A DNA stretch of 64,000 bases from Gammaproteobacteria bacterium. GTDB taxonomy: Bacteria; Pseudomonadota; Gammaproteobacteria; Eutrophobiales; Eutrophobiaceae. The translations under genes and the position numbers were made by a program. Of this stretch, positions 1 through 64,000 are shown piece by piece; position 1 is the stretch's first letter, and each line of letters starts with the position of its first letter. The DNA is taken from positions 2,176,001 through 2,240,000 of the forward strand of contig OZ244905.1 of NCBI GenBank assembly GCA_965221695.1, in the 5' to 3' direction. The notes under the pieces are model-generated. The model made no database searches and had not been told where the DNA came from. It saw only the letters and a program-made list of their open reading frames with translations.

Positions 1-1590
1 GTGATGGGAGTGCCGGGACATGACGCGCGGGACTGGGAATTCGCAAACAAACAGGGACTCCCGATCAAGCCGGTGATCCGCCCGAAAGATGGCGGCGAGA
101 TAAACCTGACAGCGAGCGCGTACCTGGAGCAAGGGATTCTCGAAAACTCCGGCGAATTCGATGGCCTGACCTCCGAACAGGCATTTGCTGCGATAGCGGA
201 CCGCTTGGAAGGAGCGGGGTTGGGACGGCGCAAGATCAACTACCGTTTGCGTGACTGGGGCATTTCCCGGCAACGCTACTGGGGCTGCCCAATCCCCATG
301 ATAACGGACGAAGCAGGCCGCGCCGCGCCACCGCGCGCGACGGATCTACCGGTGACTCTGCCGGAAAATGTCGAGTTTTCCGGCGTGCGATCGCCGTTAA
401 ACGACATGGACGAGTTTATCTACGCCACCCATCCTGAAACCGGATTGCCCGCGCGCAGGGAGACCGATACCTTTGATACGTTCTTCGAATCCTCCTGGTA
501 TTTTGCGCGCTTCTGTTGTGCCGACAACCATGAATCCATGCTGGATGAGCGGGCCGATTACTGGCTGCCGGTGGACCAGTACGTTGGCGGGATAGAGCAC
601 GCGGTGCTGCACTTGCTCTATTCGAGGTTTTTTCAAAAGCTGATGCGCGACTTGGGACTAACCCGACATGGGGAACCGTTCAAAAACCTCCTGACGCAGG
701 GCATGGTGGTCGCGGAGACCTTTTATCGGGAGCAGCAAGGCCGCAAGACCTATTACAACTTCAAGGACTTGGAATTCGACCGGGACGACAAAGGTCGGAT
801 CAGCGCTGCCCGGCTCAAAGCAGACAAGCAACCGGTTTCTATAGGCAAACGGGAGAAAATGTCAAAATCAAAGAACAACGGCATCGACCCGCAGGACATC
901 ATCGACCAGTATGGCGCGGACACCGTGCGCTTGTTCATCATGTTTGCCGCGCCGCCAGAGCAGAGCCTGGAGTGGTCGGATTCGGGTATCGAGGGCGCCT
1001 ACCGGTTTCTTAAGCGGCTCTGGAAATTTGCCCGCGACAACTGCCGCGCGGCGCAGGCCGATGCCGCAGCGCAGACCAGGCAACAACGGGACGCGCGCCG
1101 AAAAATCCACCAGACCATCGTCAAGGTGAACGACGACATCGGCCGGCGCTACACTTTCAATACCGCCATTGCCGCGGTCATGGAGCTGCTGAACGTGTTG
1201 AGCCGCTTGAACGAACAGTCCGCCAGCGCCGCGGCCGTGCGCCGCGAAGGACTGGAGGTCATGATCGTGCTGCTCTCGCCGATCATCCCCCATATCACCG
1301 ACGCAATCTGGTGCGCTATGGGCAAGGAGACGGCGCTCATAGACGCCGATTGGCCGCAGGCAGATGAAACGGCGCTGATCGAGGATGAGTTGCAATGGGT
1401 AGTTCAGGTAAATGGCAAGAAGCGCGCGCAGATTCTTGCCGCGCCGGACGCCAGTGAACAAAGCATACGCGCCAGTGCTCTCAGCGATGAAAATGTACAG
1501 CGGCATATCAGCGGAAAAACCGTGACCAAGGTCATAGTTGTGCCAAAACGCCTGGTCAACATCGTCGTGTCGGAGCGCGCCGCCGCCTGA
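1..1590 (+). CDS. leuS: Leucyl-tRNA synthetase, C-terminal part (5' end outside window)
   Basis: KMSKS motif, RLRDWGISRQRYWGCPIP and YVGGIEHAVLHLLYSRF; precedes lptE-holA. Confidence 0.98.
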   Translation: MMGVPGHDARDWEFANKQGLPIKPVIRPKDGGEINLTASAYLEQGILENSGEFDGLTSEQAFAAIADRLEGAGLGRRKINYRLRDWGISRQRYWGCPIPMITDEAGRAAPPRATDLPVTLPENVEFSGVRSPLNDMDEFIYATHPETGLPARRETDTFDTFFESSWYFARFCCADNHESMLDERADYWLPVDQYVGGIEHAVLHLLYSRFFQKLMRDLGLTRHGEPFKNLLTQGMVVAETFYREQQGRKTYYNFKDLEFDRDDKGRISAARLKADKQPVSIGKREKMSKSKNNGIDPQDIIDQYGADTVRLFIMFAAPPEQSLEWSDSGIEGAYRFLKRLWKFARDNCRAAQADAAAQTRQQRDARRKIHQTIVKVNDDIGRRYTFNTAIAAVMELLNVLSRLNEQSASAAAVRREGLEVMIVLLSPIIPHITDAIWCAMGKETALIDADWPQADETALIEDELQWVVQVNGKKRAQILAAPDASEQSIRASALSDENVQRHISGKTVTKVIVVPKRLVNIVVSERAAA

Positions 1591-1633
1591 TTTTCCTTGT
1601 ATCGTATTGCGTATCGCCGTATCCTTTGCGGGA

Positions 1634-2137
1634 ATGAAAATCTCTGTGTTGCATATTGTTCTATTGGTCGCAATCCTGGTTCAGGGCTGCGGTTACCATT
1701 TGCGCGGCCACAGCCCGCAGGTCAAGGCCGAAGGGGGTTACAGCGTCCACATCGACGCGCGCGCCGGCGCGCTGGCTGATGCGGTGAAATCGCAGCTCAC
1801 TGTGTCCGGCATCAGGGTGGCAGACCGTATCAAGGGAGCAGACTATGTGTTGACCCTTTCCAATGGAGAATTTGAGCGCCAGGTCGTTAGCGTGTCGCCC
1901 GAAACCGGCAAGGTTGAAGAATATCTGGTCGTTTTCAGCGCTCGCGTCAGCCTCAGCGATGCCAATGGGGAAGCGCTGGTTGCCGGCCAGGTTGTTCGGG
2001 TCAGCGGCGATTACACCTTTGATGAAGACGCTGCGCTGGGAAAATTCTCCGAGGAGGAGACTATCAGGGAAGAGCTTGTCGAACAAGCTGCCACACAGAT
2101 CATACGGCGATTGAATACGCTGGCAAACAGAAATTGA
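1634..2137 (+). CDS. lptE: LPS assembly lipoprotein LptE
   Basis: Lipobox-type LVQGCGYHLRG; leuS-lptE-holA synteny; start taken at ATG 1634. Confidence 0.92.
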   Translation: MKISVLHIVLLVAILVQGCGYHLRGHSPQVKAEGGYSVHIDARAGALADAVKSQLTVSGIRVADRIKGADYVLTLSNGEFERQVVSVSPETGKVEEYLVVFSARVSLSDANGEALVAGQVVRVSGDYTFDEDAALGKFSEEETIREELVEQAATQIIRRLNTLANRN

Positions 2138-3166
2138 ATGCGGCTGCGCTCAGAACAACTCCCGACGCATCTGAACAAAGCCAACCTGCTGCCGGTCTAT
2201 TACGTCAGCGGCGACGAGCCGTTGCAATTACAGGAAGCCGGCGACCAGATTCGCGCCCGCGCCCGCGAGCTGGGTTATGAGGAACGTATAGTCCTGGATG
2301 TGGATGGAGGGTTTGACTGGAGCCAGTTGCGGGAAGCCAGCGCCAATCTGTCCCTGTTTTCCAGCAAACGCATCATCGAACTGAGGCTGGGCGGCCACAA
2401 GCCGGGCAGGGAGGGCGGCGCGGCGCTGTCCGACTACGCAAACAACCATTACCCTGACAACCTGTTGTTGTTGACCTCAGAGCGCGTTGACAGGAAGGCC
2501 CAACAGACAAAATGGTTCAAAGCGCTGGATCAATGTGGCTGCTGTATACAGGTTTGGCAGGTAGGGCCGGCCGAGTTGCCGGGTTGGATTATCGCCCGCT
2601 GCCGACGCCGGGACAAGCGAATTGCCCGAGGCGCCGCCGAACTTATAGCGCAACGGGTCGAAGGAAATCTGCTAGCGGCACAACAAGAAATAGACAAACT
2701 GGCGCTGCTGGTGGATCAAGCTGATATTGATAGCGACGCGGCGCTGAATATGGTGGTGGACAGCGCCCGCTACAATGTGTTCGACCTGATTGACAATGTT
2801 TTTGCCGGCAAACCGGAACGCGTTTCAAGGATGTTACGCGGCCTCAGAGATGAAGGGATCGAAGCGCTCAACGTTTACGGCGCACTGATGTGGGGATTTC
2901 GCCGGGCAGCGTCTGTTTCCCATGAACTGGCCCGGGGCAAACCCAAAGAACAGGTGTTTGGCGCCCATAGGATACAGGAACGGCAAAGGAAGAGCATCAA
3001 TATGTTGTTAAGACGCTTCAGCCCGGATCGGCTGTCGGCGCTGCTGGCTGAGGCGCTGGAAATCGACAAGGCCCTGAAGGGGGTCGTCGAAACGGATAGC
3101 TGGCGCCTGTTGGAGCAATTTATGTTTGCCTTAGCCGGCTACCGGCTAAGAAAAATGACGGGCTGA
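2138..3166 (+). CDS. holA: DNA polymerase III delta subunit
   Basis: LPVYYVSGDEPL, SLFSSKRIIEL and VEGNLLAAQQEIDKL motifs. Confidence 0.96.
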   Translation: MRLRSEQLPTHLNKANLLPVYYVSGDEPLQLQEAGDQIRARARELGYEERIVLDVDGGFDWSQLREASANLSLFSSKRIIELRLGGHKPGREGGAALSDYANNHYPDNLLLLTSERVDRKAQQTKWFKALDQCGCCIQVWQVGPAELPGWIIARCRRRDKRIARGAAELIAQRVEGNLLAAQQEIDKLALLVDQADIDSDAALNMVVDSARYNVFDLIDNVFAGKPERVSRMLRGLRDEGIEALNVYGALMWGFRRAASVSHELARGKPKEQVFGAHRIQERQRKSINMLLRRFSPDRLSALLAEALEIDKALKGVVETDSWRLLEQFMFALAGYRLRKMTG

Positions 3167-3181
3167 ACAAGATCTGACAGG

Positions 3182-4438
3182 ATGAATATCCACGATTACA
3201 TGCAAACATTGGGCAAGAGCGCCGGGGACGCGGCGCGCGCTATGGCGCGCGCCGATGCAGGGAGCAAAAACGCCGCGCTGACAGCCATCGCCGAACGGCT
3301 ACTGGAACGGCGCGCGCAATTGTCCGACGCAAACCGCGCAGATCTTGCCGCAGCGCGGGAAAATCGGCTCGCATCAGCGCTGCTCGACCGTCTCGAATTG
3401 ACTCCTGCCCGAGTGAAAGCTATGGCGGATGGCCTGATGCAAGTCGCCGGGCTGGCCGATCCCATCGGGGAGCTCTCCGGGATGAATTACCGTCCGAGCG
3501 GTATCCAGGTGGGGCGTATGCGGGTCCCGCTGGGGGTGGTGGGAATCATCTACGAATCCCGGCCCAACGTTACTGCGGATGCTGCAGGGCTGTGCATAAA
3601 ATCGGGCAATGCGGCGATACTCAGAGGTGGATCGGAAGCGATCCGCTCCAATCAAGCCATCGCCGCCTGTATTGTCGACGGTTTACAATCCGCCGGCTTG
3701 CCGGGCACGACTGTACAGGTGGTTGAAACTACTGACCGGACCGCGGTCGGGGAAATGCTGGCCCTGAACGAATATATCGACGTGATCATCCCGCGTGGCG
3801 GCAAGGGGTTGATTGAACGGATCAGCAACGAGGCCAAGATGCCGGTGATCAAGCACTTGGACGGGGTGTGCCATGTTTACGTGGACAGCCATGCGGACGT
3901 GGACAAGGCGGTGACCATTGCCTATAACGCCAAGACACAGCGTTACGGCACCTGTTGCACAATGGAATGTCTGCTGGTGGCGGCAACGCAGGCCGAACCA
4001 ACGCTGGCGCGCCTTGGACCCATGTTGGAGTCGGCCGGGGTGGAGATACGCGGCGACGAACGCGCCAGGCAGATCCTGCCTGGTATAACCGCGGCAACCG
4101 AAGAGGACTACTTCACGGAGTACCTGGCGCCAATCATGTCGTTGAAGATTGTCGACGGGCTGGACCAAGCCCTTGCGCATATCGAGTATTACGGTTCCCG
4201 GCATACCGACGCCATCGTGACAGAGAATGTAAGTCACGCGCGCCGCTTTCTGGCCGAGGTCGATTCCAGCTCGGTGATGGTGAATGCTTCGACCCGGTTC
4301 GCAGACGGATACGAGTACGGTCTGGGCGCGGAAATCGGCATCAGCACGGACAAATTTCACGCCCGCGGGCCGGTCGGACTCGAAGGGCTGACTTCACAGA
4401 AGTTCATAGTTATCGGTGACGGCCATATCAGAAAGTGA
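3182..4438 (+). CDS. proA: Gamma-glutamyl phosphate reductase
   Basis: [33 protein letters not shown] and [22 protein letters not shown]. Confidence 0.98.
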
Positions 4439-4460
4439 TTTCAGGCTCCGTGTGGATTGA

Positions 4461-5105
4461 GTGAGTAACGGGAAACCCATCGGTTTGATTGGCGGCGCAT
4501 TTGATCCGGTACATATCGCCCATATCGGCATCGCTCTGGAATGCGTGGCAGCGTTGAACCTCGAAAGGGTCGACTTTATCCCGACCAACATCCCTCCGCA
4601 TAAGGCCGAAACCCGCGCCGCGCCGCGCCATCGGTTGGCCATGTTGCGGCGCGCGTTGAGACCCTATCCGCAACTGTCAGTCAATGACCTGGAACTGAAG
4701 CGGGGCGGCATATCGTACACGATCGATACCTTGATCGCGCTACGTGCAGATGAACCGCAACGCGCGTTCTGCTTTATTCTGGGCGCAGACGCATTTGCGT
4801 CGCTGCCAACCTGGCGCCGCTGGCAGGAACTGACGGATTACGCGCACCTGGTAATTGTCAGCCGAAAGCGCCGGGGCGGGACGAATTGGGCGCCGGAACT
4901 GCAAGAGCGATACGCCGCGCGCGCCTGCGCCTCGGCGCTGGAGTTGCACACGCGCCCCAATGGCTGTATCCACAAAGCGGCGGTCTCCGTCCCGGATGTT
5001 TCATCCTCCCAGGCGCGCGCCTTGTTGAACGGAGAGCAGGACACGGAAAACATACTGCCCCCCGGTGTTCGGGACTACATCAGAGAGAACAACTTGTACT
5101 CATGA
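4461..5105 (+). CDS. nadD: Nicotinate-nucleotide adenylyltransferase
   Basis: GGAFDPVHIAH (HxGH-like), SYTIDTL, FILGADAF; proA-nadD-rsfS synteny. Confidence 0.95.
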   Translation: MSNGKPIGLIGGAFDPVHIAHIGIALECVAALNLERVDFIPTNIPPHKAETRAAPRHRLAMLRRALRPYPQLSVNDLELKRGGISYTIDTLIALRADEPQRAFCFILGADAFASLPTWRRWQELTDYAHLVIVSRKRRGGTNWAPELQERYAARACASALELHTRPNGCIHKAAVSVPDVSSSQARALLNGEQDTENILPPGVRDYIRENNLYS

Positions 5106-5437
5106 ACAATATTGCCCGTTTGATCATTGATACGATGGAAAGCCTGAAAGCCCAGGATGTACAAACACTGGATGTGCGCGCCTTCACCACCATGACTGAC
5201 TACATGATCATCGCCAGCGGGCAGTCCGACCGCCAGGTCAAGGCGATAGCCGACAAGGTTATCGAGGCGGCGAGAATCAAAAAGATAAAGCCACTAGGAG
5301 TAGAAGGACAACAGCAGGCGGAATGGATCCTGATTGATTTTGGCGATGTGATTGCCCATGTCATGCGCCCCGATACCAGGGAATATTATCAACTCGAAAA
5401 ACTTTGGTCCATGGCGCAACGCGCCGGCAACGGCTGA
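5102..5437 (+). CDS. rsfS: Ribosome silencing factor
   Basis: TDYMIIASG..RQVKAIAD, WILIDFGDVIAHVM, REYYQLEKLW; ATG overlaps the nadD stop (ATGA). Confidence 0.95.
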   Translation: MNNIARLIIDTMESLKAQDVQTLDVRAFTTMTDYMIIASGQSDRQVKAIADKVIEAARIKKIKPLGVEGQQQAEWILIDFGDVIAHVMRPDTREYYQLEKLWSMAQRAGNG

Positions 5438-5480
5438 CGATTTGGGCAAACAGTCAGCGTTGCCTTGCCGTTTGATCGGT

Positions 5481-5954
5481 TCAGAGCCGGTTGAAATAGC
5501 GTCGCAGGCAGATGCCGTAGTAGTGATCTATGATGTAATAATAAATGCCGGTCCAGCTCGGTCCGCCGTTCTCATCGGTGGGCCACCACATTTTTCTGTT
5601 CCGCCAGTAATCATGGAAGTGGCCCGCGCAATAATCGACGGTTTCCCCATCATAATTCAATTCCTTGTTGCCGGCCGCGTGTTCTGCGTCGATGTAATCG
5701 CGCAGCGCCTGTTTGTAGGCGAGGTCCAGTCGCGGCATGCCGTTCTCTTCCAGTTCGTTCCTATCAGCGCGCGCGCCGAATCGGCGCGCCAGCTTATCCA
5801 GCAACTCGAGTCTACCGGACCCGGTCTGCGCACGCTCAAAGCGTTCACAGGCCGCAGCATCGCCGGCGTTGCATTTCCTCTCCCATAACTCGAGCGCGGA
5901 GAATTCGCGTGGCGCATTGAGGACGACCAGGAAAATGAGCAAGGCTGAAGACAT
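5481..5954 (-). CDS. Hypothetical exported protein with several Cys residues
   Basis: 157-aa ORF directly downstream of hppA with a hydrophobic N-terminal signal-like segment; no family recognised. Confidence 0.6.
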   Translation of the reverse strand: MSSALLIFLVVLNAPREFSALELWERKCNAGDAAACERFERAQTGSGRLELLDKLARRFGARADRNELEENGMPRLDLAYKQALRDYIDAEHAAGNKELNYDGETVDYCAGHFHDYWRNRKMWWPTDENGGPSWTGIYYYIIDHYYGICLRRYFNRL

Positions 5955-5973
5955 GCCGCATTTGCCAGGGGCG

Positions 5974-7986
5974 CTATATCAGAGGCACGATCAACAGCGC
6001 GACGATATTGATAATTTTGATGAGCGGGTTGACTGCCGGGCCGGCGGTATCCTTGTAGGGATCGCCCACAGTATCCCCGGTTACCGCAGCCTTGTGGGCC
6101 TCGGAACCCTTTCCGCCCAGGTTGCCATCCTCGATATATTTTTTTGCATTATCCCAGGCCCCGCCGCCAGCAGTCATGGAGATGGCGACGAACAGGCCGG
6201 TAATGATAGTCCCCAACAACAGCCCGCCCAAGGCCACTGGGCCAAGTAGCTTGCCCACGATCACAGGCGCCAATACGGGTAGCAGAGAAGGAATAATCAT
6301 TTCTTTGATAGCGGATTTGGTCAACAGGTCCACGGCCCGGGAATAATCCGGTTTGCCCGTGCCCTCCATGATTCCCGGTATTTCCCGGAATTGGCGGCGC
6401 ACTTCCAGCACGACCGAGCCGGCTGCGCGCCCCACTGCTTCCATGGCCATTGCGCCGAACAGGTAGGGAATCAGCCCGCCGATAAACAAGCCGATGATGA
6501 CCATTGGGTCGGACAGGGAAAACTCCACAAGTATGCCAGCCTGTCCCAGGGCATGGGTGTAGTCGCCGAACAGCACCAGGGCGGCAAGGCCGGCAGAGCC
6601 AATGGCATAGCCCTTGGTAACGGCCTTGGTGGTATTCCCCACGGCATCCAGCGGATCGGTGATGTTGCGGATTTTCTCATCCAACTCCGCCATTTCGGCG
6701 ATGCCGCCGGCGTTATCGGTAATGGGGCCGAAGGCGTCCAGCGCGACGATGATGCCGGTCATGGACAGCATGGCGGTCGCGGCAATGGCAATGCCGTAGA
6801 GTCCGGCCAGCTCATACGCGCCCCAGATACTGGCACAGACTGCCAACGCCGGCAGCGCGGTCGATTTCATGGACACGCCGAGCCCGGCAATAATGTTGGT
6901 GGCATGCCCGGTCTCGGAGGCGGCGGCCACATGCTTGACCGGCGCGTAATCGACGCCAGTGTAATATTCCGTAATCCAGACCATGGCCGCGGTCAGGGCG
7001 AGGCCGATCAGCCCGCAACCGTATAACGCGCCGGCAGATATGCCGGCGATATCCGACATCATCCAGTTGGTGACCGGGTAGAACAGGATGGCTGCCAGTA
7101 TCCCGGCCACGAGCAAACCCTTGTACAAGGCGCCCATGATGGAGCCGCCTTCTCCCGCCCGGACGAATAAGCAGCCTATGACGGAGGCAATAATGGATGC
7201 GCCGCCCAGCGCCAGCGGATAGAGTATTACGTTTTCGCTTCCCTCGACTACCAGGCTGCCCAACAGCATGGTGGCGATTACAGTGACAGCGTAGGTTTCA
7301 AACAGGTCGGCAGCCATGCCCGCGCAGTCACCGACATTGTCGCCGACATTGTCCGCGATCACCGCGGGGTTGCGCGGATCATCCTCCGGGATGCCGGCCT
7401 CAACCTTGCCCACCAGGTCCGCTCCGACATCGGCGCCCTTGGTGAAAATGCCGCCGCCGAGGCGCGCGAAAATGGAAATCAAGGAACCGCCAAAGGCCAA
7501 CCCCACCAGGGCATGGAGGATAGTATCTGGATCTGCGCCCAGACCTTGCAGCGCGGCATAATAGCCCGCCACGCCCAGCAGTCCCAGCCCGACGACCAGC
7601 AGGCCTGTAATCGCCCCGCCCCGGAAGGCTACCGTCAAGGCCGCGTTCATACCTCGGTTGGCGGCTTCAGCGGTGCGCAAGTTGGCGCGTACGGAAATGT
7701 TCATACCGATATAACCGGCGGCGCCGGAGAACAGCGCGCCGATCAAAAATCCGAAACCGGTGTACCAGTCGAGCGCGAGCCCCAGCACGATGAACAATAT
7801 GACACCGACCACACCGATAGTTGTGTACTGGCGGTTGAGGTAGGCGGAAGCTCCCTGTTGGATGGCCGCGGCGATTTCCCGCATACGTTCGTTGCCTTCC
7901 GGCTGCGCAAGTATCCAGCGCACCGAGACGATGCCATACAAGATGGCGACAACACTACAGATCAGGGCGATGTCCAATGACGACAT
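5974..7986 (-). CDS. hppA: Membrane-bound H+-translocating pyrophosphatase (K+-independent type)
   Basis: [40 protein letters not shown]; GNTTKA (Lys form indicates K+-independent). Confidence 0.97.
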
Positions 7987-8094
7987 AGTATGTTCCTCTT
8001 TGAGATTAATGGTTGATAATGTAATGAAAAAACCGCATGGTAAAGCCGTGCTCCCAGTTGCTTGCGCTTAAAAGCCCAATAGTTTATCGATTCA

Positions 8095-9363
8095 TCAGGG
8101 AAGTTCAAACCCGGATGTTGTTTTTTTTGCAACTGGCGCGTTCCTGAGACGCACATAATCTGGCAAACCGTTGCGGTAAGGCGGGTAGTCTTCCCCTTGG
8201 ATCAGCGGTTCCAGGTAGGCGCGGCACGCGGGGGTGATGCCGAAGCCGTCTACGCTGATGAATTCTCTGGGCATAAACTTTTCCGCGTTGGCCACATCGG
8301 CCAAGTCCGCCTGACCGATTTCCCAGCGGTAGGGATGGTCGGAGAGGCGGGTTATGATCGGCATTATCGCGTTTTTCCCGGCCAGGGCGAACTCCACCGC
8401 GGCCGCGCCCAAGGCATAGGCCTGCTCCACATCCGTTTTCGAGGCAATGTGACGCGCAGACCGTTGCAGGTAATCGGCCACGGCCCAGTGATATTTATAT
8501 CCCAGGCCTTGTTTGACCAGGGCTGCCACGACCGGCGCCGCGCCCCCCAACTGTGCGTGACCGAACGCATCCGTGTTGCCCTGTTCCGCCAGGAAACGTC
8601 CGTCAGGCCAGCGCGCGCCTTCCGACACGACAACGGAGCAGTAATCGTGACGTTCAACACAGTCCTGCACCCGAGCAAGAAACCGTTCCTGGTCAAACTC
8701 GACCTCCGGAAACAGGATCACCACCGGGATGTCGTTGGCCTGATCCGCGGCTAGCCCGCCAGCGGCGGCAATCCAGCCGGCGTGGCGCCCCATGACTTCG
8801 AGAATAAACACCTTGGTGGATGTCCGGGCCATTGAGCTGACATCGTAGGACGCTTCGCGTACGGAGATAGCAATATATTTCGCCACGGATCCGAAGCCTG
8901 GGCAATTATCGGTGATGGGCAGGTCGTTATCGACCGTCTTGGGAATATGTATCGCCTGTATCGGGAAGCCCAATTGCGCAGACAGTTGCGAAACCTTGTG
9001 GCAGGTGTCCGCGGAGTCGCCGCCGCCGTTATAGAAAAAATACCCGATGTTATGGGCCTTGAAAACCTCGATCATACGCGCATATTCGCTCCTGCTTTCA
9101 TCCAGCCCCTTCAGTTTGTAACGGCAGGAACCGAACGCGCCGGCAGGCGTATGCCGCAATGCGGCTATAGCTTCCGGCGGCTCCTGCCCGGTGTCGATCA
9201 AGTCCTCAGTCAGCGCTCCGATGATGCCATTGCGACCGGCATAGACATTGGCGATTACGCCAGGATTGCGGCGCGCGGCCTCCAGCAAGCCGCAAGCGGT
9301 GGCATTGATCACAGCGGTTACCCCGCCGGATTGCGCGTAAAATGCGTTTTTGGCCTGAGCCAT
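8095..9363 (-). CDS. pfp: Phosphofructokinase, probably PPi-dependent
   Basis: QSGGVTAVIN, NGGGDS (Asp at the specificity position), PKTVDND, EVMGRHAGW; upstream of hppA. Confidence 0.88.
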   Translation of the reverse strand: MAQAKNAFYAQSGGVTAVINATACGLLEAARRNPGVIANVYAGRNGIIGALTEDLIDTGQEPPEAIAALRHTPAGAFGSCRYKLKGLDESRSEYARMIEVFKAHNIGYFFYNGGGDSADTCHKVSQLSAQLGFPIQAIHIPKTVDNDLPITDNCPGFGSVAKYIAISVREASYDVSSMARTSTKVFILEVMGRHAGWIAAAGGLAADQANDIPVVILFPEVEFDQERFLARVQDCVERHDYCSVVVSEGARWPDGRFLAEQGNTDAFGHAQLGGAAPVVAALVKQGLGYKYHWAVADYLQRSARHIASKTDVEQAYALGAAAVEFALAGKNAIMPIITRLSDHPYRWEIGQADLADVANAEKFMPREFISVDGFGITPACRAYLEPLIQGEDYPPYRNGLPDYVRLRNAPVAKKTTSGFELP

Positions 9364-9559
9364 TGAAAAAATACCTCCAACCCGGTGAAAAATACGGGCT
9401 TAGCAACGAAATAGCGGTAAAATGAGGTATGTTACATGCATATGCCGCGTTTCTCACTAGCCCGAGTGACGCAGCGTGCTGTCCCGTGGCGCCGTAAACG
9501 GGAACTTCGCCAAGCCGGTTAACTCGAAGATAATAGTGATCACCGTTAATACCAGCCAG

Positions 9560-11026
9560 ATGACACGAACAATAATACATCTACTACTGGCATGTTGCCT
9601 GTGCGCTCCGGTCGCAGCCGAGGTAACGACCTTGGATCTGCCTGATATCGGCGATTCAACCGGAGGGTTGCTAAGCCCGGAGTTTGAGCGGCGCCTGGGC
9701 CAGGCGTTTCTCAGCCAGGTAAGAAAACAGGCAGACATCGTCTCAGACCCGGAGATCAACACCTATATCGAATCGATTGGCTATCGGTTGGTTTCCCAGA
9801 GCGACAACAATGAGCAGCAGTTTACGTTTTTCGTTATCAACGACCCTTTGATCAATGCGTTTGCCGCGCCCGGCGGCATTGTCGGGATTAACAGCGGCAT
9901 CATCATGAATGCCGAAAACGAGAGCGAGCTTGCCGGCGTCATCGCCCATGAAATCGCCCACGTGACCCAGAAACATATGGCCAGGTCAGTGGAGATGTCA
10001 AAGAAAATGAGCATACCGACACTGGCTGCTATGCTCGGGGCGATCCTGGTAGCCACCCAGAACCCTGAGGCTGGGCAGGCCGCGCTGATGGCAGTACAGG
10101 GCGCTTCGACACAAGCGCAGATCAATTTCACCCGCGCCAACGAGCAGGAAGCGGACCGCATTGGCATCCAGTTGCTTGCGCGTTCAGGCTTCGACCCCAG
10201 CGGCATGACGGATTTTTTCAAGAAACTGCAGCAAAGCTCGCGTTTTTCTGCCCAGGCGCCGGAATTTCTCCGCACCCATCCGCTGACTACGCGCCGGATT
10301 GCTGACGCCGCGGCGCGCGCGGCAGCCTATTCCGGCGCCGCCAACAGCCACAACGAAAGCCAGAGTTTTCTCCTGGTACGGGCTAAGCTGAAAGCAAGGT
10401 CCTATGCTTCCACACAGGAGGCGGTAGATTATTTCGCCGGCCGTATTGCTGACCCGGGGCGGGCGAGTAACCGCGCTGCGGACCGTTACGGTTATATCAT
10501 AGCGCTGACCGAGGATGGAAAATATGCGATGGCGCGGGAGCAAGCGCGGCTGTTGCTGGCAAATGACCCGGAAAATATCGCATACCTGCTTGTCGCGGCG
10601 GACATCGAGGTCAGACAAGGGCATTATGATGCGGCGTTTTCGATTTTCTCAAAGGCGGAACGACTGTATCCGGACTATCGTCCGCTGATGTTGAATTACA
10701 GCAATGCGCTGTTAAAAGGCGGACAACCCTACCTGGCTCGCGATAAGCTGCGTGAGTTCGGCAGGTTCCACACCCCGGACATTACTTATTATGATTATCT
10801 GACCCGCGCCGAAGCTGAAGCCGGCGACCAAGTTGAGTCAGGTATTGCCAATGCCGAATATTATTTCCTTACCGGTGAAACCCAGGTGGCCATAGAACAG
10901 CTCAAACAAATTTTGCGACAGGGAGTTCCCCGTCCGGATTATTACCAGGCAGAACGCATTGAGGCCCGGATGGCGTTCCTGCAGGACGAGTTGCAACTGG
11001 AGCGGGACATGAAACTGAGGAAATGA
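9560..11026 (+). CDS. bepA: M48 family metalloprotease with TPR region (BepA/YfgC)
   Basis: LPDIG, INAFAAPGG, AHEIAHVTQKH (HExxH), EQEADRIG, FLRTHP; start taken at ATG 9560. Confidence 0.93.
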   Translation: MTRTIIHLLLACCLCAPVAAEVTTLDLPDIGDSTGGLLSPEFERRLGQAFLSQVRKQADIVSDPEINTYIESIGYRLVSQSDNNEQQFTFFVINDPLINAFAAPGGIVGINSGIIMNAENESELAGVIAHEIAHVTQKHMARSVEMSKKMSIPTLAAMLGAILVATQNPEAGQAALMAVQGASTQAQINFTRANEQEADRIGIQLLARSGFDPSGMTDFFKKLQQSSRFSAQAPEFLRTHPLTTRRIADAAARAAAYSGAANSHNESQSFLLVRAKLKARSYASTQEAVDYFAGRIADPGRASNRAADRYGYIIALTEDGKYAMAREQARLLLANDPENIAYLLVAADIEVRQGHYDAAFSIFSKAERLYPDYRPLMLNYSNALLKGGQPYLARDKLREFGRFHTPDITYYDYLTRAEAEAGDQVESGIANAEYYFLTGETQVAIEQLKQILRQGVPRPDYYQAERIEARMAFLQDELQLERDMKLRK

Positions 11027-11697
11027 AAACAGGCTGCCTCTGCGCCCTTGTTTTCCTGTTTGCTTGCGGCTGCGCCGCGCCAGAGTCGGGTTATTTTCCG
11101 ACCGCGCCCGGACATGAATGGACCTATGACATAAGCAGAACAAGTACGGAAAACCAAATCCCGATCAAACAAAAATCCATTGTTCGCAACTTACCGGCCA
11201 GGATGATAGATGGCATCGTCTACCACCCGAAGATATATGCGAACGGCAAAGAACATTATTTTACCCGTTCAACCCAGGGGATCAGTCACACAACCTCAGG
11301 ATTTGAGCGCACAGAACCTGTTATCGGATATCCATTGAACGTGGGCAATGAATGGAACGCCGGCTCTCGACTTTACTTGTTCGACCTGCCGAGAAAACTG
11401 GCTGGCGCTTGGGACAGGCTCAGTCGCGGCCTGGTATTGGATTACACCATTGCCAGCCTGGACGATCCTGTGGATGTGCCTGCCGGATATTTCCCCCGTT
11501 GCCTGCGTATCGACGCAGTCGGTTTCCTGGATCTGCCGCGCCGCCTCATGCTTGGCATCCGGATCATCAAGGTTGAGCAGAGCCAGTGGTACGCGCCGGG
11601 AGTCGGCCTGGTCAAGATGACCCGCAAGGAATATGCCATCCCGAATCTCTACCCAAGCGAATATACCCAGACACTTGTCTCATTCAAACGGAAGTAA
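11023..11697 (+). CDS. Hypothetical lipoprotein
   Basis: Lipobox-like FACGC; VPAGYF and WYAPGVGLVK motifs typical of DUF3108-like beta proteins; overlaps the bepA stop. Confidence 0.7.
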   Translation: MKTGCLCALVFLFACGCAAPESGYFPTAPGHEWTYDISRTSTENQIPIKQKSIVRNLPARMIDGIVYHPKIYANGKEHYFTRSTQGISHTTSGFERTEPVIGYPLNVGNEWNAGSRLYLFDLPRKLAGAWDRLSRGLVLDYTIASLDDPVDVPAGYFPRCLRIDAVGFLDLPRRLMLGIRIIKVEQSQWYAPGVGLVKMTRKEYAIPNLYPSEYTQTLVSFKRK

Positions 11698-11861
11698 TAT
11701 GCCGGCAACATGGCGCAACCAACAGATATGCGTTTGCCCTGGCTTGCTCAAGGAAATTTTAACTCAACTATTTTACCGCGAACAGAATCTCCGGTATCAT
11801 CTCTCCTTGATGCGATTGTCATGGGCGTCCCCCCGCCGTAACGCATGCTGATGTTATTCCC

Positions 11862-11934
11862 GGGTCGTTAGCTCAGTCGGTAGAGCAGCTGACTTTTAAT
11901 CAGTTGGTCGCAGGTTCGATTCCTGCACGACCCA
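11862..11934 (+). tRNA. tRNA-Lys(UUU); CCA not genome-encoded
   Basis: GGGTCGT/ACGACCC acceptor, anticodon loop CTTTTAA, T-loop TTCGATT; followed by A-TCT rather than A-CCA. Confidence 0.97.
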
Positions 11935-12034
11935 TCTTTACCGGTCCGGACAGTTTCAACCCGTTGTGCCGCGGCAAGCCGCGCAGGCGCGACGCTTGAA
12001 AAATTCGTTTTGGAATAATAATTCACCTATAATG

Positions 12035-12068
12035 TAGGAAGCTCTGGCTGAATCAGAGGTTTCTGTAG
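12035..12068. repeat. GGAAGCTCTG...CAGAGGTTTC hairpin (IS5-like MITE remnant family, copy 1)
   Basis: Imperfect inverted repeat matching copies at 15919, 32192, 34975, 36027 and 50380. Confidence 0.6.
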
Positions 12069-12124
12069 CTAAAACGCCGGGATGCACTGTCCGGCGCGGC
12101 CCGCCACTCCAACAGGAGAGTGTT

Positions 12125-12682
12125 ATGCTTGTTAAAAATACCGAAAAAGAATACGGACTGGTCAGTAAAACCTGGCATTGGCTGGTCCTGGCCATCGTCA
12201 TCGTGCTGATCGTCATTGCCTCCATGTCCGAGGAGCTTCCTCAGGGACAGGAAAAACTGGAACTTGTGCTGTTGCACGCCTCATTCGGCTTGCTGCTCCT
12301 GTTCGTTCTGGCAGCGCGCCTGCTCTGGCGCTGGACGAACGTCACGCCGGCGCGCCTGCCGCACGTGCCGACCTGGCAGCATATCGCGTCCCGGGTTGTC
12401 CACTACAGCCTCTATATCACGCTGTTTGCCCAGGCCCTGAGCGGTATGGCCCGGTTTGCCACGGCCGGCTACAAGGTACCTTTCTTCGGACTGTTTGAAG
12501 TGGCCTTCCCGATGGACAAGAACGAGGCCATGAACGAACTGGTCGGGACCCTGCATGAGATATTTCCGATCATACTGCTGGCGTTGCTGGCGCTGCACGT
12601 GTGCGCCGCTCTGTACCACCATTTCCGGTTGCAAGATGACACGCTCAGGCGTATGACTTTCGGCATGAATTCGGGAAAATAG
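12125..12682 (+). CDS. Cytochrome b561 family protein
   Basis: YGLVSKTWHW, LHASFGL, VHYSLY, LHVCAALYHHF..D.TLRRM; four TM segments with heme His residues. Confidence 0.92.
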   Translation: MLVKNTEKEYGLVSKTWHWLVLAIVIVLIVIASMSEELPQGQEKLELVLLHASFGLLLLFVLAARLLWRWTNVTPARLPHVPTWQHIASRVVHYSLYITLFAQALSGMARFATAGYKVPFFGLFEVAFPMDKNEAMNELVGTLHEIFPIILLALLALHVCAALYHHFRLQDDTLRRMTFGMNSGK

Positions 12683-12916
12683 ACAGTCGCCCGCGGCGCT
12701 AAGCAATCGAGCGCTTTTCTTTTTCCTCTCCCAGGGAAATAAGCAACCGGTGTCTGGCGCTTAAACGGCAGCTCGGGGATCAGGATTCAAAACATGCGCG
12801 GCCCTAATCGCAGATAGAATCTGCGGTTGCTGAAATACATTTTGCCAGTCTGTGGTAAACTACGCGCGTTTCTGGTCTGTCAGGAGCCCATAAGATACCC
12901 TGGGGAGATAAGCGAA

Positions 12917-15409
12917 ATGATTAATTCAAAGCGTGGGCTGTCACATTACTCGCTGGCGTTGCTCGCGAGCGGATTCCTGGTCGCGGCAAGCGGCGTTGCC
13001 GGCGCTCAGGGCATAGAGGAAATCATTGTTACCGCACAGAAACGGGAACAATCCTTGCAGGATGTGCCCATTTCCATTTCCACTTTCAGCGGAGAGTTTC
13101 TGGAGGATTCGGGCATCGACACCCTGCAGCAACTCGGACAGTATACACCGAACCTGAGCCTGGCCTACTCCAGCCAGTTGGCGAACAATCGCATCATCCT
13201 GCGCGGGGTCGGATCGGTGGGCAACAGCGCTATAGAACCCAGCGTAGCGGTATTCGTGGATGGGGTTTATATCCCGCGACCGTCATCGGTTATTGGCACC
13301 CTCACGGACCTGGATATTGTCGAAGTCCTGCGTGGTCCCCAGGGCACGTTGTTCGGGCGCAACGCCTCCATGGGCGCGTTAAATATCCGCACCAGGAAGC
13401 CCGAAGAGGAATTCTCCGGGAACATCCGGGCCAGTTACGGAAATTATGACCACGCGCAGGTGTCTGGCGCGCTGAGCGGCGGCTTGGCGCCGGGCATAGC
13501 CGGCCGCCTGGCTTTTCAGTATTCCGACCGGAATGGCTATGGCGAGAACAGCTTCACCCGGGATGGCAGCGACAGCGATGTGGGCGATTGGGATGACCTT
13601 GGCCTGCGCGCAAAGCTGTTTTTTGAGCCGTCCACGGAGCTTGACATTGCCCTGACGGCCGATTACTCCCGGATCAATAATGGCGGTAGTGTGATTGAGG
13701 CGCTGTCGGACACGGTGTTGCCGGAATATTTGGGGATTCTGCGCGCGATTCTGTCTCCCACCGATATTCTCACCATGCCCTCCGGCGAACTGCCGGAAAC
13801 GGTGGATAGCTTTGATAACAATGTCCACCAGGACCACCGGGACGATGCCAAGGATGAGCAATGGGGCATCGCCGGCAATATCGACTGGCGCCTGGGCAGC
13901 CATAGCGTCCGTTCCATAACCGGCTACAGGAAATGGTCCAATGACACACTGGATGAATCTATCCTGCGGCTACCGATGGACTTGATCCGGCGCATCACTT
14001 TCTACGATGTGGAGACCGTGTCCCAGGAACTACAGATACTATCACCGACCGGCGGATTCATCGAGTACGTTGCCGGCGCGTATTTCTACCAGGAAGATTA
14101 CGAAATCGACCAGTCTTTCGACCAGGGACCGGACTTCTGCACGCCGGTTGTCAGCAACCTGTTCACGAGTAACTTTCTGAGTTTCAACCTCAGTCCCCAG
14201 ACTGCCCAATTTCTCGCCGCCGGTGTAGGCAGGGACTGTGATGAAGCGGCGCAAACCAATGCTCTGTTTACCCGTTTCAGACAGGAAGTCAGCAACTACG
14301 CACTGTATGGCCAGTTGACTGTCAATGTTACGGACCAACTGCGCGTAACCGGGGGGGTTCGCTGGACCGACAGTAACAAGGATGGGAGCTTTCTCAGCGT
14401 GGTCAACAACCCGATTTCCGCGCCGCCTTCGCCTCAGAATCCCTTCACCATCGACTTGCGCATACCGGAACAGCATCCGGACCTTAAATATGATGAGGAA
14501 GAGCTGACCTGGTTGGCAAATATCAGTTATTCACCCGTCGATGGCGTAATGCTGTTTGCCACCTATGCCACTGGTTTCAGGTCAGGCGGTTTTAACCCCG
14601 AAGGCTTTGATTCCATTGCCGCGGCTACCGGCGCTGACCGGGTGTATGAGACGGAAACGGTGGACAATATCGAAATTGGCGCCAAGGGAGGGTTGTTTGA
14701 TAACCGGGTAGTGGTCAACCTGAACTATTTTCATACGGAAATCGATGATCTCCAGGATCGCAAGTTCGACGGCGTAAATTTCCTTATGCAGAACGTCGAA
14801 GAGCTCACCCAGCAAGGTGTTGAGTTGGACATCCAGGCGCGCCCTGTGGAACAGCTTTATGCCGTTCTGGGAGTGAGTTACCTGGATTCCGATTTCGGCA
14901 ATTTTCCCGACGCCACCAGCCAGCCGGCCGACATCGCCGCTTACCGGAGATCCGTCCAGGTGAGCCGGTTTCTGGGCACCCCCGTGGCGGAGTTGGCGCC
15001 TCGGGACCTGACCGGAGACAGGAACCACTTCTCGCCGCAGTGGCAATTGTCACTCGTAGCCGAATGGTCTGATCGTCTCCCGATTCACGGTCTGGGCTGG
15101 TTTGCGCGCGCGGAATACCAGTATGTTTCCGAACAGAATGTCGGTTCGGACACGAACCAGTCGCCGCAGACGATGCAACCGGGCTACGATATCGTTAACG
15201 CTCGCTTGGGATTGCGCGGCGCCGGCGATAAATGGGAAATCTCCGGCTTCGCGCGCAATATATTTGATCAGGATTATTGTCAGGTGATATTCATCCAGCC
15301 CCTGGCCACCTCGCTGAACCTGGTTGACCCGGTAACCGGGGGTGGCATGCAGCGTTGCGTTGTCGGAGCGCCGCGGGTATGGGGAGTGGAAGTGGCATAC
15401 CGTTTCTGA
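12917..15409 (+). CDS. TonB-dependent receptor
   Basis: IEEIIVTAQKREQSLQDVPISI, VEVLRGPQGTLFGRNA, C-terminal YRF; start taken at ATG 12917. Confidence 0.95.
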   Translation: MINSKRGLSHYSLALLASGFLVAASGVAGAQGIEEIIVTAQKREQSLQDVPISISTFSGEFLEDSGIDTLQQLGQYTPNLSLAYSSQLANNRIILRGVGSVGNSAIEPSVAVFVDGVYIPRPSSVIGTLTDLDIVEVLRGPQGTLFGRNASMGALNIRTRKPEEEFSGNIRASYGNYDHAQVSGALSGGLAPGIAGRLAFQYSDRNGYGENSFTRDGSDSDVGDWDDLGLRAKLFFEPSTELDIALTADYSRINNGGSVIEALSDTVLPEYLGILRAILSPTDILTMPSGELPETVDSFDNNVHQDHRDDAKDEQWGIAGNIDWRLGSHSVRSITGYRKWSNDTLDESILRLPMDLIRRITFYDVETVSQELQILSPTGGFIEYVAGAYFYQEDYEIDQSFDQGPDFCTPVVSNLFTSNFLSFNLSPQTAQFLAAGVGRDCDEAAQTNALFTRFRQEVSNYALYGQLTVNVTDQLRVTGGVRWTDSNKDGSFLSVVNNPISAPPSPQNPFTIDLRIPEQHPDLKYDEEELTWLANISYSPVDGVMLFATYATGFRSGGFNPEGFDSIAAATGADRVYETETVDNIEIGAKGGLFDNRVVVNLNYFHTEIDDLQDRKFDGVNFLMQNVEELTQQGVELDIQARPVEQLYAVLGVSYLDSDFGNFPDATSQPADIAAYRRSVQVSRFLGTPVAELAPRDLTGDRNHFSPQWQLSLVAEWSDRLPIHGLGWFARAEYQYVSEQNVGSDTNQSPQTMQPGYDIVNARLGLRGAGDKWEISGFARNIFDQDYCQVIFIQPLATSLNLVDPVTGGGMQRCVVGAPRVWGVEVAYRF

Positions 15410-15493
15410 TTCCAGGAATTCTTTTTGAAGACTTGAAATTCCGCTAAGCCGACACTATTTTTCCTGCTGTTCTATCAATCAGAGGGCCGCGCC

Positions 15494-15862
15494 TTGCCAA
15501 TTTATGAGTACCAATGCCGTAATTGCGGTCATAAGCTCGAGAAATTGCAGAAGATCTCCGATCCGCCGCTGACGGATTGCCCGGCCTGTGGGCAACACAG
15601 CCTGCGCAAACTAGTGTCTCCGGTTGCTTTCCGGCTCAAGGGTGGCGGCTGGTACGAAACGGACTTCAAGGAAGATAAATCCCGCAGAAATCTGGCCAAG
15701 GATGATGACAAAAGCGCAGATTCCGACACCGCCAAGACCGCGGGAGACGAGAGCAAAACCAAGGCGAAAACCACAGAAAAAGTTACCGGCAGCGCCAGCG
15801 AGACAAAGACCGCCGCGCAGCCGTCTGACAAGCGCGCCACGCCGCCCGCTCCCGCTGGCTGA
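15494..15862 (+). CDS. FmdB-family zinc-ribbon protein
   Basis: MPIYEYQC..CG...CPACG...FRLKGGGWYETDFK; usual position upstream of DUF502-aspS. Confidence 0.92.
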   Translation: MPIYEYQCRNCGHKLEKLQKISDPPLTDCPACGQHSLRKLVSPVAFRLKGGGWYETDFKEDKSRRNLAKDDDKSADSDTAKTAGDESKTKAKTTEKVTGSASETKTAAQPSDKRATPPAPAG

Positions 15863-15918
15863 GCAAGTTAAGAATATGGTATCCTGCACCGGTTTTATGC
15901 CGGGGCGCCGGCTTTTGC

Positions 15919-15953
15919 TTAGGAACCTCTGATAAAGTCAGAGTTTCCCTTAA
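15919..15953. repeat. IS5-like MITE remnant hairpin, copy 2
   Basis: TTAGGAACCTCTGATAAAGTCAGAGTTTCCCTTAA. Confidence 0.65.
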
Positions 15954-15966
15954 TATATACATATAA

Positions 15967-16611
15967 ATGACTGCTTTGCGGAAATACATAATAGCTGGTT
16001 TGCTGGTTTGGCTGCCTCTGGTCATTACTGTAGCCATCATCAAGTTTGTTATCGACCTCCTGGATGGCACTATTCTGTTGTTGCCGCCGGAATATCGACC
16101 AGAAGCATTGTTGGGTTTCAGCATTCCGGGTGCGGGTATTGTTCTTGCGTTCGGCGTTCTGGTTCTCACTGGAATGTTTGCCGCCAACCTGCTGGGCCGA
16201 CGCTTGGTAAAGTTGTGGGAGACGGCGTTGGGAAAGATTCCGCTGGTGCGGAACATCTACAACAGCGTGAAGCAGATAGCTACTACCCTGCTGGCCTCCC
16301 AGAGCAAGTCATTTCGCAAGGTGGTCCTGGTCGAGTATCCGCGCAAGGACAGTTGGTGTATCGGCTTCCTGGTAAATGAGCAGCTTGATACCGACCACGC
16401 GATCACCGACCTGCAACTGCAGTCCATTTATCTGCCGACAACGCCCAACCCGACCTCCGGTTTCAACCTGCTGCTGCCACAACGGGACATCATAGAGCTG
16501 GATATGTCGGTGGAAGACGGGTTCAAGTTCATCATCTCCATGGGAGTCATTGTCCCCGACGGCAAGATCAAACGTCTCATGCAGGAACACGCCGGCGCAG
16601 CCGGTTCCTGA
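15967..16611 (+). CDS. DUF502 membrane protein
   Basis: AGLLVWLPL.IT, IPLVRNIYNSVKQI, VLVEYPR, PTTPNPTSGF. Confidence 0.93.
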   Translation: MTALRKYIIAGLLVWLPLVITVAIIKFVIDLLDGTILLLPPEYRPEALLGFSIPGAGIVLAFGVLVLTGMFAANLLGRRLVKLWETALGKIPLVRNIYNSVKQIATTLLASQSKSFRKVVLVEYPRKDSWCIGFLVNEQLDTDHAITDLQLQSIYLPTTPNPTSGFNLLLPQRDIIELDMSVEDGFKFIISMGVIVPDGKIKRLMQEHAGAAGS

Positions 16612-16641
16612 TCGGCGCGGTTTACCGGGCAGGAGCGACCC

Positions 16642-18417
16642 ATGCGCAGCCATTATTGCGGACAACTGACGGCAGCCATGATCGGTGAGGAGGTTGCGCT
16701 ATGCGGCTGGGTACACCGGCGGCGGGATCATGGCGGGGTAATTTTTATCGACTTGCGCGACCGGGAAGGACTGGCCCAGGTGGTCTATGATCCCGACCGC
16801 GCAGAATCCTTTGCCGTGGCCGAATCGCTCAGAAATGAGTACGTGGTGCGCGTGACCGGACGGGTGCGCCGGCGCCCGGAGGGCACGCTCAACCCGAATA
16901 TGCCGACCGGCGAGGTGGAAGTGCTGGGGCACACGCTGGAACTGTTGAACAAGGCCAGGACCCCGCCGTTCCAGTTGGACGATGAGAACGTGCAGGATGA
17001 TATACGCCTGCGTTACCGCTACGTGGACTTGCGCCGTGAGACCATGCAGGAAAATATCAAGTTACGCAGCCGGGTCACCCGCGCCATCCGCGCGTACCTT
17101 GACGAGCGCGGTTTTCTTGATATTGAAACCCCGGCGCTGACCCGGGCAACCCCGGAAGGCGCACGCGATTACCTGGTACCGAGCCGGACCCAGCGCGGCG
17201 GCTTCTTCGCGCTGCCGCAATCGCCGCAGTTGTTCAAGCAGCTACTGATGATGTCCGGTATGGATCGTTACTACCAGATCGTCCGCTGCTTCCGCGACGA
17301 AGACCTGCGCGCGGACCGGCAACCGGAATTTACCCAGCTCGATATGGAAATGTCGTTTGTTGATGAGGCCGACATCACCGCACTGGTGGAGGGCATGATC
17401 CGCGACCTGTTCAGGCAGGTGAGGGGTATTGAACTGGCGGACCCGTTCCCGCGCATGACGTACCATACAGCGATGCAACGCTACGGCACGGACCGTCCGG
17501 ACCTGCGCAACCCACTGGAACTGGTCGAGGTCGGCGACCTGATGCAACAAGTGGAATTCAAGGTGTTTTCCGGCCCGGCAAACCAGGCAAACGGCCGTGT
17601 GGCCGCGCTGCGCCTGCCCGGCGGAAATAGCCTCACGCGCAAGGAGATCGACGATTATACCGCGTATGTGGCGAAGTTCGGCGCTCGGGGACTTGCGTAT
17701 ATCAAGGTCAATGACCTGGACAAGGGCAAAGACGGGCTGCAGTCACCCATCCTGAAATTCCTGCCCGGGGAAACGGTCCAGGCCGTATTGCAGCGTACCG
17801 GGGCGCAGACCGGGGACCTCGTGTTCTTCGGCGCCGACAAGGCCCGCATCGTCAACGACTCGCTCGGCGCGCTGCGTACAGCGCTGGGTGAGGACCTGAA
17901 GTTGCTGCAGGGAGACTGGGCGCCACTCTGGGTCGTCGATTTTCCCTTATTCGAATATAACGACGCGGAACAGCGCTGGGATTCCCTGCACCACCCGTTT
18001 ACCGCACCGCAGGCGCAAGAGCCGGATGGCGACCTGCATCAGGGCTTGTCGCGCGCCTACGACCTGGTACTTAACGGTATGGAGCTGGGCGGCGGTTCGA
18101 TCCGTATCCATGAGCCGAAAATGCAACTGAAGGCGCTGCAACTGCTGGGCATTGATGAGGAGCAGGCGCGGGAGAAGTTCGGTTTCCTGATTGATGCCCT
18201 GTCATATGGCTGCCCGCCCCACGGCGGCATCGCGCTGGGCCTGGATCGTATCGTCATGATCATGGCCGGCGCCAAAGGGATCCGGGATGTGATCGCGTTT
18301 CCCAAGACCCAGACCGCCAGTTGCCTGCTCACGGACGCCCCCGCTGCTGCTTCGCCGGAACAGTTGCGTGAACTGGGGATAAGACTGGTCTATAATTCCA
18401 AACAAGCATCTGACTAA
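16642..18417 (+). CDS. aspS: Aspartyl-tRNA synthetase, probably non-discriminating (Asp/Asn)
   Basis: [38 protein letters not shown]; RRDHGG (His) and RPEG (Gly) signatures of ND-AspRS. Confidence 0.98.
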
Positions 18418-18461
18418 GTCAGGGTTTGAAGCCATACTCAGGAGAGAAGCTAAATAAAGTC

Positions 18462-21400
18462 ATGATTCGGCAGTCTGTCATCGCGTTGTTTCTGCTTGTT
18501 TGCGGTCTGCCGAGCCATGCCGAACAGGCGACCAACCAGGCCGAAGAGCAACAACCCCAGGCTGCAGAGAAGCTAGAACAGGAACCCGCTCAACAGGATG
18601 AAACGCAGCAAACGGAACAGGACGCCGAGCAACCTGGCGGGGACACAGCGACGGCGCCGGATGCAGAAACCGACGAAGAACCCGCACAGCCTGTTGTCAC
18701 CGAGGCGCCGGAGGAAATTATCGTCACCGGATCGCGCATTCGCCGCGATGCGTTCACATCGGCGCTACCGGTAACCGTCATCACCGAGGAAAGCGCGATC
18801 CTCGCGGGCATGGCCAATACCGCAGAGGTTCTGCAATCCAGCGCACTGGCCTCCGGCCCCCAGATCGACAACAGTTTCGGCGGGTTTGTCGTGTCGGGCG
18901 GCCCCGGGGTGAACACCTTTGGCCTGCGCAGTCTGGATCCGGGCCGAACGCTGATGCTGGTGAACGGCAAGCGCTTTACCCCGGCAGGCACCCGCGGCCA
19001 GGTAAACAGCGTCGACCTGAACTCGATCCCGGATGTCGCGATTGACCGCATCGAAATATTGAAGGACGGCGCTTCCTCGATCTATGGCGCGGACGCGATC
19101 GCCGGGGTGGTGAACATCATCACCAAGCGGCGTTTCGATGACGTCATTGTTGAAGGCTATTACCAGGATGAGTTGGATTACGGTTCCGTGAGCGGACTGT
19201 TCGGCAAGACCTGGGACCGCGGCTATGTTGACGCCGCCATCGAATTTACCACCATGGGGCCGGTAGGCCGGGACGAACAGGCGTACAGTTTCTGCAATGA
19301 ACGCCCGCTGACCAACGGCGATATCCATCCATCGCTGTATGCGCCGACCCGTGGCCGGTGTTTCGGCTCAGTGTACGGGTTCGTGGATGTGTACGGGTTG
19401 GGCCCGGTGGTTAGCACGGTACGTGATCCCGGCGCCAACTTTGCCGGGATCGGGATCCCCTGGCGCGAATTTGGCATCATTAACGGCGAAGAAACGCCGG
19501 AAGAAGGCTACCGGGACGACCGCAACTGGGGCGTGGAACACATGTTGCCGGAGCGCCGGCGCATCCAGGCGTACAGCGACGGGGGGCTGGATTTCGACTT
19601 GGGCGGGTTGCTGGGGACGGTCAGCGCCGGTTATGAATTCTATTTTACCCATCGTGATGACAACAATAACCGCGGCTACCGGCAGTTCTTCCCTTATGTC
19701 CACCCGGCCAATCCAACCAACCCGTTCGGAAGTATCGGCGGAATCGCCCAGCCGGTGCTGATGAGCTACGACTTGCTGAGCCCGATCACCGAAGTGCGCA
19801 ACGATGTGGGCGCCCTGCGCCTGGCCCTGGAAGGCGACCTGGGCCAGTTTACCTGGAAGCTGGACGGCGGTTATTCCTGGAGCCGCGGAGAATGGACCTA
19901 CGATGTGTTGCTGAAGGACAAGGTGGCGCGCGCCCTGTCCGCTGCCATTGGGCCGGACGGCAACCTGCAGTGTGTGCTGAACCCGGGCCAACTGCAGTTC
20001 GGCGCCAATTTCGATGGGGCGACAGTAGCGCGCGTCCTGGCAGAAGGCCCGGACCCGAACTGTATTCCGCTGGACTTGTTCAGTGAAGACGCGTTGCAGC
20101 GCGGCGCCATTCCCGCAGCCGCCGCGGACTATATCACCGACCGGCAGCAGCTCAAGACCAGTTATGATCTCTGGATCGCAGGGTTTTCCATGGAAGGGCG
20201 GCTGTTTGACCTGCCTGCCGGCGAAGCGCGCGCGGTGGCGGGCATGGACTGGCGCAGCCGCAGCCTGAATGACCGGCCGCCGCCGGCGTCGATCGAAGAC
20301 AACCAATGGGGCTTTACTTCTTCCGGGGTCACCAAAGGCAATGACCGTGTCATCGAAGGCTATACGGAAGTGGAACTGCCGCTGCTATCCGGTTTCAGGG
20401 TCGGCGGCGTCAGCCTGGCGGAAGAACTCACGGTGAACGGCTCTTATCGCTATACCCATTACAGCTCCTACGGCAGTGAATCCACCTGGCGCTTGCTGTT
20501 CAATTACGCGGTCAACCCGGTATTGCGCGTGCGCAGCGCACTCGGCACCTCGTTCCGCGCCCCGGCGCTGTTCCACCTGAAGCTGGCGCCGGTGACCGGC
20601 TTTGTCGCGTCCAGGGCCGACCCTTGCGACCGCTTCCGCGACCCGGCCCAGGACGTGGACCCGAACAGCAACCAGTACCGGAATTGTGAAGCGCTGGAGA
20701 ACCAGGGCGTTATTCCTGCCGATTATTCGCCCACATCAAGCATCCGGGTCACCTCGGGGGGCAATCCCGAACTTGAGGCGGAGTCCTCGGACTCCTGGTC
20801 CCTGGGATTTGTCGTCACACCGGACCTGGCCGGCATGTTTCCGTCCCTGGGCCTGGACCTCAGCGTCGCGTTTGACTACTACGACATCGACCTTGAGAAC
20901 TCGATCTCCCGGCTTAGCGCCAGCGACATCCTGTCGCGTTGTTACAACTCATTGAACTTCAGCGCGGAGGAATGCAGCCTGGTCGGCGCGCGCCGGGAGA
21001 GCGGCGAGCTCGACGGCGTCAATTCCTCGTACATCAATGTCGCGGTGGAACGCTCATCGGGGTATGACATCACGGTGCGCGCCGATCGCGAGTTCTCGTT
21101 CGGCGACCTCAGCGTGGATATCCTGGCCACGCGCCTGCTCGCGTACCAGTACGGCCTGGGCGATGAGAAACCAACCAATTACGCCGGCCGGCACGCGTAT
21201 GCAAGCTGGCGCGGCGAGTCCGATGTGCGTTTTCAGTGGCGCGATTTCACCTTCGTCTGGACCACCGACTACATAGGTTCCACCGACGAGGAACCGATCT
21301 ATACGCTGACCGGGGACAGCAACGTTACCAACGTCGTTGACGCGGATGACCGCTTTTTTCACAATTTCTCCATCCGTTACCGCGACCCGAACCGCCGGTT

Positions 21401-21581
21401 CTACGTGGTGGTGGGCGTGCGCAACCTGTTTGACACGTCCCCGCCGGTAGTGGGTTGGGGACCAAACAGCCCGTCCACTGCGACGGTTGTCGACTACAAT
21501 GTCCCGCTTGGCGCCGGTTACAGCTTGCTCGACCGCAGGATCTTCGCTTCGTTCAGTTATGATCTGTCCTCGTTGTTCTGA
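18462..21581 (+). CDS. TonB-dependent receptor with acidic Gln/Glu-rich N-terminal extension
   Basis: EEIIVTGSRIRR, IDRIEILKDGASSIYGADAIAGVVNII, GNPELEAE, GVRNLFD..PP; start taken at ATG 18462. Confidence 0.95.
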   Translation: MIRQSVIALFLLVCGLPSHAEQATNQAEEQQPQAAEKLEQEPAQQDETQQTEQDAEQPGGDTATAPDAETDEEPAQPVVTEAPEEIIVTGSRIRRDAFTSALPVTVITEESAILAGMANTAEVLQSSALASGPQIDNSFGGFVVSGGPGVNTFGLRSLDPGRTLMLVNGKRFTPAGTRGQVNSVDLNSIPDVAIDRIEILKDGASSIYGADAIAGVVNIITKRRFDDVIVEGYYQDELDYGSVSGLFGKTWDRGYVDAAIEFTTMGPVGRDEQAYSFCNERPLTNGDIHPSLYAPTRGRCFGSVYGFVDVYGLGPVVSTVRDPGANFAGIGIPWREFGIINGEETPEEGYRDDRNWGVEHMLPERRRIQAYSDGGLDFDLGGLLGTVSAGYEFYFTHRDDNNNRGYRQFFPYVHPANPTNPFGSIGGIAQPVLMSYDLLSPITEVRNDVGALRLALEGDLGQFTWKLDGGYSWSRGEWTYDVLLKDKVARALSAAIGPDGNLQCVLNPGQLQFGANFDGATVARVLAEGPDPNCIPLDLFSEDALQRGAIPAAAADYITDRQQLKTSYDLWIAGFSMEGRLFDLPAGEARAVAGMDWRSRSLNDRPPPASIEDNQWGFTSSGVTKGNDRVIEGYTEVELPLLSGFRVGGVSLAEELTVNGSYRYTHYSSYGSESTWRLLFNYAVNPVLRVRSALGTSFRAPALFHLKLAPVTGFVASRADPCDRFRDPAQDVDPNSNQYRNCEALENQGVIPADYSPTSSIRVTSGGNPELEAESSDSWSLGFVVTPDLAGMFPSLGLDLSVAFDYYDIDLENSISRLSASDILSRCYNSLNFSAEECSLVGARRESGELDGVNSSYINVAVERSSGYDITVRADREFSFGDLSVDILATRLLAYQYGLGDEKPTNYAGRHAYASWRGESDVRFQWRDFTFVWTTDYIGSTDEEPIYTLTGDSNVTNVVDADDRFFHNFSIRYRDPNRRFYVVVGVRNLFDTSPPVVGWGPNSPSTATVVDYNVPLGAGYSLLDRRIFASFSYDLSSLF

Positions 21582-23766
21582 GCGCCGGGGACTTTCGCCA
21601 ACGGCAGGCATATTGCCGACCGGCGGCCACGGTTCTGACGGCCGGGGGTTGCGATGGTTCAGGTCAACGCCGCGCGGAATTGCCGTACCCGCAGCCGCTC
21701 CAACAAATTCTGCGCCGGTTGGCCCGGCAATCAAGTCAGCGCCGCGCGGATTTATCCTGCCCGCGCTGGTAACCCTGCTCCTGTATGCGGGCGCGTCCAG
21801 CGCGTTGGAACCGCCGGCCCTGGAAGAGTTTGCGATGCTGCCGATGGTACGGGATGTGGATTTGTCCCCGTCCGGTGAGCATGTTGCCGTGATGCGCCTG
21901 CCCGGCCCCGGTCAGAACTATGTGGTGGATGTCTACGAGACCGCCCGACTTGATGAAGACCCGTATACCCTGGGCTCGGAACACATGGATATCGTCAGGG
22001 TCGACTGGGCCAATGACCGGCGCTTGCTAATCATCACGCGCCAGCCGGTGGAGGTGCCGGGACGGCGTGTTGGCTACAACAGGCACAGCGTCGGCGCGTC
22101 CGGCAAGGTAAAGACCTACGCGTGGAAGCTGCTGTCGGTAGGCATCGACGGCGGGCGCTGGGTCGAGTTGCCGAGCAAGTCCAATATTACCCGCTTCGCG
22201 TTCGAGACCTATGTGCAGCGTCTGTTCAGGCCCAGGATGATTTCGCGTCTTCCCAAGGAAGAGGATTGGGTGTTACTGGAGTGGGCCAATTCCGAGAAGA
22301 GTGGCACAGAGGTGTTTAAGGTGAACGTGAACAACGGCCAGGCGCGCCCGGAGTTCAAACACTCGGCGGACTTCCTCGGTTACGTGTTCGACAAAGAAGG
22401 AGACGCACGCGTACGCAGCCGCGCCAACCGGAACGACAATACCGTTACCCTGCAATTCCGCACCGGCATAGAAGGCGGCTGGAGCGATTGGACCGACTGG
22501 CTGACTTGGGACGTGGATGCGGATCGCTACGTGGAAGTCCTGGCTTTTGAGTCACCGGACTACAACAGGGCCTATGTACGCTGGGCCAGGGACCGTGACA
22601 CGCAAGGTATCTACCTGTTCGACATGAAGAATCCAGACGCGGAACCGGAGCTGCTGTTCGCAATCGACCGTTATGACGCCCAAGATGTTGTCGTCGCCTG
22701 TGTGTCGCAGGAGTGCGTGGATGGAGACGAGGACCCGCCAATAGTCGGGTTTTATTACGTGGGCGATGGCCCCAGCATTTACTATGTTGACGAGGCCGCC
22801 GCGGCCTTGCAGGCGTCCATTGACGCGGCGCTGCCGGCGGGCAATTTCAATCGCATTCATGACCGGGCGAAAGAGGACAAGTACATCATCATCCGCTCCA
22901 TGGGGCCGCAAGAGCCGGGCCGTTACTACCTGTTGGAGGACCGTTCCCGGCTGCGGTTGCTGGGCCGGGCATCCACGATAGAACCCGAACAGTTCGGCGA
23001 GCGCAAGGTCATCTGGTACGAGGCCCGCGACGGCATGAAGCTGAACGCGGTGCTGACCTTGCCCACCCACGGCGAACCGCCGTATCCGGCCATTGCCCAC
23101 CCGCACGGCGGCCCGCGCAGCCGCGATTCCCTGCACTGGAACTCGTCTTTCTGGGACGAGTGGCCACAATTGCTGGCGACCCGCGGCTACGCGGTGCTGC
23201 AACCCAACTACCGCGGCTCCACGGGCTTCGGTTTCGACTATTACAGCGCCGGGAACAAGGAGTGGGGTTACAAGATGCAGGACGATGTGGACGACGGCAT
23301 GCATTACCTGGTGGAACAGGGCATCGCCGACCCGGACAGGATGGCGATCTTCGGCTGGAGTTACGGCGGCTACTCGGCGATGGTAGGCGCGCTACGCGAT
23401 CCCAATATCTACCGCTGCGCGATCCCGGGCGCCGGGGTCAGCAGCATGGAGTTGATCGAGAAGGAAGCATGGCATTACCGGTTCCGGGACGTGATCCAGA
23501 TATGGCGCGGCGGACTGTCTCCGCTCCGCCATATGGACGCGGTGAATGTGCCCGTGCTGCTGGTGCACGGCGATCGCGACCTGATTGTGCCTATCAAGCA
23601 CAGCGACCTGTTTGCCCGGGAACTGGAAAAACGCGGCAAGCCCTACAAGTACCTGAAACTGGTGGACGCCGCACACACGGTCGACACCCTGAGCTACCGC
23701 CATTACCTGGAGTTCTACCGCACGCTGCTGGATTTTCTGGCCGATGATTGCGGGTTGCAAGGTTGA
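21487..23766 (+). CDS. S9 family (prolyl oligopeptidase-like) exported peptidase; true start probably a downstream TTG (~21613-21649)
   Basis: PHGGP, QPNYRGSTGFG, MQDDVDD, GWSYGGY nucleophile elbow, HGDRD and AAH catalytic residues. Confidence 0.92.
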   Translation: MSTTMSRLAPVTACSTAGSSLRSVMICPRCSERRGLSPTAGILPTGGHGSDGRGLRWFRSTPRGIAVPAAAPTNSAPVGPAIKSAPRGFILPALVTLLLYAGASSALEPPALEEFAMLPMVRDVDLSPSGEHVAVMRLPGPGQNYVVDVYETARLDEDPYTLGSEHMDIVRVDWANDRRLLIITRQPVEVPGRRVGYNRHSVGASGKVKTYAWKLLSVGIDGGRWVELPSKSNITRFAFETYVQRLFRPRMISRLPKEEDWVLLEWANSEKSGTEVFKVNVNNGQARPEFKHSADFLGYVFDKEGDARVRSRANRNDNTVTLQFRTGIEGGWSDWTDWLTWDVDADRYVEVLAFESPDYNRAYVRWARDRDTQGIYLFDMKNPDAEPELLFAIDRYDAQDVVVACVSQECVDGDEDPPIVGFYYVGDGPSIYYVDEAAAALQASIDAALPAGNFNRIHDRAKEDKYIIIRSMGPQEPGRYYLLEDRSRLRLLGRASTIEPEQFGERKVIWYEARDGMKLNAVLTLPTHGEPPYPAIAHPHGGPRSRDSLHWNSSFWDEWPQLLATRGYAVLQPNYRGSTGFGFDYYSAGNKEWGYKMQDDVDDGMHYLVEQGIADPDRMAIFGWSYGGYSAMVGALRDPNIYRCAIPGAGVSSMELIEKEAWHYRFRDVIQIWRGGLSPLRHMDAVNVPVLLVHGDRDLIVPIKHSDLFARELEKRGKPYKYLKLVDAAHTVDTLSYRHYLEFYRTLLDFLADDCGLQG

Positions 23767-23825
23767 CAGTCCAGGCCGCCGCGACACCCGGATACCGTGT
23801 CGCCCTTCGGGTGCCCCTTTATCCA

Positions 23826-23851
23826 CTGGATACCCGTTTCCACGGGAATGG
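23826..23851 (-). repeat. REP/dRS3-like palindrome (ATTCCC-N8-GGGWAT)
   Basis: Reverse complement reads CCATTCCCGTGGAAACGGGTATCCAG, near-identical to the copies at 57435 and 57621. Confidence 0.8.
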
Positions 23852-23958
23852 GGCGGGGGCGCGACCCGTTTCATCTGAGAACTTGGCTGCGACCCGGAAC
23901 CGCTTGTGTGCTAAACTAGGACTGGAGTGTAAACAGTCCGACAGCTCTTGAGCATGGT

Positions 23959-25083
23959 ATGAGCAGGGAACATCACATGCCGCCGGCTGGAGGCAGAGGT
24001 TCCGAAGAAATGCACAGTGTTGTAACCCCCCCGGATTTTCGGCTGCCGCCGGAACAGGTTCCCGAGACGGTTGTCGAACACCTCGCGAATGAGGAGCGGG
24101 ACGCGTGTATGCGTCAGATCAAGCGGCTGCTGCGGGAACAGAATGCCGTATTGGTCGCGCATTACTACACTGACCCGGATCTGCAACGGCTCGCGGATGA
24201 AACCGGCGGCCATGTATCCGATTCCCTGGATATGGCGCGCTTTGGCCACGAATCCGACGCGACCACGCTGGTCGTCTGCGGCGTGCGTTTCATGGGCGAG
24301 ACGGCAAAGATACTGAACCCGGAAAAACGGGTGCTGATGCCGGAACTGCAAGCTGATTGCTCCTTGGACCTGGGTTGCCCCGGTGACGCGTTCAACGCCT
24401 TTTGCGACAGCTATCCGGACCGTACCGTCGTGGTCTATGCCAATACCAGCGCCGCAGTGAAAGCGCGCGCCGACTGGATGGTCACGTCTGGCAGCGCGGT
24501 GGAAGTGGTCAGACACCTGGCGGAACAAGGAGAAAAAATCATCTGGGCGCCGGATAAGTACCTGGGCGAATATGTGCGTGAGCAATCCGGCGCGGACATG
24601 ATGTTATGGCAAGGTAGTTGCATCGTCCACGAGGAGTTCAAGGGCAGGGAGCTGGGAGAACTGAGACAAAAACACCCCGCCGCCAAGGTATTGGCGCACC
24701 CGGAATCACCGGCCCCGGTCATTGCCCAGGCCGACGTGGTCAGTTCCACCACGGGCATCATCAAGGCGGCGACCGAACTGGCGTCCGATACGTTCATTGT
24801 CGCAACCGATAAGGGCATCTTCTACAAGATGCAACAGGCCGCGCCGGACAAGACCTTTATCGAAGCGCCCACAGCCGGCCGGGGAGCCACCTGCAAAAGT
24901 TGCGGCCACTGCCCGTGGATGGCGATGAACAGCCTGACAAAGCTGCTGGAAACACTCCGTTCGGGCGCCAACGAGGTATTTGTCGAAAAGGAGATCATCG
25001 AACGCGCCCGCATACCGATAGAGCGGCTGCTGAACTTTGCCGCGCAACGCAAACAGGTCATCTACGGCAACAGCGACGCCTGA
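23959..25083 (+). CDS. nadA: Quinolinate synthase A
   Basis: [59 protein letters not shown]. Confidence 0.97.
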
Positions 25084-25125
25084 CCCAAGCGTCATAATCG
25101 CACCGCCCAGATTTTTTCCGTTTTT

Positions 25126-25141
25126 TGTGAGTTTTATCACA
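25126..25141. promoter_or_regulatory. Perfect CRP/FNR-superfamily box TGTGA-N6-TCACA
   Basis: TTTTTGTGA GTTTTA TCACAAAAA; centre 25133.5 is -61.5 from a putative TSS at A25195. Confidence 0.7.
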
Positions 25142-25159
25142 AAAACGCGAAAGTTTTCT

Positions 25160-25188
25160 TTGCCGAACAGAACATCTTTTCTCAGAAT
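25160..25188 (+). promoter_or_regulatory. Putative weak sigma70 promoter for the tRNA-like pair (sense strand)
   Basis: TTGCCG (25160-65), 17-bp spacer, CAGAAT (25183-88). Confidence 0.5.
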
Positions 25189-25196
25189 GGGCTGAT

Positions 25197-25227
25197 AAAA
25201 AACCCGTCCCCCTAAGGAGACGGGTTT
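25197..25227 (-). terminator. Intrinsic terminator of antisense unit 1 (possibly weakly bidirectional)
   Basis: CCCGTC/GACGGG GC stem followed by T6 on the minus strand; TTTATTCT on the plus strand. Confidence 0.8.
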
Positions 25228-25232
25228 ATTCT

Positions 25233-25335
25233 GCCCAGGTGGTGAAATCGGCAAACACAGGGGACTGCCACTCCCCCGGCCTCTGTAGCGAAACCTACAT
25301 GCCTTACGGGTTCGAGCCCCGTCCTGGGCACACCA
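25233..25335 (+). tRNA. Non-canonical tRNA: tRNA-Leu-type body, anticodon GCC (Gly), 29-nt variable region, ACACCA 3' end
   Basis: Acceptor GCCCAGG/CCTGGGC; D-arm GTG..CAC with GG; anticodon stem GGGGA/TCCCC, loop CT-GCC-AC; T-arm ACGGG-TTCGAGC-CCCGT. Confidence 0.8.
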
Positions 25336-25350
25336 TAGGCGCCAACAGCC

Positions 25351-25379
25351 ATTATCGTGGCCGGCGCAGGACTTGTCAA
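25351..25379 (-). promoter_or_regulatory. Sigma70 promoter, antisense to tRNA-like unit 1
   Basis: Minus strand reads TTGACA AGTCCTGCGCCGGCCAC GATAAT (17-bp spacer). Confidence 0.8.
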
Positions 25380-25385
25380 TATGAT

Positions 25386-25417
25386 AAAAAAACCCGTCCC
25401 CCGAAAGGGACGGGTTT
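25386..25417 (-). terminator. Intrinsic terminator of antisense unit 2
   Basis: CCCGTCCC/GGGACGGG stem followed by T7 on the minus strand. Confidence 0.82.
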
Positions 25418-25422
25418 ATTCT

Positions 25423-25525
25423 GCCCAGGTGGTGAAAACGGTAAACACAGGGGACTGTCACTCCCCCGGCCTCTGTAGTCAGACCTACATGCCTTACGGG
25501 TTCGAGCCCCGTCCTGGGCACACCA
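25423..25525 (+). tRNA. Non-canonical tRNA: tRNA-Leu-type body, anticodon GUC (Asp), 29-nt variable region, ACACCA 3' end
   Basis: Same stems as copy 1; anticodon loop CT-GTC-AC (25455-25461). Confidence 0.8.
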
Positions 25526-25540
25526 TAGGCGCCAACAGCC

Positions 25541-25569
25541 ATTATCGTAGCCGTACAGGGGGCTGTCAA
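25541..25569 (-). promoter_or_regulatory. Sigma70 promoter, antisense to tRNA-like unit 2
   Basis: Minus strand reads TTGACA GCCCCCTGTACGGCTAC GATAAT (17-bp spacer). Confidence 0.8.
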
Positions 25570-25679
25570 CAACATTTCGCGTACAGAAATCCGCGCGCAA
25601 TATATCAAGATATGCGTCTGCCCTGACTTGAATTATAAAACCATAAATGGGAACATTCCGTTAAAACCCGGAAAGAGAT

Positions 25680-26426
25680 ATGGCAGGACACAGCAAGTGG
25701 GCGAACATCCAGCATCGCAAGGGCCGACAGGACGCCAAGCGAGGTAAATTATTCAGCAGGTTGATCCGCGAGGTCACGGTATCCGCCCGGCTCGGCGGCC
25801 CCGACCCGGACGGTAACCCGAGGTTGCGCGCGGCCATCGACAATGCGCTGGCCGGCAACATGCCCAAGGACACCATCGAACGGGCTGTGAAGCGCGGCGC
25901 GGGCGGCGCGGAAGGCGAAAGCCTGGAAGAAGTGCGCTACGAAGGATACGGACCGGGCGGGGTCGCGGTAATGGTTGATTGCATGACTGACAACCGTAAC
26001 CGCACTGTCGCTGAGGTGCGGCACGCCTTCTCCAAATGTGGCGGCAATCTTGGCACTGACGGTTCCGTCGCATACCTGTTTTCCAAGGTTGGGCAGCTTT
26101 CCTACCCGTCTGGCACCGATGATGACGCCTTGTTGGAGGCTGCGTTGGAAGCGGGCGCGGAGGATATTGCAAACAATGATGACGGAACCGTTGACGTCTT
26201 GACCACACCGGAAGACTTTCTCGACGTCAGGGACAGCTTGGTTGAGACAGGTTTCCCGCCCGATGCCGCAGAGGTAACGATGCGCGCGGCAACCGGGCAG
26301 ACGCTGGACTTGCGTGGCGCGCAGACCATGACGTTGCTACTGGACACGCTGGAAGACCTGAACGATGTGCAGAAAGTGTATTCCAACGCGGATATTCCCG
26401 ATGAAATCCTGGCCCAGCTTGATTGA
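25680..26426 (+). CDS. yebC: YebC/PmpR family protein
   Basis: [33 protein letters not shown]. Confidence 0.98.
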
Positions 26427-26472
26427 CTGTGGAACTGGCGCGCGCCAGGCGGCGCGCAAACGTTGACAACCC

Positions 26473-27018
26473 ATGACTGATACCGGCGTCAGGCGCGAAA
26501 CGATACGAATTCTCGGCATTGACCCCGGGTCTTTGCATACCGGGTACGGTCTCATCGACATGGACGGAAATCGGGCCGTGCATGTCGCGCACGGCCAGAT
26601 AACAACCCAGGCAGGAGAGTTGTCCGATAAACTGCGTCAGATCTTCCGCGGCATCAGCTCGGCAATCAGCGAATTCGAGCCGGACGAATGCGCGGTGGAA
26701 AAAGTCTTCATGTATCGCAATGCCGATTCGGCGCTGAAACTGGGACAGTCGCGCGGCGCCGCCATCACCGTTTGCGCCGAGCGTAACCTGCCAGTGTTTG
26801 AATATACGGCCAACCAGGTCAAACAGGCCACCGTGGGCAAAGGTCATGCGGAGAAAGCTCAGGTGCAATACATGGTCAAAGTCCTGTTATGCCTGGCCAG
26901 CATTCCCCAGTCGGATGCCGCGGACGCGCTGGCGGTCGCCCTGTGCCATGGGCATTCGCGGGAGAACCTGTTGCGCCTCAAGCAAGTTTCAACGGCCCGG
27001 CCGGGACGCTCCCTGTGA
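26473..27018 (+). CDS. ruvC: Holliday junction resolvase
   Basis: ILGIDPGS..TGYG, SALKLGQSRG, DAADALAVALCH. Confidence 0.97.
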   Translation: MTDTGVRRETIRILGIDPGSLHTGYGLIDMDGNRAVHVAHGQITTQAGELSDKLRQIFRGISSAISEFEPDECAVEKVFMYRNADSALKLGQSRGAAITVCAERNLPVFEYTANQVKQATVGKGHAEKAQVQYMVKVLLCLASIPQSDAADALAVALCHGHSRENLLRLKQVSTARPGRSL

Positions 27019-27629
27019 TCGGTTTTTTGCGCGGCAGGATAGTGACAAAACAACCGCCAGGATTGCTCCTGGATGTGCATGGGATTGGCTACGAACTGGA
27101 GGCGTCGATGAATACGTTCTACCAGTTGCCGGACCCAGGCGAGGAAGTCGAACTCCTGACTCACCTGTCGGTACGAGAAGATTCCCATACTCTGTACGGC
27201 TTCAGCAGCGAGGATGAGCGCGGCCTGTTCCGCGCGCTGATCAAGGTCAATGGGGTGGGAGCCAAAATGGCGTTGACGATCCTATCGGGAATCAGCGCGG
27301 CGGAGTTCGGAGATTGTATCGAAATGGGCGATGCGGTCCGGCTTCAGCGTCTGCCGGGCGTGGGAAAAAAGACCGCGCAGCGGCTCATTGTGGAACTGCG
27401 CGACCGTCCGGATGACTGGCGCATCGCCGGCGCGCCTGGTAAGGATGCCGACGGACCCCGTTCCAGGGCTGTTGACCCGGTCAACGAGGCGGTAAGCGCC
27501 TTGATTACCCTGGGCTACAGGCCCCAGGAGGCCAGTCGCATGGCGCTTCGGGCTGCTGAGGATATGGGCGCCGACGATATGAATAGCGAAGCCCTGATCC
27601 GCTCTGCCTTGAAGGCCGCGCTGATGTGA
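27015..27629 (+). CDS. ruvA: Holliday junction branch migration protein RuvA
   Basis: GTG start overlapping the ruvC stop; [25 protein letters not shown]. Confidence 0.96.
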
Positions 27630-27643
27630 AAGCGGGCGCGAGT

Positions 27644-28696
27644 ATGAGCGAACCCAATCCGGTTATTTCAGCGCGCAGCTCAGCGGAAGACGTCGCCGCG
27701 GAAAATACCTTGCGGCCGCGCCGTCTCAGCGATTATCGCGGCCAGCCCGTGGCGCGCGAACAGATGGAAATTTTCGTCAGCGCCGCCAGACAACGATCCG
27801 AGGCCATGGATCACGTGCTGATTTTCGGTCCTCCCGGCCTTGGAAAAACGACCCTGGCGCATATTATTGCCAATGAACTGGGCGTGAACTTGCGCCAGAC
27901 TTCAGGCCCGGTGCTGGAACGCCCCGGCGACCTGGCGGCGCTGCTGACCAACCTGGAACACAGAGATGTGTTGTTTATCGACGAAATTCACCGATTGAGC
28001 CCGGTGGTGGAGGAGATTCTCTACCCGGCGATGGAGGATTACCAGATAGACATCATGATCGGAGAAGGGCCGGCGGCGCGGGCCATCAAACTGGATGTCC
28101 CGCACTTTACGCTGGTCGGCGCCACCACTCGGGCGGGCCTGCTGACGTCCCCCCTGCGCGACCGTTTCGGCATCGTGCAGAGACTGGAGTTTTATTCCAT
28201 TGAAGACCTGGCCGATATCGTGATGCGTTCAGCGAAAATCCTGGGTGTGCCTACGGTCCCGGCGGGCGCCAGCGCTATCGCCGCCCGCGCCCGCGGGACA
28301 CCGCGAATTGCCAATCGCCTGTTGCGTCGGGCGCGTGATTACAGCGAAGTCAAGGAGGACGGCAGCATCAGCGAAGCGACCGCTTCCCGCGCCTTGGATA
28401 TGCTGAATGTAGACGGCTCCGGGTTTGACATGATGGATCGCAAATTGCTGCTGGCCATCATAGAGAAATTCGACGGCGGGCCGGTAGGGATAGACAGCAT
28501 TGCCGCGGCGCTGGGAGAAGTCAAGGATACGATAGAAGACGTCATAGAACCTTATCTGATACAACAGGGCTTCATAATACGCACGGCCCGCGGCCGCATG
28601 GCAACCCGACATGCCTGGACACATTTCGGCCTGCCCGTGCCGAAAAGTCGAATGGTTGAGGAGGATTTATTTGATCAAATCGACACGGATGGATAA
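27644..28696 (+). CDS. ruvB: Holliday junction helicase RuvB
   Basis: [38 protein letters not shown]. Confidence 0.98.
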
Positions 28697-28762
28697 TCTT
28701 AACGGCGTTACAACGTTACAGACAAAACCCCATGCCCCAATCAATCATTACGGACTCTAATC

Positions 28763-29437
28763 ATGACTCCTGACATGTCTTTTTTTCACCTGATTGTCAA
28801 TGCCAGTATTCCGGTACAGGCAGTCATGCTCATGCTCGTCGTCGCTTCCATCATGTCCTGGACGATGATATTCAAAAAACGCGTCACGCTGAACCAGGCC
28901 AAGCGCGCAGCCGACGCATTCGAGGAGCAATTCTGGTCGCTGGATGAGTTGACCCCCCTGTATGAGCGCATTAATCGGCAGCGCCATGAAGCCAGCGGTA
29001 TGGAACTCCTGTTTGAGGCCGGCTTCAGGGAGTTTGTGCGCCTCCAGAAAAACAGCGGCGTGGTCGCGGAGGCGATCATGGAAGGGTCGCAGCGCGCGAT
29101 GCGGGTTGCGCTCAACAGAGAACTTGAAGAGTTGGAGGCGCACCTGTCATTTCTTGCCACCGTGGGCTCAACCAGTCCCTATGTGGGCCTGTTCGGCACG
29201 GTATGGGGCATCATGAACAGTTTCCGCGCGCTGGGGAATGTGCAGCAAGCGTCGATTTCAATGGTGGCGCCAGGCATTGCCGAGGCCTTGATCGCGACGG
29301 CAATGGGCTTGTTTGCCGCAATCCCGGCGGTGATAGCCTATAATCGCTTTTCCAATGACGTGGAACGGTTAATCAACCGCTACGATACGTTTATTGAAGA
29401 GTTTTCTGCGATACTCCATCGCCAGGCGCACGGTTGA
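28763..29437 (+). CDS. tolQ: TolQ
   Basis: LATVGSTSPYVGLFGTVWGIM, VAPGIAEALIATA.GLFAAIPAV. Confidence 0.97.
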   Translation: MTPDMSFFHLIVNASIPVQAVMLMLVVASIMSWTMIFKKRVTLNQAKRAADAFEEQFWSLDELTPLYERINRQRHEASGMELLFEAGFREFVRLQKNSGVVAEAIMEGSQRAMRVALNRELEELEAHLSFLATVGSTSPYVGLFGTVWGIMNSFRALGNVQQASISMVAPGIAEALIATAMGLFAAIPAVIAYNRFSNDVERLINRYDTFIEEFSAILHRQAHG

Positions 29438-29444
29438 AGCGGCT

Positions 29445-29873
29445 ATGATGCGTTCCCGAATCCGCAAACGCCCCATGTCCGAGATCAACGTTGTGCCCTA
29501 TATCGACGTGATGCTGGTATTGCTGATCATCTTCATGATCACGGCGCCGCTGCTCAGCCAGGGAGTAAAGATAGATCTGCCGCAAGTCCCCTCGGAACCA
29601 TTGCCGGCCAGCGACAGCGACCCTGTGATCATCAGTGTGGATGTGGCGGGTAACTTTTTCATCAATTACGGAGAGAATCAGGATCAGCCTGTCTCGCCCG
29701 AGGTTCTGGTGAACAGAGTTAGCGCGTTGGTTAAATACCGCCCCAAGCTCCCGGTGCTGGTAAAAGGAGATACAGATGTGAATTACGGGCGCGTGGTTCA
29801 GGCTATGGCGCTGCTGCAAGGCTCTGGCGTGAAAGGCATAGGATTGATCACCGAACCGCCGCCGGAACAATGA
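29445..29873 (+). CDS. tolR: TolR
   Basis: SEINVVPYIDVMLVLLIIFMITAP. Confidence 0.97.
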   Translation: MMRSRIRKRPMSEINVVPYIDVMLVLLIIFMITAPLLSQGVKIDLPQVPSEPLPASDSDPVIISVDVAGNFFINYGENQDQPVSPEVLVNRVSALVKYRPKLPVLVKGDTDVNYGRVVQAMALLQGSGVKGIGLITEPPPEQ

Positions 29874-29879
29874 TATGCC

Positions 29880-30764
29880 ATGAGATTTCTGCCGCTTCGT
29901 CCATTTTTATACTCGCTAGCGCTGCATATCTTAGTGATCAGCGCGTTGGTCGTTAATTTTGACACCCGGCGCGCGCCCGTTTTTAAGCCCAAACCCAGGG
30001 AAAACATCGTTGAGGCAGTGACAGTCGATGACCAGGCTGTAGAAAACGAATTGCAACGGCTCAGGGAGCAGGAGCTGGAAAAACAGCGAGCCATGGAAAA
30101 AAAGCTGAACGAGCTGGAGCAACAAGCCAGCGCCGCGGAAGAGCGACGCAGACAAGAGGAAAAAAAGAAGCAGGCAGCGGAACGTAAGCGCAAGGAAGAA
30201 GAACAGCGCAAGCGCGAGGCAGAGAAACAGCGTAAGGAAGAAGAACGCAAAACCGCAGCAGAGCGCAAACGCATCGAAGCGGACAAACGTAAGGCCGAAG
30301 CGGAGCTAAAACGAATAGAAGAAGATAAACGCAAGGCCGAAGCGGAACGCAAACGTATCGAAGAAGAAAAACGCAGGGCCGAGGCGGAGCGGCAAAAGAG
30401 AGCAGAAGAAAAGAAGAAACAAGAGGCGGAAGCTGCGCGGCGCAAACAACTCGCGCAGGAACAGTTGGCGCGGGATAAAATACTTCTGCAAAATATCGTC
30501 GCGGAAATTTATCAGGCGGTGGTCGGAAACTTTAACAAAACCGGTTTGCCTAAAGGACTGGAATGCGTATTATCAGTGCAAACCATACCTGGTGGCGAAG
30601 TGATCAACGTGACCATTAATAAACCTAGCGGCAATGAAGTATTTGACAGAAGAGCCGTCACCGCGGTCGAGAAGGCCTCGCCGTTGCCGTTGCCTTCGGA
30701 CCCGGCAGTTTTTGAGCGCTTGCGCCTGAGGAAGTTCAATTTCATATTTAAACCCGAGGACTGA
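29880..30764 (+). CDS. tolA: TolA
   Basis: N-terminal TM with S..LH, K/E/R/A-rich helical repeats, C-terminal SG...FDR.A..AV domain. Confidence 0.93.
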   Translation: MRFLPLRPFLYSLALHILVISALVVNFDTRRAPVFKPKPRENIVEAVTVDDQAVENELQRLREQELEKQRAMEKKLNELEQQASAAEERRRQEEKKKQAAERKRKEEEQRKREAEKQRKEEERKTAAERKRIEADKRKAEAELKRIEEDKRKAEAERKRIEEEKRRAEAERQKRAEEKKKQEAEAARRKQLAQEQLARDKILLQNIVAEIYQAVVGNFNKTGLPKGLECVLSVQTIPGGEVINVTINKPSGNEVFDRRAVTAVEKASPLPLPSDPAVFERLRLRKFNFIFKPED

Positions 30765-30768
30765 TAGC

Positions 30769-32073
30769 GTGAGACTCATCGGCTGCCTGTTCATTCTGTT
30801 CCTGTTGCTCTCGATACGGGCGCAGGCCCAGGGTGAACTGGAAATTATTATCGATACCGGCATTGAAAACACCTTACCGGTTGCGATTATCCCTTTTGGT
30901 TGGAACGGGGCGCCCGGCGAACAGCCGATTGATCTGCATACGACCATTGCTAACAACCTGTCAAGAAGTGGACGTTTTGCCACTATGAACGTGAACGAAA
31001 TGCCGCAGCGACCGGTGGAATTCGGACATGTCAGTTTCAGGGACTGGCAATTGCTGCGCATGGAAAACATCGTCATCGGCAACCTGACACAGACGCTGTC
31101 CGGGGACTACGAGATTGAATTCAGACTGTTGGACGTGTATAAGGCAAGCCAGTTAACCGGATTCCGGCTCAAGTCCACACGCGCGCAATTGCGCCGGAAC
31201 GCGCACCGCATCAGCGATATCATCTTTGAAAAACTCACCGGCGTGCGCGGCGCTTTCGATACCCGTATCGCCTACGTAACGGTGACGCAGGATTCGACCG
31301 GACAAGCGCGGCACAGCCTGCAAATCGCTGACGCTGACGGCTTCAATCCGATAACGCTGCTCGAATCGGAGCAGGCGCTGATGTCGCCGGCCTGGTCGCC
31401 GGATGGAAAATATCTCGCCTATGTTTCCTTTGAAGGGAACAACTCCTCGGTCTTCGTACAAAATATCCGCACCGGCCAACGGGAAGAGGTGGCTGCCCAC
31501 GCAGGCATCAACAGCGCGCCGGCGTTCTCCCCGGACGGCAGCCGGCTGGCCCTGACCCTGTCAAAAGACGGCAACCCGGAAATCTACTTGCTGCGTTTGG
31601 CCGATAATACGTTGCAACGCATCACCCGCCACCGCGCCATAGATACCGAACCGAACTGGTCGCCGGACGGCAGCCGGCTTGTTTTTACCTCCGATCGCGG
31701 CGGCACGCCGCAGATCTATGAAATCGACCTGCAAGACGGCGCGCCGAAACGGCTTACTTTCGAGGGATCATATTTCGCACGGCCGCGTTATTCTCCCTAC
31801 GGCGCCGGCATTACCATGGTTTACGGGTCTAAAGGAAAGTATCGGATAGCCTATCTCGATCTTGGTAACGGCAGTCTGAGCATCCTGACAAATAATCGCT
31901 TGGATGAATCCCCCAGTTTTTCCCCCAACGGCAGTATGATCATTTATGCCACCACCGGCCGCTACGGTTCCGAGCTGGCGGCAGTTTCCGCGGATGGCGA
32001 AGTACATCAGCGCCTCGCCCTGCAGGACGGCGAAGTGCGCGAGCCGGCCTGGGGGCCATTTCCATCGGACTGA
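30769..32073 (+). CDS. tolB: TolB
   Basis: LTGVRGAFDTRIAYV, repeated SPAWSPDG propeller motifs. Confidence 0.97.
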   Translation: MRLIGCLFILFLLLSIRAQAQGELEIIIDTGIENTLPVAIIPFGWNGAPGEQPIDLHTTIANNLSRSGRFATMNVNEMPQRPVEFGHVSFRDWQLLRMENIVIGNLTQTLSGDYEIEFRLLDVYKASQLTGFRLKSTRAQLRRNAHRISDIIFEKLTGVRGAFDTRIAYVTVTQDSTGQARHSLQIADADGFNPITLLESEQALMSPAWSPDGKYLAYVSFEGNNSSVFVQNIRTGQREEVAAHAGINSAPAFSPDGSRLALTLSKDGNPEIYLLRLADNTLQRITRHRAIDTEPNWSPDGSRLVFTSDRGGTPQIYEIDLQDGAPKRLTFEGSYFARPRYSPYGAGITMVYGSKGKYRIAYLDLGNGSLSILTNNRLDESPSFSPNGSMIIYATTGRYGSELAAVSADGEVHQRLALQDGEVREPAWGPFPSD

Positions 32074-32191
32074 AATAAGGGCGTTTTGCGCTCAAATTCG
32101 ATAAATTACCATAACTCATTGGCAGCAAACATCTATTCGATGCTGACAAGCGAATTGGTAATGAGATATTCGGGTTAATCATAGGTCTTAA

Positions 32192-32240
32192 TTAAGGAAG
32201 CTCTGAACAAGTCCATCCTGGATGTGTCAGAGGCGTGTTA
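32192..32240. repeat. IS5-like MITE remnant, copy 3
   Basis: TTAAGGAAGCTCTGAACAAGTCCATCCTGGA...TCAGAGG. Confidence 0.6.
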
Positions 32241-32337
32241 TGTTCCTATTGACAATGGATTGTGCTAATCTGTCAGTTATGCCATCACTGCCACTGCGCA
32301 TCAATTGATGAGTAGTTCTGATAATCGGAGATCGCTA

Positions 32338-32886
32338 ATGATAAGACAATTTCTGCTGCTGCTTGTAGTTGGCCTGTTCATCACGGCCTGTGCCACCACA
32401 CCTGAACAGGATCAAGCCCCGGAGGTGGTAGACAAGTCTGACCTGGCCGACAGAACAGATGACGACGCCACTGCAGAAGCCGGTAGCGAAACACAGACAT
32501 TCGGCGCGCAAGGAGACCCGGCCACTGCGCTGGAACAACTGGACAATCCGGAAAGCCTGCTGTCTGTGCGCATCATTTATTTTGACTACGACAGCAGCGC
32601 CGTGATCGCGCAATTTGATGAGATCGTCCGCGCCCATGCCGGATTTCTTCAGGCCAATCCTGGAGTGGGTGTCACCCTGGAGGGACATGCCGATGAGCGC
32701 GGGTCACGCGAATACAATCTTGCCTTGGGCGAACGGCGCGCGTTGGCGGTCAAACAGCAGTTGGTTGTGCTGGGCGCCTCCCCGGGGCAGATCAACACTG
32801 TGAGTTACGGAGAAGAGCGACCTGCCGACCCCGGCCACGACGAGCAATCCTGGGGGTTGAACAGACGCGTGGAATTAGTTTACTGA
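32338..32886 (+). CDS. pal: Peptidoglycan-associated lipoprotein Pal
   Basis: Lipobox ITAC; IYFDYD, EGHADERGSREYNLALGERRA, VSYGEERP, NRRVE. Confidence 0.97.
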   Translation: MIRQFLLLLVVGLFITACATTPEQDQAPEVVDKSDLADRTDDDATAEAGSETQTFGAQGDPATALEQLDNPESLLSVRIIYFDYDSSAVIAQFDEIVRAHAGFLQANPGVGVTLEGHADERGSREYNLALGERRALAVKQQLVVLGASPGQINTVSYGEERPADPGHDEQSWGLNRRVELVY

Positions 32887-32897
32887 GCCGATAACCG

Positions 32898-34058
32898 ATG
32901 CGGGCTGAAGCACAGGCGGTCATCCCGCTCATTGTCGCCCTGGCCGGCGTTAACGGATCGGGCGCGCAGGAGCAGGTCACCGACCCCGGGATGAGCGTCG
33001 AGCAACGCCTCGATCGTATTGATAGCGCGCTCTCCAACCAGGGCCTGCTGGAAATGGTGCAGCAGCTTCATGCCTTGGAAATGGAGGTCAATCGCCTGCG
33101 CGGCGAGACGGAAACGCTAAACCACGCGCTTGAGCAATTGAAAAAGCGGCAGCGTGATATGTATACGGACATGGACATGCGCATACAGCGTTTCGAAGAC
33201 CCGGATACCACACTCATCGGCGCCGCGCCGGCGAACGACGAGCCGCCGTTGCAAACCCTGTCGCCGTTTGCAGAGGCAGAACCAACAGGCGCCGCGCAGG
33301 CCGAAACGCCATTGACCCTGGAACTGGTCGGGCAGGAATCGGACCGCGCCGGCGCCGGCATACAGCCTTTAGCCACTGTTCCGGACCAATCGGCGGCGCA
33401 GCCGGGTATTGAGACCGCCCCGCCGCCAACTACGGGAACCAGCCGCACGCAAGAAGCAATCGCTCCCTTGACAGCTCCCTCGGACGAGCCGCCGCAACAG
33501 GCTATTGATCCTGCTTTGGCGCCCGGACCCGCTCCGGCGCAGGAGATGGCGTTGTCTGGACCACGAGAAGACATTTCCGCAGTAACGCCGACGCAGCAAC
33601 CGGCAGCGCCAGGAATGTCCGCGAGCATGGCCACGGGAGCGCTAGAGGAAGCGAGTCCGGAACAGATTGCGGCGGAATACCAGGACGCCTTCAACCTGCT
33701 GAAACAGTCCCTGTATGAGCGTTCGGTGACGGCGTTTCGGGAATTTCTGGCGCGCCATCCGAACAGCGAACACGCCGGCAATGCCCAGTTCTGGCTGGCC
33801 GAGGCGCACTACGTGAATGGTTACTTCGAGCAGGCGCTGGTCGAATATAACACACTGGCGCAGCGCTACCCCGATAGCCGCAAACTCTCCCAGGCAAAAC
33901 TGAAGGCCGCGTTCTGCCAGTATGAACTGGGCCGAGTAGACCCTGCCAGGCAGCGATTGGTGGAAATCATTCAGCAATATCCGGACACGACGGCCGCCAG
34001 CCTGGCGCAGAACAAGCTGGCAGAGATCGCAGCGGCGGCTACTCTCCCAGTTGAATAG
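32898..34058 (+). CDS. cpoB: Tol-Pal protein CpoB/YbgF with a long Pro/Ala-rich linker
   Basis: N-terminal coiled coil (LRGETE...QRDMYTDMD.R); C-terminal TPRs (NAQFWLAE, YPDSRK). Confidence 0.92.
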   Translation: MRAEAQAVIPLIVALAGVNGSGAQEQVTDPGMSVEQRLDRIDSALSNQGLLEMVQQLHALEMEVNRLRGETETLNHALEQLKKRQRDMYTDMDMRIQRFEDPDTTLIGAAPANDEPPLQTLSPFAEAEPTGAAQAETPLTLELVGQESDRAGAGIQPLATVPDQSAAQPGIETAPPPTTGTSRTQEAIAPLTAPSDEPPQQAIDPALAPGPAPAQEMALSGPREDISAVTPTQQPAAPGMSASMATGALEEASPEQIAAEYQDAFNLLKQSLYERSVTAFREFLARHPNSEHAGNAQFWLAEAHYVNGYFEQALVEYNTLAQRYPDSRKLSQAKLKAAFCQYELGRVDPARQRLVEIIQQYPDTTAASLAQNKLAEIAAAATLPVE

Positions 34059-34210
34059 CTTTCAGGCTGTGACAGACGGGCTAACGCCCGCGCTCCCAGT
34101 GGTATGAGCAAGCCGCGTGAAGTCGGGCTTGGGTTCGCGGCTGTTGCGCACGCATACGGATGCAAGCACGCCCTACCAGCTATGCGCAAAAAACGCTCGC
34201 GGCAATTGTA

Positions 34211-34936
34211 TTAAGCTCCAAGATAATCTTCCAGTTGCGCCAGTCGCGCGGGAGTACCGATATCGAGCCAAAGACCCCCATAGAGCTCTCCGCTGACTTG
34301 CTGTGTTTGCATAGCCTGGCGCAGTAACGGCGCTAACGGAAAATGTGTCGCAGAGGCTGCGTCCTGTTGTGCTGATAGCTTGCCGTTTTTGAGGGAATGG
34401 CGGTATAGCGCCGTTTCAACGGACTTGAACAATGAGGGCCGATAAACGCCAATGCCGCTAAAAGTATGTTTGGGCGCGCCGGAATCGGACACATTCCCGT
34501 TTTGCAAAACGAAATCGCCCTGTGGGTGATGCGCCGGGTTGGCGACCAAAACCAGGTGCGCCTGGTCGGGGCGCGCCGATTTCAGCGTTTCCAGGGGAAA
34601 ATCTGTCCAGACATCGCCATTGATGACCAGGAAAGGCTCATTGCCCAGCAAGGGCAGCGCCCGTTTAATGCCGCCTCCGGTGCCAAGCGGGGAGTCGCCT
34701 TCCGGCGAGTAACGAATATTCACGCCAAACGCCGCGCCGTCGTCAAACCAAGCCTCGATACGCTTGCCAAAACAAGAATGATTAATCACCAGATCTGCAA
34801 TCCCGGCCCGCGCCAGGGCTTCCACGTGATGTTGTAATAACGGTTTGCCACCCACCGGCAACATCGGCTTGGGCAGGTTATTGGTCAGAGGACGCATTCT
34901 CTCGCCGCGTCCAGCCGCCAGGATCATTGCTTTCAT
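34211..34936 (-). CDS. murU: MurNAc-alpha-1-P uridylyltransferase (nucleotidyltransferase)
   Basis: MKAMILAAGRGERMRPLT..LPKP, NGDVWTD, LVANP.HHPQGDF, W.DIGTP.RL. Confidence 0.9.
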   Translation of the reverse strand: MKAMILAAGRGERMRPLTNNLPKPMLPVGGKPLLQHHVEALARAGIADLVINHSCFGKRIEAWFDDGAAFGVNIRYSPEGDSPLGTGGGIKRALPLLGNEPFLVINGDVWTDFPLETLKSARPDQAHLVLVANPAHHPQGDFVLQNGNVSDSGAPKHTFSGIGVYRPSLFKSVETALYRHSLKNGKLSAQQDAASATHFPLAPLLRQAMQTQQVSGELYGGLWLDIGTPARLAQLEDYLGA

Positions 34937-34974
34937 CAGTTGAATCGGAGATATGCGGTCTAATGATGATATTA

Positions 34975-35009
34975 TTAGGGAACCTCTGAGATTAAGTCAG
35001 AGGCTCCTT
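34975..35009. repeat. IS5-like MITE remnant hairpin, copy 4
   Basis: TTAGGGAACCTCTGAGATTAAGTCAGAGGCTCCTT. Confidence 0.65.
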
Positions 35010-35039
35010 GGAATAATACCATCTTCAGGACGTTTGAGT

Positions 35040-35984
35040 ATGTTGATAGCGGTGATAGCGACGCTGGGCGGTCTGGCCCTGCTGACATTGGGGGCGGACC
35101 GATTTGTTGCCGGCGCCGCAAACGCGGCGCGCGCGCTGGGCATATCTCCGCTGATCATCGGCCTGATCGTGGTGGGCGTTGCCACCTCCATGCCGGAGGT
35201 GTTTGTAGGCGGGGTAGCTGCATGGGACGGAAAAACCCGGATTGCGATAGGGAATGCCTTGGGCTCCAATATTGCCAACATCGGCCTGGTACTGGGCGCT
35301 ACCGCGTTGTTTGCGCCGTTGATGGTTCAGTCGCGCACCCTGCGCCGGGAATTTTTTTTCATGCTGGGGGCAATGCTGATTGCGCTGGCGCTGATGTTTG
35401 ACCTGCGCTTGACACGGGTTGACGGCCTGCTGCTGCTGGGCGCGTTAAGCGTGATGCTGGCTTGGATTGTAAAACAAGCAAGTCGCGACGCCGCTGCTGC
35501 GCGCGCCGCTGCCGCGCAGGATGGCGCTCTCAGCCTGGGCAAATCCGTCATCTCGATGTTGGTCGGATTGGTGGTGTTACTGGTAGGCGCTGAACTACTG
35601 GTGCGCGGCGCGGTCTATATTGCCAGGGAATTCGGCGTCAGCGACCTGGTCATTGGTTTGACTATCATTGCAGTCGGCACCAGCTTGCCGGAACTTGCCG
35701 CTTCCCTGATGAGCGTTGCCAGGAAAGAAATTGATATCGCTATCGGCAATGTGATCGGCTCCAATATGTTTAATATGCTGATGGTGTTGGGCATACCATG
35801 TATTATCTATCCTGATAGCTTCGGCAAGGAAGTCCTGTTGCGGGACTTCCTCGTTATGTCGGGGTTGACCCTGCTGATGGCGTGGATGGTGTTTCGCTCG
35901 GGTAAAAACAGGCGCAAGCGCGCGCAAGGCTTGCTATTGCTGTTATGCTTTGCCGGCTACCAGTACTGGCTGTTCCATGGGTAA
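35040..35984 (+). CDS. yrbG: Ca2+/Na+ antiporter (YrbG/CaCA family)
   Basis: Two alpha repeats: ATSMPE..GNALGSNIAN and GTSLPE..GNVIGSN. Confidence 0.93.
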   Translation: MLIAVIATLGGLALLTLGADRFVAGAANAARALGISPLIIGLIVVGVATSMPEVFVGGVAAWDGKTRIAIGNALGSNIANIGLVLGATALFAPLMVQSRTLRREFFFMLGAMLIALALMFDLRLTRVDGLLLLGALSVMLAWIVKQASRDAAAARAAAAQDGALSLGKSVISMLVGLVVLLVGAELLVRGAVYIAREFGVSDLVIGLTIIAVGTSLPELAASLMSVARKEIDIAIGNVIGSNMFNMLMVLGIPCIIYPDSFGKEVLLRDFLVMSGLTLLMAWMVFRSGKNRRKRAQGLLLLLCFAGYQYWLFHG

Positions 35985-36026
35985 TCCCGGCCTGGAGAAA
36001 AACATGCCAAACCCTGATGCCATGAT

Positions 36027-36108
36027 TTATGGAAGCTCTGAACAAATCCGCCCAGGACTTGTCACAGACGGCGCATCCCTGTACCGTTTGTTAATCAAGG
36101 GTTCCTTA
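36027..36108. repeat. IS5-like MITE remnant, copy 5 (longest)
   Basis: GGAAGCTCTGAACAAATCC...TTAATCAAGGGTTCCTTA. Confidence 0.62.
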
Positions 36109-37139
36109 TGAGAAGCGTTGAAAAAATGTCTCCTGTGGGACCGTCTCTGGCGCCCGGGACAGTCAAACAAGCGGATCCTGAACAGCTGATACGAGCTGCC
36201 CGCGCGGTCATCGACACGGAAACACAGGCGGTAAGCGCCCTGAAGCAGCGTATAGACAGCCACTTTGTCGGCGCATGCCAATTGATCCTGGCCTGCGAGG
36301 GAAGGGTAGTGGCGCTGGGCATGGGCAAGTCGGGCCACATCGGCCAGAAAATTGCGTCAACGCTTGCCAGCACGGGCACGCCGTCTTTTTTTGTCCACCC
36401 CGCTGAGGCAGGCCATGGCGACCTGGGCATGATCGCCCGGGGCGATGTGGTCATTGCCTTGTCCAACTCCGGCGAAACCGCAGAGATCAGCGCCTTGTTG
36501 CCAGTGATAAAACGTCTGGATATACCACTGATTGCGCTGACCGGCAATTCCGCGTCCACACTGGGAACGGCCGCCACGGTTTGCCTGGACGTCAGCGTCG
36601 CCAGAGAAGCCTGCCCATTGGGTCTGGCGCCGACGGCCAGCACCACCGCGTGCCTGGCGCTTGGCGACGCCCTGGCCATTGCGCTGCTGCAGGCCCGAGG
36701 GTTCAACGCCGAAGATTTTGCCCGCTCTCACCCCAAGGGCTCCCTGGGAAGACGCCTGGCATCGGTGCGCGATATTATGCATACCGGGAAGGAAATGCCT
36801 AAGGTGAGCGAGCAGACCCTGCTGAGTCGGACATTGCTCGAAATGAGCGCAAAAGGACTGGGTATGACCGCAGTGCTGAATGAACAGGGCGAAGTCTCGG
36901 GTATATTTACCGATGGCGACCTGCGCAGGGCCCTTGATGCGGGTTTCGATGTTCACACCACCACCACCGCCGAAGTGATGACAAAAAACCCCAGAACGAT
37001 TGGTGAAAACTGCCTGGCCGCCGAGGCTTTACAACTGATGGAACATTACCGGATTAATGCCTTGCTGGCGCTGGATAAGGATCAACGGCTTGCAGGCGTT
37101 CTGAACATGCACGATCTGCTGCGCGCGCAAACCCTATAA
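36108..37139 (+). CDS. kdsD: Arabinose-5-phosphate isomerase
   Basis: GMGKSGHIG.KIASTLASTGTP, HGDLG, EACPLGLAPTAST; CBS pair. Confidence 0.97.
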   Translation: MRSVEKMSPVGPSLAPGTVKQADPEQLIRAARAVIDTETQAVSALKQRIDSHFVGACQLILACEGRVVALGMGKSGHIGQKIASTLASTGTPSFFVHPAEAGHGDLGMIARGDVVIALSNSGETAEISALLPVIKRLDIPLIALTGNSASTLGTAATVCLDVSVAREACPLGLAPTASTTACLALGDALAIALLQARGFNAEDFARSHPKGSLGRRLASVRDIMHTGKEMPKVSEQTLLSRTLLEMSAKGLGMTAVLNEQGEVSGIFTDGDLRRALDAGFDVHTTTTAEVMTKNPRTIGENCLAAEALQLMEHYRINALLALDKDQRLAGVLNMHDLLRAQTL

Positions 37140-37142
37140 GCA

Positions 37143-37739
37143 ATGGTTCAACGACTGCTGATACTGGCATTGCTGATCGGCGCGGCTGCCGGCAGCGCAT
37201 GGCTATTGAACTGGTTGTCCGCAGACGCTGATCGTGCGGCGCGAGCCGATGCTCAGGCGCCGGACTATTACATGGAAGATTTCACCACACTGACCATGAA
37301 CCAGGACGGCAAACCGAAAAACAAACTATCGGCGCAACGTCTCGAACATTATCCGTATAACGACGTCACCGAACTTCTCAGGCCGCGCGTGGAATTTTTC
37401 AGAGAGAATGAACTCCCGATCTATATCGATGCCGAAAAAGGACGCCTGATAGGAGATAATGATAACATTCTGTTGTCCGGCATTGTCAAAATGTGGGAAT
37501 ACGATGAGACGGGGAGTCCTGTGCTGGAAGTCAGCGCCTCCCAGGTTAAAGTATCGCTTGACGAGGAATATGCGGAAACAGACAACTATACGACCATTGT
37601 AACCGGCAACGCGGTCATCACCGGAAAGGGTATGCGCGCGTATTTGCCTGAAAGCCGACTGGAAGTAATCAAGCATGAAAAAACCATTATTAACCCGGAT
37701 TCATCGCCAACCGAAGCCAATGTCGCGCCGCGCAGTTGA
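37143..37739 (+). CDS. lptC: LPS export protein LptC
   Basis: N-terminal TM, PDYYME.F, HYP..D motif; synteny. Confidence 0.9.
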   Translation: MVQRLLILALLIGAAAGSAWLLNWLSADADRAARADAQAPDYYMEDFTTLTMNQDGKPKNKLSAQRLEHYPYNDVTELLRPRVEFFRENELPIYIDAEKGRLIGDNDNILLSGIVKMWEYDETGSPVLEVSASQVKVSLDEEYAETDNYTTIVTGNAVITGKGMRAYLPESRLEVIKHEKTIINPDSSPTEANVAPRS

Positions 37740-38265
37740 CATATTTTTACTCTTGTCCTGCCTGCTCGGGAGCTTGACGGCGTTTTCCCTGTCTACGGAT
37801 AAGGATCAGCCCATAGAGGTTGAGGCTGACGAAGCCGAACTCGATGATAAGAATGATGTCAGCATTTACCGTGGTAATGTGATTGTGCGCCAAGGTTCCA
37901 TCCACATGACCGGCGATGTCATGACGGTTTACAGCAAGGGCGGAGATGAACTGGACTATATTATCATCGAAGGCAATCCCGCAACCTATAAACAGTTGCC
38001 GGACAACAGCAGCGTGCATGATCAGGCAAAAGCAATGCGCATGGAATATCATGAGACGAAGAATCTCGTGGTGCTGATCCGGGATGCCTGGGTGAAGCAG
38101 GACACTTCGACCCTGGTGGGAGAAAGGATAGAGTACAATACCGAACAAAGCCGGGTAAAGGCGTGGAGCCGTCCCTCTGGCGAAGAAGCGGCAAGCGCGC
38201 CCTCTGCTGAACAAAAGGGTCGGGTGAAACTGATACTGAAAAAGAAAAAGGAACCCGATTCGTGA
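37720..38265 (+). CDS. lptA: LPS transport protein LptA
   Basis: [36 protein letters not shown]. Confidence 0.92.
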
Positions 38266-38281
38266 ATTGGTCTATGCCAGC

Positions 38282-39007
38282 ATGAGCGTTTTATCCGTAC
38301 AGGGCATATCCAAGTCATTCCGTTCACGCCAGGTGGTAAACGACATCTGCCTGACTGTGAACAGCAGTGAAATCGTTGGCTTGTTAGGCCCGAACGGGGC
38401 CGGTAAGACAACCAGTTTCCACATGATCGTCGGGCTGATACCCTGTGACAATGGTGAAATTTTCCTGGATGGAAAAGATATCAGCTTGTTACCCATGGAA
38501 AAGCGAGCGCGGCTCGGTTTGGGCTATTTACCCCAAGAGTCATCCATCTTCCGCAAGCTCACCGTAGAAGAAAACATCCTGGCTGTGCTCGAGTTGCGAA
38601 AGAACCTGAGCAAGGCGGAAGCCAAGCGGCGAACCGAAGCGCTGTTACACGAGTTCCACGTATCACACCTGCGCGACAGCCTGGGCTTGAGCCTGTCTGG
38701 CGGCGAGCGGCGGCGCGTGGAGATTGCCCGGGCGCTTGCCACAGAGCCCCAGTTTCTCTTGCTGGACGAACCGTTCGCAGGAATTGACCCCATCTCCATC
38801 AACGACATTCAACGGATAACAGGCTACCTGCGGGAAAAAGGCATAGGAATCCTGATCACCGATCACAATGTCTGGGAAGCCCTGGGCGCGTGCGACCGTG
38901 TGTATATCGTTAATGAAGGAAAGATCCTGGCAGAGGGAACGCCGGACGAAATCCTGGCCAATGAAACCGTCAGGGATGTGTACCTGGGTTTCGACTTCAG
39001 ACTTTAG
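38282..39007 (+). CDS. lptB: LPS export ABC ATPase LptB
   Basis: [52 protein letters not shown]. Confidence 0.97.
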
Positions 39008-39058
39008 CTCGCCCCGTGTAATTTGGGGAATGATCGGGTTTTAAGCTAAACTTCAGGT

Positions 39059-40516
39059 ATGAAACAATCGCTGGCGCTCAAATTCAGTCAGGGCTTGACC
39101 ATGACGCCGCAACTGCAACAGGCCATCAGGATGTTGCAGTTGTCCAGCCTGGAATTGAACCTGGAAATACAGGGAGCGCTGGATTCCAATATGATGCTGG
39201 AATTGGACGAGGACAATCCGACCGGCCTGCAGGCCAACGGCGCTGAAACCGGCTCCGCGCAACTCGACGAGTCCGACTACCCGGAAACCTTCAATCAAGA
39301 CACCATCCCGGACGACTTGCCGGTTGATACCGTATGGGAAGATATCTATGATGCCGCGACCTATCAGCCACGCAGTGGCTTGGAGGCGCAGGTCTACGCG
39401 GAAGAGTACCGGGATAGCGGAGAGTGTAATCTCCAACGCCAGTTGCTGGCGCAACTTGATCTGGTCACACTGTCCGTCACCGACAAGGTTATTGCCATTG
39501 CCTTGATCGACGCAATTAATGACGACGGATACCTGACCGCAAGCCTGGAGGAAATCCGCGCCACCCTGTCTGCCGACTTCGATGTGGAAGAGGAAGAGGT
39601 ACAAGCGGCGTTACGCCTGGTTCAAACTTTTGAGCCGGCGGGAGTCGGCGCTCGCGACCTGTCCGAGTGTCTGAGCCTGCAACTGGCGCAACTGCCGCCG
39701 GACACCCCCTGGCTGGATGCGGCGCGCGTGCTGGCCGAGCAACATTTGCAATTGCTGGCCATGCGCGACTACAAACGTCTGGCGAAACGTATGAGCCTGG
39801 GGCGACAGGAACTCGAACAGGCGGCAGCATTGCTACAATCCCTGCGCCCGCGGCCCGGCAGTCAGGCGCAGGATACCCATGAGGAGTACGTGACACCAGA
39901 TGTGCTGGTAAAAAAAGCAGGAGCTTCCTGGAAGGTGGAACTGAATACAGACGCGCTACCACGCGTGCGCATCAACACAAACTATGCTGGCATGATCCGG
40001 CGCGCGGACAATAGCGCGGATAATGTTTCGCTGAAAAATCATTTGCAGGAGGCGCGCTGGTTCATCAAAAGTCTACAGAGCCGCAGCGAAACCCTGCTGC
40101 GGGTTGCCTCTTGTATTGTTGAGAAGCAACGCGCTTTTCTGGAATATGGCGAAGAAGCGATGAAACCGCTGGTATTGCATGATGTGGCTGAAAGTCTGGG
40201 CTTGCATGATTCGACCGTTTCAAGGGTGACTGCCAGTAAATACATGCATACGCCTCGAGGTGTATTTGAACTGAAATATTTTTTTTCCAGTCATGTGAAC
40301 ACAGATCAAGGCGGGACCTGCTCTGCCACGGCTATCCGCGCGCTCATCAAAAAACATATTCAGGCAGAAGATCCTGATAAACCATTGAGCGATAACAAAA
40401 TAGTCAAACTACTGGCGGAGCGCGGCATTCAGGTCGCGCGCAGGACCGTAGCAAAATACCGCGAAGCGCTATCAATACCATCATCAAGTGAGCGGAAAAG
40501 GACGAACTTATTTTAG
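39059..40516 (+). CDS. rpoN: RNA polymerase sigma-54 factor
   Basis: LTMTPQLQQAI, H.STVSR, RpoN box ARRTVAKYRE. Confidence 0.98.
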   Translation: MKQSLALKFSQGLTMTPQLQQAIRMLQLSSLELNLEIQGALDSNMMLELDEDNPTGLQANGAETGSAQLDESDYPETFNQDTIPDDLPVDTVWEDIYDAATYQPRSGLEAQVYAEEYRDSGECNLQRQLLAQLDLVTLSVTDKVIAIALIDAINDDGYLTASLEEIRATLSADFDVEEEEVQAALRLVQTFEPAGVGARDLSECLSLQLAQLPPDTPWLDAARVLAEQHLQLLAMRDYKRLAKRMSLGRQELEQAAALLQSLRPRPGSQAQDTHEEYVTPDVLVKKAGASWKVELNTDALPRVRINTNYAGMIRRADNSADNVSLKNHLQEARWFIKSLQSRSETLLRVASCIVEKQRAFLEYGEEAMKPLVLHDVAESLGLHDSTVSRVTASKYMHTPRGVFELKYFFSSHVNTDQGGTCSATAIRALIKKHIQAEDPDKPLSDNKIVKLLAERGIQVARRTVAKYREALSIPSSSERKRTNLF

Positions 40517-40583
40517 CCCGCATTTCCAGTTACTTTTTCCCTGAGTTTTCCAGGGAGTTTTTACCCACATGACGGAGGACATC

Positions 40584-40877
40584 ATGCAAATTAACCTTTC
40601 CGGCCATCACTTGGATATCACCCCGGCCTTGCGATCCTATGTGGCGACAAAACTGAAGCGCATAGAGCGCCATTTTGATCACGTCATTACCGTACACATA
40701 ATCTTGTCGGTTGAGAAGGAACGAAAAAAGGCCGAGGCAACGATACATGTAAATCGCGGCAACCTGTTTGCCGATGCCGAACACAATGACATGTATGCGG
40801 CCATTGACAGGTTGATTGACAAGCTCGACCGGCAGGTAAAGAAACACAAGGAAAAATTGTCCGACCACCGTAGTTGA
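40584..40877 (+). CDS. hpf: Ribosome hibernation promoting factor
   Basis: MQINLSGHHLDITPALR, DMYAAID.L.DKL.RQ; SD GGAGG upstream. Confidence 0.96.
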   Translation: MQINLSGHHLDITPALRSYVATKLKRIERHFDHVITVHIILSVEKERKKAEATIHVNRGNLFADAEHNDMYAAIDRLIDKLDRQVKKHKEKLSDHRS

Positions 40878-40899
40878 TCACCTTCGTTCTGTAGCTTCA

Positions 40900-41361
40900 A
40901 TGGAAATATCAGACATTCTGACGCGCGAACACATTCTGTGTAATGCTGAACTGTCCAGCAAGAAGGCTGTGCTGGAGACCCTTGCGCTCCTGCTGGCTGA
41001 CGGCGCCGGCAACCGCGCCACCGGGCAACAGGTTTTCAACTGCTTGTTATCCCGAGAACGTCTGGGCGGGACCGGTCTGGGCAACGGTATTGCTCTACCT
41101 CATGGTCGGTTGAAGAACAACTTTTCCACGACCGCCGCATTTATCAAACTGAAGCAGGGCGTGGATTACGATGCCATTGACCGCCAGCCGGTTGACCTGG
41201 TATTTGCCCTGCTGGCGCCGGAAGACTCGACCGAGGAACATTTACAGATCCTGGCAAAACTTGCTGAGATGTTTGCCAGTCCTGAATTCTTGACGCGGTT
41301 GAGGAGGCAAAAATCTGAAGAAGCGATTTACCAACTGCTTACGGACAGCAAAGTTTGCTGA
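40900..41361 (+). CDS. ptsN: PTS EIIA-Ntr
   Basis: RERLGGTGLGNGIALPHGR, D.QPVDL.FAL, HLQILA. Confidence 0.95.
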   Translation: MEISDILTREHILCNAELSSKKAVLETLALLLADGAGNRATGQQVFNCLLSRERLGGTGLGNGIALPHGRLKNNFSTTAAFIKLKQGVDYDAIDRQPVDLVFALLAPEDSTEEHLQILAKLAEMFASPEFLTRLRRQKSEEAIYQLLTDSKVC

Positions 41362-41624
41362 AAAAAAACCTCATCATTATTAATAAGTTGGGATTGCATG
41401 CCCGCGCCGCAGCCCGGTTTGTGGAAACTGCGGCCGGGTATGAATCAGACATCAGGGTTAAATCGGGAGCGAAAACCGTCGATGGAAAAAGTATTATGGG
41501 ACTGATGATGCTGGCCGCAGCAAAAGGGGCGGAATTGGAATTGACCGTTTATGGCAAAGATGAGGAGGCGGCGCTCGGAGCGCTGGCGAGACTGATCGAA
41601 AACCGCTTCGAGGAAGAGATATGA
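41355..41624 (+). CDS. HPr/NPr phosphocarrier
   Basis: INKLGLHARAA, GKSIMGLMML; TTG start. Confidence 0.94.
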   Translation: MLKKNLIIINKLGLHARAAARFVETAAGYESDIRVKSGAKTVDGKSIMGLMMLAAAKGAELELTVYGKDEEAALGALARLIENRFEEEI

Positions 41625-43351
41625 CCCTGTCACTGCACGGTATGGGGGTTTCCAGGGGGATTGCCATAGGGCGCGCGCACATCATTGAGCGCGGCCGGCT
41701 AGACATTCCAGAATACCATATTGCAACAGATCAGACAGAAATGGAAACCCGGCGTCTAGTTGACGCAGTATCCCTCGCCAAACAGCAGTTGCGGGCAATC
41801 CGGGATCATATCCCTGCAGCCACTTCCCCGGATATTGCCCCCTTCATAGACACGCACTTGTTGATGCTTGATGATGCAGTCCTGACCCAAGAACCGTTGC
41901 GCCTGATCAGATCCGCTGGGCATAACGCAGAGTGGGCGCTGCAATTACAGCGTGACGCGTTGGCGCGTGTATTTGATGAAATGGAAGATCCTTATCTACG
42001 CACTCGCAAAAACGATATCGACCACGTGGTAAATCGAATTCAGAGGATACTGCTGAAACAAAAACCGTTGCGCCACGAAGAACCTGACAACCGCATGGGC
42101 GGGTATGTGTTGATCGCCGATGACCTGACGCCCGCCGATACAGTGCTGATGCAACATCACGGCATTCTCGCATTTGTGACGGAATTCGGCGGTCCGACAT
42201 CCCATACCGCGATCCTGGCCAGAAGTCTGAACATTCCCGCCATCGTCGGCCTGCGTAACGGTGGGCGACTGGCTCGAGAAGATGACATCGTCGTCGTAGA
42301 TGGCAATGCCGGCGTTATGCTGATTGACCCGGATGAACGCGGCCTTCGGCATTACCGGAAGCGGCAACAGCAAGACAGGGAATACTACGCCGGGCTGATC
42401 CGGTTGAAAGAGGCGCCGGCGAAGACCCTGGACAAGGTCCTGATCCGATTACAGGCAAATGTCGAATTGCCTCAGGATTTTGAGATCGTCAGGCAGGTGG
42501 GAGCCAGCGGAATTGGATTGTACCGCACCGAATTCCTGTATATGAACAGGGAAGGCCCTCCTGAAGAGGAAGAACACTACGAGACCTACCTGTCGGCGCT
42601 TGGCGCCGTGGAAGGATTACCGCTGACGATACGCACTGTGGACCTCGGCGCAGACAAACAGGTGGATGGCGGCAGGCAGGGAGGCGTCAATCAGGCGAAT
42701 CCAGCCTTGGGATTGCGTGCAGTGCGATTGTGCCTGAAGGAGCCGGCCTTATTCCGACCGCAATTGCGCGCGATCCTGCGGGCCTCCGCCCACGGCAGGA
42801 TCCGTTTGATGATCCCGATGCTTTCCAACATACAGGAAACCCGGCAAGTCCTGCAGATGATTGATGAGATCAAGACCGAGTTACTCAACCAGGGCGAAGA
42901 GTTTGACGAGGCGATTCCTGTAGGCGCCATGATCGAAGTGCCGGCAGCCGCCATTTGCGCGGACATCTTTTCCGGGCAACTGGATTTTCTGTCCATTGGC
43001 ACGAACGACCTGATCCAGTACACCATCGCCATCGATCGCGTGGACGATGAAGTAAGTTATCTCTACGAACCCCTGCATCCGGCGGTGCTGCGGCTGATAC
43101 GGATGACTATTGACGCCGGCGCCAAGGCGAACATCCCGGTCGCCATGTGTGGAGAAATGGCGGGGGATATCAAGTTTACCCAGTTGCTGCTTGGCCTGGG
43201 CTTGCGAGAGTTCAGTGTGCACCCGGCTTCTCTGCTGGAAGTTAAAAAAAATATTCTGGAGAGCAACTTGGCCACACTCGACAGCGTCGCAGAGCGCGCT
43301 TTACAGGCCAGCACAGCCGCAGACGTAGAAAAGCTACTGGAACAAATGTGA
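41621..43351 (+). CDS. ptsI: PEP-protein phosphotransferase (enzyme I, no GAF domain)
   Basis: GGPTSHTAILARS, GIGLYRTEF, NPALGLR, SIGTNDLIQY, MCGEMAG. Confidence 0.95.
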   Translation: MTLSLHGMGVSRGIAIGRAHIIERGRLDIPEYHIATDQTEMETRRLVDAVSLAKQQLRAIRDHIPAATSPDIAPFIDTHLLMLDDAVLTQEPLRLIRSAGHNAEWALQLQRDALARVFDEMEDPYLRTRKNDIDHVVNRIQRILLKQKPLRHEEPDNRMGGYVLIADDLTPADTVLMQHHGILAFVTEFGGPTSHTAILARSLNIPAIVGLRNGGRLAREDDIVVVDGNAGVMLIDPDERGLRHYRKRQQQDREYYAGLIRLKEAPAKTLDKVLIRLQANVELPQDFEIVRQVGASGIGLYRTEFLYMNREGPPEEEEHYETYLSALGAVEGLPLTIRTVDLGADKQVDGGRQGGVNQANPALGLRAVRLCLKEPALFRPQLRAILRASAHGRIRLMIPMLSNIQETRQVLQMIDEIKTELLNQGEEFDEAIPVGAMIEVPAAAICADIFSGQLDFLSIGTNDLIQYTIAIDRVDDEVSYLYEPLHPAVLRLIRMTIDAGAKANIPVAMCGEMAGDIKFTQLLLGLGLREFSVHPASLLEVKKNILESNLATLDSVAERALQASTAADVEKLLEQM

Positions 43352-43382
43352 GTTTAATCCGTCTGGTGTAATATCGGGAACC

Positions 43383-44717
43383 ATGCGAGAGTTAACCCAA
43401 GAAGAAGCGCTGTTTCAGTGTCTGGAGGAAGGAAATTTTGACCAAGTCAGGTCAATGCTGGAACCTTTCCATCCCTCCGAGATAGCCGACCTGCTGGAGA
43501 GTCTGCCCGGGCGCCACCGGAAAACGCTTTGGGAACTCATTGATCCGGAAGTCGAAGGCGATGTGCTGACTGAGGTCCAGGATGTGGTGCGTGCCGGTCT
43601 GCTGGAACGGATGCAGCCCCGGGAAGTGGCGGAGGTGACCCAGGGACTGGATACGGATGACGCCGCGGACATATTGCAGGACCTGCCTGAGGAATTGGTG
43701 GACAGCGTCCTGTTGTCCATGGATGCGCAGAACCGCGAACGGATCGCTTCGCTGCTATCCTACCCGGAAGATACCGCGGGCGGTCTGATGGATACGGATG
43801 TGGTATGGGTGCGCGCGGACGTGTCCCTGGATGTGGTCGCCCGTTATCTTCGGCAACTGGGCGAGCTCCCGGATCATACCGATAGTCTGATTGTCGTGGA
43901 TCGGGAAAACTGTTACCTGGGCGCGCTGCTGTTGGCGGATGTGCTGGTAAACAACTCGGAAGACAGTGTCGGCGAACACATGTCTGAAGCTGTCGGTATT
44001 CCCGCGGACATGCCGGCGGAAGACGTCGCTCGGCTGTTCGAGCAACGCGACCTGATCTCCGCGGCAGTGCTGGATGAAAACGGGAAATTGCTCGGCAGGA
44101 TTACTGTTGATGACGTCCTGGATGTGATCCAGGAACAGGCGGAACAAACCATGCGCAACATGGCCGGCCTGGGCGAAGACGACCTGTTTGCCTCGGTCCT
44201 GCTCAGCGCCCGCCGCCGCGCTGTCTGGTTGGGCATCAGCCTGCTCAGCGTGTTTCTCGCTGCCTGGGTGATCGGCCGTTTCGAGGCCACCATCCACGAG
44301 CTGGTGGCGCTGGCCATACTCATGCCCATCGTTGCCGGCATGGGCGGCAGCGCCGGCAGCCAGGCGCTGACCGTCTCGGTGCGCGGCCTGGCGCTGGGCC
44401 AGATTTCCAGGCAGAACGCCCGATCACTGATTGTCAAGGAATGCGCAGTCGGGTTATTCAACGGCGCGCTATGGGCCTTGGTGGTCGGATTGGTCGCCAC
44501 ATTCTGGTTCAGCAACCAGGGCCTGGGGCTGATCATAGGGCTGGCGATGATCATCAACCTGATCTGCGCGGCGCTGGCAGGCTCGATGATTCCGCTGGTG
44601 CTGAAAAAATTCGGGGTCGACCCGGCCATCGCCGGCGGGGTGATGCTGAGTACCGTGACCGACGTGGTAGGTTTCATGACCTTCCTGGGTCTGGCCACTA
44701 TCTTTCTGTTGCCCTAA
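43383..44717 (+). CDS. mgtE: Magnesium transporter MgtE
   Basis: YPEDTAGGLM, CBS pair, MPIVAGMGG.AG.Q, DPAIAGG..L.T.TDV. Confidence 0.96.
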   Translation: MRELTQEEALFQCLEEGNFDQVRSMLEPFHPSEIADLLESLPGRHRKTLWELIDPEVEGDVLTEVQDVVRAGLLERMQPREVAEVTQGLDTDDAADILQDLPEELVDSVLLSMDAQNRERIASLLSYPEDTAGGLMDTDVVWVRADVSLDVVARYLRQLGELPDHTDSLIVVDRENCYLGALLLADVLVNNSEDSVGEHMSEAVGIPADMPAEDVARLFEQRDLISAAVLDENGKLLGRITVDDVLDVIQEQAEQTMRNMAGLGEDDLFASVLLSARRRAVWLGISLLSVFLAAWVIGRFEATIHELVALAILMPIVAGMGGSAGSQALTVSVRGLALGQISRQNARSLIVKECAVGLFNGALWALVVGLVATFWFSNQGLGLIIGLAMIINLICAALAGSMIPLVLKKFGVDPAIAGGVMLSTVTDVVGFMTFLGLATIFLLP

Positions 44718-44834
44718 TCCTTTGTAAAAAATTCCGGGTATTGCTTTGTTGTGGGCAATCGTGGCAGTATTCATCGTGAATGCCTGTGATCAGGACCGCC
44801 TGCAGCGCGGTCCAAACAACCCTGGTGAACCCGA

Positions 44835-45755
44835 ATGAAACATATCCCACTCTCGCGGCGCCAATTCATCACCCATACCTGTGCCGCGCCCGTTGCGCTC
44901 GCTGTTATGCCCCGAATGTTGTCTGCGAACAGCGGTGACGTGATCAAGCGCGTTATCCCGTCCAGCGGCGAGGGACTCTCGATCATGGGAATGGGCACTT
45001 ACAGTACTTTTTCCGAGGCCACGCCGATGCAGCAGCTTGGCGAGGTGTTGCAGGTGTTTTTCGACCAGGGCGGTCAAATGATCGATTCGTCGCCGATGTA
45101 CGGCCCGGCGGAGGGTATCGTCGGCGAACTGCTGAAAACCACGCAAAATACCACGGGGCTGTTTGCGGCCACAAAAGTCTGGACCGACGGATGCCAAGCG
45201 GGCATCGACCAGATGAACGAGTCCATGGAGCTGATGGGGGCGCCGACCATGGACCTGATGCAGATCCACAACCTGCGCGACTGGAAAGTCCACCTCAAGA
45301 CCCTGAAGGAGTGGAAGGAGCAGGGGCGCGTCCGTTACCTGGGCATTACCACCTCGCACGGCCGTTTTCACGAGGAACTGGAAGCCATTATGAAAACGGA
45401 GCCGCTGGATTTCGTCCAACTGACTTACAACGCCGCCAACAGGGCCACGGATGCGCGCTTGCTGCCGTTGGCCCGGGACAGGGGCATCGCCACGATCATC
45501 AATCGCCCCTACCAGGGGGGGAGCCTGTTCAGAAAGGTCAAGGGAAAACCCCTACCGGACTGGGCGGGTGAGATCGATTGCGCAAGCTGGGGGCAGTTCT
45601 TCCTCAAATTCATTGCCGGCCATCCGGCCGTGACCTGCATCATTCCGGCCACCTCCAAGGTCAAACACATGCGGGACAATATGGCCGCCGGCAAGGGCCG
45701 GACACCGGATGCGGCGCAACGCCGGCGCATGATCGACTATTTGGAGGCGTTGTAA
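44835..45755 (+). CDS. Aldo/keto reductase with Tat signal
   Basis: SRRQF twin-arginine motif; IDSSPMYG, DLMQIHNL, IPATSK..HM.DN. Confidence 0.9.
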   Translation: MKHIPLSRRQFITHTCAAPVALAVMPRMLSANSGDVIKRVIPSSGEGLSIMGMGTYSTFSEATPMQQLGEVLQVFFDQGGQMIDSSPMYGPAEGIVGELLKTTQNTTGLFAATKVWTDGCQAGIDQMNESMELMGAPTMDLMQIHNLRDWKVHLKTLKEWKEQGRVRYLGITTSHGRFHEELEAIMKTEPLDFVQLTYNAANRATDARLLPLARDRGIATIINRPYQGGSLFRKVKGKPLPDWAGEIDCASWGQFFLKFIAGHPAVTCIIPATSKVKHMRDNMAAGKGRTPDAAQRRRMIDYLEAL

Positions 45756-45970
45756 TCCTTCAACCCGGCTGACCCTCGTGCGGTCTGGCGGCGGAAGGAC
45801 TTTCCAAAATAAACGTGCTTGAAGCGCCGGATGCGGCGTTTCGGGCGCGATTCAGTGCCAGTAAAAACGAACAAATCATGTTTAATCAATATGTTACAAT
45901 TTATTGTTGACAATATTTCTCATGTTGTAGTATGCTTATATGACTATCATTGGCGTGGTGTGTGTAAATT

Positions 45971-48900
45971 ATGTTGCCAAAAGCGCTTTCCTCGAAAAGT
46001 GTGGCGACTCGGTTTTCGGCTAAGAGCAGCCATACCGAGCGCAACGCCGGACAGACTGAAGGCCCGATGCCGCATCAGGCAGCGTTGGCGCCGTTGGGTC
46101 AACGGCACGAATCTTTCAATCGCTGCCGGAATGCGGGCTTTCAAATCGAGTACGCGCGCGGTTCGTCTCGGCGCGGGATCAAGCGCCTCCTGATTCTTGT
46201 GATTTGCCTGGCAGTCGGTCTGCCGTCACCGGCGCGGGCGGCGGCGCCGGTAGTGGCTGATGCTATCGCGGACCAGACGCTGGCCCAGGGCGCCAGCATG
46301 GCGGTGGATATTTCCTCGGTGTTCAACGACCCGGACGGCGACACGCTGACTTATACGGTGTCTACGAGCGCGGCAAACACGGCCAAGGTGTCGCTGTCGG
46401 GGACGACGTTGACAGTGGAGGCGCAGGGTGTCACGGCGACGGCGACCGTGACGGTGGCGGCGGCGGATCCGGGCGGGCAGTCGGTTTCGGATTCGTTCAA
46501 CGTCACGGTCGTCCGCAGAACCCGGACAACTGCGCCGTCGAATGTGCGCCTCACGGCCGGTGATGACCTGCCCCAACTCACGGTATCCTGGGACTGGGTT
46601 GACGACACCGGCGGGATATGCCTGCTCACCGGAAGCCGATCGGCTTTCGAGGTTGAGTACAAGAAATCGACGGAACCGGAATTTCTGCAAGCCTATAGAG
46701 GGCTTCAGAACAACGCTGATCGTGGCACGTTCGAGCTGTGGGGCAACGGCGCGCTGAGACAGTTCGTCATCAAGGAGGGAGCCATAGGAAACAGGAGCGA
46801 GCAGACCGGGGTCGCGCTAGACCGCGTCTTATACGATGTTCGGGTTCAGGCCTATAGCGAGCCTTGTGAAAACGGCCGGTTACTCGAACCCAATAGTGTC
46901 TATAGCGAAACGGTAAGCGCGACACTCAACCGTGCGCCGGCGGTGGCCAACGGCATCGCCGATCAGACGGTGAGCATGGGGTCGGCGGTGACGGTGGAGT
47001 TGGAAGCGACCGGCAGCGACGTGTTTGCGGATGCCGATGGCGATGCGCTGTCATATGAAGCAAGTTCGGACGACCTGTCGAAGGTGACTGTGTCGCTGTC
47101 GGGCTCAACCGTGACCTTGACGGGGGTTACGGTGGGGACCGCGACGGTGACGGTGACGGCTGCCGACGGTAAGGACGGCCAGGTCTCCGACGAGTTTACC
47201 GTCACGGTGACGCCACCCCCACCGTTGCCAAACAGGCTGCCGTTCCTGCTCACACCGGTCGGCGATCAGACGCTGGAGGTGAATGAGAGTCGGACACTGG
47301 CGTTTTCGGATATATTTGACGATCCGGACCAGGATGTGCTGATCTACTCGGCGGCAACAGATGAATCCTCTGTTGTCGCAGTGAGTATGGACGATGCGGC
47401 AGCTCGCTTGACCTTGACCGGTATGTCGGTTGGCGCGGCAGATGTGACTGTGACCGCGTCTGACGGGCGCGGTGGCACGGCAAGCGACCAGTTCACGGTA
47501 ACGGTAGAGCAGCCGAACGAGACGCCGACCGAGACGCCGAAAGAGGCGTTGAATCATGCGCCGGAAGTGGCGGCGCCGCTGTCTGACCAGACACTTGACG
47601 TGGCGCAGACCCGGCAGCTTGATCTGAGCGCTGTGTTCACCGATGCGGACGGTGATGAGTTGACATGTACGGTTGAGTCCGCCGATACCTCCGTTGTCAC
47701 GGTGGCGTTGGCAGGCGCTACCCTGACACTGTCCGGCGCGTCAGCCGGCGCAACGGCTGTGACGGTGACCGCGTCTGACGGACATGGGGCCACGGCGGAT
47801 GACACCTTCAGAGTGACGGTGGTGGCGTTGAATCATGCGCCGGCAGTGGCGACGCCGTTGTCTGACCAGGCGCTTGAGTTAGCGCAGACCCGGCAGGTTG
47901 ATATTAGCGCCGCGTTCACCGATGCGGATGATGATGCGTTGAACTATACAGCTACGTTGGGTGATGAGTCTATCGCCACCGCGACGCTGGTGAATGCCGC
48001 CCTGACCCTGACCGGCGCCGGAGTCGGAGAGACAATGGTGACCGTGACCGCAACCGATGGAACAGGCGGCGCAGCAAGCGATGACTTCATGTTGGTCGTC
48101 ACCGCGCCGGCTATTGCGATTGATACCCCGCAGGTGGCCGGGGTACATGAGGCGTTGCTGCCGCAGCTTACATTGGCCATCGCCGGTCGCACGACACAAG
48201 CGCTTGGCGACCGCATCCGATCGGCGCGCGCCGCCGCATATTCTGGACCTGCCAACGCATCGGCGCGCGGAAGCGCGACTGATTCACGGCCGGCCGAACC
48301 TGAGCTGTTGTCGATTAATTCAGCATTTTCGTCATTGCCCGACAGCGTTGCGCCAGGGCGCGACCCGCGGACTTTCACGCTGCCGTTGATAGGCCTGATG
48401 CCAGGAGCTGGCCAGGCTGGCGGAGAGGTTTTGTTGTCTGCGGCTGGCGTGCAGTTGGTACAGGCAGATGCTGCGCTCGGGCGCGCCCCGGGGACTGTTA
48501 TGCTGCCGTTGTTGCGCGTGATGCAGGAGCCTGGCCAGGTTGGCGCAAAAGGTTTGCAGCCGGCGCCCGGCCGGCAGTTGCTCGCTGCAGCAGAGCAAGA
48601 CGGCATTGGATATGCTTCGCTGCCGGTTGCCGGCTTTGAGGTCTTCGATGCGCCGCGCGGCTGGGACGCCCAGCAGTTGCTGACGCTACGGCAGTTGCTG
48701 AGACGGGGTCTGAATGATCTGTCGTTTGCGTTGCCGCTGAGTAGCCTGGCCGGGTCGGAGGGCGGCTCCGTGGGGCAGACGTTGACCCTGTGGGGTGAAG
48801 GCGGGTACACCGACTTGTCGGCTCGGGGCGACCGTTTGGTGGACTGGGACGGCGAGATGGCAAGCGCGCACCTGGGGATAGACGGATGGTTGCGCGAGGG

Positions 48901-49912
48901 ACTGTTGCTGGGAGCAGCGTTGTCGAGGACGGAGGGCTGGTTTGACTATGTTGACCGGAGCGCCGGCGGCCGGCCACTCGCGGGCGAGTACGAGATCAGT
49001 CTGACAGGTGTTCACCCCTATGCGGACTGGGCGGTCGCGGACGGACTGAATGCCTGGGGGGCATTGAGTTATGGGCTGGGGGACGTGACCCTGAAGGTGG
49101 ATGAGGAAGAGTACCGGGAGGAGAAGGATGTGGACTTGTATGGGTTCTCAGCGGGGATGGTCGGTTCTTTGTATCGCGGGGACGCATGGTCGACCGCGGT
49201 AAAGGCGGAGGTCACGTACGCAGGGTTGTCTGTAGAAGAATTTTCGGATGCGGAGGTATACCGCCTGCGCGCGATTCTGGAAGGCGTTCACCGCGTGCGC
49301 GGCGCCGCGGGTGAATTTGAACAGTTTGTTGAGTTGGGGGCGCGGGTAGACGGTGGCGATGTGGTATCCGGGGCGGGGCTGGATGTTGCCGGCGGCCTGG
49401 GCTGGTCAAACGAGACCGGATGGCGTGTGCAGTTACGCGGGTCCGGGCTGGTGGCGAATGAGGATTACCGGGAATGGCAGGTAGGCGGAATGTTGGAGAA
49501 AACATACCGTGCGGACGGAACGGGGTGGATGTTGAAGTTGAGTCCGAATTACCGGCCGGCGAGGAGTTTTGGCGGTATGGAGGAGGGTACGCGGCGGTTA
49601 TGGGAGGCAAACGTGGCGGGGTTGGCGCGTGACGCGAACGGCGACGAACTGGGCGGTTACCGCTTGAGCGCCGAGGCGGAGTTGGGGTATGGGCTGATTG
49701 TCGGGAACCAGTTGTGGACCTTGTACACCCAGGGCACGGGCCTGGGCGAGGGGGCAGGTCGTTTTGCGGTGGGCGCGGAGACGACCGGCCGGCTGGGAGA
49801 AGAGACGTTGTTGAAGGTGGGTTTTGAGGGGGCGCGCGAGTCGTCCAAGCATCTGTCAGCAGAGCACATGCTGTGGATGTACCTGGAGCTGGGTTATTGG
49901 GGATATTGGTAG
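45971..49912 (+). CDS. Autotransporter adhesin with five ~95-aa cadherin/Ig-like repeats and one Fn3-like insert (start uncertain)
   Basis: Repeats N.AP.V...L.DQTL...F.D.DGD.L.Y...TVTA.DG.GG...D.F.VTV; C-terminal beta-barrel (WGEGGY..L, HPY..W) ending in aromatic W. Confidence 0.85.
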   Translation: MLPKALSSKSVATRFSAKSSHTERNAGQTEGPMPHQAALAPLGQRHESFNRCRNAGFQIEYARGSSRRGIKRLLILVICLAVGLPSPARAAAPVVADAIADQTLAQGASMAVDISSVFNDPDGDTLTYTVSTSAANTAKVSLSGTTLTVEAQGVTATATVTVAAADPGGQSVSDSFNVTVVRRTRTTAPSNVRLTAGDDLPQLTVSWDWVDDTGGICLLTGSRSAFEVEYKKSTEPEFLQAYRGLQNNADRGTFELWGNGALRQFVIKEGAIGNRSEQTGVALDRVLYDVRVQAYSEPCENGRLLEPNSVYSETVSATLNRAPAVANGIADQTVSMGSAVTVELEATGSDVFADADGDALSYEASSDDLSKVTVSLSGSTVTLTGVTVGTATVTVTAADGKDGQVSDEFTVTVTPPPPLPNRLPFLLTPVGDQTLEVNESRTLAFSDIFDDPDQDVLIYSAATDESSVVAVSMDDAAARLTLTGMSVGAADVTVTASDGRGGTASDQFTVTVEQPNETPTETPKEALNHAPEVAAPLSDQTLDVAQTRQLDLSAVFTDADGDELTCTVESADTSVVTVALAGATLTLSGASAGATAVTVTASDGHGATADDTFRVTVVALNHAPAVATPLSDQALELAQTRQVDISAAFTDADDDALNYTATLGDESIATATLVNAALTLTGAGVGETMVTVTATDGTGGAASDDFMLVVTAPAIAIDTPQVAGVHEALLPQLTLAIAGRTTQALGDRIRSARAAAYSGPANASARGSATDSRPAEPELLSINSAFSSLPDSVAPGRDPRTFTLPLIGLMPGAGQAGGEVLLSAAGVQLVQADAALGRAPGTVMLPLLRVMQEPGQVGAKGLQPAPGRQLLAAAEQDGIGYASLPVAGFEVFDAPRGWDAQQLLTLRQLLRRGLNDLSFALPLSSLAGSEGGSVGQTLTLWGEGGYTDLSARGDRLVDWDGEMASAHLGIDGWLREGLLLGAALSRTEGWFDYVDRSAGGRPLAGEYEISLTGVHPYADWAVADGLNAWGALSYGLGDVTLKVDEEEYREEKDVDLYGFSAGMVGSLYRGDAWSTAVKAEVTYAGLSVEEFSDAEVYRLRAILEGVHRVRGAAGEFEQFVELGARVDGGDVVSGAGLDVAGGLGWSNETGWRVQLRGSGLVANEDYREWQVGGMLEKTYRADGTGWMLKLSPNYRPARSFGGMEEGTRRLWEANVAGLARDANGDELGGYRLSAEAELGYGLIVGNQLWTLYTQGTGLGEGAGRFAVGAETTGRLGEETLLKVGFEGARESSKHLSAEHMLWMYLELGYWGYW

Positions 49913-49935
49913 AAGCCGGCTGCTGAAGAGACCGC

Positions 49936-50280
49936 TCACCAACTGAACAAGACCCACTGCGGGACCACAAAATCATCGTAGATTTCGCTCATCCGCGTTT
50001 CCATCTGACCGTCACCGTCACGATCCACCAGGTAATACGCAGGGCCTGCTGCAGGCGTGATTTTGGTCATGTAAAGCCGCCCATCAAGGCGGTACTCTTC
50101 AATGATAGCGTCATCCTTACGGATGATGGTCACCTGCGGTTCGATTGCCTGGCCGCTCTTTAACGGGTCCGGTATGGTCGGTGGTTCAGGCACCGGCGCA
50201 AGATCCTCTTCCGTATACTCCTCTTGGGCAGAAACGGCGATCAAGCTCGCGCAGAATAATAAAGAGATAAGATATTTCAT
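49936..50280 (-). CDS. DUF2782 family protein
   Basis: EPQVTI, IEEYR..G.LYM.K.TP..GP.YYL.D.DGDG, VPQWVLFSW; divergent from polA. Confidence 0.88.
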   Translation of the reverse strand: MKYLISLLFCASLIAVSAQEEYTEEDLAPVPEPPTIPDPLKSGQAIEPQVTIIRKDDAIIEEYRLDGRLYMTKITPAAGPAYYLVDRDGDGQMETRMSEIYDDFVVPQWVLFSW

Positions 50281-50379
50281 CGGTAGTATTCGTTTTGTTC
50301 CCTCAAATCATAGCCCAAGATGAAAAAAAGTACAGCGAATATTGGCAAGGTTCAATCTGTGTTTCATAATATGGCTTGA

Positions 50380-50408
50380 AGGAACCGCTGACCCTGTCAG
50401 GGTTTTCC
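50380..50408. repeat. Degenerate IS5-like MITE remnant, copy 6
   Basis: AGGAACCGCTGACCCTGTCAGGGTTTTCC in the polA leader. Confidence 0.4.
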
Positions 50409-50427
50409 GATATTATTTTGCTCGCCT

Positions 50428-53175
50428 ATGCCAAAAAAATTATTGACCCTGGTGGACGGGTCCTATTACCTGTTCCGCGCCTACCATGCGATGCCGGGCC
50501 TGACGAACTCTGAGAAAGAGCCGACCGGGGCCATATACGGTGTTATCAATATGTTGCGCAAACTCCACAAGGAAGAGCAGCCGGATTACTTTGCGGTCGT
50601 CTTTGATGCCAAGGGAAAGAGTTTCCGCAACGACCTGTATCCCGAGTATAAAGCCAACCGCCCGCCGGCCCCGCTCGACCTGGTGGCGCAGATTGAACCC
50701 CTGCATGAAATTATCCGCGCGCTGGGTGTTCCCCTGTTGCTCATTGACAACGTGGAAGCGGATGACGTGATCGCCACGCTGGCGGCCCGGGCTGCGGGCG
50801 CAGGCTTGCAGACGCTGGTATCCACCGGCGACAAGGACCTCGCGCAGATCGTCAATGACGATATTCACTTGATCAATACCATGAACAATACCCGCTTTGA
50901 CAGGGCCGGCGTGATCGAAAAATACGGGGTGCCGCCGGAGCGCATCGTGGATTACCTTGCGTTGATCGGCGACACATCGGACAACGTGCCGGGGATTCCC
51001 AAGGTGGGGCCGAAGACCGCAGTCAAGTGGTTGGCGGAACATGGGAGCCTGGACGAGATCGTGGCCAGGGCGAGCAGTTTTACCGGTAAGGTCGGAGAAT
51101 ACTTGCGGGAACACCTGGACCAGATTCCGTTGAGCAAGGAACTGGTGACCCTGAAAACCGACCTGGAACTGCCCGTCGAACCGCAGCAGTTGCTGATCAC
51201 CGAACAGGATAAAATGGCGCTGAGGGAACACTACAAACGTTGGGGTTTTCGCAGTTGGCTGCCGGACATAAACGGCGGCGTGCGCGCCGCGCCCGGAACA
51301 ACCGTGCCCGCGCAGGAACCGGAACCCACCGCCGGGTTGCAGAATGAGGAGGATGTGGAACCGGCGGAGGAACAATATGAAACGGTACTCACCGTCGAGC
51401 GCCTCGAGCGCTGGATAGACAAGCTGGCCACCGCAGAGCTGTTTGCCTTTGATACGGAAACCACGAGCTTGGATTATATGCGGGCGGAACTGGTTGGCGT
51501 GTCCTTTTCGGTGCGGCCCGGCGAGGCAGCTTATGTGCCTGTCGCCCATGATTACGACGGCGCGCCGAAGCAGATCTCGCGCCGCAAGGTCCTGGAGAAA
51601 CTGCGCCCGTTGCTGGAATCGGAGCAGCCGCGTATTGTCGGCCAGAACCTGAAATACGATCGCAACGTCCTGGCCAACTACCGCATTGAACTGAATGGAA
51701 CAGCCCATGATTCCATGCTGCAGTCCTACGTGCTGGACAGCGTGGCCACCCGCCATGATATGACCAGCCTGGCAGGAAAATACCTGGGCAGGACCGTCAC
51801 CAGCTATGAAGATGTGGCCGGCAAAGGCGCCAAACAGGTTCCATTCAACCAGGTGCCGATCGAACAGGCGTCCGCCTACGCCGCAGAGGACGCCGACATT
51901 ACCCTGCGTTTGCACCGTGCACTGTGGCCGAAGCTGGCCGCAGAGCCGGGCTTGCGGGAATTGTACACGCGTATCGAAATGCCGTTGGTCGGCGTTATTG
52001 CACGCATGGAACGCAATGGGGTTCTGATCGACAAGGAAATGCTGAAACGGCAAAGTGACGAACTGAAGGAACAGATGCAGGAGGTCGAACAGCACGCGCA
52101 CCGGCTCGCGGGCCAGGCATTCAATATCGGCTCTCCCAAGCAGATCCAGGAGATACTCTACGAAAAAATGCAATTGCCGGTCACGGCCAAGACCCCGACG
52201 GGGCAGCCATCCACTGCAGAATCCGTGTTGCAGGAGTTGGCCGCAGACCACGAACTGCCGGCATTGATCCTGAAACACAGGGAGTTCAGCAAGCTCAAAT
52301 CCACTTACACCGACCGGTTGCCCGAACAGGTCAACCCGGCCAGCGGTCGGGTACACACTTCCTACCACCAGGCCGTTGCCGCAACGGGCAGGTTTTCCTC
52401 ATCGGACCCGAACCTGCAGAACATTCCGATCCGCACTGAGGAGGGCAGGAAAATACGCCGGGCATTCATTGCGCCTCCCGGACACGTGCTGCTGGCGGCG
52501 GATTATTCCCAGATAGAACTGCGCATTATGGCGCACCTCTCCGGCGACGCTGCGCTGCTGGCCGCGTTTGCCGCCGGCAGCGACATTCACCGGGCCACTG
52601 CGGCCGAGGTGTTCGGGGTAAGCATGGCTGAGGTCAGTACCGAGCAGCGCAGGGCGGCCAAAGCCATCAACTTTGGCCTGATTTACGGGATGTCGCCATT
52701 CGGTCTCGCCCGGCAACTGGGAATAGACAGGGGTTCTGCGCGCCGCTACGTGGACAGGTATTTTGAACGGTATCCTGCGGTCAAGGAATATATGGATGCG
52801 ACCCGCGTGCAAGCCAGGGAAACCGGTTACGTGGAAACGGTGTTCAAACGCCGCCTGTACCTGCCTGATATTGCGGCCGGTAACGCCGCCAGACGCCAGT
52901 ATGCGGAACGTACCGCCATCAACGCGCCGATGCAGGGAACGGCAGCCGACATCATCAAACGGGCGATGATCGAGATCGACAAAAAACTGTTGCGTTCGGA
53001 AAAAAATATCAGGATGATCATGCAGGTTCACGACGAACTGGTATTTGAGGTTGCACAAGCTGAGGCGGCTGACTATGCGCGGGAAATCAGCAGCTTGATG
53101 TCCGCCGCGGCGGTACTGAGCGTGCCCTTAATCGTTGACGTCGGTAACGGCGCCAACTGGGATCAGGCGCATTAA
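50428..53175 (+). CDS. polA: DNA polymerase I
   Basis: 5'-3' exonuclease (VDGS.YLFRAYHA), 3'-5' exonuclease (FDTETT), polymerase ADYSQIELR, KAINFGLIYGM, QVHDEL. Confidence 0.99.
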   Translation: MPKKLLTLVDGSYYLFRAYHAMPGLTNSEKEPTGAIYGVINMLRKLHKEEQPDYFAVVFDAKGKSFRNDLYPEYKANRPPAPLDLVAQIEPLHEIIRALGVPLLLIDNVEADDVIATLAARAAGAGLQTLVSTGDKDLAQIVNDDIHLINTMNNTRFDRAGVIEKYGVPPERIVDYLALIGDTSDNVPGIPKVGPKTAVKWLAEHGSLDEIVARASSFTGKVGEYLREHLDQIPLSKELVTLKTDLELPVEPQQLLITEQDKMALREHYKRWGFRSWLPDINGGVRAAPGTTVPAQEPEPTAGLQNEEDVEPAEEQYETVLTVERLERWIDKLATAELFAFDTETTSLDYMRAELVGVSFSVRPGEAAYVPVAHDYDGAPKQISRRKVLEKLRPLLESEQPRIVGQNLKYDRNVLANYRIELNGTAHDSMLQSYVLDSVATRHDMTSLAGKYLGRTVTSYEDVAGKGAKQVPFNQVPIEQASAYAAEDADITLRLHRALWPKLAAEPGLRELYTRIEMPLVGVIARMERNGVLIDKEMLKRQSDELKEQMQEVEQHAHRLAGQAFNIGSPKQIQEILYEKMQLPVTAKTPTGQPSTAESVLQELAADHELPALILKHREFSKLKSTYTDRLPEQVNPASGRVHTSYHQAVAATGRFSSSDPNLQNIPIRTEEGRKIRRAFIAPPGHVLLAADYSQIELRIMAHLSGDAALLAAFAAGSDIHRATAAEVFGVSMAEVSTEQRRAAKAINFGLIYGMSPFGLARQLGIDRGSARRYVDRYFERYPAVKEYMDATRVQARETGYVETVFKRRLYLPDIAAGNAARRQYAERTAINAPMQGTAADIIKRAMIEIDKKLLRSEKNIRMIMQVHDELVFEVAQAEAADYAREISSLMSAAAVLSVPLIVDVGNGANWDQAH

Positions 53176-53316
53176 AACATGGCGCGCAACTTTTCCGGCA
53201 TTGCTGAAATACTGTGCTAACATTAACAACAAATGTGTACGTTTCTTACAGGCATTTCCTTGGTTCTTGTACACGAGAATCAGGGTATTTGAATTAGATT
53301 TATCTGCAAACGCGCA

Positions 53317-54075
53317 ATGCTGTTAATTCCTGCGATTGATATAAAAAACGGCAAGTGCGTCCGCTTACGCCAGGGAGATATGGACGAGGAAACCATTTAC
53401 AACAACGACCCTGTTGAGATGGCGAGCAAGTGGGTCGAAACCGGCGCAAAACGGCTGCACATCATCGATCTCGACGGCGCGGTGTCAGGCCGCCCCGTGA
53501 ATGCTGACATCATCCACGATATAGCCGAAGCGCATCCCGATATTGAAATCCAGGCCGGTGGGGGAATTCGGGATGAAGACACGATCCAGACCTACCTGGA
53601 CGTGGGGGTGAACTACGTGATCATCGGGACCCGCGCAGTGACGACCCCCCACTTTGTTTCCGATATCTGCCTCGAATTCCCGGGGCATGTTATTGTCGGC
53701 CTCGATGCAAAAAATGGCAAACTGGCGACCAACGGTTGGTCAAAACTGTCTCATCACGACGTTATCGATATCGCCCAGCGGTTCGAACAGGACGGCGTAT
53801 CCGCAATCATCTTCACAGATATCGGCCGGGACGGCATGATGAACCGGGTTAATATTGAAACCAGTGTGCAACTCGCGCGGTCTGTGACGATACCGGTTAT
53901 TGCCTCAGGCGGGATCAAGGACCTGGAAGACATCAAGGCATTGTGTTCCGTGGCCGGCGAAGGCATTGCCGGCGCCATCACCGGGCGCGCGATCTACGAG
54001 GGCAGTCTCGATCTGAAAAAAGCCCTGGACCTGGTCGATAAACTTTGCAGTGTCCAGGGTGGCGATGGCGCCTGA
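53317..54075 (+). CDS. hisA: ProFAR isomerase
   Basis: [38 protein letters not shown]. Confidence 0.97.
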
Positions 54076-54142
54076 TCCGCTCCCGGGCCAGCATACCCCG
54101 ACCGAAAACTCGTTAATATCTCCCCCGAATTTTTGAATAGTC

Positions 54143-54916
54143 ATGGGACTGGCAAAACGAATTATTCCCTGCTTGGATGTGGACGCCGGACGCGTGGTCA
54201 AGGGGGTGAAATTCGTCGATATCAGGGATGCCGGCGATCCGCTGCAGGTGGCCCGTTGTTATGACGAACAAGGCGCCGATGAACTCGCGTTCTTAGACAT
54301 TACCGCCAGCAACGAGGGAAGGGATACGATGTTGCACGTGATGGAGGCGGTGGCCGGCCAGGTTTTCATTCCGCTTACCGTGGGTGGCGGCATACGCACC
54401 CTGGATGACATTCGCCGGCTGTTGAATGCAGGGGCGGACAAGATCAGCATCAATACCGCAGCGGTACATGACCCCGGGTTTGTGCGCGAGGCCACCCGGG
54501 AGTTCGGTTCACAATGTATCGTGGTGGCCATTGACGCAAAGCAGGCCAGCGCTGACGGCACAGCGTCAAAATGGGAGGTCTTTACCCATGGCGGACGCCG
54601 GGGAACCGGAATAGACGCGGTTCTGTGGGCGGAACAAATGGCAGCGTGCGGCGCCGGGGAAATTTTACTCACCAGCATGGACAGGGACGGCACCAGGGAC
54701 GGCTTTGACCTGCCCCTGACCTGCGCGGTCAGCGCCGCCGTCAGCATTCCTGTAATTGCTTCCGGCGGTGTGGGCAATCTGGACCACCTGGTAGAAGGTG
54801 TTATCCAGGGGAAAGCCGATGCGGTACTGGCGGCCAGCATTTTCCATTTCGGCGAATATACAGTGGCCCAGGCAAAACAGAAGATGGCGCAACACGGTAT
54901 AGAGGTAAGAAATTAG
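54143..54916 (+). CDS. hisF: IGP synthase cyclase subunit
   Basis: [42 protein letters not shown]. Confidence 0.98.
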
Positions 54917-55112
54917 TCATGTCCGGCTTGAACGATCTGATTTGGTTGGAGCAGGTTAACTGGAACGCGGACGGGCTGCTTCCGGTGGTTACGCAGGACC
55001 ACGCTATAGAGGTAAGGGGTTAAACATGTCCGGCTTGAACGATCTGAATTGGTTGGAGCAGGTTAACTGGAACGCGGACGGGCTGGTTCCGGTGATTACC
55101 CAGGACCACGCT
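54898..55112 (+). repeat. 107-bp tandem duplication of the hisF end/hisI start; first copy forms a 34-codon mini-ORF (54919-55023)
   Basis: ATGTCCGGCTTGAACGATCTG...CAGGACCACGCT occurs at 54919 and 55026. Confidence 0.95.
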
Positions 55113-55427
55113 TCCGGCAAGGCGCTGATGCTTGCCTGGATGAACCGGGAGGCCCTGGAGCTCACCTGCACAGAGCGCTGCGCGGTTTATTGGTCCAGGT
55201 CAAAACAACGTCTCTGGCGCAAGGGCGAGCAATCGGGTCATGAGCAGCAAGTCAGGGAGGTCCGGTTGGACTGCGACCGGGACGCGTTACTGCTGCGGGT
55301 TGACCAGCAAGGAGGAATTGCCTGCCATACCGGTCGGGAAAGTTGTTTTTACCTTCGCAAAACGGAAACAGGTTGGGAGGCAGCCGACCCGGTCCTGAAA
55401 GATCCGAAGGAGATTTACCACAAGTAA
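55026..55427 (+). CDS. hisI: Phosphoribosyl-AMP cyclohydrolase
   Basis: YWSRS...[24 protein letters not shown]. Confidence 0.97.
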
Positions 55428-55443
55428 TGGGGGAGAAATCGAA

Positions 55444-55767
55444 ATGAACATCATTCATGAGTTGGCGGAAGTGTTGATCGAGCGCAAGGGAGGCGACCCT
55501 GCTTCATCCTATGTCGCCGACCTGTATGCAAAAGGAAGAGCCGGCATCCTGGAAAAAATAGAAGAAGAATCCTGGGAACTGGTCGAGGCGGCAACAACCG
55601 GCGAGCCCAAGGCGGTGATACACGAAACCGCGGATTTATGGTTTCACACACTGGTGCTGCTGTCCCACCTCAATGTTCATCCCGCCGAAGTTTTCTCCGA
55701 ACTAGAACGCCGCTTCGGCACCCCCGGCCACGAGGAAAAGGCTAACAGAAATGCGGACAGCCAGTGA
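55444..55767 (+). CDS. hisE: Phosphoribosyl-ATP pyrophosphatase
   Basis: SSYVA.LY.KG...IL.KI.EE, E.ADLWFH, EL.RRFG. Confidence 0.95.
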
Positions 55768-55794
55768 TCAATAGACCCACAGGACGTGGGAAAA

Positions 55795-56000
55795 CAGTAT
55801 CCGCAGATAACGCAGATTACAGCGCGTCTCCGCAACAATACCATTCCCGCAGATGCAGATTAGGCGCCGCTCCACAACAAAACCACTCCCGCTTACGCGG
55901 GAATGGGACAGGGGGCCGCTCCCATGAAGACCGCCACCAAAACCACTCCCGCCCCCGATCAACGCCATATTGGGGCAGGCTGAGAAGCGGGAGTCCAGTC
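55795..56000. repeat. Cluster of degenerate REP-like repeats
   Basis: Three CCA(T/C)TCCCGC half-sites, CCCGCTTACGCGGGAAT, GCGGGAGTCCAG and CGCAGAT repeats. Confidence 0.6.
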
Positions 56001-56095
56001 AGATACTACGTCGCCTGAATGGCGACCCATTAATTTACTGGATTCCCACTCTGTGCCATAATGATCCAAAGTAATCATTCTGCAGGAGATCAACT

Positions 56096-56320
56096 ATGAG
56101 TTTTGGTATCTGGGAACTGGGGATCATCATGGTGATCGTCGCCCTGTTGTTTGGAACCAAAAAGCTGGGTAGCATGGGCGGCGACCTGGGCAATGCGATC
56201 AAAGGGTTCCGTAATGCAATAAAGGACGATGAGCCTGCGAAGGAAAAAGATACAGCGGACGGCAAGGTCATTGAGGGCGAAGTAGAAGACGGCCAGAAAG
56301 GGAAACCGGCCAAATCCTGA
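56096..56320 (+). CDS. tatA: TatA
   Basis: [16 protein letters not shown]...G.DLG.AIKGFR. Confidence 0.96.
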
Positions 56321-56340
56321 TCGCGCAGACCTGACCCCCC

Positions 56341-56607
56341 ATGTTCGACATCGGTTTCTGGGAACTGCTGGTCATTGCCGTGGTTTCGTTGTTGGTGGCC
56401 GGCCCGGAGAGGCTGCCGGGACTGGTAAGGGACGCCGGCAGGTGGGCGGCAAAACTGCGCCGTTATGCGCTGCAGGCCAAGTATGAATTCGAACAGCAGA
56501 TGCGTGTCGATGAAGTAAAAGAATTTACGGAACAAGTGGAGCAAATGGACAAGCTGATGGATGTGGCGCCGGACAAACACGGCAAGATCAAGATCTCCGA
56601 CGACTGA
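56341..56607 (+). CDS. tatB: TatB
   Basis: MFDIGFWELLVIAVV.L.V.GPERLP. Confidence 0.96.
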   Translation: MFDIGFWELLVIAVVSLLVAGPERLPGLVRDAGRWAAKLRRYALQAKYEFEQQMRVDEVKEFTEQVEQMDKLMDVAPDKHGKIKISDD

Positions 56608-56612
56608 ATCCC

Positions 56613-57392
56613 ATGGCGGACGACTCCCAACGTCCCGATTCTGATACGGAACAGCCTCTCATCGCACACCTCGCCGAACTGCGCAACCGGCTGTTGCGCA
56701 GCCTCGCATGTGTGTTCATCGTGTTTCTGGCTCTTAGCGTCTTTGCCGACGATATTTACTCCCTGGTGGCCGGTCCGCTACTGGCGCAATTACCGGAACA
56801 GAGCAGCATGATTGCAACCGAGGTGGCGGCGCCGTTCCTGGTGCCGTTCAAACTCGTTTTCTTTGCCGCGGTGTTCGTGTCCGTGCCGTACCTGCTGTAC
56901 CAGGCCTGGGCATTCATTGCGCCGGGCCTGTACCAGAATGAACGGCGCCTGGTACTGCCGCTGATTTCCAGCAGCGTGTTGTTGTTCTACCTCGGTTGCG
57001 CGTTCGCATTCTTTATCGTGTTTCCCCTGCTGTTCGCGTTCCTGACGTCCACCGCACCGGCCGGGGTGACGGTAATGACCGATATCAGCCATTACCTGAA
57101 TTTCATCCTGAAGATGTTCTTTGCATTCGGGGTTGCGTTTGAGGTTCCCATAGCCATTATCCTGCTCGTGTGGACGGGGCTTGCCTCTGTAGAGTCACTG
57201 GCTCGCAAACGGGCTTATATCATTGTCGGCGCCTTCACCGTCGGCATGTTGCTGACCCCGCCGGACATCATATCCCAGGTGCTGCTGGCAGTGCCGGTCT
57301 GGTTATTGTTTGAACTGGGCCTGGTACTGGGCCGATTTGTCCGCCGACAATCCGAAGATGAAGAGACAAACGAGGAACCGGCAAGCCAATGA
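56613..57392 (+). CDS. tatC: TatC
   Basis: HLAELRNRL, FIAPGLY..E, FEVP, LTPPD..SQ. Confidence 0.97.
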   Translation: MADDSQRPDSDTEQPLIAHLAELRNRLLRSLACVFIVFLALSVFADDIYSLVAGPLLAQLPEQSSMIATEVAAPFLVPFKLVFFAAVFVSVPYLLYQAWAFIAPGLYQNERRLVLPLISSSVLLFYLGCAFAFFIVFPLLFAFLTSTAPAGVTVMTDISHYLNFILKMFFAFGVAFEVPIAIILLVWTGLASVESLARKRAYIIVGAFTVGMLLTPPDIISQVLLAVPVWLLFELGLVLGRFVRRQSEDEETNEEPASQ

Positions 57393-57428
57393 ATCGCCGC
57401 CGCCCCGCCTGCGATGCCAGAGCAGATA

Positions 57429-57681
57429 CCATACCATTCCCGTGGAAACGGGAATCCAGTTGACAGACCGTCGCCGGTGGCGAGACTAACATATGCACTT
57501 TTCAGCCTGTCCGTGTATGGTGTTGAGCGGAGCAGGAGTAGCACAGAGGTTGGGTTAATTGTTGTATTCTTCCTGGGATTGCTGGGCTTCTGCCCGCACT
57601 GCTGGAGAACATCCCATAACCATTCCCGTGGAAACGGGAATCCAGTTGATAAACCGTCGCCGAAGGCGACACTAACATATG
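57429..57681. repeat. Two ~70-bp REP-containing direct repeats (period 186 bp)
   Basis: CCATTCCCGTGGAAACGGGAATCCAGTTGA.A.ACCGTCGCCG..GGCGA.ACTAACATATG at ~57434 and ~57620. Confidence 0.9.
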
Positions 57682-58980
57682 TCTTTCGCGATAATTTCAA
57701 GATGCCGTAAACAGGTTGTCGCAAGCTTAATCCTGTTATGCGGCATCGCATACCCGGGCGCCGTCAGTCTTGCCGATACTGCGTCGCCAACACCGCCGAA
57801 TATTGTGCTGGTTCTCGCTGATGACCTCGGTTATGGCGATGTCGGTGTGTACGGCGCCCGTCTTATCGAAACACCGCATTTGGATGGATTGGCGGCGCAG
57901 GGCATCCGGCTTACGAATTTTTATGCCAGTGGCAATGTCTGCACGCCTTCGCGCGCCGGGCTGCTTACCGGTCGCTACGCGATCCGAAACGGCCTGGCCG
58001 ATAAAACCATTACCGTCAATGACTTCCGCGGATTACCGGCCGGTACGACGACCATAGCCGGACTGCTGCAACAGCATGGCTATCGCACCGCATTGATCGG
58101 CAAGTGGCACCTGGGTCACCACAAGCCTTCCCAACGACCGAATGCGCTGGGCTTCGACCTCTTTTATGGCCTGTTGCACCCCAATGATGTTGAACAACCG
58201 TTATATCGGGATACACAGGCGACGGCTGAGCCGTTCGACCAGGGCGCGTTGACGCGCCGTTTCACTGAGGAAGCGCTCCGCTTTATTGAAAACGATACGC
58301 GCCAGCCATTTTTTCTGCTTTTGTCTCACACTGCGCCGCATATTCCCCTGGTTCCTTCCGCCGCCTTCGCGAATACTTCCCGCGCCGGCGCCTATGGCGA
58401 TGTGGTGCAAGAACTTGACTGGAGTGTCGGCCAATTGCTGGCAGCGTTGCAGCGCAATGGTCTCGCCGACAACACAGTTGTGATATTTACCAGCGACAAC
58501 GGCCCTTTTCCCGAAGGCAGTACCGGCGGTTTGCGCGGCGGTAAAGGCACCGCCTGGGACGGCGGTTACCGCGTCCCGTTCATTGCGCGCTGGCCGGGGC
58601 GGATCCCTGCTGCCACCAGCGCCGGCGCGATAGCGATGAATATCGACTTGCTACCGACTTTCGCGGCGTTGGCCGGCGCGCCATCACCACGCGCACAACT
58701 TGACGGTCGGAATATCCTCCCGGTCCTGCTGGGCAACAACGACGCATCGCCGCACCAGGCGCTGTATTTCTTCAACAATGAGCATATCGCCGCGCTGCGC
58801 ACGCAAAATTGGAGAATGGTGGTCAGGGCCGGCTACCGCGACATCCAGCGCCGCCTCCCGGAACACGAGGTTTACCTGTTATTCGACATGCGCACAGACC
58901 CGGAAGAACGCTACAGCCAGGCACAGCGCCACCCCGACAAATGGCAGGAATTACAAACCTTGCTCAAACGCGGCCCGTAG
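57679..58980 (+). CDS. Cys-type (FGly-dependent) sulfatase, C-terminus possibly clipped
   Basis: PNIVLVLADDLGYGD, CTPSRAGLLTG, GKWHLG, FTSDNG. Confidence 0.93.
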   Translation: MSFAIISRCRKQVVASLILLCGIAYPGAVSLADTASPTPPNIVLVLADDLGYGDVGVYGARLIETPHLDGLAAQGIRLTNFYASGNVCTPSRAGLLTGRYAIRNGLADKTITVNDFRGLPAGTTTIAGLLQQHGYRTALIGKWHLGHHKPSQRPNALGFDLFYGLLHPNDVEQPLYRDTQATAEPFDQGALTRRFTEEALRFIENDTRQPFFLLLSHTAPHIPLVPSAAFANTSRAGAYGDVVQELDWSVGQLLAALQRNGLADNTVVIFTSDNGPFPEGSTGGLRGGKGTAWDGGYRVPFIARWPGRIPAATSAGAIAMNIDLLPTFAALAGAPSPRAQLDGRNILPVLLGNNDASPHQALYFFNNEHIAALRTQNWRMVVRAGYRDIQRRLPEHEVYLLFDMRTDPEERYSQAQRHPDKWQELQTLLKRGP

Positions 58981-58988
58981 AAACAGAG

Positions 58989-59120
58989 AAACAGGGTCGG
59001 GCCTGCCTAATTGTGCCCAACTCTTTGTTTCCATTGAGTTGGTTTGTTGCAGGTGTCTGTTATGCTCCCTTAAACCCCACTTTTTGCCGCCAAAACCGAG
59101 GTTTTAAGATTCTTTTCCCT
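58989..59120. mobile_element. Partial MITE-like element (132-bp direct repeat of 61424-61555)
   Basis: AAACAGGGTCGG.CCTGC.TAA...CTCTTTGTTTCCATTGAGTTG...GAGGTTTTAAGATTCTTTTCCCT present in both copies. Confidence 0.75.
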
Positions 59121-59311
59121 GTTTAACGGTATGACTCTATACCATCCACACGCGCCAATACGACCTGTTGGGGTCGCACGACCCTAGAGACCGACCTGGC
59201 CCGGACTTCTGGGACCAGTGGGCCCGGATAGTGTTTCAGGTAATCTGAAACAGCGCGGTCACGATGCGGCGGCCTTCCGCGGACAGGAAGTTAAATGCCC
59301 TGCAGGCTGTG

Positions 59312-59704
59312 TTATCCAGGCAATAGAAACAGCTTGAAAGCGGTGAACAGCGAACCCGTGAACGCAGCTTGAATCAGGACAATTTTTACCATCAGACGCA
59401 ATTCCAGATTCTTGAGCCGGTGGTCCATCGATATTTCCTGCTTCTCCATCTCGTGGCGTAGCGATGTTTCCATCTTCTCCATATCGCCCCGCAGATTCTC
59501 GATGTCACCACGAAGCGATGTTTCCATTTTCTCCATATCACCACGAAGCGTATTCTCCGTCTTAGCCAGATCAGCCTTGGTCGCTACTCGCTCATTAATC
59601 GCATCTTGCACCAGTATCACCACCGATTCCGCTTGTTTGGCCTCCATGCCGGAGTCCTTCAAGCCTTGTGCCATCTTCAGTGTATCAAAAGCTATATCAG
59701 TCAT
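59312..59704 (-). CDS. DUF1640/CCDC90-like coiled-coil membrane-anchored protein
   Basis: AFDTLK....L...G....QAE, ATKADL, LRGDMEKMETS repeats, C-terminal TM. Confidence 0.8.
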   Translation of the reverse strand: MTDIAFDTLKMAQGLKDSGMEAKQAESVVILVQDAINERVATKADLAKTENTLRGDMEKMETSLRGDIENLRGDMEKMETSLRHEMEKQEISMDHRLKNLELRLMVKIVLIQAAFTGSLFTAFKLFLLPG

Positions 59705-60062
59705 TTATTCCTCTCCCATCTCGTTGTTCATTTCACTTGGCCGGAAAACCGACCCTTGCCCCGCGGGGCATAAACCTCACGGGAGGCAGCCCGGATTATT
59801 GTTCCCTCTGCATTACTGCCGCATCCGGCGACAGTTCGGGACTGCTCTCAGGAGTTACTTTATATGGAAGTCTTCGAGGTTGTCAAATACTTACATAGCA
59901 ACCGAATAGATCAGCAAATTATCGCAAAGGGAACAGTACGAGGATTATCTCATTACGGGAAGTGGTGAGTAATAATTTACCCGATTTGGTACAAAACTCA
60001 GTGATGAATAAATTTAGTCATTTTATATTGACTATATTTATTCATTATGCCAGGCTAGTGAT

Positions 60063-61445
60063 ATGGACCCGAGATTTCTACCCCATAACACCCACCTGGA
60101 AAACCCTGCCGGGTTTACTGAACAGGACCCTCAACTGCGCCTGCTAAGCCGTCAAACATATCAATATCGTTCAGATGTGTTAGATGATTTAGTTGTTGCA
60201 AAGCCGGGTATTTACACTCTGGGAGGAGGGCGGCAAATCGGCAAATCGACCTTGTTGAAACAGTGGATAAGTGAATTGCTGGCACAGGGTGTCGCACCCG
60301 TATCGATCAGTTTTTTTACAGGCGAACTTATCGATGACCACCATAGCCTCCTGAGGTTGATGCAGGCTCAACTGGGCGATTCGCATACGGATTCCATCAA
60401 CTACCTGATTATAGACGAAGTAACCTATATTCAGCAGTGGGATAAAGCAGTTAAATTCGCCGCAGACGCGGGCATGCTGGAGCGTACCGTCCTGGCGCTG
60501 ACCGGTTCGGACCTGGGTTTAATCAGGGATGCGCGCATGCGCTTTCCCGGACGGCGCGGCGGGGCTGAGGTGGTTGATTTCCACATGTATCCGCTTTCAT
60601 TCAGGGAATGCCTGAAGCTGAAAAACCCGGACATCAATATCGATGATATCGTCTGCCGACCCGGGCAGCCTGAAGCAGACATTCTCGATACAATTTATGG
60701 GGAATTCGATCAGTACTTGATGCATGGCGGTTATTTGACAGCAATAAATGACCTGGCCGGGACCGGGCAGATAAATCAAACCACCTTGAATACGTACTCC
60801 GACTGGATAAGAGGCGATGTGCTGAAACGCGGCAAGCACGAAAATTACCTGCGTGAAATCATGACTGCTATTATCAAACGCTACAATTCACAGGTCACAT
60901 GGAACGCCCTGGCTCGTGACCTGTCCATTGATCATCCCAAAACGGTGGCTGATTATATTGATGTGCTGGTGAATATGGACGCGGTCTTTGTACAGTCCGC
61001 CCTGCTGGAAGACAAACTGGTTGCCGCGCCCAAGAAAGCCAGAAAACTGATGTTCTGCGACCCCTTTATATTCCATGCCGTGCACGGCTGGGTGAATCCG
61101 TCCGGTGATCCTTACCATTCGCAGATCCTGCCGCTAGTTCGTGATCCGGAATGGGCCTCCCGCCTGGTTGAGGCTGCCGTGGTCACTCATCACCGCCGTT
61201 TTTTCCCCACATATTACATCAAGGCCCGGGGTGAAGTGGATCTTGCCTATGTCAATAACGGGCAATGCTATCCTGTTGAGATTAAATGGACCAACCAGTT
61301 ACGACCCAAGGACATCAAACAGGTCAACCAATATCCACGGGGTGAAATCTGGACTAAAACCAGATCCTGGGGCGACATAAACTCGACTAAAACCTATCCA
61401 TTACCGCTGAAATTGCTTCAGATAAACAGGGTCGGACCTGCTTAA
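60063..61445 (+). CDS. AAA_14 ATPase with DUF4143 domain
   Basis: Walker A GGRQIGKS, Walker B IIDEV, LTGS, KL.F.DP, C-terminal EVDL...PVEIKW. Confidence 0.88.
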   Translation: MDPRFLPHNTHLENPAGFTEQDPQLRLLSRQTYQYRSDVLDDLVVAKPGIYTLGGGRQIGKSTLLKQWISELLAQGVAPVSISFFTGELIDDHHSLLRLMQAQLGDSHTDSINYLIIDEVTYIQQWDKAVKFAADAGMLERTVLALTGSDLGLIRDARMRFPGRRGGAEVVDFHMYPLSFRECLKLKNPDINIDDIVCRPGQPEADILDTIYGEFDQYLMHGGYLTAINDLAGTGQINQTTLNTYSDWIRGDVLKRGKHENYLREIMTAIIKRYNSQVTWNALARDLSIDHPKTVADYIDVLVNMDAVFVQSALLEDKLVAAPKKARKLMFCDPFIFHAVHGWVNPSGDPYHSQILPLVRDPEWASRLVEAAVVTHHRRFFPTYYIKARGEVDLAYVNNGQCYPVEIKWTNQLRPKDIKQVNQYPRGEIWTKTRSWGDINSTKTYPLPLKLLQINRVGPA

Positions 61446-61625
61446 CCCTACCTATCTCTTTGTTTCCATTGAGTTGATTTGTTGCAGGGGTCTGCTTTGC
61501 TCCCTTAAACCCCATTTTTTGTCGTCGAAACCGAGGTTTTAAGATTCTTTTCCCTATACAGCTTACTCCATTAACCCAGAGACAATGGAAACACATAGTT
61601 AGGCAGGTCCGGCCCTATTTCTCTG
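61424..61625. mobile_element. ~200-bp MITE-like element with terminal inverted repeats
   Basis: Left AAACAGGGTCGGACCTGCTTAAC..TGTTTCCATTG; right CAATGGAAACA..GTTAGGCAGGTCCGGCCCTATTT. Confidence 0.75.
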
Positions 61626-61681
61626 CATGAAAAAACGCTGTAGTCCCTCCTTAAGGAGATGAGAGTTTACGTCATAAAGAA

Positions 61682-62374
61682 CTACGTGCCGTTGCGTTGG
61701 AACCTCCCGTGTCGGAGGTAATGGATGACCTGGGCAATTACTGCGTTGTTTCTCATAATGAAGGGGTGGGTGGCAGGTATTTGAATGTGGTCCCGCATCC
61801 CTGTCAGTTTCGTATGCTCGACGGAGACCTTGCCGTCATCAGCGCCGGGTATCAGCATGGATAATAGCAGGTTGATGCTGCGGGTGCCGGCTATTATGCC
61901 CAAGTCGAAATCGGCTGGACCAAGACGGATGGGGACGCTTGCGCTATCCGTGCCGAGTTGCAGACCCGCAGCGCCGTTGATCAGGCGGAAACCGGGGACG
62001 TTTCCCAATTTATCCACCACTTCGCTGCCCTGATTAGGCGGCGCCAGCATCACGACCCGTTGCAGGCCAGGAATGTCATTATCCTCAAGATAGTGCCGGA
62101 GCAGGATGCCGCCCATGGAATGGGTGACAAAATGAATATTCTCTCCGTCACATTTCTCCAGCGCCGGCTCAATGGCGAGACCCGCCAACTTTTCTATCGG
62201 GAATTGTCTTGAGGGATAACCCTGGTTGATGGGTGTAAAACCCTGTTCCTCAAGTTCACGCGCCAGCTTGTTCATGGAGCGCTCGGTCCTGGCCAGACCA
62301 TGCAGCAGGATGACACATGAGGAAGTGGCCTCCAATGAGAACAGAACCAGCAATATGAACGTGACTGTTTTCAA
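61682..62374 (-). CDS. Exported alpha/beta hydrolase (lipase/esterase-like)
   Basis: VILLHGL, THSMGG nucleophile elbow, PPNQGS, DDGKV, H.FIM. Confidence 0.88.
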   Translation of the reverse strand: MKTVTFILLVLFSLEATSSCVILLHGLARTERSMNKLARELEEQGFTPINQGYPSRQFPIEKLAGLAIEPALEKCDGENIHFVTHSMGGILLRHYLEDNDIPGLQRVVMLAPPNQGSEVVDKLGNVPGFRLINGAAGLQLGTDSASVPIRLGPADFDLGIIAGTRSINLLLSMLIPGADDGKVSVEHTKLTGMRDHIQIPATHPFIMRNNAVIAQVIHYLRHGRFQRNGT

Positions 62375-62514
62375 AGCACAGAGCCCGACGCGTAAAAGTA
62401 CATGATTATCTGGGTGAGATCATACTTTTGTTTCTGGCCCCTGTCACGTCGTTGACTTGCGTCTCACTACTTCTATATTTTACTTTTTTACCACCTCGGT
62501 ATAAAATGGTAAAT

Positions 62515-63693
62515 ATGAAAATTAAACGTACTGTTTTCAAAGGGTTAAATGATCACTTAACCAGGCCGGAAGTCCTGATTCTGCTCGGCGCCAGGCAGGT
62601 TGGGAAAACCACCCTGATGAATGATCTGGCAACGACTGCAGCGGAGAAGTTTCAGCATATCCGGTTTTTCAATGCTGAGTTCCCTGATGACCTGCTGTTT
62701 TTCTCCAGGCCGGAACGGGAATTATTTTATGATCTGACGAAAACACCCGATACGATCATTTTTATCGATGAGTTTCACTATATCAAAAACATCTCGAAAA
62801 TCTTCAAGGGCATATACGACGCTCAAAAGAGAATTAAAATTGTGGCCAGCGGGTCGTCATCACTGGAAATTCATAAGCACCTCCGGGAGAGTCTGGCCGG
62901 AAGAAGGAGTATATTCAAAGTTTACCCATTATCTTGGGAGGAATGGAGGCAGACCGGCGGTTCAATTGAAGAGTTTACCGTATTTGGCGGCATGCCCGGG
63001 CTTGTTCACCTTGCAAGCAAAACTGAGAAAATGGAATATCTCTCACAAATCGTTCAAGCATATATTCTCAATGATATCAAGGGCTTGCTCAGGGAAGAGA
63101 ACATTGCGGCATTTAATCACCTGCTGTATTATCTGGCAGAAAACCAGGGACAGATCACCCCCACCGCCAATCTTGCAAGAGAGATCAGGTTATCAAATAT
63201 GACGGTGGTGAATTACCTTGATATCCTTGAACAAACCTATGTTGTGTTTGGGCTTCACAGTTTTTCCAGAAGGCTGTCCAACGAATTAAAGAAATCAAGA
63301 AAATATTATTTTTTTGATAATGGCATCAGGAATGCCATCATCAAAAATTTTGCCGCGCCCCAAGAAAGAAGCAATACTGGTTTTCTGTATGAATCCCATG
63401 TTTTCCTTGAACTTCATAAAAGATTGCGCGCCAACACAGAATTACAGTTTTGGCGCAACAGGCAAGGCGATGAGGTTGATTTCATCTGGTCTGAAAATCA
63501 GGTTCCTGTCCCCATTGAAGTTAAACAGAGTTGGTCAGGACGAAACCTACCGCAAGGCCTGCGTAAGTTCCTGAAAAACTACCCTGAAGCCCCATGTGGA
63601 ATATTGGTCAATGCGGACACAAGCGCGGAGCGGCAATTAAATGGGCGAACGATCAAATTGAAGAAATTTGATGAAGCAATCTTGTGTACATAG
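62515..63693 (+). CDS. AAA_14 ATPase with DUF4143 domain (second paralog)
   Basis: GARQVGKTT, FIDEF, ASGSS, ESLAGR, KYYFFDNGIRN, EVDF...PIEVK; visibly AT-richer than core genes. Confidence 0.9.
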   Translation: MKIKRTVFKGLNDHLTRPEVLILLGARQVGKTTLMNDLATTAAEKFQHIRFFNAEFPDDLLFFSRPERELFYDLTKTPDTIIFIDEFHYIKNISKIFKGIYDAQKRIKIVASGSSSLEIHKHLRESLAGRRSIFKVYPLSWEEWRQTGGSIEEFTVFGGMPGLVHLASKTEKMEYLSQIVQAYILNDIKGLLREENIAAFNHLLYYLAENQGQITPTANLAREIRLSNMTVVNYLDILEQTYVVFGLHSFSRRLSNELKKSRKYYFFDNGIRNAIIKNFAAPQERSNTGFLYESHVFLELHKRLRANTELQFWRNRQGDEVDFIWSENQVPVPIEVKQSWSGRNLPQGLRKFLKNYPEAPCGILVNADTSAERQLNGRTIKLKKFDEAILCT

Positions 63694-64000
63694 TTGCCTG
63701 ATTTACCGGATATTTGTGCACTATGGTTGCATTTTTGCTGCCGGCTTGCCGCAGCCACAAGCTTCAGGGCCTTCAATCACAACACCTCCGGCAGCAGCAA
63801 GTCGCTGTCTCAACTTCGTGATAGTGATGCGTGGTAGATAAGCAATAAAGTTATGATATTACGAGGGTTTATTGTTATTAACGGCATAATTGTAACGTAT
63901 ACAGGGGCAGAAATGTAACTATTGGGCAGGTTCGGTTTTGCGTGTAACAATGGTGAGAACGCCGGATGCAATAGCTGGCATGCATTATGGGGAGCGGAGT

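Follow-up and report, generated by a model that had tools for sequence, protein, structure and literature searches.

A conserved CRP-type inverted repeat upstream of tRNA-Leu-derived odd tRNAs opposed by predicted antisense RNAs

The window (the whole 64-kb stretch of DNA that was analyzed) carries, between nadA and yebC, two tandem copies of a unit built of an antisense-terminating hairpin, a tRNA-Leu-type cloverleaf, and a convergent near-consensus promoter (TTGACA-17-GATAAT). A CRP-type inverted repeat and a sense promoter-like element lie 5' of the first copy. The features of the locus are as follows.

23959 to 25083, plus strand: nadA (quinolinate synthase), the upstream neighbor (NCBIfam TIGR00550, 361.5 bits), with its stop codon 43 nt 5' of the box.
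25121 to 25146, no strand: extended palindrome with the core CRP-type box TGTGA-N6-TCACA at 25126 to 25141 (center, 25133.5), found at a fixed offset in relatives.
25160 to 25165, plus strand: -35-like hexamer TTGCCG of the putative sense promoter, with TTGnnG at the equal place in relatives (alignment A2) and no call in the consensus scan.
25183 to 25188, plus strand: -10-like hexamer CAGAAT of the putative sense promoter, with a predicted transcription start site (TSS) near 25195.
25196 to 25344, minus strand: predicted antisense RNA 1, about 150 nt, with its ends placed from the called promoter and terminator and from the fold.
25197 to 25230, minus strand: hairpin 1, which serves antisense RNA 1 as its intrinsic terminator and doubles as a leader hairpin at the 5' end of the sense precursor (inverted repeat I2, covariation of helix 1, strand asymmetry).
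25233 to 25330, plus strand: odd tRNA 1, with a tRNA-Leu-type body, anticodon GCC at 25267 to 25269, and the 3' tail A-CA-CCA (RF00005, 52.1 bits).
25351 to 25379, minus strand: antisense promoter 1, TTGACA-17-GATAAT, 11 of 12 consensus positions, with a predicted TSS at about 25344.
25387 to 25420, minus strand: hairpin 2, terminator of antisense RNA 2, with a 12-pair stem and then a T run on the minus strand (inverted repeat I3).
25423 to 25520, plus strand: odd tRNA 2, with the same body as odd tRNA 1 and anticodon GTC at 25457 to 25459 (RF00005, 53.3 bits).
25541 to 25569, minus strand: antisense promoter 2, TTGACA-17-GATAAT, 11 of 12 consensus positions, with a predicted TSS at about 25534 and an RNA extending to about 25386.
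25680 to 26426, plus strand: yebC, followed by ruvC, ruvA, and ruvB, the downstream neighbors (NCBIfam).

The sequence TGTGAGTTTTATCACA, at 25126 to 25141, matches the core at 10 of 10 positions and is the only perfect TGTGA-N6-TCACA in the window. A perfect box is expected 0.04 times by chance in 64 kb, and at least one box occurred in 4 of 100 shuffles. The palindrome arms TTTTTGTGA and TCACAAAAA (25122 to 25145) enclose TGTGA-GTTTTA-TCACA, and an inverted-repeat search lengthens them to 16 nt at 81% complementarity (25115 to 25130 and 25137 to 25152). Near-consensus sites with two or fewer mismatches are not enriched in the window (13 observed versus 20 expected), a result that is uninformative with regard to any regulon.

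A genome scan yielded 35 related units. Eighteen of these form a clade, G1, which comprises the units of the window and of loci L010, L015, L017, L019, and L020. When tandem followers are set aside, 14 of 15 G1 units carry the box, in 13 cases at 62 to 67 nt 5' of the normalized unit start, and the box is present at a fixed offset in five genomes besides that of the window. The box-bearing complete genomes include contig OZ252091.1. Among the loci and the window stretch scanned, all 15 relaxed-box matches were in G1 sources, and none were in the G2, G3, or L009 loci. The box is absent from G2 and G3, so possession of the operator does not define the tRNA/antisense family. The tandem followers (unit 2 of the window and units 2 and 3 of L010) lack the box, as expected from one operator per array, and odd tRNA 2 likewise has no sense promoter of its own. 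In L017, unit 8943 has lost the box and kept the remainder.

An alignment of 14 upstream regions (A2) places TGTGA and CACA among the invariant elements (14/14), along with three central T residues of an otherwise variable N6. Eight of these 14 boxes come from the repeat array of one genome (L017) and are therefore not independent; the number of independent lineages is five. Among one representative of each, the left half-site has 5 of 5 invariant columns and the right half-site 4 of 5, versus 3 of 25 in the region 5' of the box and 3 of 30 in the stretch leading from the box to the -10 hexamer; i.e., the half-sites are kept while the flanks have diverged. The initial annotation had proposed conservation of the box spacing as a check, and the relatives bear this out, with the offset from the box to the -10 hexamer constant to within 1 nt in four of the five lineages.

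The same alignment bears on whether the palindrome functions as an RNA hairpin, either as the 3' end or a stabilizer of the upstream mRNA or as part of a transcript. The palindrome folds at -13.4 kcal/mol (z = -3.4), and in L010 the stem is one G-C pair longer, at a position where the window has G.A. However, the half-sites are invariant rather than covarying, and in both L015 and L019_a a T has changed to C, which disrupts a pair of the box without compensation on the plus strand. The stem is also AU-rich, no U tract directly follows it, and the upstream gene varies by locus, all of which makes a role as an RNA element extremely unlikely.

Downstream of the box in the window, 17 nt separate TTGCCG from CAGAAT, and the base at 25195 is an A. 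Placing the -10 hexamer at -12 to -7 therefore puts the box center at -61.5, and the positions given in the initial annotation for the box, both hexamers, their N17 spacer, and A25195 were all correct. The sense promoter had been described there as weak, in agreement with its match to 8 of 12 consensus positions (counted by hand) and with the lack of a sense promoter call on the plus strand of 24800 to 25900. A match of this quality that escapes the consensus scan is, taken alone, no better than chance; support for the window promoter comes from the relatives, through the fixed box offset, the invariant half-sites, and a better -10 hexamer. At the place of CAGAAT (shifted by at most 1 nt), relatives have TAAAAT, TAAAGT, TAACAT, or TAAGGT, and the distance from the box center to this hexamer is 48.5 to 49.5 nt, which corresponds to -60.5 to -61.5 with the -10 hexamer at -12 to -7. 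On the predicted TSS, the center is at -60.5 in L017, L015, and L019. L020 is an exception, in which the box lies 10 nt nearer to the -10 hexamer. In the sister species L010, the -10 hexamer is even poorer (CACACT), and the sense promoter may be decaying in the window/L010 lineage. No consensus sense promoter was called in scans of the window, L015, L017, and L019, and an antisense promoter was called in all four, a pattern that fits an activator-dependent sense promoter. What stands of the original reading is thus a conserved, position-fixed CRP-type inverted repeat located 5' of a sense promoter-like element.

The box could instead be the site of another regulator or act negatively, for instance by binding a repressor or a nucleoid protein or by blocking read-through from nadA. 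T residues predominate directly to the left of the core and A residues directly to its right, which is the reverse of the flanks of the Escherichia coli CRP consensus, and CRP recognition by itself would give no account of the invariant central TTT. Furthermore, no crp gene or other gene for a CRP-family protein was found among the 55 open reading frames (ORFs) of the window or the 73 flanking ORFs of 15 loci, and the aberrant spacing in L020 and the short distance from the nadA stop codon to the box in the window also point in this direction. Set against these observations are the perfect core and the near-constant offset from the -10 hexamer. A nadA read-through block would have no general role, since only the window and L010 have nadA as the upstream neighbor. 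In the window, nadA is on the plus strand, and there is thus no gene on the minus strand to the left of the box, which leaves the sense element as the only promoter-like one that the window box could serve. We consider the alternatives involving another regulator or negative action unlikely.

The RNAs encoded 3' of the box have the structure of tRNAs. Both window units score well above the RF00005 gathering score of 29, odd tRNA 1 forms a cloverleaf in its minimum free energy fold, and the body aligns with annotated tRNA-Leu(UAA) genes. The variable arm is 27 nt long, with its loop at 25289 to 25294 in odd tRNA 1 and at 25479 to 25484 in odd tRNA 2, and is thus 13 to 17 nt longer than that of annotated tRNA-Leu genes. 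Given this arm and the anticodons GCC and GTC, a canonical tRNA-Leu isoacceptor was rejected. Across the aligned units, 93.2% of cells are paired and 17 pairs have changed on both sides, a result reached by none of 500 shuffles. The covariation extends over the acceptor, D, variable, and T helices and supports both the seven pairs of the acceptor and the five pairs of the T stem. The stems contain nine G.U pairs versus two A.C pairs, which favors the plus strand, and it is on this strand that the D-loop GG, the T loop, U33 (in 31 of 32 units), purine 37, A73, and a nearby CCA are found. The variable-arm loop is hypervariable among units.

ARAGORN is unusable for the odd-tRNA family; it found neither window unit, reported no G1 unit, and made only two calls among the units of 19 loci, a tRNA-Ala(cgc) in L003 and a tRNA-Pro(tgg) in L009. 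Besides tRNA, weak Rfam matches with E values of up to 10 (ncr1175, Betaproteobacteria toxic sRNA, anti-hemB, and others) reached 14 to 24 bits versus gathering scores of 35 to 68 and were rejected as terminator look-alikes.

These units might be decaying tRNA-Leu pseudogenes or SINE/MITE-like repeats that have no cellular function and carry the box along. The copies are multiple and mobile-looking, one unit of L020 is split by an insertion, L019_a has lost U33, and the 3' tail in the window has two extra bases ahead of CCA. However, every helix is kept by compensatory changes across three clades, the promoter hexamers persist despite divergence of the spacer, and the half-sites are invariant amid diverged flanks. 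Units of either kind without function are, on this evidence, highly improbable.

On the opposite strand, the scan called an antisense promoter (matching the consensus at 10 or 11 of 12 positions) together with a terminator-like site for the antisense RNA at every unit scanned (window, L015, L017, and L019), and between units 1 and 2 of the window the antisense hexamers are kept while the spacer differs. The promoters of the antisense RNAs that had been proposed to counter the sense transcript are accordingly both near-consensus and conserved. Minus-strand terminators with the full stem of 11 to 12 pairs were called for window unit 2, L015, L017, L019, and L001, the last of which belongs to G3. 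For window unit 1, the call covers only the five-pair inner stem, and no terminator was called in L013 (G2). The minus strand of the hairpin has the GC-rich stem followed by a U run that is typical of an intrinsic terminator, with 6 or 7 T residues in the run, and C.A mismatches on the plus strand become G.U pairs on the minus strand. The T tract of the plus strand is interrupted and weakly conserved. The suggestion that the hairpin before each tRNA could attenuate sense transcription is therefore sustained only in part: the hairpin exists, but it is built as an antisense terminator, and any attenuation of the sense RNA would be secondary.

Antisense RNA 1, as predicted, would be the full complement of the leader and the tRNA and would also cover the first 14 nt of the trailer, a complementarity that follows from the gene layout. 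A small protein encoded on the minus strand was rejected, as the only sizeable ORF (46 amino acids) begins within the -10 hexamer, and its frame is broken between copies by variable-loop indels of 1 to 2 nt (loops of 6, 7, and 8 nt).

Another possibility is that the effector is the antisense RNA, with the tRNA-like sense RNA serving only to titrate it. The antisense loop, which would be complementary to a Gly or Asp anticodon loop, may then bind genuine tRNAs or other targets, and CRP-driven sense transcription would turn off the antisense RNA. No signals in G1 are stronger than the antisense promoter and terminator, the minus-strand terminator recurs in G3, the hairpin is tuned to the minus strand, and the loops are the variable parts. 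However, the tRNA-specific features and the excess of G.U over A.C pairs are on the plus strand and would be superfluous in a mere complement, and we regard an antisense effector as quite unlikely.

The neighborhoods differ among the clades. G1 units are located beside nadA/yebC or RTX-repeat genes, G2 units beside genes for type ISP restriction, DUF4143 ATPases, and VapC/RelE-like proteins, between greA and rlmE, and G3 units 3' of a ComEA-like gene. No gene is common to the G1, G2, and G3 neighborhoods that could represent a conserved protein partner. Paralogous copies adjoin toxin-antitoxin genes (HigB/HigA-like in L017 and VapC/RelE-like in G2). There are no CRP-type sites 5' of comEA in the G3 loci, and a conserved block 5' of the G2 units has no convincing sigma-54 or sigma-70 promoter or palindrome by eye and gave no calls in the scan. 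The odd-tRNA family is widespread in uncultured Gammaproteobacteria, several of them from marine invertebrate metagenomes as judged by isolate names. Searches with 25100 to 25400 revealed no unit in plasmids (two 52-nt matches in chromosome-sized Proteus records, with no annotated feature there) or in phages (13 records, in which the 10 annotated matches were all tRNA-Leu), and E. coli genomes contained no unit and no match to the tRNA alone.

The multiplication of the units, with nine within 10 kb of L017 and two or three in tandem in the window and L010, raises the possibility that the palindrome is a recombination or mobility site, e.g., a tyrosine-recombinase core with two arms and a 6-bp center. 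The L017 box is also about 20 nt within the left edge of the repeat, and other MITE-like repeats are dense there. However, the right edge of the unit has no matching site, the tandem copies of the window and L010 were duplicated without the box, and no recombinase is encoded among the flanking ORFs scanned. A recombination site is, in our view, very unlikely.

We favor, with moderate confidence, the reading that the palindrome is a functional class I operator for a CRP/Vfr-type regulator that activates the weak sense promoter against the antisense RNA. A dimeric CRP/FNR-family regulator of this type would bind about 61 bp 5' of the sigma-70 sense start, in class I geometry. The resulting precursor would contain the leader hairpin, odd tRNA 1, the second hairpin, and odd tRNA 2 and would yield tRNAs derived from tRNA-Leu that combine a very long variable arm with a Gly (GCC) or Asp (GUC) anticodon and are presumably charged by LeuRS. 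The convergent promoter of each unit would drive an antisense RNA, about 150 nt long, with complementarity to the entire precursor and its end at the pre-tRNA hairpin. Through duplex silencing, the antisense RNA, together with convergent transcription, would buffer sense output, which would therefore remain low until the activator is bound, and the outcome would be conditional, thresholded sense expression.

This arrangement points to a module made only of RNA and switched conditionally, of a type that has so far gone undescribed, and its interpretation as an RNA-only toxin-antitoxin system is a plausible hypothesis. A more specific version, which we hold tentatively and consider doubtful, is an autonomous module in which a leucine-charged missense tRNA that reads abundant Gly (GGY) or Asp (GAY) codons is silenced by its own abundant antisense RNA; a cAMP-CRP-type signal or loss of antisense synthesis would then release it, leading to missense incorporation throughout the proteome and, as a result, to arrested growth or diversified stress responses. 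The hypervariable loops of the variable arm and the anticodon would in that case be kissing-loop determinants that insulate paralogous pairs from each other, and the module would amount to a toxin-antitoxin system or stress switch with a tRNA as the toxin.

If the operator reading holds, bacteria would deliberately carry mis-decoding tRNAs under two tight layers of control, the operator and a dedicated antisense RNA. That would constitute a natural, regulated route to mistranslation and might add a new, RNA-only class to the known addiction or stress modules. The conserved box makes the timing of odd-tRNA synthesis a testable question. With regard to annotation, ordinary tRNA or pseudogene is the wrong label for a tRNA-like match that has a very long variable arm and is opposed by a consensus promoter.

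In the literature covered, which lies largely outside the subscription journals, we found no description of bacterial tRNAs that have a tRNA-Leu-type body and a Gly or Asp anticodon and are paired with antisense RNAs or with a CRP site. The locus nevertheless has partial counterparts. At the lac promoter, the class I CRP site is centered at -61.5 (other class I positions are near -71.5, -82.5, and -92.5), and the window resembles lac-type class I promoters in its perfect core, its center at about -61 of the predicted start, and its weak core promoter. The product in the window, however, is a tRNA-like RNA rather than an mRNA, and the flanks depart from the E. coli consensus. In type VIII toxin-antitoxin systems, a toxic RNA is neutralized by a complementary RNA. 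With these and with type I systems, the units would share a strong cis-antisense RNA directed against a potentially harmful sense product, but they contain no credible ORF for a toxin peptide, unlike type I systems.

At mtlA/MtlS of Vibrio cholerae, a small cis-antisense RNA opposes a sense promoter, and transcription on one side has an effect on the other; the text of that paper names CRP 19 times (PMC6597380). The sense gene there, as described in that text, encodes a transporter (PMC6597380), whereas both partners of the window module are noncoding and the sense partner is a tRNA. Among tRNAs, the nematode nev-tRNAs are class II molecules with anticodons for neither Leu nor Ser, Gly among them, and are reportedly charged with leucine in vitro (PMC3333845, PMC4300185). 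Unlike the window units, they are eukaryotic and nematode specific and, in the portions of these reports that describe them, have neither an antisense partner nor an operator (PMC3333845, PMC4300185).

The allo-tRNAs (Mukai et al., 2017) are bacterial and have long variable arms and anticodons that do not fit the body (PMC5389517). They differ from the odd tRNAs in having 8/4 or 9/3 acceptor/T-stem pairs and serine identity (PMC5389517), compared with 7/5 pairs, a tRNA-Leu-type body, and A73. Identity of the odd tRNAs with allo-tRNAs was rejected on the basis of their seven acceptor and five T pairs, both supported by covariation. The main text of the allo-tRNA paper contains no mention of antisense, tRNALeu, or LeuRS, and the word "promoter" occurs in it twice, both times for the araBAD expression promoter (PMC5389517). 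As described there, allo-tRNAs often have toxin-antitoxin genes and transposable elements in their vicinity, their induction in E. coli led to missense incorporation and growth arrest, and the authors weigh regulatory noncoding roles for them (PMC5389517).

The 596-bp gap between nadA and yebC-ruvC-ruvA-ruvB, all of which lie on the + strand, holds two tandem 190-nt units that are 90% identical to each other. Each consists of a GC-rich hairpin, an odd tRNA (a tRNA-Leu-type body with an unusual anticodon; both were missed by ARAGORN), and a convergent antisense promoter, and a CRP-type box lies ahead of the first unit.

Features of the nadA-yebC gap
23959-25083, + strand: nadA
25126-25141: CRP-type box, TGTGA-GTTTTA-TCACA
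25160-25165 and 25183-25188, + strand: candidate sense promoter, TTGCCG, 17-nt spacer, CAGAAT
25197-25230: GC-rich hairpin, unit 1
25233-25330, + strand: odd tRNA, unit 1 (52.1 bits as tRNA, gathering score 29)
25379-25351, minus strand: antisense promoter 1, TTGACA-17-GATAAT (11/12, near-consensus)
25387-25420: GC-rich hairpin, unit 2
25423-25520, + strand: odd tRNA, unit 2 (53.3 bits as tRNA, gathering score 29)
25569-25541, minus strand: antisense promoter 2, TTGACA-17-GATAAT (11/12, near-consensus)
From 25680, + strand: yebC-ruvC-ruvA-ruvB

The box lies inside the arms TTTTTGTGA and TCACAAAAA, and the coordinates that the initial annotation assigned to it are all correct. The promoter geometry it proposed is also right and agrees with that of the relatives: with an A at 25195 and the -10 element taken to span -12 to -7, the box centre (25133.5) falls at -61.5, the class I position of lac. 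Taken alone, the window offers a mildly unlikely palindrome and a promoter that is not significant. The perfect box occurs once in the 64 kb, with a chance expectation of 0.04 and at least one occurrence in 4 of 100 shuffles, and the sense promoter, which matches 8 of 12 consensus positions counted by hand, was not called by the promoter scan. Sites within two mismatches of the box number 13 versus 20 expected, so there is no sign of a regulon within the window, which also has no minus-strand gene leftward of the box that the box could serve.

Relatives were retrieved from a genome collection with an exact pattern (anticodon arm with free anticodon, a 24-42 nt gap, and T loop) that, because it fixes the anticodon stem, misses more distant relatives. 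The scan gave 20 loci (L001 to L020, of which L017 and L018 overlap), nearly all in MAGs labelled Gammaproteobacteria or Pseudomonadales, with one Xanthobacteraceae and one “Candidatus Azophilus.” A profile built from the matches finds 35 units, in 18 loci and the window, which form three sequence groups (G1 to G3).

Sequence groups of units and their genomic context
G1 (18 units): window, L010, L015, L017, L019, L020; in the nadA-yebC gap or just after opposite-strand RTX-repeat genes
G2: L002, L004, L005, L007, L011, L012, L013, L016; in islands that also encode type ISP restriction enzymes, DUF4143 ATPases, and PIN/RelE-type toxins
G3: L001, L003, L006, L008, L014; following a ComEA-like gene
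Outlier to the groups: L009

Within G1, L010 is from a sister species and retains the nadA-units-yebC synteny at 80-96% identity, with three units versus two in the window, and the RTX-adjacent sites in L015, L017, L019, and L020 are probably orthologous. L017 (OZ252091.1) carries nine units within 10 kb, interleaved with at least two other short-repeat families that are MITE-like; this locus also holds a Gp49/HigB-like plus HTH antitoxin (HigB/HigA-like) pair and RTX-repeat gene fragments.

A relaxed box pattern, run on the fetched loci and the window stretch, has 15 matches, all in G1 sources, and none in the scanned G2, G3, and L009 loci; the box is restricted to G1. Thirteen of the matches lie 62-67 nt ahead of the normalised unit start (window unit 1, L010 unit 1, L015, eight L017 units, and both L019 units); the box is conserved in sequence and fixed in position. 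Another precedes the L020 unit (about 4780-5080 in unit orientation), the D loop of which is interrupted by an insertion of ~150 nt, and the last (L017:827, unit orientation) has been severed from any unit by another repeat. Three G1 units (window unit 2 and L010 units 2 and 3) are tandem followers, sitting directly behind another unit, and none of these has a box. Of the other 15, 14 have one; at the exception, L017:8943, a different repeat has taken its place.

All 14 aligned upstream regions carry TGTGA and CACA unchanged; the right half-site opens with T in 12 of them and with C in two, and the N6 spacer takes six forms that share three central T residues. Since eight of these regions come from one genome, the set was reduced to five representatives, which are all the independent lineages from which the box is known.

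Invariant columns in the five lineage representatives
Upstream of box: 3/25
Left half-site: 5/5
N6 spacer: 3/6
Right half-site: 4/5
Between box and -10: 3/30

The palindrome could be read as an RNA hairpin; against this, the half-sites are invariant at fixed spacing and show no compensatory change, a combination that marks a site recognised by a protein dimer. A recombination site is another possible reading of the palindrome. For a protein-bound site, the protein might be a different regulator, or it might act negatively.

The relatives also bear on the sense promoter, which has a weaker -10 element in the window/L010 lineage than elsewhere.

Counterparts of the -10 element (window, CAGAAT)
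L010: CACACT
L015: TAAAGT
L017: TAAAAT, within TATATAAAAT
L019: TAACAT
L020: TAAGGT

A TTGnnG element lies 18-19 nt past the box in every lineage except L020, where the distance from the box to the -10-like element is 10 nt shorter than in the others. The box centre is 49.5 nt upstream of the first base of the -10 element in the window and 48.5 nt in L015, L017, and L019, which under the usual assumption (-12 to -7) corresponds to -61.5 and -60.5, respectively, from the putative sense start. The promoter scan called no sense promoter in these four sources, and it called the antisense promoter in all four (10-11 of 12).

Between the two window units, the antisense promoter hexamers are preserved and the 17-nt spacer has diverged. 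On the minus strand, the hairpin of both units is followed by 6-7 T, and the stem that the terminator scan picks up is all 12 pairs in unit 2 and the inner 5 pairs alone in unit 1; the + strand T tract after the hairpin is interrupted (TTTATTCT). Given a minus-strand promoter and a terminator-type hairpin in each unit, a minus-strand RNA of ~150 nt is expected, with expected complementarity along the leader, the entire tRNA, and the first part of the trailer. The predicted sense RNA folds into a leader hairpin plus cloverleaf (-55.1 kcal/mol, z = -3.4), and the antisense RNA folds into a mirror cloverleaf plus 12-pair terminator (-69.9 kcal/mol, z = -3.1). Such an antisense RNA could itself be the true effector.

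Alternatively, the units could be functionless repeats. When 32 units were aligned on the hairpin-plus-cloverleaf structure, 93.2% of cells were paired and 17 of 40 pairs had changes on both sides, with the invariant anticodon stem given no evidential weight as a product of the search pattern. None of 500 shuffles reached the observed pairing or covariation, and slid controls gave 33-47% pairing. Nine G.U versus two A.C cells in the tRNA stems favour the + strand as the tRNA strand, and the hairpin, with 35 C.A/A.C cells (G.U on the minus strand) versus five + strand G.U cells, bears the mark of the antisense terminator.

In the acceptor stem, D arm, T arm, and A73, the odd tRNA body matches annotated phage tRNA-Leu(UAA) genes almost base for base; the differences lie in the anticodon loop and in the variable arm, which has 13-17 nt more. 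The anticodons in the 32 units are GCC (10), GTC (8), GGC (6), CGC (5), GGA (2), and TGG (1), with only GCC and GTC in G1; U33 is present in 31 units and A37 in all. An A73-CCA tail is encoded in L017, G2 (7/9 units), and G3, and extra bases precede CCA in the window and L010 (two) and in L015 and L019 (one). The ordinary tRNA-Lys(UUU) of the window (11862-11934) has no encoded CCA, which must therefore be added by the host. Bacterial LeuRS is not known to rely on the anticodon, so charging with leucine is the likeliest outcome, and Gly and Asp codons would then be misread. The window that contains these Leu-bodied tRNAs with Asp anticodons also has genes for LeuRS (1-1590, truncated by the window edge) and for aspartyl-tRNA synthetase (16642-18417), which is probably a coincidence. 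Outside the groups, L009, which is the Xanthobacteraceae MAG, has at 4973-5116 (minus strand) an alphaproteobacterial tRNA-Leu-type tRNA whose anticodon is UGG (Pro), whose variable arm is long, and whose tail is the A-CA-CCA of the window; its flanks differ, and ARAGORN labels it tRNA-Pro.

The variable-arm loop (25289-25294 and 25479-25484 in the window; columns 96-103 of A3, the unit alignment) is by far the most divergent region among otherwise near-identical copies. Its mean pairwise difference is 0.44 in the nine L017 copies, 0.55 in the five window and L010 copies, 0.66 in G2, and 0.59 in G3; stems differ by 0.00-0.06 in both G1 sets and by up to 0.12 in G2 and G3. The anticodon loop is second (0.14-0.21), and the unstructured 3' tail differs by 0.02 in the window and L010 copies. 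Because a loop mutation alters sense and antisense RNAs together, this pattern fits loop-loop recognition that would keep paralogous sense/antisense pairs specific. Window unit 2 and L010 unit 1 share one loop sequence with differing anticodons, which suggests exchange between units. An open minus-strand frame as a protein was excluded by loop lengths of 6, 7, and 8 nt and by a start codon that falls within the -10 hexamer.

No protein gene is common to the G1, G2, and G3 neighbourhoods, and the unit therefore looks autonomous. The flanks of L004, L007, L012, and L013 (G2) encode type ISP restriction-modification systems, DUF4143 AAA ATPases, and PIN (VapC-like) or RelE-like toxins; two genes for DUF4143 ATPases are present in the window as well (60063-63693). 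The antisense promoter was tool-called in G1 only. G3 has a minus-oriented terminator, and in G2 the signal scan calls nothing, a conserved TTGACC-17-CATGGT being seen by eye only. In L001, L003, L006, and L014, the ComEA-like (helix-hairpin-helix) gene shares its strand with the G3 unit, which comes right after its stop codon; the hairpins of these units have no + strand T run, and read-through from the ComEA-like gene may supply sense transcription. The G2 loci share a conserved block of ~80 nt, ~60-140 nt upstream of the units, with no recognisable promoter or palindrome, which may be the counterpart of the G1 regulatory region.

On balance, we lean towards the box as the operator of a CRP/Vfr-type regulator. 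Bound there, the regulator would activate the weak sense promoter, and activation would lift the odd-tRNA precursor past what the antisense RNAs, presumably through duplex formation, and convergent transcription can neutralise. No crp gene is found among the 55 window ORFs or 73 ORFs of the fetched flanks.

The operator itself is an ordinary kind of element. A literature search turned up no description of a missense tRNA of the tRNA-Leu type that is paired with its own antisense RNA and an operator. The module has its closest relatives in nematode nev-tRNAs (PMC3333845), in sense/antisense pairs linked to CRP, of which mtlA/MtlS (PMC6597380) is one, and in allo-tRNAs (PMC5389517). The last are bacterial tRNAs found near toxin-antitoxin genes, and induction of two of them, those tested with anticodons reading CUC and UUA, arrested the growth of E. 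coli; allo-tRNAs differ from the odd tRNAs in their 8/4 or 9/3 geometry and serine identity. If the tRNA is the toxic partner of an RNA-only pair, the module could be categorically new.

Follow-up and report, generated by a model that had tools for sequence, protein, structure and literature searches.

Two convergent and conserved promoters were found to flank a tRNA-shaped segment, and to share one hairpin, in a gammaproteobacterial element that matches no described family other than tRNA in Rfam or in the literature searched. The explanation that best accounts for this arrangement, and to which we give an even chance, is that of a convergent pair of RNA genes, in which an activator-dependent hybrid tRNA would be held in check by a constitutively produced, complementary antisense RNA of ~150 nt.

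The locus and its probable antisense transcription units

The window, i.e., the whole stretch of 64,000 nucleotides that was analyzed (contig OZ244905.1, positions 2,176,001 to 2,240,000), carries the element in the interval between the end of a nadA-like ORF (25083) and the start of a yebC-family ORF (25680), as read by eye from the ORFs. Two tandem units are housed there at a distance of 190 bp, forming a direct repeat (25197-25363 and 25387-25553) with 94% identity over 167 nt. The likeness between the units stops just beyond the antisense -10 hexamer, and the promoter spacers of units 1 and 2 mismatch at 9 of 17 positions. The features of the locus are as follows:

25126-25141, no strand assigned: palindrome TGTGAGTTTTATCACA of the CRP-consensus type, a proposed activator site, centered 61.5 bp upstream of the predicted sense start
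25160-25188, plus strand: weak putative sense promoter TTGCCG-17-CAGAAT (-35 at 25160-25165, -10 at 25183-25188), predicted start ~25195
25197-25230, no strand assigned: hairpin 1, between an A-run and a T-rich run; putative terminator of antisense RNA 1, which would also form a leader hairpin at the 5' end of the sense RNA
25233-25330, plus strand: tRNA-Leu-derived cloverleaf 1, Rfam tRNA 52.1 bits, discriminator A at 25330
25265-25271, plus strand: anticodon loop CTGCCAC of cloverleaf 1, anticodon GCC at 25267-25269
25284-25288 / 25295-25299, plus strand: variable-arm stem of cloverleaf 1, with the hypervariable loop CGAAAC at 25289-25294
25344-25379, minus strand: antisense promoter 1, TTGACA 25379->25374, GATAAT 25356->25351, predicted start ~25344; 11/12
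25197-25344, minus strand: predicted antisense RNA 1, ~150 nt, complementary to the whole of cloverleaf 1 plus the terminator, bounded by the predicted promoter and terminator
25387-25420, no strand assigned: hairpin 2, putative terminator of antisense RNA 2, 7 bp short of the -35 of promoter 1
25423-25520, plus strand: tRNA-Leu-derived cloverleaf 2, Rfam tRNA 53.3 bits
25455-25461, plus strand: anticodon loop CTGTCAC of cloverleaf 2, anticodon GTC at 25457-25459; hypervariable loop TCAGAC at 25479-25484
25534-25569, minus strand: antisense promoter 2, TTGACA 25569->25564, GATAAT 25546->25541, predicted start ~25534; 11/12
25387-25534, minus strand: predicted antisense RNA 2, ~150 nt, bounded by the predicted promoter and terminator

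An earlier, sequence-only reading of this DNA had described two 190-bp units, each with a TTGACA-N17-GATAAT promoter and a hairpin plus U-run terminator on the minus strand. A consensus promoter and terminator scan of window positions 24000-27000 recovered both promoters (11/12 each) and both terminators where that reading had placed them, and the spacing of the direct repeat agrees with the length that it gave for the units. The scanned region held three promoter-like sites, compared to 1.4 +/- 1.1 in shuffles. On the minus strand, the scan returned a 12-pair hairpin (25417->25390) followed by TTTTATCATA and, for the first hairpin, an inner stem (25220->25208) followed by ACGGGTTTTT.

A third copy of the element in this genome (G000:C1:285519-285702) adjoins a genuine tRNA-Leu(CAG) gene, and the full element was identified in 12 of the 22 other members of the genus, which are represented by MAGs of uncultured Gammaproteobacteria bacterium. 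The closest relative (G008) possesses a triple tandem at the same locus as the window, G003 has ten copies within 11 kb and G004 a truncated copy (L035). In tandem arrays, the putative sense promoter is present at the first unit only. For comparative analysis, 37 distinct copies with full flanks were retained from 82 BLAST hits, those with less than 150/260 nt of flank or of less than 100 nt being excluded; these 37 copies are kin, and all counts given for them therefore overstate independent support.

Only five occurrences of the exact string TTGACA-N17-GATAAT were counted in the 3.54-Mb genome, both strands included. Three of these represent the three copies of the element, while a fourth is located just 5' of the tRNA-Tyr/Gly/Thr operon, and the single rRNA operon is preceded by TTGACA-N16-18-TATAAT. 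Since the exact string, or a near-string, fronts tRNA and rRNA operons, the putative antisense promoter is assigned to the stable-RNA class. The sequence-only reading had regarded diverged spacers between intact hexamers at 17-bp spacing as the pattern expected from selection, and had looked to related genomes for conserved promoter boxes around the cloverleaf. Both expectations are borne out by the 37 copies: the -35 hexamer is TTGACA in all of them, and the 17-bp spacer, in which not a single indel was observed, is represented by 27 distinct sequences with 0.52 differences per site per pair. The -10 hexamer reads GATAAT in 26 copies, GATACT in six, GACAAT and CATAAT in two each and AATAAT in one, so that A2, A4 and T6 are invariant, with 0.09 differences per site, whereas the trailer between the tRNA and the antisense -10 shows 0.46. 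A minus-strand hairpin followed by a U-run of 6-8 nt is present in all 37 copies, three of which carry one compensatory pair (U-A to C-G) in the hairpin. The putative promoter and terminator are thus conserved as such parts should be, which supports the view that they are under selection, and the antisense unit is very probably a real gene. A CCAAAGG block just 3' of the tRNA end is furthermore retained in 34-37 of the 37 copies, even where 1-2 nt have been inserted ahead of it, and its conservation suggests that it has a function in the 5' tail of the antisense RNA.

The two antisense RNAs are predicted to fold into a mirror cloverleaf plus terminator, at -69.9 kcal/mol (z -3.7) for antisense RNA 1 and -70.1 kcal/mol (z -3.3) for antisense RNA 2. 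Searches of Rfam 15 with the minus strand yielded no match at gathering score, the tRNA family included, the best sub-threshold match being ncr1175 with 23.9 bits versus 60. All sub-threshold matches (ncr1175, Betaproteobacteria toxic sRNA, anti-hemB and others, at 23.9 bits or less) fall on the terminator hairpin and were discarded. As tRNA is consequently the only family returned on either strand, the initial impression that the arrangement does not belong to a described family holds for Rfam. The mirror strand was also considered as a tRNA in its own right and, on inspection by eye, rejected, as it has no spacer after the acceptor stem and carries a 29-nt arm between its 'D' and anticodon arms. 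Inspection by eye of the 37-copy alignment revealed no conserved small ORF or start codon on either strand; most of the other copies have no ATG where the window copies have one.

The tRNA-shaped sense strand and its upstream region

The scores of the two cloverleaves against the Rfam tRNA model (RF00005) on the plus strand compare to a gathering score of 29; ARAGORN called neither of them, presumably due to the 29-nt variable arm. In its acceptor stem, 3-bp D stem, D loop, anticodon stem and T arm the cloverleaf corresponds to the tRNA-Leu(UAA) genes of other Gammaproteobacteria, and its first 35 nt are identical to those of some of these genes, while the tRNA-Leu(UAA) of the genome under study shows a likeness of only 71%. 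Judged by these similarities, the plus-strand cloverleaf is derived from tRNA-Leu(UAA), departing from a real tRNA-Leu in its anticodon loop and its 29-nt variable-arm hairpin. The identities of anticodon and body disagree, as a leucine-type body is combined with a GCC or GUC anticodon in 35 of the 37 copies (GCC 18, GTC 17, GCT 1, ATC 1), and the GCC and GTC types are usually both present within one genome. The tRNA set of the genome under study is normal and comprises 44 tRNAs, including tRNA-Gly(GCC), tRNA-Asp(GUC) and five tRNA-Leu. In the 554 ORFs with 500 or more codons, GGC and GAC are the second and fourth most used codons, respectively, and GGY plus GAY account for ~130 per 1000 codons (~13%).

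Within the family, positions U8, A14, A15, G18, G19, A20a, A21, U48, T54, Psi55, C56 and A58 are invariant (37/37), R57 is G in 36 copies and A in one, and A73 and C2-G71 are each kept in 36. Variation is restricted to positions 16, 17, 20, 32, 35, 38, 59 and 60 and to the variable arm, and these are also sites that vary among real tRNAs. According to the available text of a study of E. coli LeuRS, the identity of its substrate is set by A73, A15:U48, G18G19, A20a and the tertiary pairs between D and T loops, neither the anticodon nor the long arm being required for recognition, while C2-G71 serves as an antideterminant against SerRS (PMC9976931). These elements are kept throughout the cloverleaf family, apart from the one copy each that lacks A73 or C2-G71. 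Pairing in the cloverleaf holds in 95.8% of cells, compared to at most 49.9% with slid partners, and four compensatory pairs were identified. One-sided changes comprise 18 cells that are G-U in the sense orientation, common to several diverged copies, and six A-C cells (G-U in the antisense RNA), each limited to one copy, a pattern that weakly favors a folded sense RNA.

On the basis of these patterns the sense RNA is considered to be under selection as a tRNA, although young age could account for part of its conservation at tRNA positions, with only 0.085 differences per site in the body, and it is probably a functional, regulated product. It deviates from ordinary tRNA genes in that CCA directly follows A73 in 16 of the 37 copies, and in neither window copy, as opposed to 41 of the 44 real tRNA genes. 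U33 is replaced by C in three of the 37 copies, and no sense-strand terminator was found after single copies.

Upstream on the plus strand, the window carries a perfect TGTGA-N6-TCACA palindrome at 25126-25141. This palindrome is present in 31 of the 37 copies, without mismatch in 24 and with one mismatch in seven, and four of the six copies that lack it are internal units of tandem arrays. Sense starts were set 7 nt past the best -10-like hexamer before the A-run, with A2 and T6 required, a requirement by which the quality of the sense -10 is partly built in. Relative to these assumed starts, the palindrome is centered at -60.5/-61.5 in 23 copies, at -41.5 in six and elsewhere in two. CRP-type activators of E. 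coli classically bind at -61.5 (class I) or -41.5 (class II), and the -41.5 group is without a -35 hexamer, as is expected of this activator position. The sense promoter in the window scores 8/12 and remains under the threshold of the scan, as would be expected if it were activator-dependent. Nine perfect palindromes were counted in the genome, where 2.6 would be expected; the extended form AAAATGTGAGTTTTCTCACATTTT is found at six others that front unrelated promoters, which identifies the palindrome as the putative site of a general regulator, and no Rfam family was found downstream at the other palindrome-bearing loci of the genome. Two proteins of the CRP/FNR family are encoded, at G000:C1:647703-648431 and 945681-946532, with best CRP-model scores of 56 and 37 bits versus a cut-off of 266; both are far under the equivalog cut-offs, and no orthologue-grade CRP or FNR was found. 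On the sense strand, furthermore, the hairpin precedes a T-rich run, TTTATTCT, and occupies roughly +5 to +40 of the predicted transcript; it may act as an attenuator that stops most sense transcripts ~40 nt in, before the tRNA is reached.

The tip loop of the variable arm evolves differently from the remainder of the element, being represented by 26 distinct sequences in the 37 copies, with 0.57 differences per site. In the 12 close pairs, defined by no more than four differences over the other 180 columns, 38 differences fall within the 6-8 loop columns and 35 within the 180 others, corresponding to a ~30-fold excess per site. For example, four of six loop bases distinguish unit 2 of the window from its G008 counterpart, the rest of the 188 aligned columns being identical. 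Certain loops recur across species on differing backbones (TACAAG and CGAAAC three times each, TAAGAG and TAATAG twice each), which suggests a shuffled repertoire rather than drift. The possibility that the loops are copies of leucine anticodons or of other tRNA loops was dismissed, as CAA and TAA are frequent but the loops are simply A-rich.

Proposed interplay of the two RNAs and rival explanations

The explanation as a convergent gene pair would operate as follows. The plus strand would encode an RNA derived from tRNA-Leu(UAA), with its anticodon loop swapped to that of the tRNA-Gly (GCC) or tRNA-Asp (GUC) type, and its transcription would proceed from a weak promoter that needs an activator of the CRP/FNR type at -61.5 or -41.5. 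The minus strand would produce a fully complementary RNA of ~150 nt, constitutively and in excess, from its near-consensus promoter, this RNA ending at the hairpin just 5' of the tRNA. Pairing of the antisense RNA with its own sense partner may start from exposed loops and lead to degradation of the duplex, or convergent transcription may block the sense transcript, so that the hybrid tRNA would build up only once the activator fires. The tip loop of the variable arm would represent a kissing-loop address that matches each antisense RNA to its own partner, and the anticodon loop would be the other free loop of the folded tRNA. Once freed, the sense RNA would most likely be charged with leucine, since all LeuRS identity elements are kept, and would read GGY or GAY codons, or would at least occupy A sites there.

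The individual steps differ in likelihood. The sequence-only reading had proposed that the minus-strand RNAs are silencers of the sense tRNAs or else are the functional product themselves; silencing of the own partner is the part that finds favor, its chances being about evenly balanced, while extended pairing with the real tRNAs of the cell was rejected, the longest identical run being 11 nt and the cell's own tRNA-Leu(UAA) having no more than the likeness given above. Actual mistranslation by the sense RNA is rather doubtful. A wider proposal, that of an RNA-only, toxin-antitoxin-like switch in which a CRP/FNR-type regulator triggers programmed mistranslation and loop-addressed antisense RNAs control up to ten paralogues, appears unlikely; in such a switch the escaped tRNA would corrupt or stall translation, for example forcing dormancy or aborting infection. 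It may be held against the convergent-pair explanation that ten copies are present in one relative, although a tRNA reading GGC and GAC with leucine should do great harm.

The loci had been described at the outset as dedicated 'anti-tRNA' transcription units, and taken alone this description proved too narrow, as the sense strand keeps the tertiary and LeuRS bases of a tRNA, tolerates G-U pairs to which A-C mismatches would correspond in the antisense RNA, and has an activator-type promoter of its own. A first rival explanation takes the antisense RNA as the sole functional product, representing a family of trans-acting sRNAs in which the tRNA shape is a relic of their origin and the activator-type promoter upstream would switch the sRNA off, either through convergent transcription or by way of an anti-sRNA. 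In line with this, the antisense promoter is near-consensus and invariant, the terminator is at its strongest on the minus strand, the conserved CCAAAGG block falls within the antisense 5' tail, and the unit that is duplicated in tandem arrays is exactly the antisense unit. We nevertheless regard it as unlikely that the antisense RNA alone is functional: the variable positions 16, 17, 20, 59 and 60 match those of real tRNAs one for one, with tertiary and LeuRS bases kept, and a mirror-image RNA has no reason for such a pattern. In addition, G-U pairs persist in the sense orientation while the A-C changes are single-copy events, and, with complementarity to real tRNAs of at most 11 nt, no target was found.

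The multi-copy and patchy occurrence of the element (12 of the 22 other genus members) is what would be expected of a selfish or decaying, tRNA-derived mobile or recombining repeat without cellular function, its signals simply being carried along. The ten-copy array of G003, which lies amid several other repeat families, the truncated copy in G004, and the restriction to the genus among the genomes searched, bar one pattern match with two mismatches, are of the same tenor. Nonetheless, the hexamers and the tRNA core are invariant while the spacer, trailer and variable-arm loop evolve fast, which argues that purifying selection acts on particular parts; the element is accompanied by no transposase, integrase or terminal repeats, the window copy sits between nadA and a yebC-family gene, and no plasmid or phage match was obtained, which together render a functionless repeat improbable. 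A selfish addiction module is a different matter, being compatible with the convergent-pair explanation and no rival to it. The units might, finally, be unusual but otherwise ordinary plus-strand tRNA genes, with the minus-strand signals insulating them from neighboring transcription, as the clear Rfam match, the upstream sense promoter and the intact tRNA core would allow. This is very improbable given that a leucine body with a Gly or Asp anticodon would add to a genome that already has a normal tRNA-Gly(GCC) and tRNA-Asp(GUC), that single copies lack a sense terminator, and that insulation needs neither a consensus -35 nor a fixed 17-bp spacing, both of which are kept in all 37 copies.

Relation to known systems and distribution

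Control by cis-antisense RNAs that act through kissing loops is exemplified by RNA I/RNA II of ColE1, CopA/CopT of R1 and type I toxin-antitoxin systems of the hok/sok type. The element resembles these systems in the prediction of a constitutive, structured antisense RNA of 100-150 nt from a strong promoter, fully complementary to a regulated sense RNA, and in loops that vary among paralogues on fixed stems. It is distinguished from them by its target, which is tRNA-like and neither an mRNA nor a replication primer, and by the lack of a conserved peptide ORF. With respect to type I toxin-antitoxin systems in particular, a putative antisense promoter on the opposite strand is present while the small toxin peptide is absent, and the locus was not filed under this type because the defining peptide toxin is missing.

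Bacterial tRNAs of hybrid identity have been described, among them tRNA-ProX of Streptomyces/Kitasatospora (PMC11415595). As in tRNA-ProX, the body and identity of one amino acid are here combined with the anticodon of another, within a narrow environmental group. Unlike what the available text of that report describes for the tRNA-ProX type, the present body is that of tRNA-Leu, with Gly or Asp anticodons and a 29-nt variable arm, no dedicated synthetase paralogue lies near the genes, and each gene has a convergent antisense unit and an activator-type promoter (PMC11415595). Neither a leucine body with a Gly or Asp anticodon nor an antisense partner was found among the hybrid tRNAs covered by the same text (PMC11415595). 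Antisense transcripts of tRNAs have been reported in transcriptomes of Pseudomonas aeruginosa, the only other prokaryotic instance, according to its authors, being one archaeon (PMC8765398). RNA complements of tRNA genes, predicted in the present case, are a feature of a gammaproteobacterium in both instances; those of P. aeruginosa were detected at read level for ordinary tRNA genes, the consulted part of the report mentioning no dedicated promoter or terminator, whereas a self-contained, conserved gene and a non-canonical tRNA are concerned here (PMC8765398). The pseudo-tRNA 'tRNA-Other' of Bacillus cereus, which is said to be non-translational yet affects physiology, is likewise a tRNA-like gene, but it is single, of different origin and, in the portion of the report that was available, mentioned without an antisense unit (PMC3399842). 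A full-text search of the literature returned no account of a tRNA gene to which an antisense promoter and terminator are dedicated.

While hybrid-identity tRNAs are known, how cells afford them is a standing question, and in the present element a control circuit seemingly lies in the gene itself, in the form of an activator-dependent sense promoter, an antisense promoter of stable-RNA grade and a shared terminator. If the convergent-pair explanation is correct, no family before it would have paired a cis-antisense RNA with a tRNA as its regulated and potentially harmful counterpart. The element would then provide a compact 190-bp module in which regulated mistranslation could be tested, as well as a natural case in which paralogous antisense pairs are told apart by loop addresses. 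Should the antisense RNA alone be functional, the element would still represent a new conserved small-RNA family, with its origin in the strand opposite a tRNA gene.

To assess the distribution beyond the genus, 401 genomes from 321 genera of the class were searched with a pattern comprising the variable arm and T arm, allowing up to two mismatches. Two of the 401 genomes were matched, namely the one analyzed here and, by a single match with two mismatches, an unpublished genome. No blastn match was obtained in plasmid and phage collections. The G003 array was also considered as an integron attC-like or cassette structure, a reading that was discarded since the region mixes several unrelated repeat families and lacks the regularity of a cassette array. 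In metagenomes, the pattern was found at nine sites on seven stretches, and the layout is the same in all seven sites for which upstream sequence is present. In contigs from four DNA runs, in which paralogues are mixed, variant letters were seen to concentrate at both variable-arm loops.

Element copies outside the window

The genome containing the window (G000) and two other members of the genus, G003 and G004, carry the following copies of the tRNA-Leu-derived element:

G000:C1:285329-285520 (L003 1300-1560), third element copy in G000
L035 ~1287-1594 in G004, broken element copy
G003:C1:1144500-1157000 (L039 1500-14000), 10-copy element array

The third copy in G000 lies ~100 bp upstream of a real tRNA-Leu(CAG) gene and shares its orientation, with the antisense promoter of the element situated between the two. 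The broken copy in G004 has unrelated sequence in place of the hairpin and roughly the first 20 nt of the cloverleaf, while its 3' part and antisense promoter are still present. The 10-copy array in G003 is embedded among five or more further repeat families that form a dense mosaic, including a 96-nt unit (14 copies, 92-100% identity) and a 42-nt unit (24 copies); small paired ORFs and one ORF with internal repeats of 27 nt and 33 nt are found between the repeats.

Anticodon loops and the tRNA-Lys gene of the window

Both anticodon loops of the window units (25265-25271 and 25455-25461) match C32-U-N-N-C-A-C38; according to a review of tRNA identity (PMC9976931), the tRNA methylase DNMT2 recognises this motif in human tRNAs. 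The loop CTGTCAC is identical in the tRNA-Asp of G000 itself, and the DNMT2-type motif probably merely mirrors the copying of tRNA-Asp/Gly-type loops. The window also holds an ordinary tRNA gene, which bears no relation to the element:

11862-11934, tRNA-Lys(UUU) gene, 78 bits

Other loci bearing the palindrome

The extended form of the CRP-type palindrome (TGTGA-N6-TCACA), together with a -35/-10 module, occurs at four G000 loci outside the window:

G000:C1:424821, 427661, 828838 and 1442746 (L140-L143), extended palindrome and -35/-10 module

At three or four of these, a conserved non-coding stretch of ~200-300 nt follows the module. None of the stretches matches an Rfam family at the gathering score, and at L140 the + strand lacks any ORF of at least 100 aa within 1.4 kb. 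They may constitute a second multi-copy non-coding RNA family belonging to the same regulon as the element.

In other Gammaproteobacteria, competence genes are CRP-dependent. At G000:C1:2174469 (L145), 1.5 kb ahead of the window start, the palindrome lies upstream of a gene whose product, a secreted helix-hairpin-helix protein, looks like ComEA when its sequence is judged by eye.

Follow-up and report, generated by a model that had tools for sequence, protein, structure and literature searches.

Two neighbouring genes of an uncultured gammaproteobacterium raise the question of why a cell should keep tRNA-shaped genes whose body is that of a leucine tRNA and whose anticodons are those of glycine and aspartate. 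They lie in a stretch of 64,000 nucleotides that was analysed as a whole (the window), and a preliminary description had read them as candidate mistranslating tRNAs; to our knowledge, disagreement between body and anticodon is rare among natural tRNAs. The elements of that description stood, but it lacked the hypervariable loop of the variable arm, the antisense promoter and terminator of every unit, the regulated + strand promoter, the patchy multi-copy family that spans a genus, and the frequent neighbouring genes for Gly/Asp-rich RTX proteins. Judged from the sequence, these missed features make a regulated sense/antisense cassette, rather than a stray mistranslating tRNA, the likely biology of the locus.

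The two genes are tandem class II cloverleaves on the + strand, as had been proposed, and both the Rfam tRNA model and ViennaRNA folding bear this out. Their matches to RF00005 (E 2.9e-10 and 1.4e-10 for tRNA-like 1 and 2; scores in Table 1) both exceed the gathering score of 29 and place a 27-nt insert within the variable region, and the minimum free energy structure is an exact cloverleaf for copy 2 and a nearly exact one for copy 1. Each gene has a 7-bp acceptor stem (GCCCAGG/CCTGGGC), a 3-bp D stem, an anticodon stem GGGGA/UCCCC, a 5-bp T stem with a UUCGA loop, and A73, and the variable stem is flanked by one unpaired base on its 5' side and two on its 3' side, as in canonical tRNA-Leu(UAA). 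Stem lengths, discriminator, unpaired bases and both anticodon loops (CUGCCAC and CUGUCAC) agree with the preliminary description, and its statement that the second loop is that of tRNA-Asp holds for the genome's own tRNA-Asp, which has the same CUGUCAC. Its view that these are not allo-tRNAs is upheld too, since the geometry is 7/5 and not 8/4 or 9/3 in the fold, in the pair counts and in the Rfam alignment. Two details needed correction: the positions were right, but the second gene ends at 25520 and not at 25525, a figure that had included the trailing CACCA, and the variable arm is long as claimed but was understated, the variable region of 29 nt being far longer than that of the parent tRNA-Leu. 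ARAGORN called only a tRNA-Lys in the window; it missed both genes on account of their long variable arm, and its silence is no evidence against a tRNA. Each tRNA-like lies in a tandem unit of 190 bp (units 94% identical across 167 nt), a third copy of the family lies elsewhere in the same genome, and 34 full copies occur in the genus, so the structures are not a product of chance. They are additions to a canonical tRNA set that is complete, with five tRNA-Leu and single-copy tRNA-Gly(GCC) and tRNA-Asp(GUC) genes.

Table 1. Positions of the two tRNA-like genes and of the predicted signals around them (coordinates of the window; R1, family model)
Feature	Coordinates	Strand	Description
Palindrome TGTGAGTTTTATCACA	25126..25141	+	CRP/FNR-type operator candidate upstream of the + strand promoter
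Predicted + strand promoter	25160..25188	+	-35 TTGCCG (25160-25165), 17 nt, -10 CAGAAT (25183-25188)
Predicted + strand start	near 25195	+	Read from sequence
Predicted antisense RNA 1	25192..25344	-	About 150 nt; ends inferred from promoter and terminator
A6 run, G+C hairpin, U-rich tail (inverted repeat I3)	25197..25230	both	On the - strand, hairpin then U6, strong intrinsic terminator
Same hairpin block	25197..25230	+	5' leader of tRNA-like 1
tRNA-like 1	25233..25330	+	98 nt; Rfam tRNA 52.1 bits; R1 117.4 bits
Anticodon GCC of tRNA-like 1	25267-25269	+	tRNA-Leu(UAA) body
3' end of tRNA-like 1		+	A73 then CACCA; 29-nt variable region including extra hairpin
Antisense promoter 1	25351..25379	-	TTGACA (25379-25374), 17 nt, GATAAT (25356-25351); 11/12 matches
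Predicted antisense RNA 2	25382..25534	-	About 150 nt; ends inferred
A7 run and hairpin of unit 2 (I4)	25387..25420	both	On the - strand, terminator of antisense RNA 2; 12-pair stem then T run
tRNA-like 2	25423..25520	+	98 nt; Rfam tRNA 53.3 bits; R1 117.6 bits
Anticodon GUC of tRNA-like 2	25457-25459	+	Same body as tRNA-like 1
Antisense promoter 2	25541..25569	-	TTGACA, 17 nt, GATAAT; 11/12 matches

The leucine-type body, also part of the preliminary description, is clear from comparison with canonical genes. It is identical at 73 of 82 aligned positions to the canonical tRNA-Leu(UAA) of a metagenome contig (L106:3597-3678), with four of the nine differences falling in the anticodon loop, and at 69 of 84 positions to the genome's own tRNA-Leu(UAA), as against 59-73% identity to its tRNA-Asp and tRNA-Gly. 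In every genome of the genus, the next-best matches to the family model after the family itself are the 84-nt tRNA-Leu(UAA) genes, at about 72 bits. The tRNA-likes share A73 with canonical tRNA-Leu(UAA), together with its acceptor and anticodon stems, D and T arms and variable-arm base, identity being complete in the D arm and in the stems. They differ from it in the anticodon loop (CUGYCAC in place of CUUAAAA), in an extra variable-arm hairpin of about 16 nt, in pair 49:65, which is A:U, and in being set between a leader hairpin and an antisense promoter. Bacterial tRNA-Gly and tRNA-Asp have a short variable loop and carry U73 and G73, respectively; here a 29-nt region is combined with A73 (33 of 34 copies, both window copies included). 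The anticodons are never the NAG or YAA of leucine: 18 of the 34 copies have GCC and 16 have GUC, with G34 and C36 invariant, so that anticodon and loop are those of glycine and aspartate tRNAs. By sequence comparison, the genes are confirmed as chimeric, with a tRNA-Leu body and A73 on the one hand and Gly (GCC) and Asp (GUC) anticodons on the other. LeuRS does not recognise anticodon bases and uses A73 as a recognition element (PMC11028032, PMC2377443), and a hairpin added to the variable arm can still leave a tRNA translationally active (PMC7590224); with its 29-nt variable region, however, a tRNA-like is only a putative substrate of LeuRS, EF-Tu or the ribosome.

The pattern of change among the copies is that of a conserved tRNA. 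In the 33 distinct copies, 99.5% of 924 stem cells are paired, double compensatory changes occur at three pairs (5:68, 6:67 and 31:39), and the genes are not decaying pseudogenes, for which the preliminary description had named stem-breaking decay as the mark. The variable columns are 16, 17, 20, 32, 35, 38, 59 and 60 together with the variable loop, and U8, A14, G18, G19, A21 and the UUC-A of the T loop are invariant; substitutions are limited to positions that vary in real tRNAs. U33 is retained in 31 of the 34 copies. G.U cells number 14 at five pair positions, three of them common to three to six copies, and the five A.C cells are all singletons; counted as events, the two classes are equal (about five and five), so these counts do not settle the strand on which structure is selected. 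The loop of the variable arm, 6 or 7 nt long, stands apart: between genomes its identity is 0.50 and that of the promoter spacer 0.43, near saturation, compared with 0.94 for the stems. Within the ten-copy array of genome G003, loop identity is again low (0.53) and that of the promoter spacer is 0.945, and none of the 240 other seven-column windows of the unit falls below 0.76 (median 0.96).

The arrangement of signals around the genes suggests regulation on the + strand. The predicted promoter matches the consensus at 8 of 12 positions, which is under the promoter-scan threshold and is the score expected of an activator-dependent promoter. Exact TGTGA-N6-TCACA sites, the form of the candidate operator, number nine in the genome where base composition predicts 2.6, and the register of palindrome, 18 nt and -35 element is common to five other promoters, those of leuS, proS and three unknown RNAs. 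The leuS gene, at 1-1590 of the window and 25 kb upstream of the tRNA-likes, has the same palindrome operator. Two regulators of the CRP/FNR family are encoded in the genome, near 648207 and 945738 of G000. Across the family, most copies that come first in an array have the palindrome about 105-110 nt upstream, and the promoter block is conserved with the element even where it has no other gene downstream.

On the - strand, TTGACA, a 17-nt spacer and a -10 element point into the tRNA in all 34 copies (GATAAT in 24, GATACT in six, CATAAT in two, and AATAAT and GACAAT in one each), and this promoter is kept although its spacer is only 43% identical between genomes. In this genome, an antisense promoter with at least 10 of 12 matches was found at 3 of 3 family copies and at 0 of 44 canonical tRNA genes. 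All 34 full copies are also preceded by a leader hairpin with a kept A6-8 run, which is a U run on the - strand. In tandem arrays every unit has its own antisense promoter, whereas the + strand promoter is found only in the first. Predicted antisense RNA 1 would be the complement of the whole of tRNA-like 1 plus its leader, and the folding z-scores of the two antisense RNAs (-3.6 for RNA 1, -3.5 for RNA 2) compare with -1.2 to -1.3 for the tRNA alone. The predicted whole-tRNA antisense RNA is thus supported at least as well as the tRNA transcript. Going by these signals alone, each copy is opposed by what a type I toxin-antitoxin locus would have, namely a cis-antisense gene with its own promoter and terminator; a small toxic peptide of the Ibs/Sib type was not found, there being no conserved ORF and the loop of 6-7 nt breaking the frame. 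In the literature searched, no tRNA is described with a dedicated antisense gene on every copy. With E up to 10, the - strand matched no Rfam model except, weakly, ncr1175, Betaproteobacteria toxic sRNA and anti-hemB (15-24 bits; gathering scores about 50-60), which we discounted as chance matches driven by the terminator.

Such strong - strand signals raise the possibility that nothing but the small - strand RNA of about 150 nt has a function, its gene having arisen from an inverted tRNA-Leu gene and the + strand cloverleaf being a matter of ancestry. The GGC or GAC in the 7-nt loop of this RNA might then bind tRNA-Gly(GCC) and tRNA-Asp(GUC) by base pairing at their anticodon loops, or the RNA might act on some other target, and the 7-nt anticodon loop of the genome's tRNA-Asp has its full complement in the loop GUGACAG. 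The promoter with 11 of 12 matches, the hairpin and U6-8 run common to all 34 copies, the antisense promoter in each array unit and the z-scores would all fit, as would the fact that the antisense RNA is co-directional with an RTX gene, and just beyond it, at nine loci. However, an RNA made solely from the - strand needs neither U8, A14, G18G19 and UUCRA nor a restriction of change to positions 16, 17, 20, 59 and 60. In addition, the + strand G.U pairs common to several species would be A.C mismatches on the - strand, the + strand promoter block is co-conserved even in the absence of another downstream gene, and the - strand belongs to no Rfam family beyond the weak terminator-driven matches. 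We consider this explanation improbable.

The reading that we favour, tentatively and at somewhat less than an even chance, is that tRNA-shaped effectors, probably charged by LeuRS, are restrained by cis-antisense RNAs, the two together forming a toxin-antitoxin-like cassette. Each unit would be a compact cassette of convergent sense and antisense RNAs, with a tRNA-Leu(UAA)-derived gene at its core. On the + strand, the activator-dependent promoter under the TGTGA-N6-TCACA palindrome would make a precursor consisting of the leader hairpin and one or more 98-nt class II tRNAs, which retain all leucine tRNA features except the anticodon (GCC or GUC). After processing, the mature RNA would most likely be leucylated, because LeuRS does not read the anticodon, and would place leucine at GGY or GAY, codons that account for about 12% of the total in the genome, with presumably toxic effect. 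On the - strand, a near-consensus and probably constitutive promoter in every unit would yield the RNA of about 150 nt ending at the strong terminator, and we infer that it pairs with the tRNA precursor and represses it in the manner of a type I antitoxin RNA; in the extra hairpin of the variable arm, the hypervariable loop would be the likely first contact that makes the pairs cognate. As a counterpoint, the best-matching promoter and terminator sit on the - strand and the + strand promoter has only its 8 of 12 matches, and the leader hairpin with its U-rich tail could end + strand transcripts before the tRNA. A toxin role alone also does not explain why the anticodons are only those of Gly and Asp, or why nine loci adjoin RTX genes.

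A bolder form of the favoured cassette, which we regard as possible but unlikely, would make it a toxin-antitoxin or abortive-infection-like module composed of RNA only. The toxin would be a leucine-accepting, mistranslating tRNA from the regulated promoter, the antidote a constitutive cis-antisense RNA, and the fast-evolving variable-arm loop a kissing loop by which the copies, up to ten in a genome, each recognise their own antisense RNA. If this were true, loss of a short-lived antisense RNA would bring translation down, with leucine entering about 12% of codons and the neighbouring Gly/Asp-rich RTX genes struck hardest.

The 3' ends bear on whether the tRNA-likes are aminoacylated at all. 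In the window copies the end reads A-CA-CCA, with CCA not directly after A73, so that endonucleolytic 3' processing and CCA addition would be needed, failing which the product would be two bases too long; CCA follows A73 immediately in only 14 of 34 copies and is out of register or absent in the other 20. The genes may encode mimics that are never charged and serve as decoys for an anticodon-loop nuclease or modification enzyme directed against tRNA-Asp or tRNA-Gly, or as deacylated A-site ligands that slow ribosomes at GGY/GAY codons or trigger the stringent response. The GUC-type loop, being a real tRNA-Asp loop, suits such a role, as do the predicted tight antisense control and the location in variable islands, both familiar from defence and toxin-antitoxin-like elements, and some allo-tRNAs are suspected of having no role in translation (PMC5389517). 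However, a loop decoy would not need the LeuRS-relevant body and A73, which are kept across the genus. Encoded CCA is also absent from 6 of the 44 canonical tRNA genes, so the cell is able to add it, and the neighbours of the window copies are nadA and yebC, with no nuclease or toxin gene found adjoining them. We therefore think it quite unlikely that the genes are uncharged mimics.

The distribution of the family and its neighbours prompts another explanation. The 34 full copies come from 13 of 23 genomes of a single genus of uncultured Gammaproteobacteria, apparently sponge- or coral-associated; the distribution is patchy, with 1-10 copies per genome and tandem arrays. An order-wide search covered 126 genomes of 34 genera, and the family was not found in the 103 genomes of the 33 other genera; a scan of one genome per GTDB species found none outside the MAGs of the genus, save one 3-kb contig binned as Acidimicrobiia. 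A 76-bit hit was returned for G106, a genome of another genus. The anticodon is not fixed, as copies on a 3-kb contig (L054) have GCU and AUC and a relative in G001 has CGC. Relative to three congeners, the window copies are an insertion within the nadA-yebC spacer, the borders of which are not definable because these spacers are too diverged. At nine loci in eight genomes the unit lies 173-604 nt past the stop of an RTX gene, always convergent, and six of the RTX proteins encoded there are 17-20% Gly and 14-16% Asp, with GGY and GAY making up about one third of their codons versus 12.2% genome-wide. A HigB/HigA-like pair, named from translations only, lies within the ten-copy array.

In such a setting the tRNA-likes could be helpers truly charged with Gly and Asp, which supply decoding capacity for Gly/Asp-rich RTX proteins, on the premise that the anticodon holds major identity elements for GlyRS and AspRS. 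C38 and G10 are identity elements of E. coli AspRS, and both are present. Exactly Gly and Asp anticodons are used, the cognate tRNA-Gly(GCC) and tRNA-Asp(GUC) genes are single-copy, and one C/U change at position 35 switches the anticodon together with the identity based on it. However, the discriminator is A73 and not U73 or G73, pair 3:70 is C:G, and the body is of the Leu class II type with a 29-nt arm on the side that faces AspRS and GlyRS, as class II synthetases; duplication of the cognate genes would have been far simpler, and the antisense gene is left without a role. Moreover, the window copies and those of G008 are not near RTX genes, and all five genomes tested are rich in RTX genes, even G012, from which the element is absent, so some adjacency is expected by chance. 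A helper role is, in our view, decidedly improbable.

Least probable of all, and very doubtful, is a selfish or neutral tRNA-derived mobile repeat, homogenised by gene conversion and making RNAs without cellular function: it would suit the patchiness, variable copy number, tandem arrays, insertion relative to congeners, truncated copies in G004 and L054 and confinement to one genus among those searched. Against it, neutral parts are saturated between species (0.43-0.50), yet conservation extends to the stems (0.94, with compensatory changes), the anticodon, the terminator and both promoters, and reading of the junctions revealed no transposase, terminal inverted repeats or target duplications.

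Several other candidates were rejected. Open reading frames cross the units (24706-25608 on the - strand, 25357-25626 on the + strand, and repeated 'MGIKKPVPREG...' frames in L031), but a protein-coding reading fails on the varying loop length, the compensatory stem changes and a window copy that reads ATG-GGC and then TGA. An integron attC array was considered for the ten copies of G003; no GTTRRRY-type cores were seen at the borders by reading, and the units are cloverleaves, not imperfect palindromes. UGGN triplets opposite CCA do not track the anticodon type as a T-box-like sensor would have them do, the Rfam T-box model had no match in 25000-25700 with E up to 10, and no gene follows the - strand terminator in the window. 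The units are not 3' UTRs of RTX mRNAs, as RTX genes carry their own conserved terminator before the unit, and a phage origin was dropped, since two viral contigs matching the 5' pattern are canonical tRNA-Leu(UAA) genes.

If the family is what the favoured cassette supposes, it would offer directly testable, encoded Gly->Leu and Asp->Leu misreading. An antisense gene for each copy also suggests a way for a cell to carry a dangerous tRNA safely. As a standard tRNA finder misses such genes, others of the kind may have escaped notice elsewhere. The tolerated 16-nt variable-arm hairpin is of interest to tRNA engineering, and the link to RTX genes in sponge and coral symbionts is worth following.

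Among the closest known systems are the nev-tRNAs of nematodes (Gly(CCC), Ile(UAU)), which also combine a long variable arm and a Leu-type body with a foreign anticodon, glycine included; in nematodes, class II tRNAs that have a Gly or Ile anticodon are reported to accept leucine in vitro, since LeuRS ignores the anticodon (PMC3333845, PMC4300185). The nev-tRNAs are eukaryotic, nematode-specific and transcribed by Pol III, and are not known to have an antisense partner. In contrast, the family described here is bacterial, uses GCC and GUC, has an added variable-arm hairpin and has an antisense promoter and terminator for each gene; it would be the bacterial counterpart of the nev-tRNAs. Among bacteria, allo-tRNAs are likewise odd class II-like tRNAs with diverse anticodons from uncultured organisms, often near toxin-antitoxin systems and mobile elements, but their geometry is 8/4 or 9/3 and their identity mostly Ser (PMC5389517), whereas our family has a 7/5 fold on a tRNA-Leu(UAA) body. 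The tRNAProX of Streptomyces and Kitasatospora resemble it as bacterial, genus-restricted tRNAs of dual identity and are thought to be a deliberate mistranslation device, but they have a Pro body, A34 anticodons, A33 and a co-encoded synthetase, ProRSx (PMC10404621, PMC11415595). No dedicated synthetase of that kind was found for the present family: a search for LeuRS paralogues in five genomes gave one strong domain match each (234-247 bits) beside weak ones of 21-34 bits, alike in genomes with the element (G000, G003 and G008) and without it (G012 and G019), and in place of A33 the family has U33 in most copies, together with apparent antisense control.

For this control, a close parallel is Ibs/Sib of E. 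coli, whose loci are multi-copy, sometimes tandem intergenic cassettes. There, too, the target is fully overlapped by a cis-antisense RNA, about 150 nt in length, that has a promoter and a terminator of its own, and repression occurs only between cognate pairs (PMC2943612); the hypervariable loop of our family could supply a similar cognate specificity. The Ibs toxin is a small hydrophobic peptide (PMC2943612), and the sense gene here is a tRNA. CreT is comparable as an RNA toxin that acts through the tRNA pool and translation and is silenced by a partner RNA, but it resembles a small mRNA and acts by sequestering a rare tRNA; a CreA-guided CRISPR effector represses it, and it is neither a tRNA nor under antisense control (PMC8501985).

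The Rfam tRNA model, whose gathering score is 29, aligned along its whole length to both tRNA-like elements in the window at 52.1 and 53.3 bits, each having 27 inserted nucleotides in the variable region, and ViennaRNA folded copy 2 at minimum energy into the cloverleaf and copy 1 nearly so; ARAGORN reported neither of them in the window. They lie in a tandem unit of 190 bp, with 94% identity over 167 nt between the units, and a third copy in the genome (G000:C1:285570-285667) adjoins tRNA-Leu(CAG). Because the canonical set of this 3.54-Mb, single-contig genome is complete with 44 genes, including tRNA-Gly(GCC), tRNA-Asp(GUC) and five tRNA-Leu, the three elements are extra genes. The alignment and fold bear out the A73, the 3-bp D stem and the unpaired bases around the variable stem (one 5', two 3') of the preliminary description, and the geometry is 7/5, in agreement with its statement that the fold is neither 8/4 nor 9/3. 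Its leucine-type body also held: of 82 positions aligned between copy 1 and a canonical tRNA-Leu(UAA) from metagenome contig L106, 73 are identical, and the anticodon loop accounts for four of the nine that differ; copy 1 also matches the genome's own tRNA-Leu(UAA) at 69 of 84 positions, and it reaches 59% and 73% identity to the genome's tRNA-Asp and tRNA-Gly over poor alignments. Family members scored 103-120 bits against R1, a covariance model trained on 34 copies. Of the 23 genomes in the genus, 19 gave an 84-nt tRNA-Leu(UAA) as the next-best match, at about 72 bits, and one more gave a Leu-like match at 64 bits. Judged by sequence, the body of the family is tRNA-Leu(UAA). Unlike this parent, whose anticodon loop is CUUAAAA, the family has the loop CUGYCAC, pairs 49:65 as A:U and bears an additional hairpin of about 16 nt within its variable arm.

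Features of the tandem locus in the window
Feature	Position	Strand	Remarks
Palindrome TGTGAGTTTTATCACA	25126-25141	+	precedes each array's first copy by about 107 nt
tRNA-like 1	25233-25330	+	98 nt
tRNA-like 2	25423-25520	+	98 nt
Antisense promoter 1, TTGACA-17 nt-GATAAT	25379-25351	-	promoter scan, 11/12 matches
Antisense promoter 2, TTGACA-17 nt-GATAAT	25569-25541	-	promoter scan, 11/12 matches
Predicted antisense RNA 1	~25344 to 25192	-	~150 nt
Predicted antisense RNA 2	~25534 to 25382	-	~150 nt

The R1 scan gave 34 full copies in the genus, spread over 13 of its 23 genomes with 1 to 10 each, together with one 5'-truncated copy and one divergent relative, and the family was not found in the other 103 genomes (33 genera) searched in the order. 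A scan of one genome per GTDB species found no member outside the MAGs of the genus, except on a 3,037-bp contig binned as Acidimicrobiia (L054), which carries three full units (anticodons GUC, GCU and AUC) and a truncated one; this contig is probably mis-binned and derived from the same gammaproteobacterial genus. A metagenome scan reported 92 stretches, of which 80 loci were returned and all 80 scanned with the model, bringing in 6 more copies, along with roughly 65 ordinary tRNA-Leu(UAA) genes from other bacteria; the viral contigs matched held ordinary tRNA-Leu(UAA) only and no family member. The window pair lies between nadA (23959-25083) and yebC (25680-26426) in a spacer of 596 nt, and since this spacer is empty and only 110-140 nt long in three genomes of the genus (G003, G014, G019), the window unit is an insertion. 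Ten units are crowded within 10 kb in G003 (L031, G003:C1:1145354-1155609), interspersed with small genes for coiled-coil proteins with an N-terminal membrane helix, and this array also contains a HigB/HigA-like pair, an RTX gene fragment and short MITE-like repeats; the same coiled-coil genes recur beside units at L032, L035, L036 and L054 (these genes and the pair were named by reading translations only).

Pairing is intact in 99.5% of the 924 stem cells counted over 33 distinct sequences, with double compensatory changes at three stem pairs. Variation is confined to tRNA positions 16, 17, 20, 32, 35, 38, 59 and 60 and the variable loop, and no copy departs from U8, A14, G18G19, A21 or the UUC-A of the T loop. 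Stems average 0.94 identity between genomes, the variable-arm loop 0.50 and the antisense-promoter spacer 0.43, so that unconstrained sites are near saturation while the tRNA has been retained. This pattern indicates that the family is under selection. The 34 copies carry GCC (18) or GUC (16), with G34 and C36 invariant and U33 in 31; the GCU and AUC of L054 show that drift beyond these two is possible. The divergent relative in G001 (L160 282-366, G001:C12:104381-104465) is an 85-nt Leu-like class II tRNA with an Ala anticodon (CGC), a normal-length variable arm, an A run and hairpin upstream, and a minus-strand TTGATA-17 nt-TATAAT downstream; it resembles an older or diverged representative of this type of cassette. 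An 85-nt R1 match in another genus of the family-level taxon (G106:C114:360-444) scores 76 bits, in line with this relative and not with the 72 bits usual for tRNA-Leu(UAA). Eight copies of the G003 array that arose by recent duplication show an identity of 0.53 in the variable-arm loop, and none of the 240 other 7-column windows of the unit falls below 0.76 (median 0.96); the antisense promoter spacer stands at 0.945, and the anticodon loop belongs to the windows that vary most after it. The pattern suggests that diversifying selection, or some targeted process, acts on the variable-arm loop.

Every copy also appears to carry an antisense gene, which the preliminary description had not seen. 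Both antisense promoters of the window are directed into the tRNA-like genes, and the scan placed minus-strand terminators at the hairpins ahead of each. In each of the 34 copies, exactly 17 nt separate TTGACA from a -10 box (GATAAT 24, GATACT 6, CATAAT 2, AATAAT 1, GACAAT 1), although the spacer is so divergent between genomes, and all 34 keep the hairpin with a preceding A6-8, a U run when read on the minus strand. In this genome, an antisense promoter of at least 10/12 within 100 nt was found at 3 of 3 family copies versus 0 of 44 canonical tRNA genes. The predicted antisense RNAs would span tRNA, trailer and leader, and fold at z of about -3.5.

On the plus strand, the palindrome is followed by 18 nt, TTGCCG, 17 nt and CAGAAT, a predicted promoter. 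We take the palindrome to be of the CRP/FNR type, with a spacing that suits a class I activator site, and two proteins of this family are encoded in the genome. Most family copies in other genomes have it at -105 to -110, with a good -10 box (TAAAAT, TACAAT or TATAAT) and a weak -35, and tandem-internal copies do not carry it. The locus can thus be described as a convergent pair with full overlap, its predicted products being a tRNA transcript under regulation and an antisense RNA made constitutively. Exact TGTGA-N6-TCACA sites number nine in the genome versus 2.6 expected from base composition, and six have the same palindrome/-35/-10 register; three of them stand before copies of an unannotated RNA of about 300 nt, and the other three before a long proS leader, the tRNA element and a small helix-hairpin-helix gene with leuS behind it. 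A seventh site lies in the prmB-aceA spacer. The palindrome looks like the operator of a small regulon linking two aminoacyl-tRNA synthetase genes with the Leu-bodied tRNAs. Outside the window, the A/T-flanked form TGTGAGTTTTCTCACA occurs at G000:C1 424821, 427661, 828838, 925250, 1442746 and 2174469. The proS leader behind it is about 390 nt long and has the 3' motif GGCGCCAGGGGG in common with the three RNA copies (L194-L196; G000:C1 ~424900-425250, 427750-428100 and 828900-829300), which are apparently structured and have no ORF in that direction; Rfam gave no family for these regions at E 0.001 or better, and they may be an undescribed RNA family.

Our best reading, which we hold tentatively, is that the units are mistranslating, leucine-accepting tRNAs held in check by a cis-antisense RNA, in the manner of a toxin-antitoxin pair. 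According to published work, LeuRS ignores the anticodon and recognizes A73 (PMC11028032, PMC2377443), nematode class II tRNAs bearing anticodons for Gly or Ile are charged with leucine in vitro (PMC3333845, PMC4300185), and translation can tolerate hairpins added to the variable arm (PMC7590224); for these reasons the plus-strand RNA, if matured, would accept leucine and decode GGY or GAY codons. Such a tRNA should harm the cell, and the strong, dedicated antisense RNA would restrain it, as cis-antisense RNAs do in the type I ibs/sib systems, where repression is limited to cognate pairs (PMC2943612); the hypervariable loop could provide such specificity here. The patchy, multi-copy, insertion-like distribution fits this reading, as do the HigB/HigA-like genes of the G003 array and the association of other odd tRNAs with toxin-antitoxin systems reported in PMC5389517.

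Several observations count against the toxin-antitoxin-like reading. The minus strand has the better promoter and the better terminator, the plus-strand leader hairpin with its U-rich tail could halt transcription early, and stem changes counted as events are about equally G.U and A.C. We consider it improbable that the minus-strand RNA is the sole product. CCA is in register in only 14 of 34 copies (displaced by one base in 7 and by two in 11, including all three of this genome, and lacking in 2), which also speaks against this best reading, tempered by the 6 of 44 canonical genes without an encoded CCA in register, from which it follows that the organism must add CCA post-transcriptionally. 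One of these six is tRNA-Lys(UUU) at window 11862-11934. An uncharged mimic or decoy is just as improbable in our estimate, the body keeping the A73 that LeuRS recognizes.

The toxin idea also leaves the choice of Gly and Asp and the RTX neighbourhood unexplained. At nine loci in eight genomes (G003 twice, G004, G005, G006, G011, G014, G015, G020), a unit lies 173-604 nt past the stop codon of a large RTX-repeat gene, always convergent with it and after its own terminator. Six of the adjacent proteins contain 17-20% Gly and 14-16% Asp, and GGY plus GAY, exactly the codons that GCC and GUC read, make up about one third of the codons in their genes versus 12.2% genome-wide. Eight of the nine genes have a common conserved 3' flank (L032, L031, L036, L042, L014, L016, L038), consisting of a small hairpin around CACGGAAG and then a long G+C stem and T run as terminator; the C-terminal domains of the same proteins are alike at only about 40-60%. 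Helper tRNAs charged with Gly or Asp and serving RTX synthesis would suit this codon usage, but each of the five genomes tested, one of which lacks the element, is rich in RTX genes, and no RTX gene is near the window copies, so the link is frequent, not universal, and we rate this explanation as slightly less probable still. A functionless repeat is very unlikely beside the selection seen on the tRNA.

Compared with known systems, the units have the disagreement of body and anticodon in common with nev-tRNAs and tRNAProX and belong to neither group, and their 7/5 geometry fails the 8/4 or 9/3 definition of allo-tRNAs. No dedicated synthetase was found, each of five genomes tested having one LeuRS; leuS itself (window 1-1590) lies 25 kb upstream of the units and has the palindrome operator in common with them. 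Their layout resembles that of Ibs/Sib cassettes, without a toxin ORF. The abstracts and article texts searched, which included sections of a 2024 review (PMC11415595), held no report of a Leu-bodied bacterial tRNA that carries a Gly or Asp anticodon, nor of any tRNA gene provided with an antisense gene of its own. The units are a variant of hybrid-identity tRNAs, a known kind; if the toxin-antitoxin reading is true, they would represent a new kind of module.

Follow-up and report, generated by a model that had tools for sequence, protein, structure and literature searches.

The intergenic region between nadA and yebC in a gammaproteobacterial genome carries two tRNA-like cloverleaves in tandem, and the question that this locus raises is on which strand they act and what they do there. 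We analysed them within the window, i.e., the whole stretch of 64,000 nucleotides of DNA, with positions counted from its first letter and the strand shown taken as the sense (+) strand. The genes nadA (23959-25083, + strand) and yebC (25680-26426, + strand, followed by ruvCAB and tolQRAB-pal) enclose two tandem units of 190 nt, which are 94% identical over 167 nt. Each of them contains one cloverleaf:

25233..25330, + strand: cloverleaf 1, 98 nt; 52.1 bits with RF00005 and 109.3 bits with model R1
25423..25520, + strand: cloverleaf 2, 98 nt; 53.3 bits with RF00005 and 108.9 bits with model R1

Both pass the Rfam tRNA cut-off (52-53 bits versus 29), while ARAGORN detected neither of them in the window, probably due to their 27-nt variable arm. 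Cloverleaf 1 has acceptor and T stems of 7 and 5 bp, A73, the anticodon GCC at 25267-25269 and the variable-arm loop CGAAAC at 25289-25294, and CACCA comes next at 25331-25335. Cloverleaf 2 has the same body with the anticodon GTC at 25457-25459 and the variable-arm loop TCAGAC at 25479-25484, again followed by CACCA.

An earlier reading of this DNA, made from the sequence only, had claimed that the two copies differ only in loops, and this was borne out. The cloverleaves differ at exactly six positions, and all 27 base pairs are identical. Two of the differences lie in the D loop (25248 and 25252), one is the middle base of the anticodon (25268; GCC versus GTC) and three lie in the variable-arm loop (25289, 25290 and 25292; CGAAAC versus TCAGAC). 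The chance that six out of six differences fall on unpaired positions is about 0.007, and the chance that all six fall within these three loops is about 1e-4. Outside the cloverleaf, the hairpin of the unit differs at three positions, and the promoter on the - strand differs at 9 of the 17 spacer positions and at none of the 12 hexamer positions.

Relatives were collected with a genome scan pattern in which the anticodon stem and GGTTCGA were fixed. Of the 21 loci returned, L001, L006, L009 and L012 proved to be chance pattern matches (best model score 17 bits) and were dropped. With a covariance model built from 17 copies, the window and 14 further loci yielded 23 full copies, which form three subfamilies. 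The model additionally matched L021, a truncated copy whose 5' part is replaced, and L010, a distant class II tRNA with the anticodon TGG; these two were excluded from the pair counts. Family A, the window's family, includes the two window copies, three in tandem in L011, five dispersed over 4 kb in L019, and one each in L017 and L020; family B consists of three loci and family C of eight. The records of all members are labelled Gammaproteobacteria or Pseudomonadales, and ARAGORN detected none of the family copies. BLAST searches of E. coli genomes with the cloverleaf returned either no match or only chance 31-nt matches in dpaL, and in plasmid and phage collections only genuine tRNA-Leu genes were matched, which we used for the ancestry comparison below. 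Other Rfam families were also considered at a permissive threshold and rejected, as these were terminator-driven chance matches to unrelated sRNA families. In the protein collection, spurious ORFs over the element were found in two proteins only, one of them from the L011 genome; the second comes from a 538-bp contig that seems to hold another GCC-type copy. The window and L011 are close relatives, with nadA 96.8% identical and the right intergenic region differing at 2 of 126 positions, and still they differ in copy number (2 versus 3) and in loop content. This agrees with the earlier suggestion of a diversifying array.

The same reading had turned its attention to the antisense strand, and indeed it is there that the conserved transcription signals sit. 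In the window they are as follows:

25351..25379, - strand: sigma-70-type promoter of antisense RNA 1, TTGACA-17-GATAAT, 11 of 12 consensus matches, expected start near 25344
25192..25344, - strand: predicted antisense RNA 1, about 150 nt, with ends placed from promoter and terminator
25197..25230, - strand: terminator hairpin with T6 tail of antisense RNA 1, a 12-pair hairpin in the predicted - strand fold
25541..25569, - strand: sigma-70-type promoter of antisense RNA 2, TTGACA-17-GATAAT, 11 of 12 consensus matches
25382..25534, - strand: predicted antisense RNA 2, about 150 nt, with ends placed likewise
25387..25420, - strand: terminator hairpin with T7 tail of antisense RNA 2, 12 pairs, 7 of them G-C

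Each cloverleaf is wholly enclosed in a unit on the opposite strand, which starts with a near-consensus sigma-70 promoter, continues with a leader of about 13 nt and ends in an intrinsic terminator. In the predicted fold, antisense RNA 1 consists of a short 5' hairpin, the mirror image of the cloverleaf, a 5-nt A-rich spacer and the terminator, and the minimum-energy fold of antisense RNA 2 is likewise the mirror cloverleaf plus terminator. Both strands were compared over 150-nt spans. Antisense RNA 1 folds at -69.9 kcal/mol (z -3.6) versus -55.2 (z -1.9) for the equal span of the + strand, and antisense RNA 2 at -70.1 kcal/mol (z -3.5) versus -59.6 (z -2.8). The cloverleaf folded alone is the minimum-energy structure on both strands. 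In the hairpin at 25197..25230, one G-U pair of the - strand is an A-C mismatch on the + strand, where the tail reads TTTATT; lying 5' of the cloverleaf, this hairpin may also terminate + strand transcription. A small protein encoded on the antisense strand was considered as well, but the 10-codon AUG frame of the window is absent in L019, and this candidate was rejected by eye.

These signals are conserved within family A. On the - strand, the -35 hexamer TTGACA is found in 13/13 copies of this family, the 12 full ones plus the truncated L021, and the -10 hexamer, always at 17 nt, varies among GATAAT, AATAAT, GATACT and CATAAT with unrelated spacers. The TTGACA-17-GATAAT type is present in both window copies and all five L019 copies, the fifth of the latter having AATAAT as -10. 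A T-tailed hairpin (T6-7) is present on the - strand in 12/12 full family-A copies, and the hairpin and A-run are invariant. Family B has the same layout, with a hairpin and T-rich tail on the - strand; a promoter scan of the antisense strand of families B and C let no candidate pass. In family C, conservation reaches about 190 nt and about 100 nt past the cloverleaf, and the antisense RNA seems to reach a length of about 400 nt and to contain covarying extra helices. Between the two window units, invariant hexamers combined with a diverged spacer look like the footprint of a working promoter. We conclude that an antisense RNA of about 150 nt, covering the entire cloverleaf including CCA, is almost certainly made; its prediction is well supported, best so for family A. 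At the level of sequence, the arrangement is that known from type I-like pairs, i.e., an antisense RNA gene with its own promoter overlapping a sense gene.

This bears on the plainest interpretation of the locus, namely that the units are irregular tRNA genes of the sense strand (allo-tRNA-like or anticodon-mismatched) and that the signals on the opposite strand are incidental, e.g., terminators of neighbouring genes. Rfam tRNA scores of 45-55 bits across the copies, the intact cloverleaf and the presence of CCA would fit such genes, and the related class II tRNA L010 (TGG) is without such antisense signals. However, -35 and -10 hexamers that are conserved in 13 of 13 family-A copies while their spacers are free cannot be incidental, and in every copy the hairpin is placed 5' of the cloverleaf. 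The layout of a canonical tRNA gene, with a sense promoter upstream and a terminator downstream, was not found: the signals are on the opposite strand, the unit is without its own sense promoter or downstream sense terminator, and no clear promoter was seen on the sense strand of the window. Plain tRNA genes are thus hardly credible here.

The alignment of the 23 full copies indicates that the cloverleaf is maintained as a structure. Compensatory changes occur in 6 of the 27 pairs, and 99.4% of the cells are paired when read on the sense strand; no shuffle reached the observed score, and slid controls were 32-49% paired. The 7-bp acceptor stem and the 5-bp T stem are present in 23/23 copies, with acceptor mismatches in L005, L007 and L018, and the L019 genome has two versions of the acceptor stem, each compensated. 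The covariation analysis of homologs called for in the sequence-only reading therefore finds stems kept by compensatory change and substitutions concentrated in loops. The same reading had looked to G-U pairs for the favoured strand, and this succeeded only in part. Read on the - strand, 98.9% of the cloverleaf cells are paired, and there are 5 wobble cells on the + strand versus 2 on the - strand; G-U counts within the cloverleaf do not decide the strand. On the other hand, the helices flanking the cloverleaf in family C favour the antisense strand, which has G-U pairs where the + strand has A-C mismatches (sequence counts for the antisense helix pairs: UG 6/CG 2; CG 4/UG 4; GU 6; UG 7).

The loops are more telling in this respect. 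Invariant in 23/23 copies are U8, A14, A15, G18, G19, A21, A26, U33, A37 and G53, and so are T54, T55, C56, A58 and C61, with position 57 always a purine; the search pattern forced the anticodon stem and GGTTCGA in 17 of these 23 copies, and the six copies found by the model only agree on the T-loop bases. Variable are positions 16, 17, 20, 32 (C or T), 38, 59 and 60, the anticodon and the variable loop, and position 32 is a pyrimidine only when read on the sense strand. The positions that vary in the element are the ones that vary in real tRNAs. By tRNA numbering, the loop variation follows the pattern of a tRNA folded on the sense strand. CCA directly follows A73 in 15 of the 23 full copies (families B and C and L019, except for L005, which reads ACCTCCA), and the remaining copies of family A, 7 of its 12 full ones and both window copies among them, have it offset by 1-2 bases.

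The most variable part is the variable-arm loop, with 11 different loops among 12 family-A copies, and it changes more gently in families B and C. The last units of the window and of L011 are identical except for 4 of the 6 variable-loop bases, and the loop TCAGAC belongs to the GTC-type copy in the window and to the GCC-type copy in L011. As judged from these alignments, this loop either changes faster than the neighbouring sequence or is shuffled between copies. As a source of the variable loop we also weighed integron- or attC-like repeats and diversity-generating retroelements, and set them aside, since the 56 ORFs scanned include neither an integrase nor a reverse transcriptase.

The pattern of substitution also bears on whether the units function at all as RNA, or are instead decaying tRNA-Leu pseudogene repeats or DNA-level landing sites for integrating islands. 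The flanks of the element are variable, with restriction, toxin-antitoxin and transposase genes near the family C and L019 copies, and the element marks variable regions of the genome; the truncation of L021 and the acceptor mismatches mentioned above could be taken as signs of decay. But none of the 56 neighbouring ORFs scanned is an integrase, and the compensatory changes together with the conserved promoter hexamers show selection on RNA and transcription. We therefore regard a purely DNA-level role, or none, as highly improbable.

The nearest annotated sequences are tRNA-Leu genes, whose anticodon is read as TAA by ARAGORN. We aligned copy 1 with three tRNA-Leu(TAA) genes, from Acinetobacter, Proteus and a Klebsiella phage. 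The matches amount to 28-30 of 32 positions from the 5' end through the 5' anticodon stem, to 4-5 of 5 positions on the 3' side of this stem, to 19-23 of 25 positions over the T arm, the 3' acceptor strand and A73, and to only 2 of 7 positions in the anticodon loop. The variable arm is about 14 nt longer than in the real tRNA-Leu(TAA). These alignments show the units to be sequence derivatives of a tRNA-Leu(UAA) cloverleaf, in which the anticodon loop was replaced and the variable arm lengthened by a hairpin. Overall, the element shares with tRNA-Leu(UAA) of the leuZ type the acceptor stem, D arm, anticodon stem, T arm, A73 and CCA. It differs from it in the replacement of 5 of the 7 anticodon-loop bases, leading to Gly-, Asp- or Ala-type triplets, in the longer variable arm, in the promoter and terminator on the opposite strand and in the tandem or dispersed arrays. 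Thus, the 7/5 cloverleaf and universal bases expected for RF00005 are present, but not an anticodon that fits the isotype of the body, which is of Leu(UAA) type and carries GCC, GTC, GGC, CGC or GGA.

The tabulation of anticodon diversity, proposed in the sequence-only reading, yielded triplets that are not random and mostly face abundant codons. Family A (including L021) has GCC in eight copies and GTC in five, with both types present in each of the three multi-copy genomes. Family B has CGC in all three copies, and family C has GGC in five and GGA, CGC and GCC in one each. GCC and GUC face the codons GGC and GAC, which rank second and third behind CTG in seven window genes. The main triplet of family C, GGC (5/8), faces GCC, which ranks first in 10 ORFs of the family-C loci, followed by GGC in second and GCG in sixth place. 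The exceptions are L003, where the match fails (GGA faces UCC, rank 27), and family B, where it is weak (CGC faces GCG, rank 11). These codon counts rest on few genes, and a coincidence of G+C-rich triplets with G+C-rich top codons could partly arise through composition. Taken together, the tabulation suggests that the triplet at the anticodon position is not random and mostly fits the most-used codons. The codon TTA, in turn, is among the rarest in these loci (rank 54-60, or absent).

With regard to the function of the antisense RNA, its origin raises the possibility that it pairs with the genuine tRNA-Leu(UAA) or its precursor, through the acceptor and D arm and through the T arm and ACCA, thereby titrating this tRNA and tuning the reading of the rare codons UUA and UUG. 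The identities of 28-30/32 and 19-23/25 to tRNA-Leu(TAA) of other Gammaproteobacteria and phages would allow such pairing. In L019 and in families B and C, L005 excepted, the leader is an exact complement of A73-CCA, and the rarity of TTA would make the amounts required for titration feasible. However, copies within the same genome differ in the D loop and, with compensation, in the acceptor stem, which means that their own fold is kept but not the complementarity to one target. Neither the replaced anticodon loop nor the extra 14 nt of the variable arm nor the non-random triplets would be explained. Mature tRNAs are poor antisense targets, and we consider this role improbable.

The sequence-only reading had itself proposed a T-box-like mechanism, in which the antisense RNA binds tRNA-Gly or tRNA-Asp in trans via a codon-presenting loop and UGGN, and thus acts as a programmable sensor or sponge. 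The sequences that it named are correct: the antisense anticodon loops read GUGGCAG and GUGACAG, and UGGU lies within the antisense 5' leader. The antisense RNA is real on sequence grounds, its anticodon-arm loop would display GGC or GAC between U and A, these triplets equal abundant codons and hence abundant tRNAs across the family, and both triplet types occur together in each of the three multi-copy genomes. The likeness to a T-box riboswitch is confined to this codon-like triplet in a loop and the UGGN stretch. The T-box model (RF00230) gave no match on either strand of 25080-25690 with E up to 10, and the stem-I platform and the antiterminator alternative are absent from the antisense RNA. 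UGGN is simply the complement of the element's own A73-CCA, and in the predicted fold UGGU is held in the small 5' hairpin of the antisense RNA. In tRNAs, the discriminators are U73 for Gly and G73 for Asp, which would require N to be A or C. No covariation was found between N and the triplet: N is U in 21 of 24 copies (window, L011, L019 and families B and C minus L005), whatever the triplet (GGC, GAC, GCC, GCG or UCC), and C in two copies with G-CCA, both of which carry a Gly-type triplet, with L005 fitting neither. There is no cis-regulated gene downstream of the antisense units in the window, as nadA converges on them and each unit has its own promoter and terminator. Lastly, the loops vary on the sense strand as those of a tRNA do, and titration of the most abundant tRNAs by an sRNA is implausible on amounts. 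Based on these failures, we consider a T-box-like mechanism very unlikely.

To the left of the array, the following element is found:

25126..25141, both strands alike: perfect palindrome TGTGA-N6-TCACA, about 55 nt left of the first hairpin

We take this palindrome to be a CRP-type site. It occurs only once in the 64 kb, versus 0.04 occurrences expected, and it is found upstream of all nine array-first copies of family A, in five genomes. It is followed in the window by a candidate + strand promoter, TTGCCG-17-CAGAAT (8/12 by eye), and in 7 of the 9 array-first family-A copies by a TATATAA-type box, which is weak in the window and L011. The CRP-type site may give conditional sense transcription.

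Taking both strands into account, the interpretation that we prefer, tentatively and with somewhat less than even confidence, is a sense/antisense module: an anticodon-switched Leu-type tRNA on one strand, covered by a constitutive antisense RNA from the other. The sense strand is under tRNA-type constraint, from which we infer that the sense RNA matters too and that the two RNAs act together. On the sense side the product would be a Leu-type tRNA with A73 and a leuZ-like D arm, which could be charged with Leu by LeuRS. LeuRS is not known to read the anticodon, and so the sense tRNA would receive Leu whatever its triplet. In the charged state it would decode the Gly, Asp or Ala codons that are used most; uncharged, it might instead enter the A site, and it would be harmful in either case. 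The strong antisense promoter and the two-way terminator upstream would silence the sense RNA through transcriptional interference and full-length pairing, much like the RNA antitoxin of a type I toxin-antitoxin pair, and the upstream CRP-type site may permit sense transcription under certain conditions. Since both partners are encoded by the same DNA, changes in the loops never break their complementarity, and divergence of the loops would therefore be tolerated or even favoured. Which abundant codon is addressed would depend on the middle anticodon base, and the variable and D loops may make each sense/antisense pair private. The context is one in which copy number varies and toxin-antitoxin and restriction genes are nearby.

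Several points speak against the sense/antisense module. In the window the sense strand has no clear promoter and follows a hairpin that may end + strand transcription as well, and a product that is never made cannot be selected. The offset of CCA by 1-2 nt in 7 of the 12 family-A copies is awkward for a working tRNA, and gene conversion from a genuine tRNA-Leu could preserve the tRNA-like bases without selection. The undecided G-U counts within the cloverleaf, the negative promoter scan of families B and C, the bases fixed by the search pattern, and the exceptions and small samples in the codon comparison count against it too. Going further, one may picture an all-RNA addiction or stress module, in which a leucine-accepting tRNA re-aimed at the commonest Gly, Asp and Ala codons is silenced by its antisense RNA; this we find rather doubtful. 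In such a case, the sense RNA would, depending on its state, either cause mistranslation throughout the proteome or occupy the A site as an uncharged decoy and trigger the stringent response. The hypervariable variable-arm loop would make the pairs private by loop-loop contacts, as in plasmid copy-control RNAs, and release of the sense RNA would follow a halt of antisense synthesis or a high level of cAMP-CRP.

Conversely, the antisense RNA could act alone, as a stand-alone sRNA whose mirror-cloverleaf scaffold presents its loops or 5' leader to targets in trans, with the tRNA ancestry being mere history. The conserved promoter and terminator and the stable antisense fold are what one would expect of such an sRNA. 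The A-rich stretch (AGAAUAAA) before the U-rich tail resembles Hfq-binding sRNAs, paralogous arrays are common for sRNAs, and the apparent length of about 400 nt with covarying extra helices in family C would suit an RNA gene of the antisense strand. But the invariance of the universal tRNA tertiary bases in 23/23 copies, while the tRNA-variable positions drift, would go unexplained, and so would Y32, U33 and R37 on the sense strand and the triplets that track the top codons. Moreover, the seed of an sRNA is usually conserved, whereas the loops are the variable part here; of the features of Hfq-type sRNAs, the U tail is present, but the single-stranded loops are the least conserved parts. An sRNA acting on its own is therefore somewhat unlikely in our assessment.

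The sense/antisense module can be compared with two known systems. Allo-tRNAs, or anticodon-mismatched class II tRNAs, were described as toxic in E. coli, causing growth arrest, and as lying near toxin-antitoxin genes (PMC5389517). GUC is reported to be among the commonest allo-tRNA anticodons, use in translation is doubted in some cases, and the acceptor/T stems are 8/4 or 9/3 with Ser or Ala identity (PMC5389517; PMC7609411). Our elements share with allo-tRNAs the long variable arm and an anticodon that does not fit the body, and they differ in having 7/5 stems, not 8/4 or 9/3, and a Leu-type body. A search of the allo-tRNA paper (PMC5389517) for the term "antisense" gave no occurrence. The second system is the CreTA RNA-toxin module, in which CreT is reported to sequester tRNAs and to act on translation (PMC8501985). 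The likeness to CreTA and to type I toxin-antitoxin pairs would lie in a strong constitutive antisense or guide RNA that opposes a harmful RNA product, as well as in variable copy number, island-like settings and a toxin acting on translation. The presumed toxin here would differ in being the tRNA itself, not an mRNA or mini-ORF RNA; the antisense RNA covers it completely, and no Cas proteins are involved.

No description of tRNA-like genes enclosed in antisense units was found in the openly available literature searched, and several uncultured Gammaproteobacteria share the arrangement by sequence. If the sense RNA is active, these bacteria would keep ready mis-decoding tRNAs aimed at their own most-used codons, under control by RNA only. 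Such a system would count as a toxin-antitoxin or stress switch of a new type, and would provide a natural example of mistranslation under regulation. Should only the antisense RNA work, we would be dealing with a new family of sRNAs that have the mirror image of a tRNA as their frame and whose loops evolve fast, and one would have to ask what reads these loops. In either case there is a consequence for genome annotation, since tRNA finders miss or mislabel the family: ARAGORN reports none of its members and Rfam reports plain tRNAs.

Two further observations concern the neighbourhoods of the relatives. RTX-repeat genes, which are rich in Gly and Asp, adjoin the element in L017, L020 and L021, in contexts that look mutually related; no ORF rich in GG.G.D was found in the window. 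Type ISP restriction genes adjoin five of the eight family-C copies, an adjacency that is more likely due to island insertion than to function.

Upstream of the two tandem cloverleaves, sequence matching identified a perfect CRP-type palindrome, TGTGA-N6-TCACA (window 25126-25141), which occurs a single time in the 64 kb of the window against an expectation of 0.04. Its distance to the terminator hairpin of the predicted antisense RNA is constant in all nine family-A copies standing at the head of an array, and by our own count an activator bound here would be centred near -61, judged by the spacing to a box reading TAAAAT or CAGAAT. Both elements of the window are also spanned by a 300-codon open frame (24706-25608, minus strand), and the corresponding frame in the genome of L011, another family-A locus, has been entered in a database as a 200-aa protein (P0001). 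Such a frame merely translates the cloverleaf sequence of the antisense strand; as a gene call it is spurious, almost certainly.

The family-A locus L019 contains five copies inside 4 kb (at 226, 1284, 1868, 2486 and 3929), spaced 584-1443 nt apart, and every copy has a separate promoter, terminator and palindrome. The copy at 226 has an L020-type acceptor stem and T loop, and looks as if it had been separately acquired. A Gp49/HigB-like and HTH pair sits in one of the gaps between copies.

In L017, L020 and L021, family-A copies with the Gly-type triplet (GCC at the anticodon position) are flanked by Gly-/Asp-rich RTX calcium-binding repeat proteins and a serralysin-like protease, encoded on the strand of the antisense RNA; no RTX-type gene is present in the 64 kb of the window. 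These flanks, together with two atypical sequences, are:

L017:780-3095, antisense-RNA strand, RTX/serralysin-like flank
L020:1-2200 and 2926-4845, antisense-RNA strand, RTX/serralysin-like flanks
L021:2773-5055, antisense-RNA strand, RTX/serralysin-like flank
L021:2480-2571, truncated family-A copy
L010:2485-2577, class II tRNA of 93 nt, anticodon TGG, Xanthobacteraceae record

The truncated copy has unrelated sequence in place of the 5' acceptor strand, D arm and hairpin, and retains the antisense promoter TTGACA-17-CATAAT. The L010 tRNA (tRNA-Pro according to ARAGORN) has a family-A-like D arm and a CACCA end, is accompanied by neither antisense promoter nor hairpin, and might represent a relative of the sense element that stands on its own.

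Conservation in family C (L003, L004, L005, L007, L013, L014, L015 and L018) covers about 400 nt, comprising the cloverleaf plus about 200 nt to its left and 110 nt to its right, with GGTCAA(T/C) close to each end. Because the additional helices of this block covary and prefer the antisense strand, the family-C antisense RNA may be much longer. The core setting of the family, from L013 and L007, seems to be greA-[element]-NIPSNAP-rlmE. Five of the eight copies are adjoined, mostly immediately downstream on the antisense strand, by Type ISP restriction-modification pieces (domains Type_ISP_C, N6_Mtase and Eco57I):

L004:2406-3917, Type ISP piece
L007:2772-3332, Type ISP piece
L014:1-1659, Type ISP piece
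L015:1-2193, Type ISP piece
L018:639-2339, Type ISP piece

VapBC-like pairs and a DDE transposase lie near these copies.
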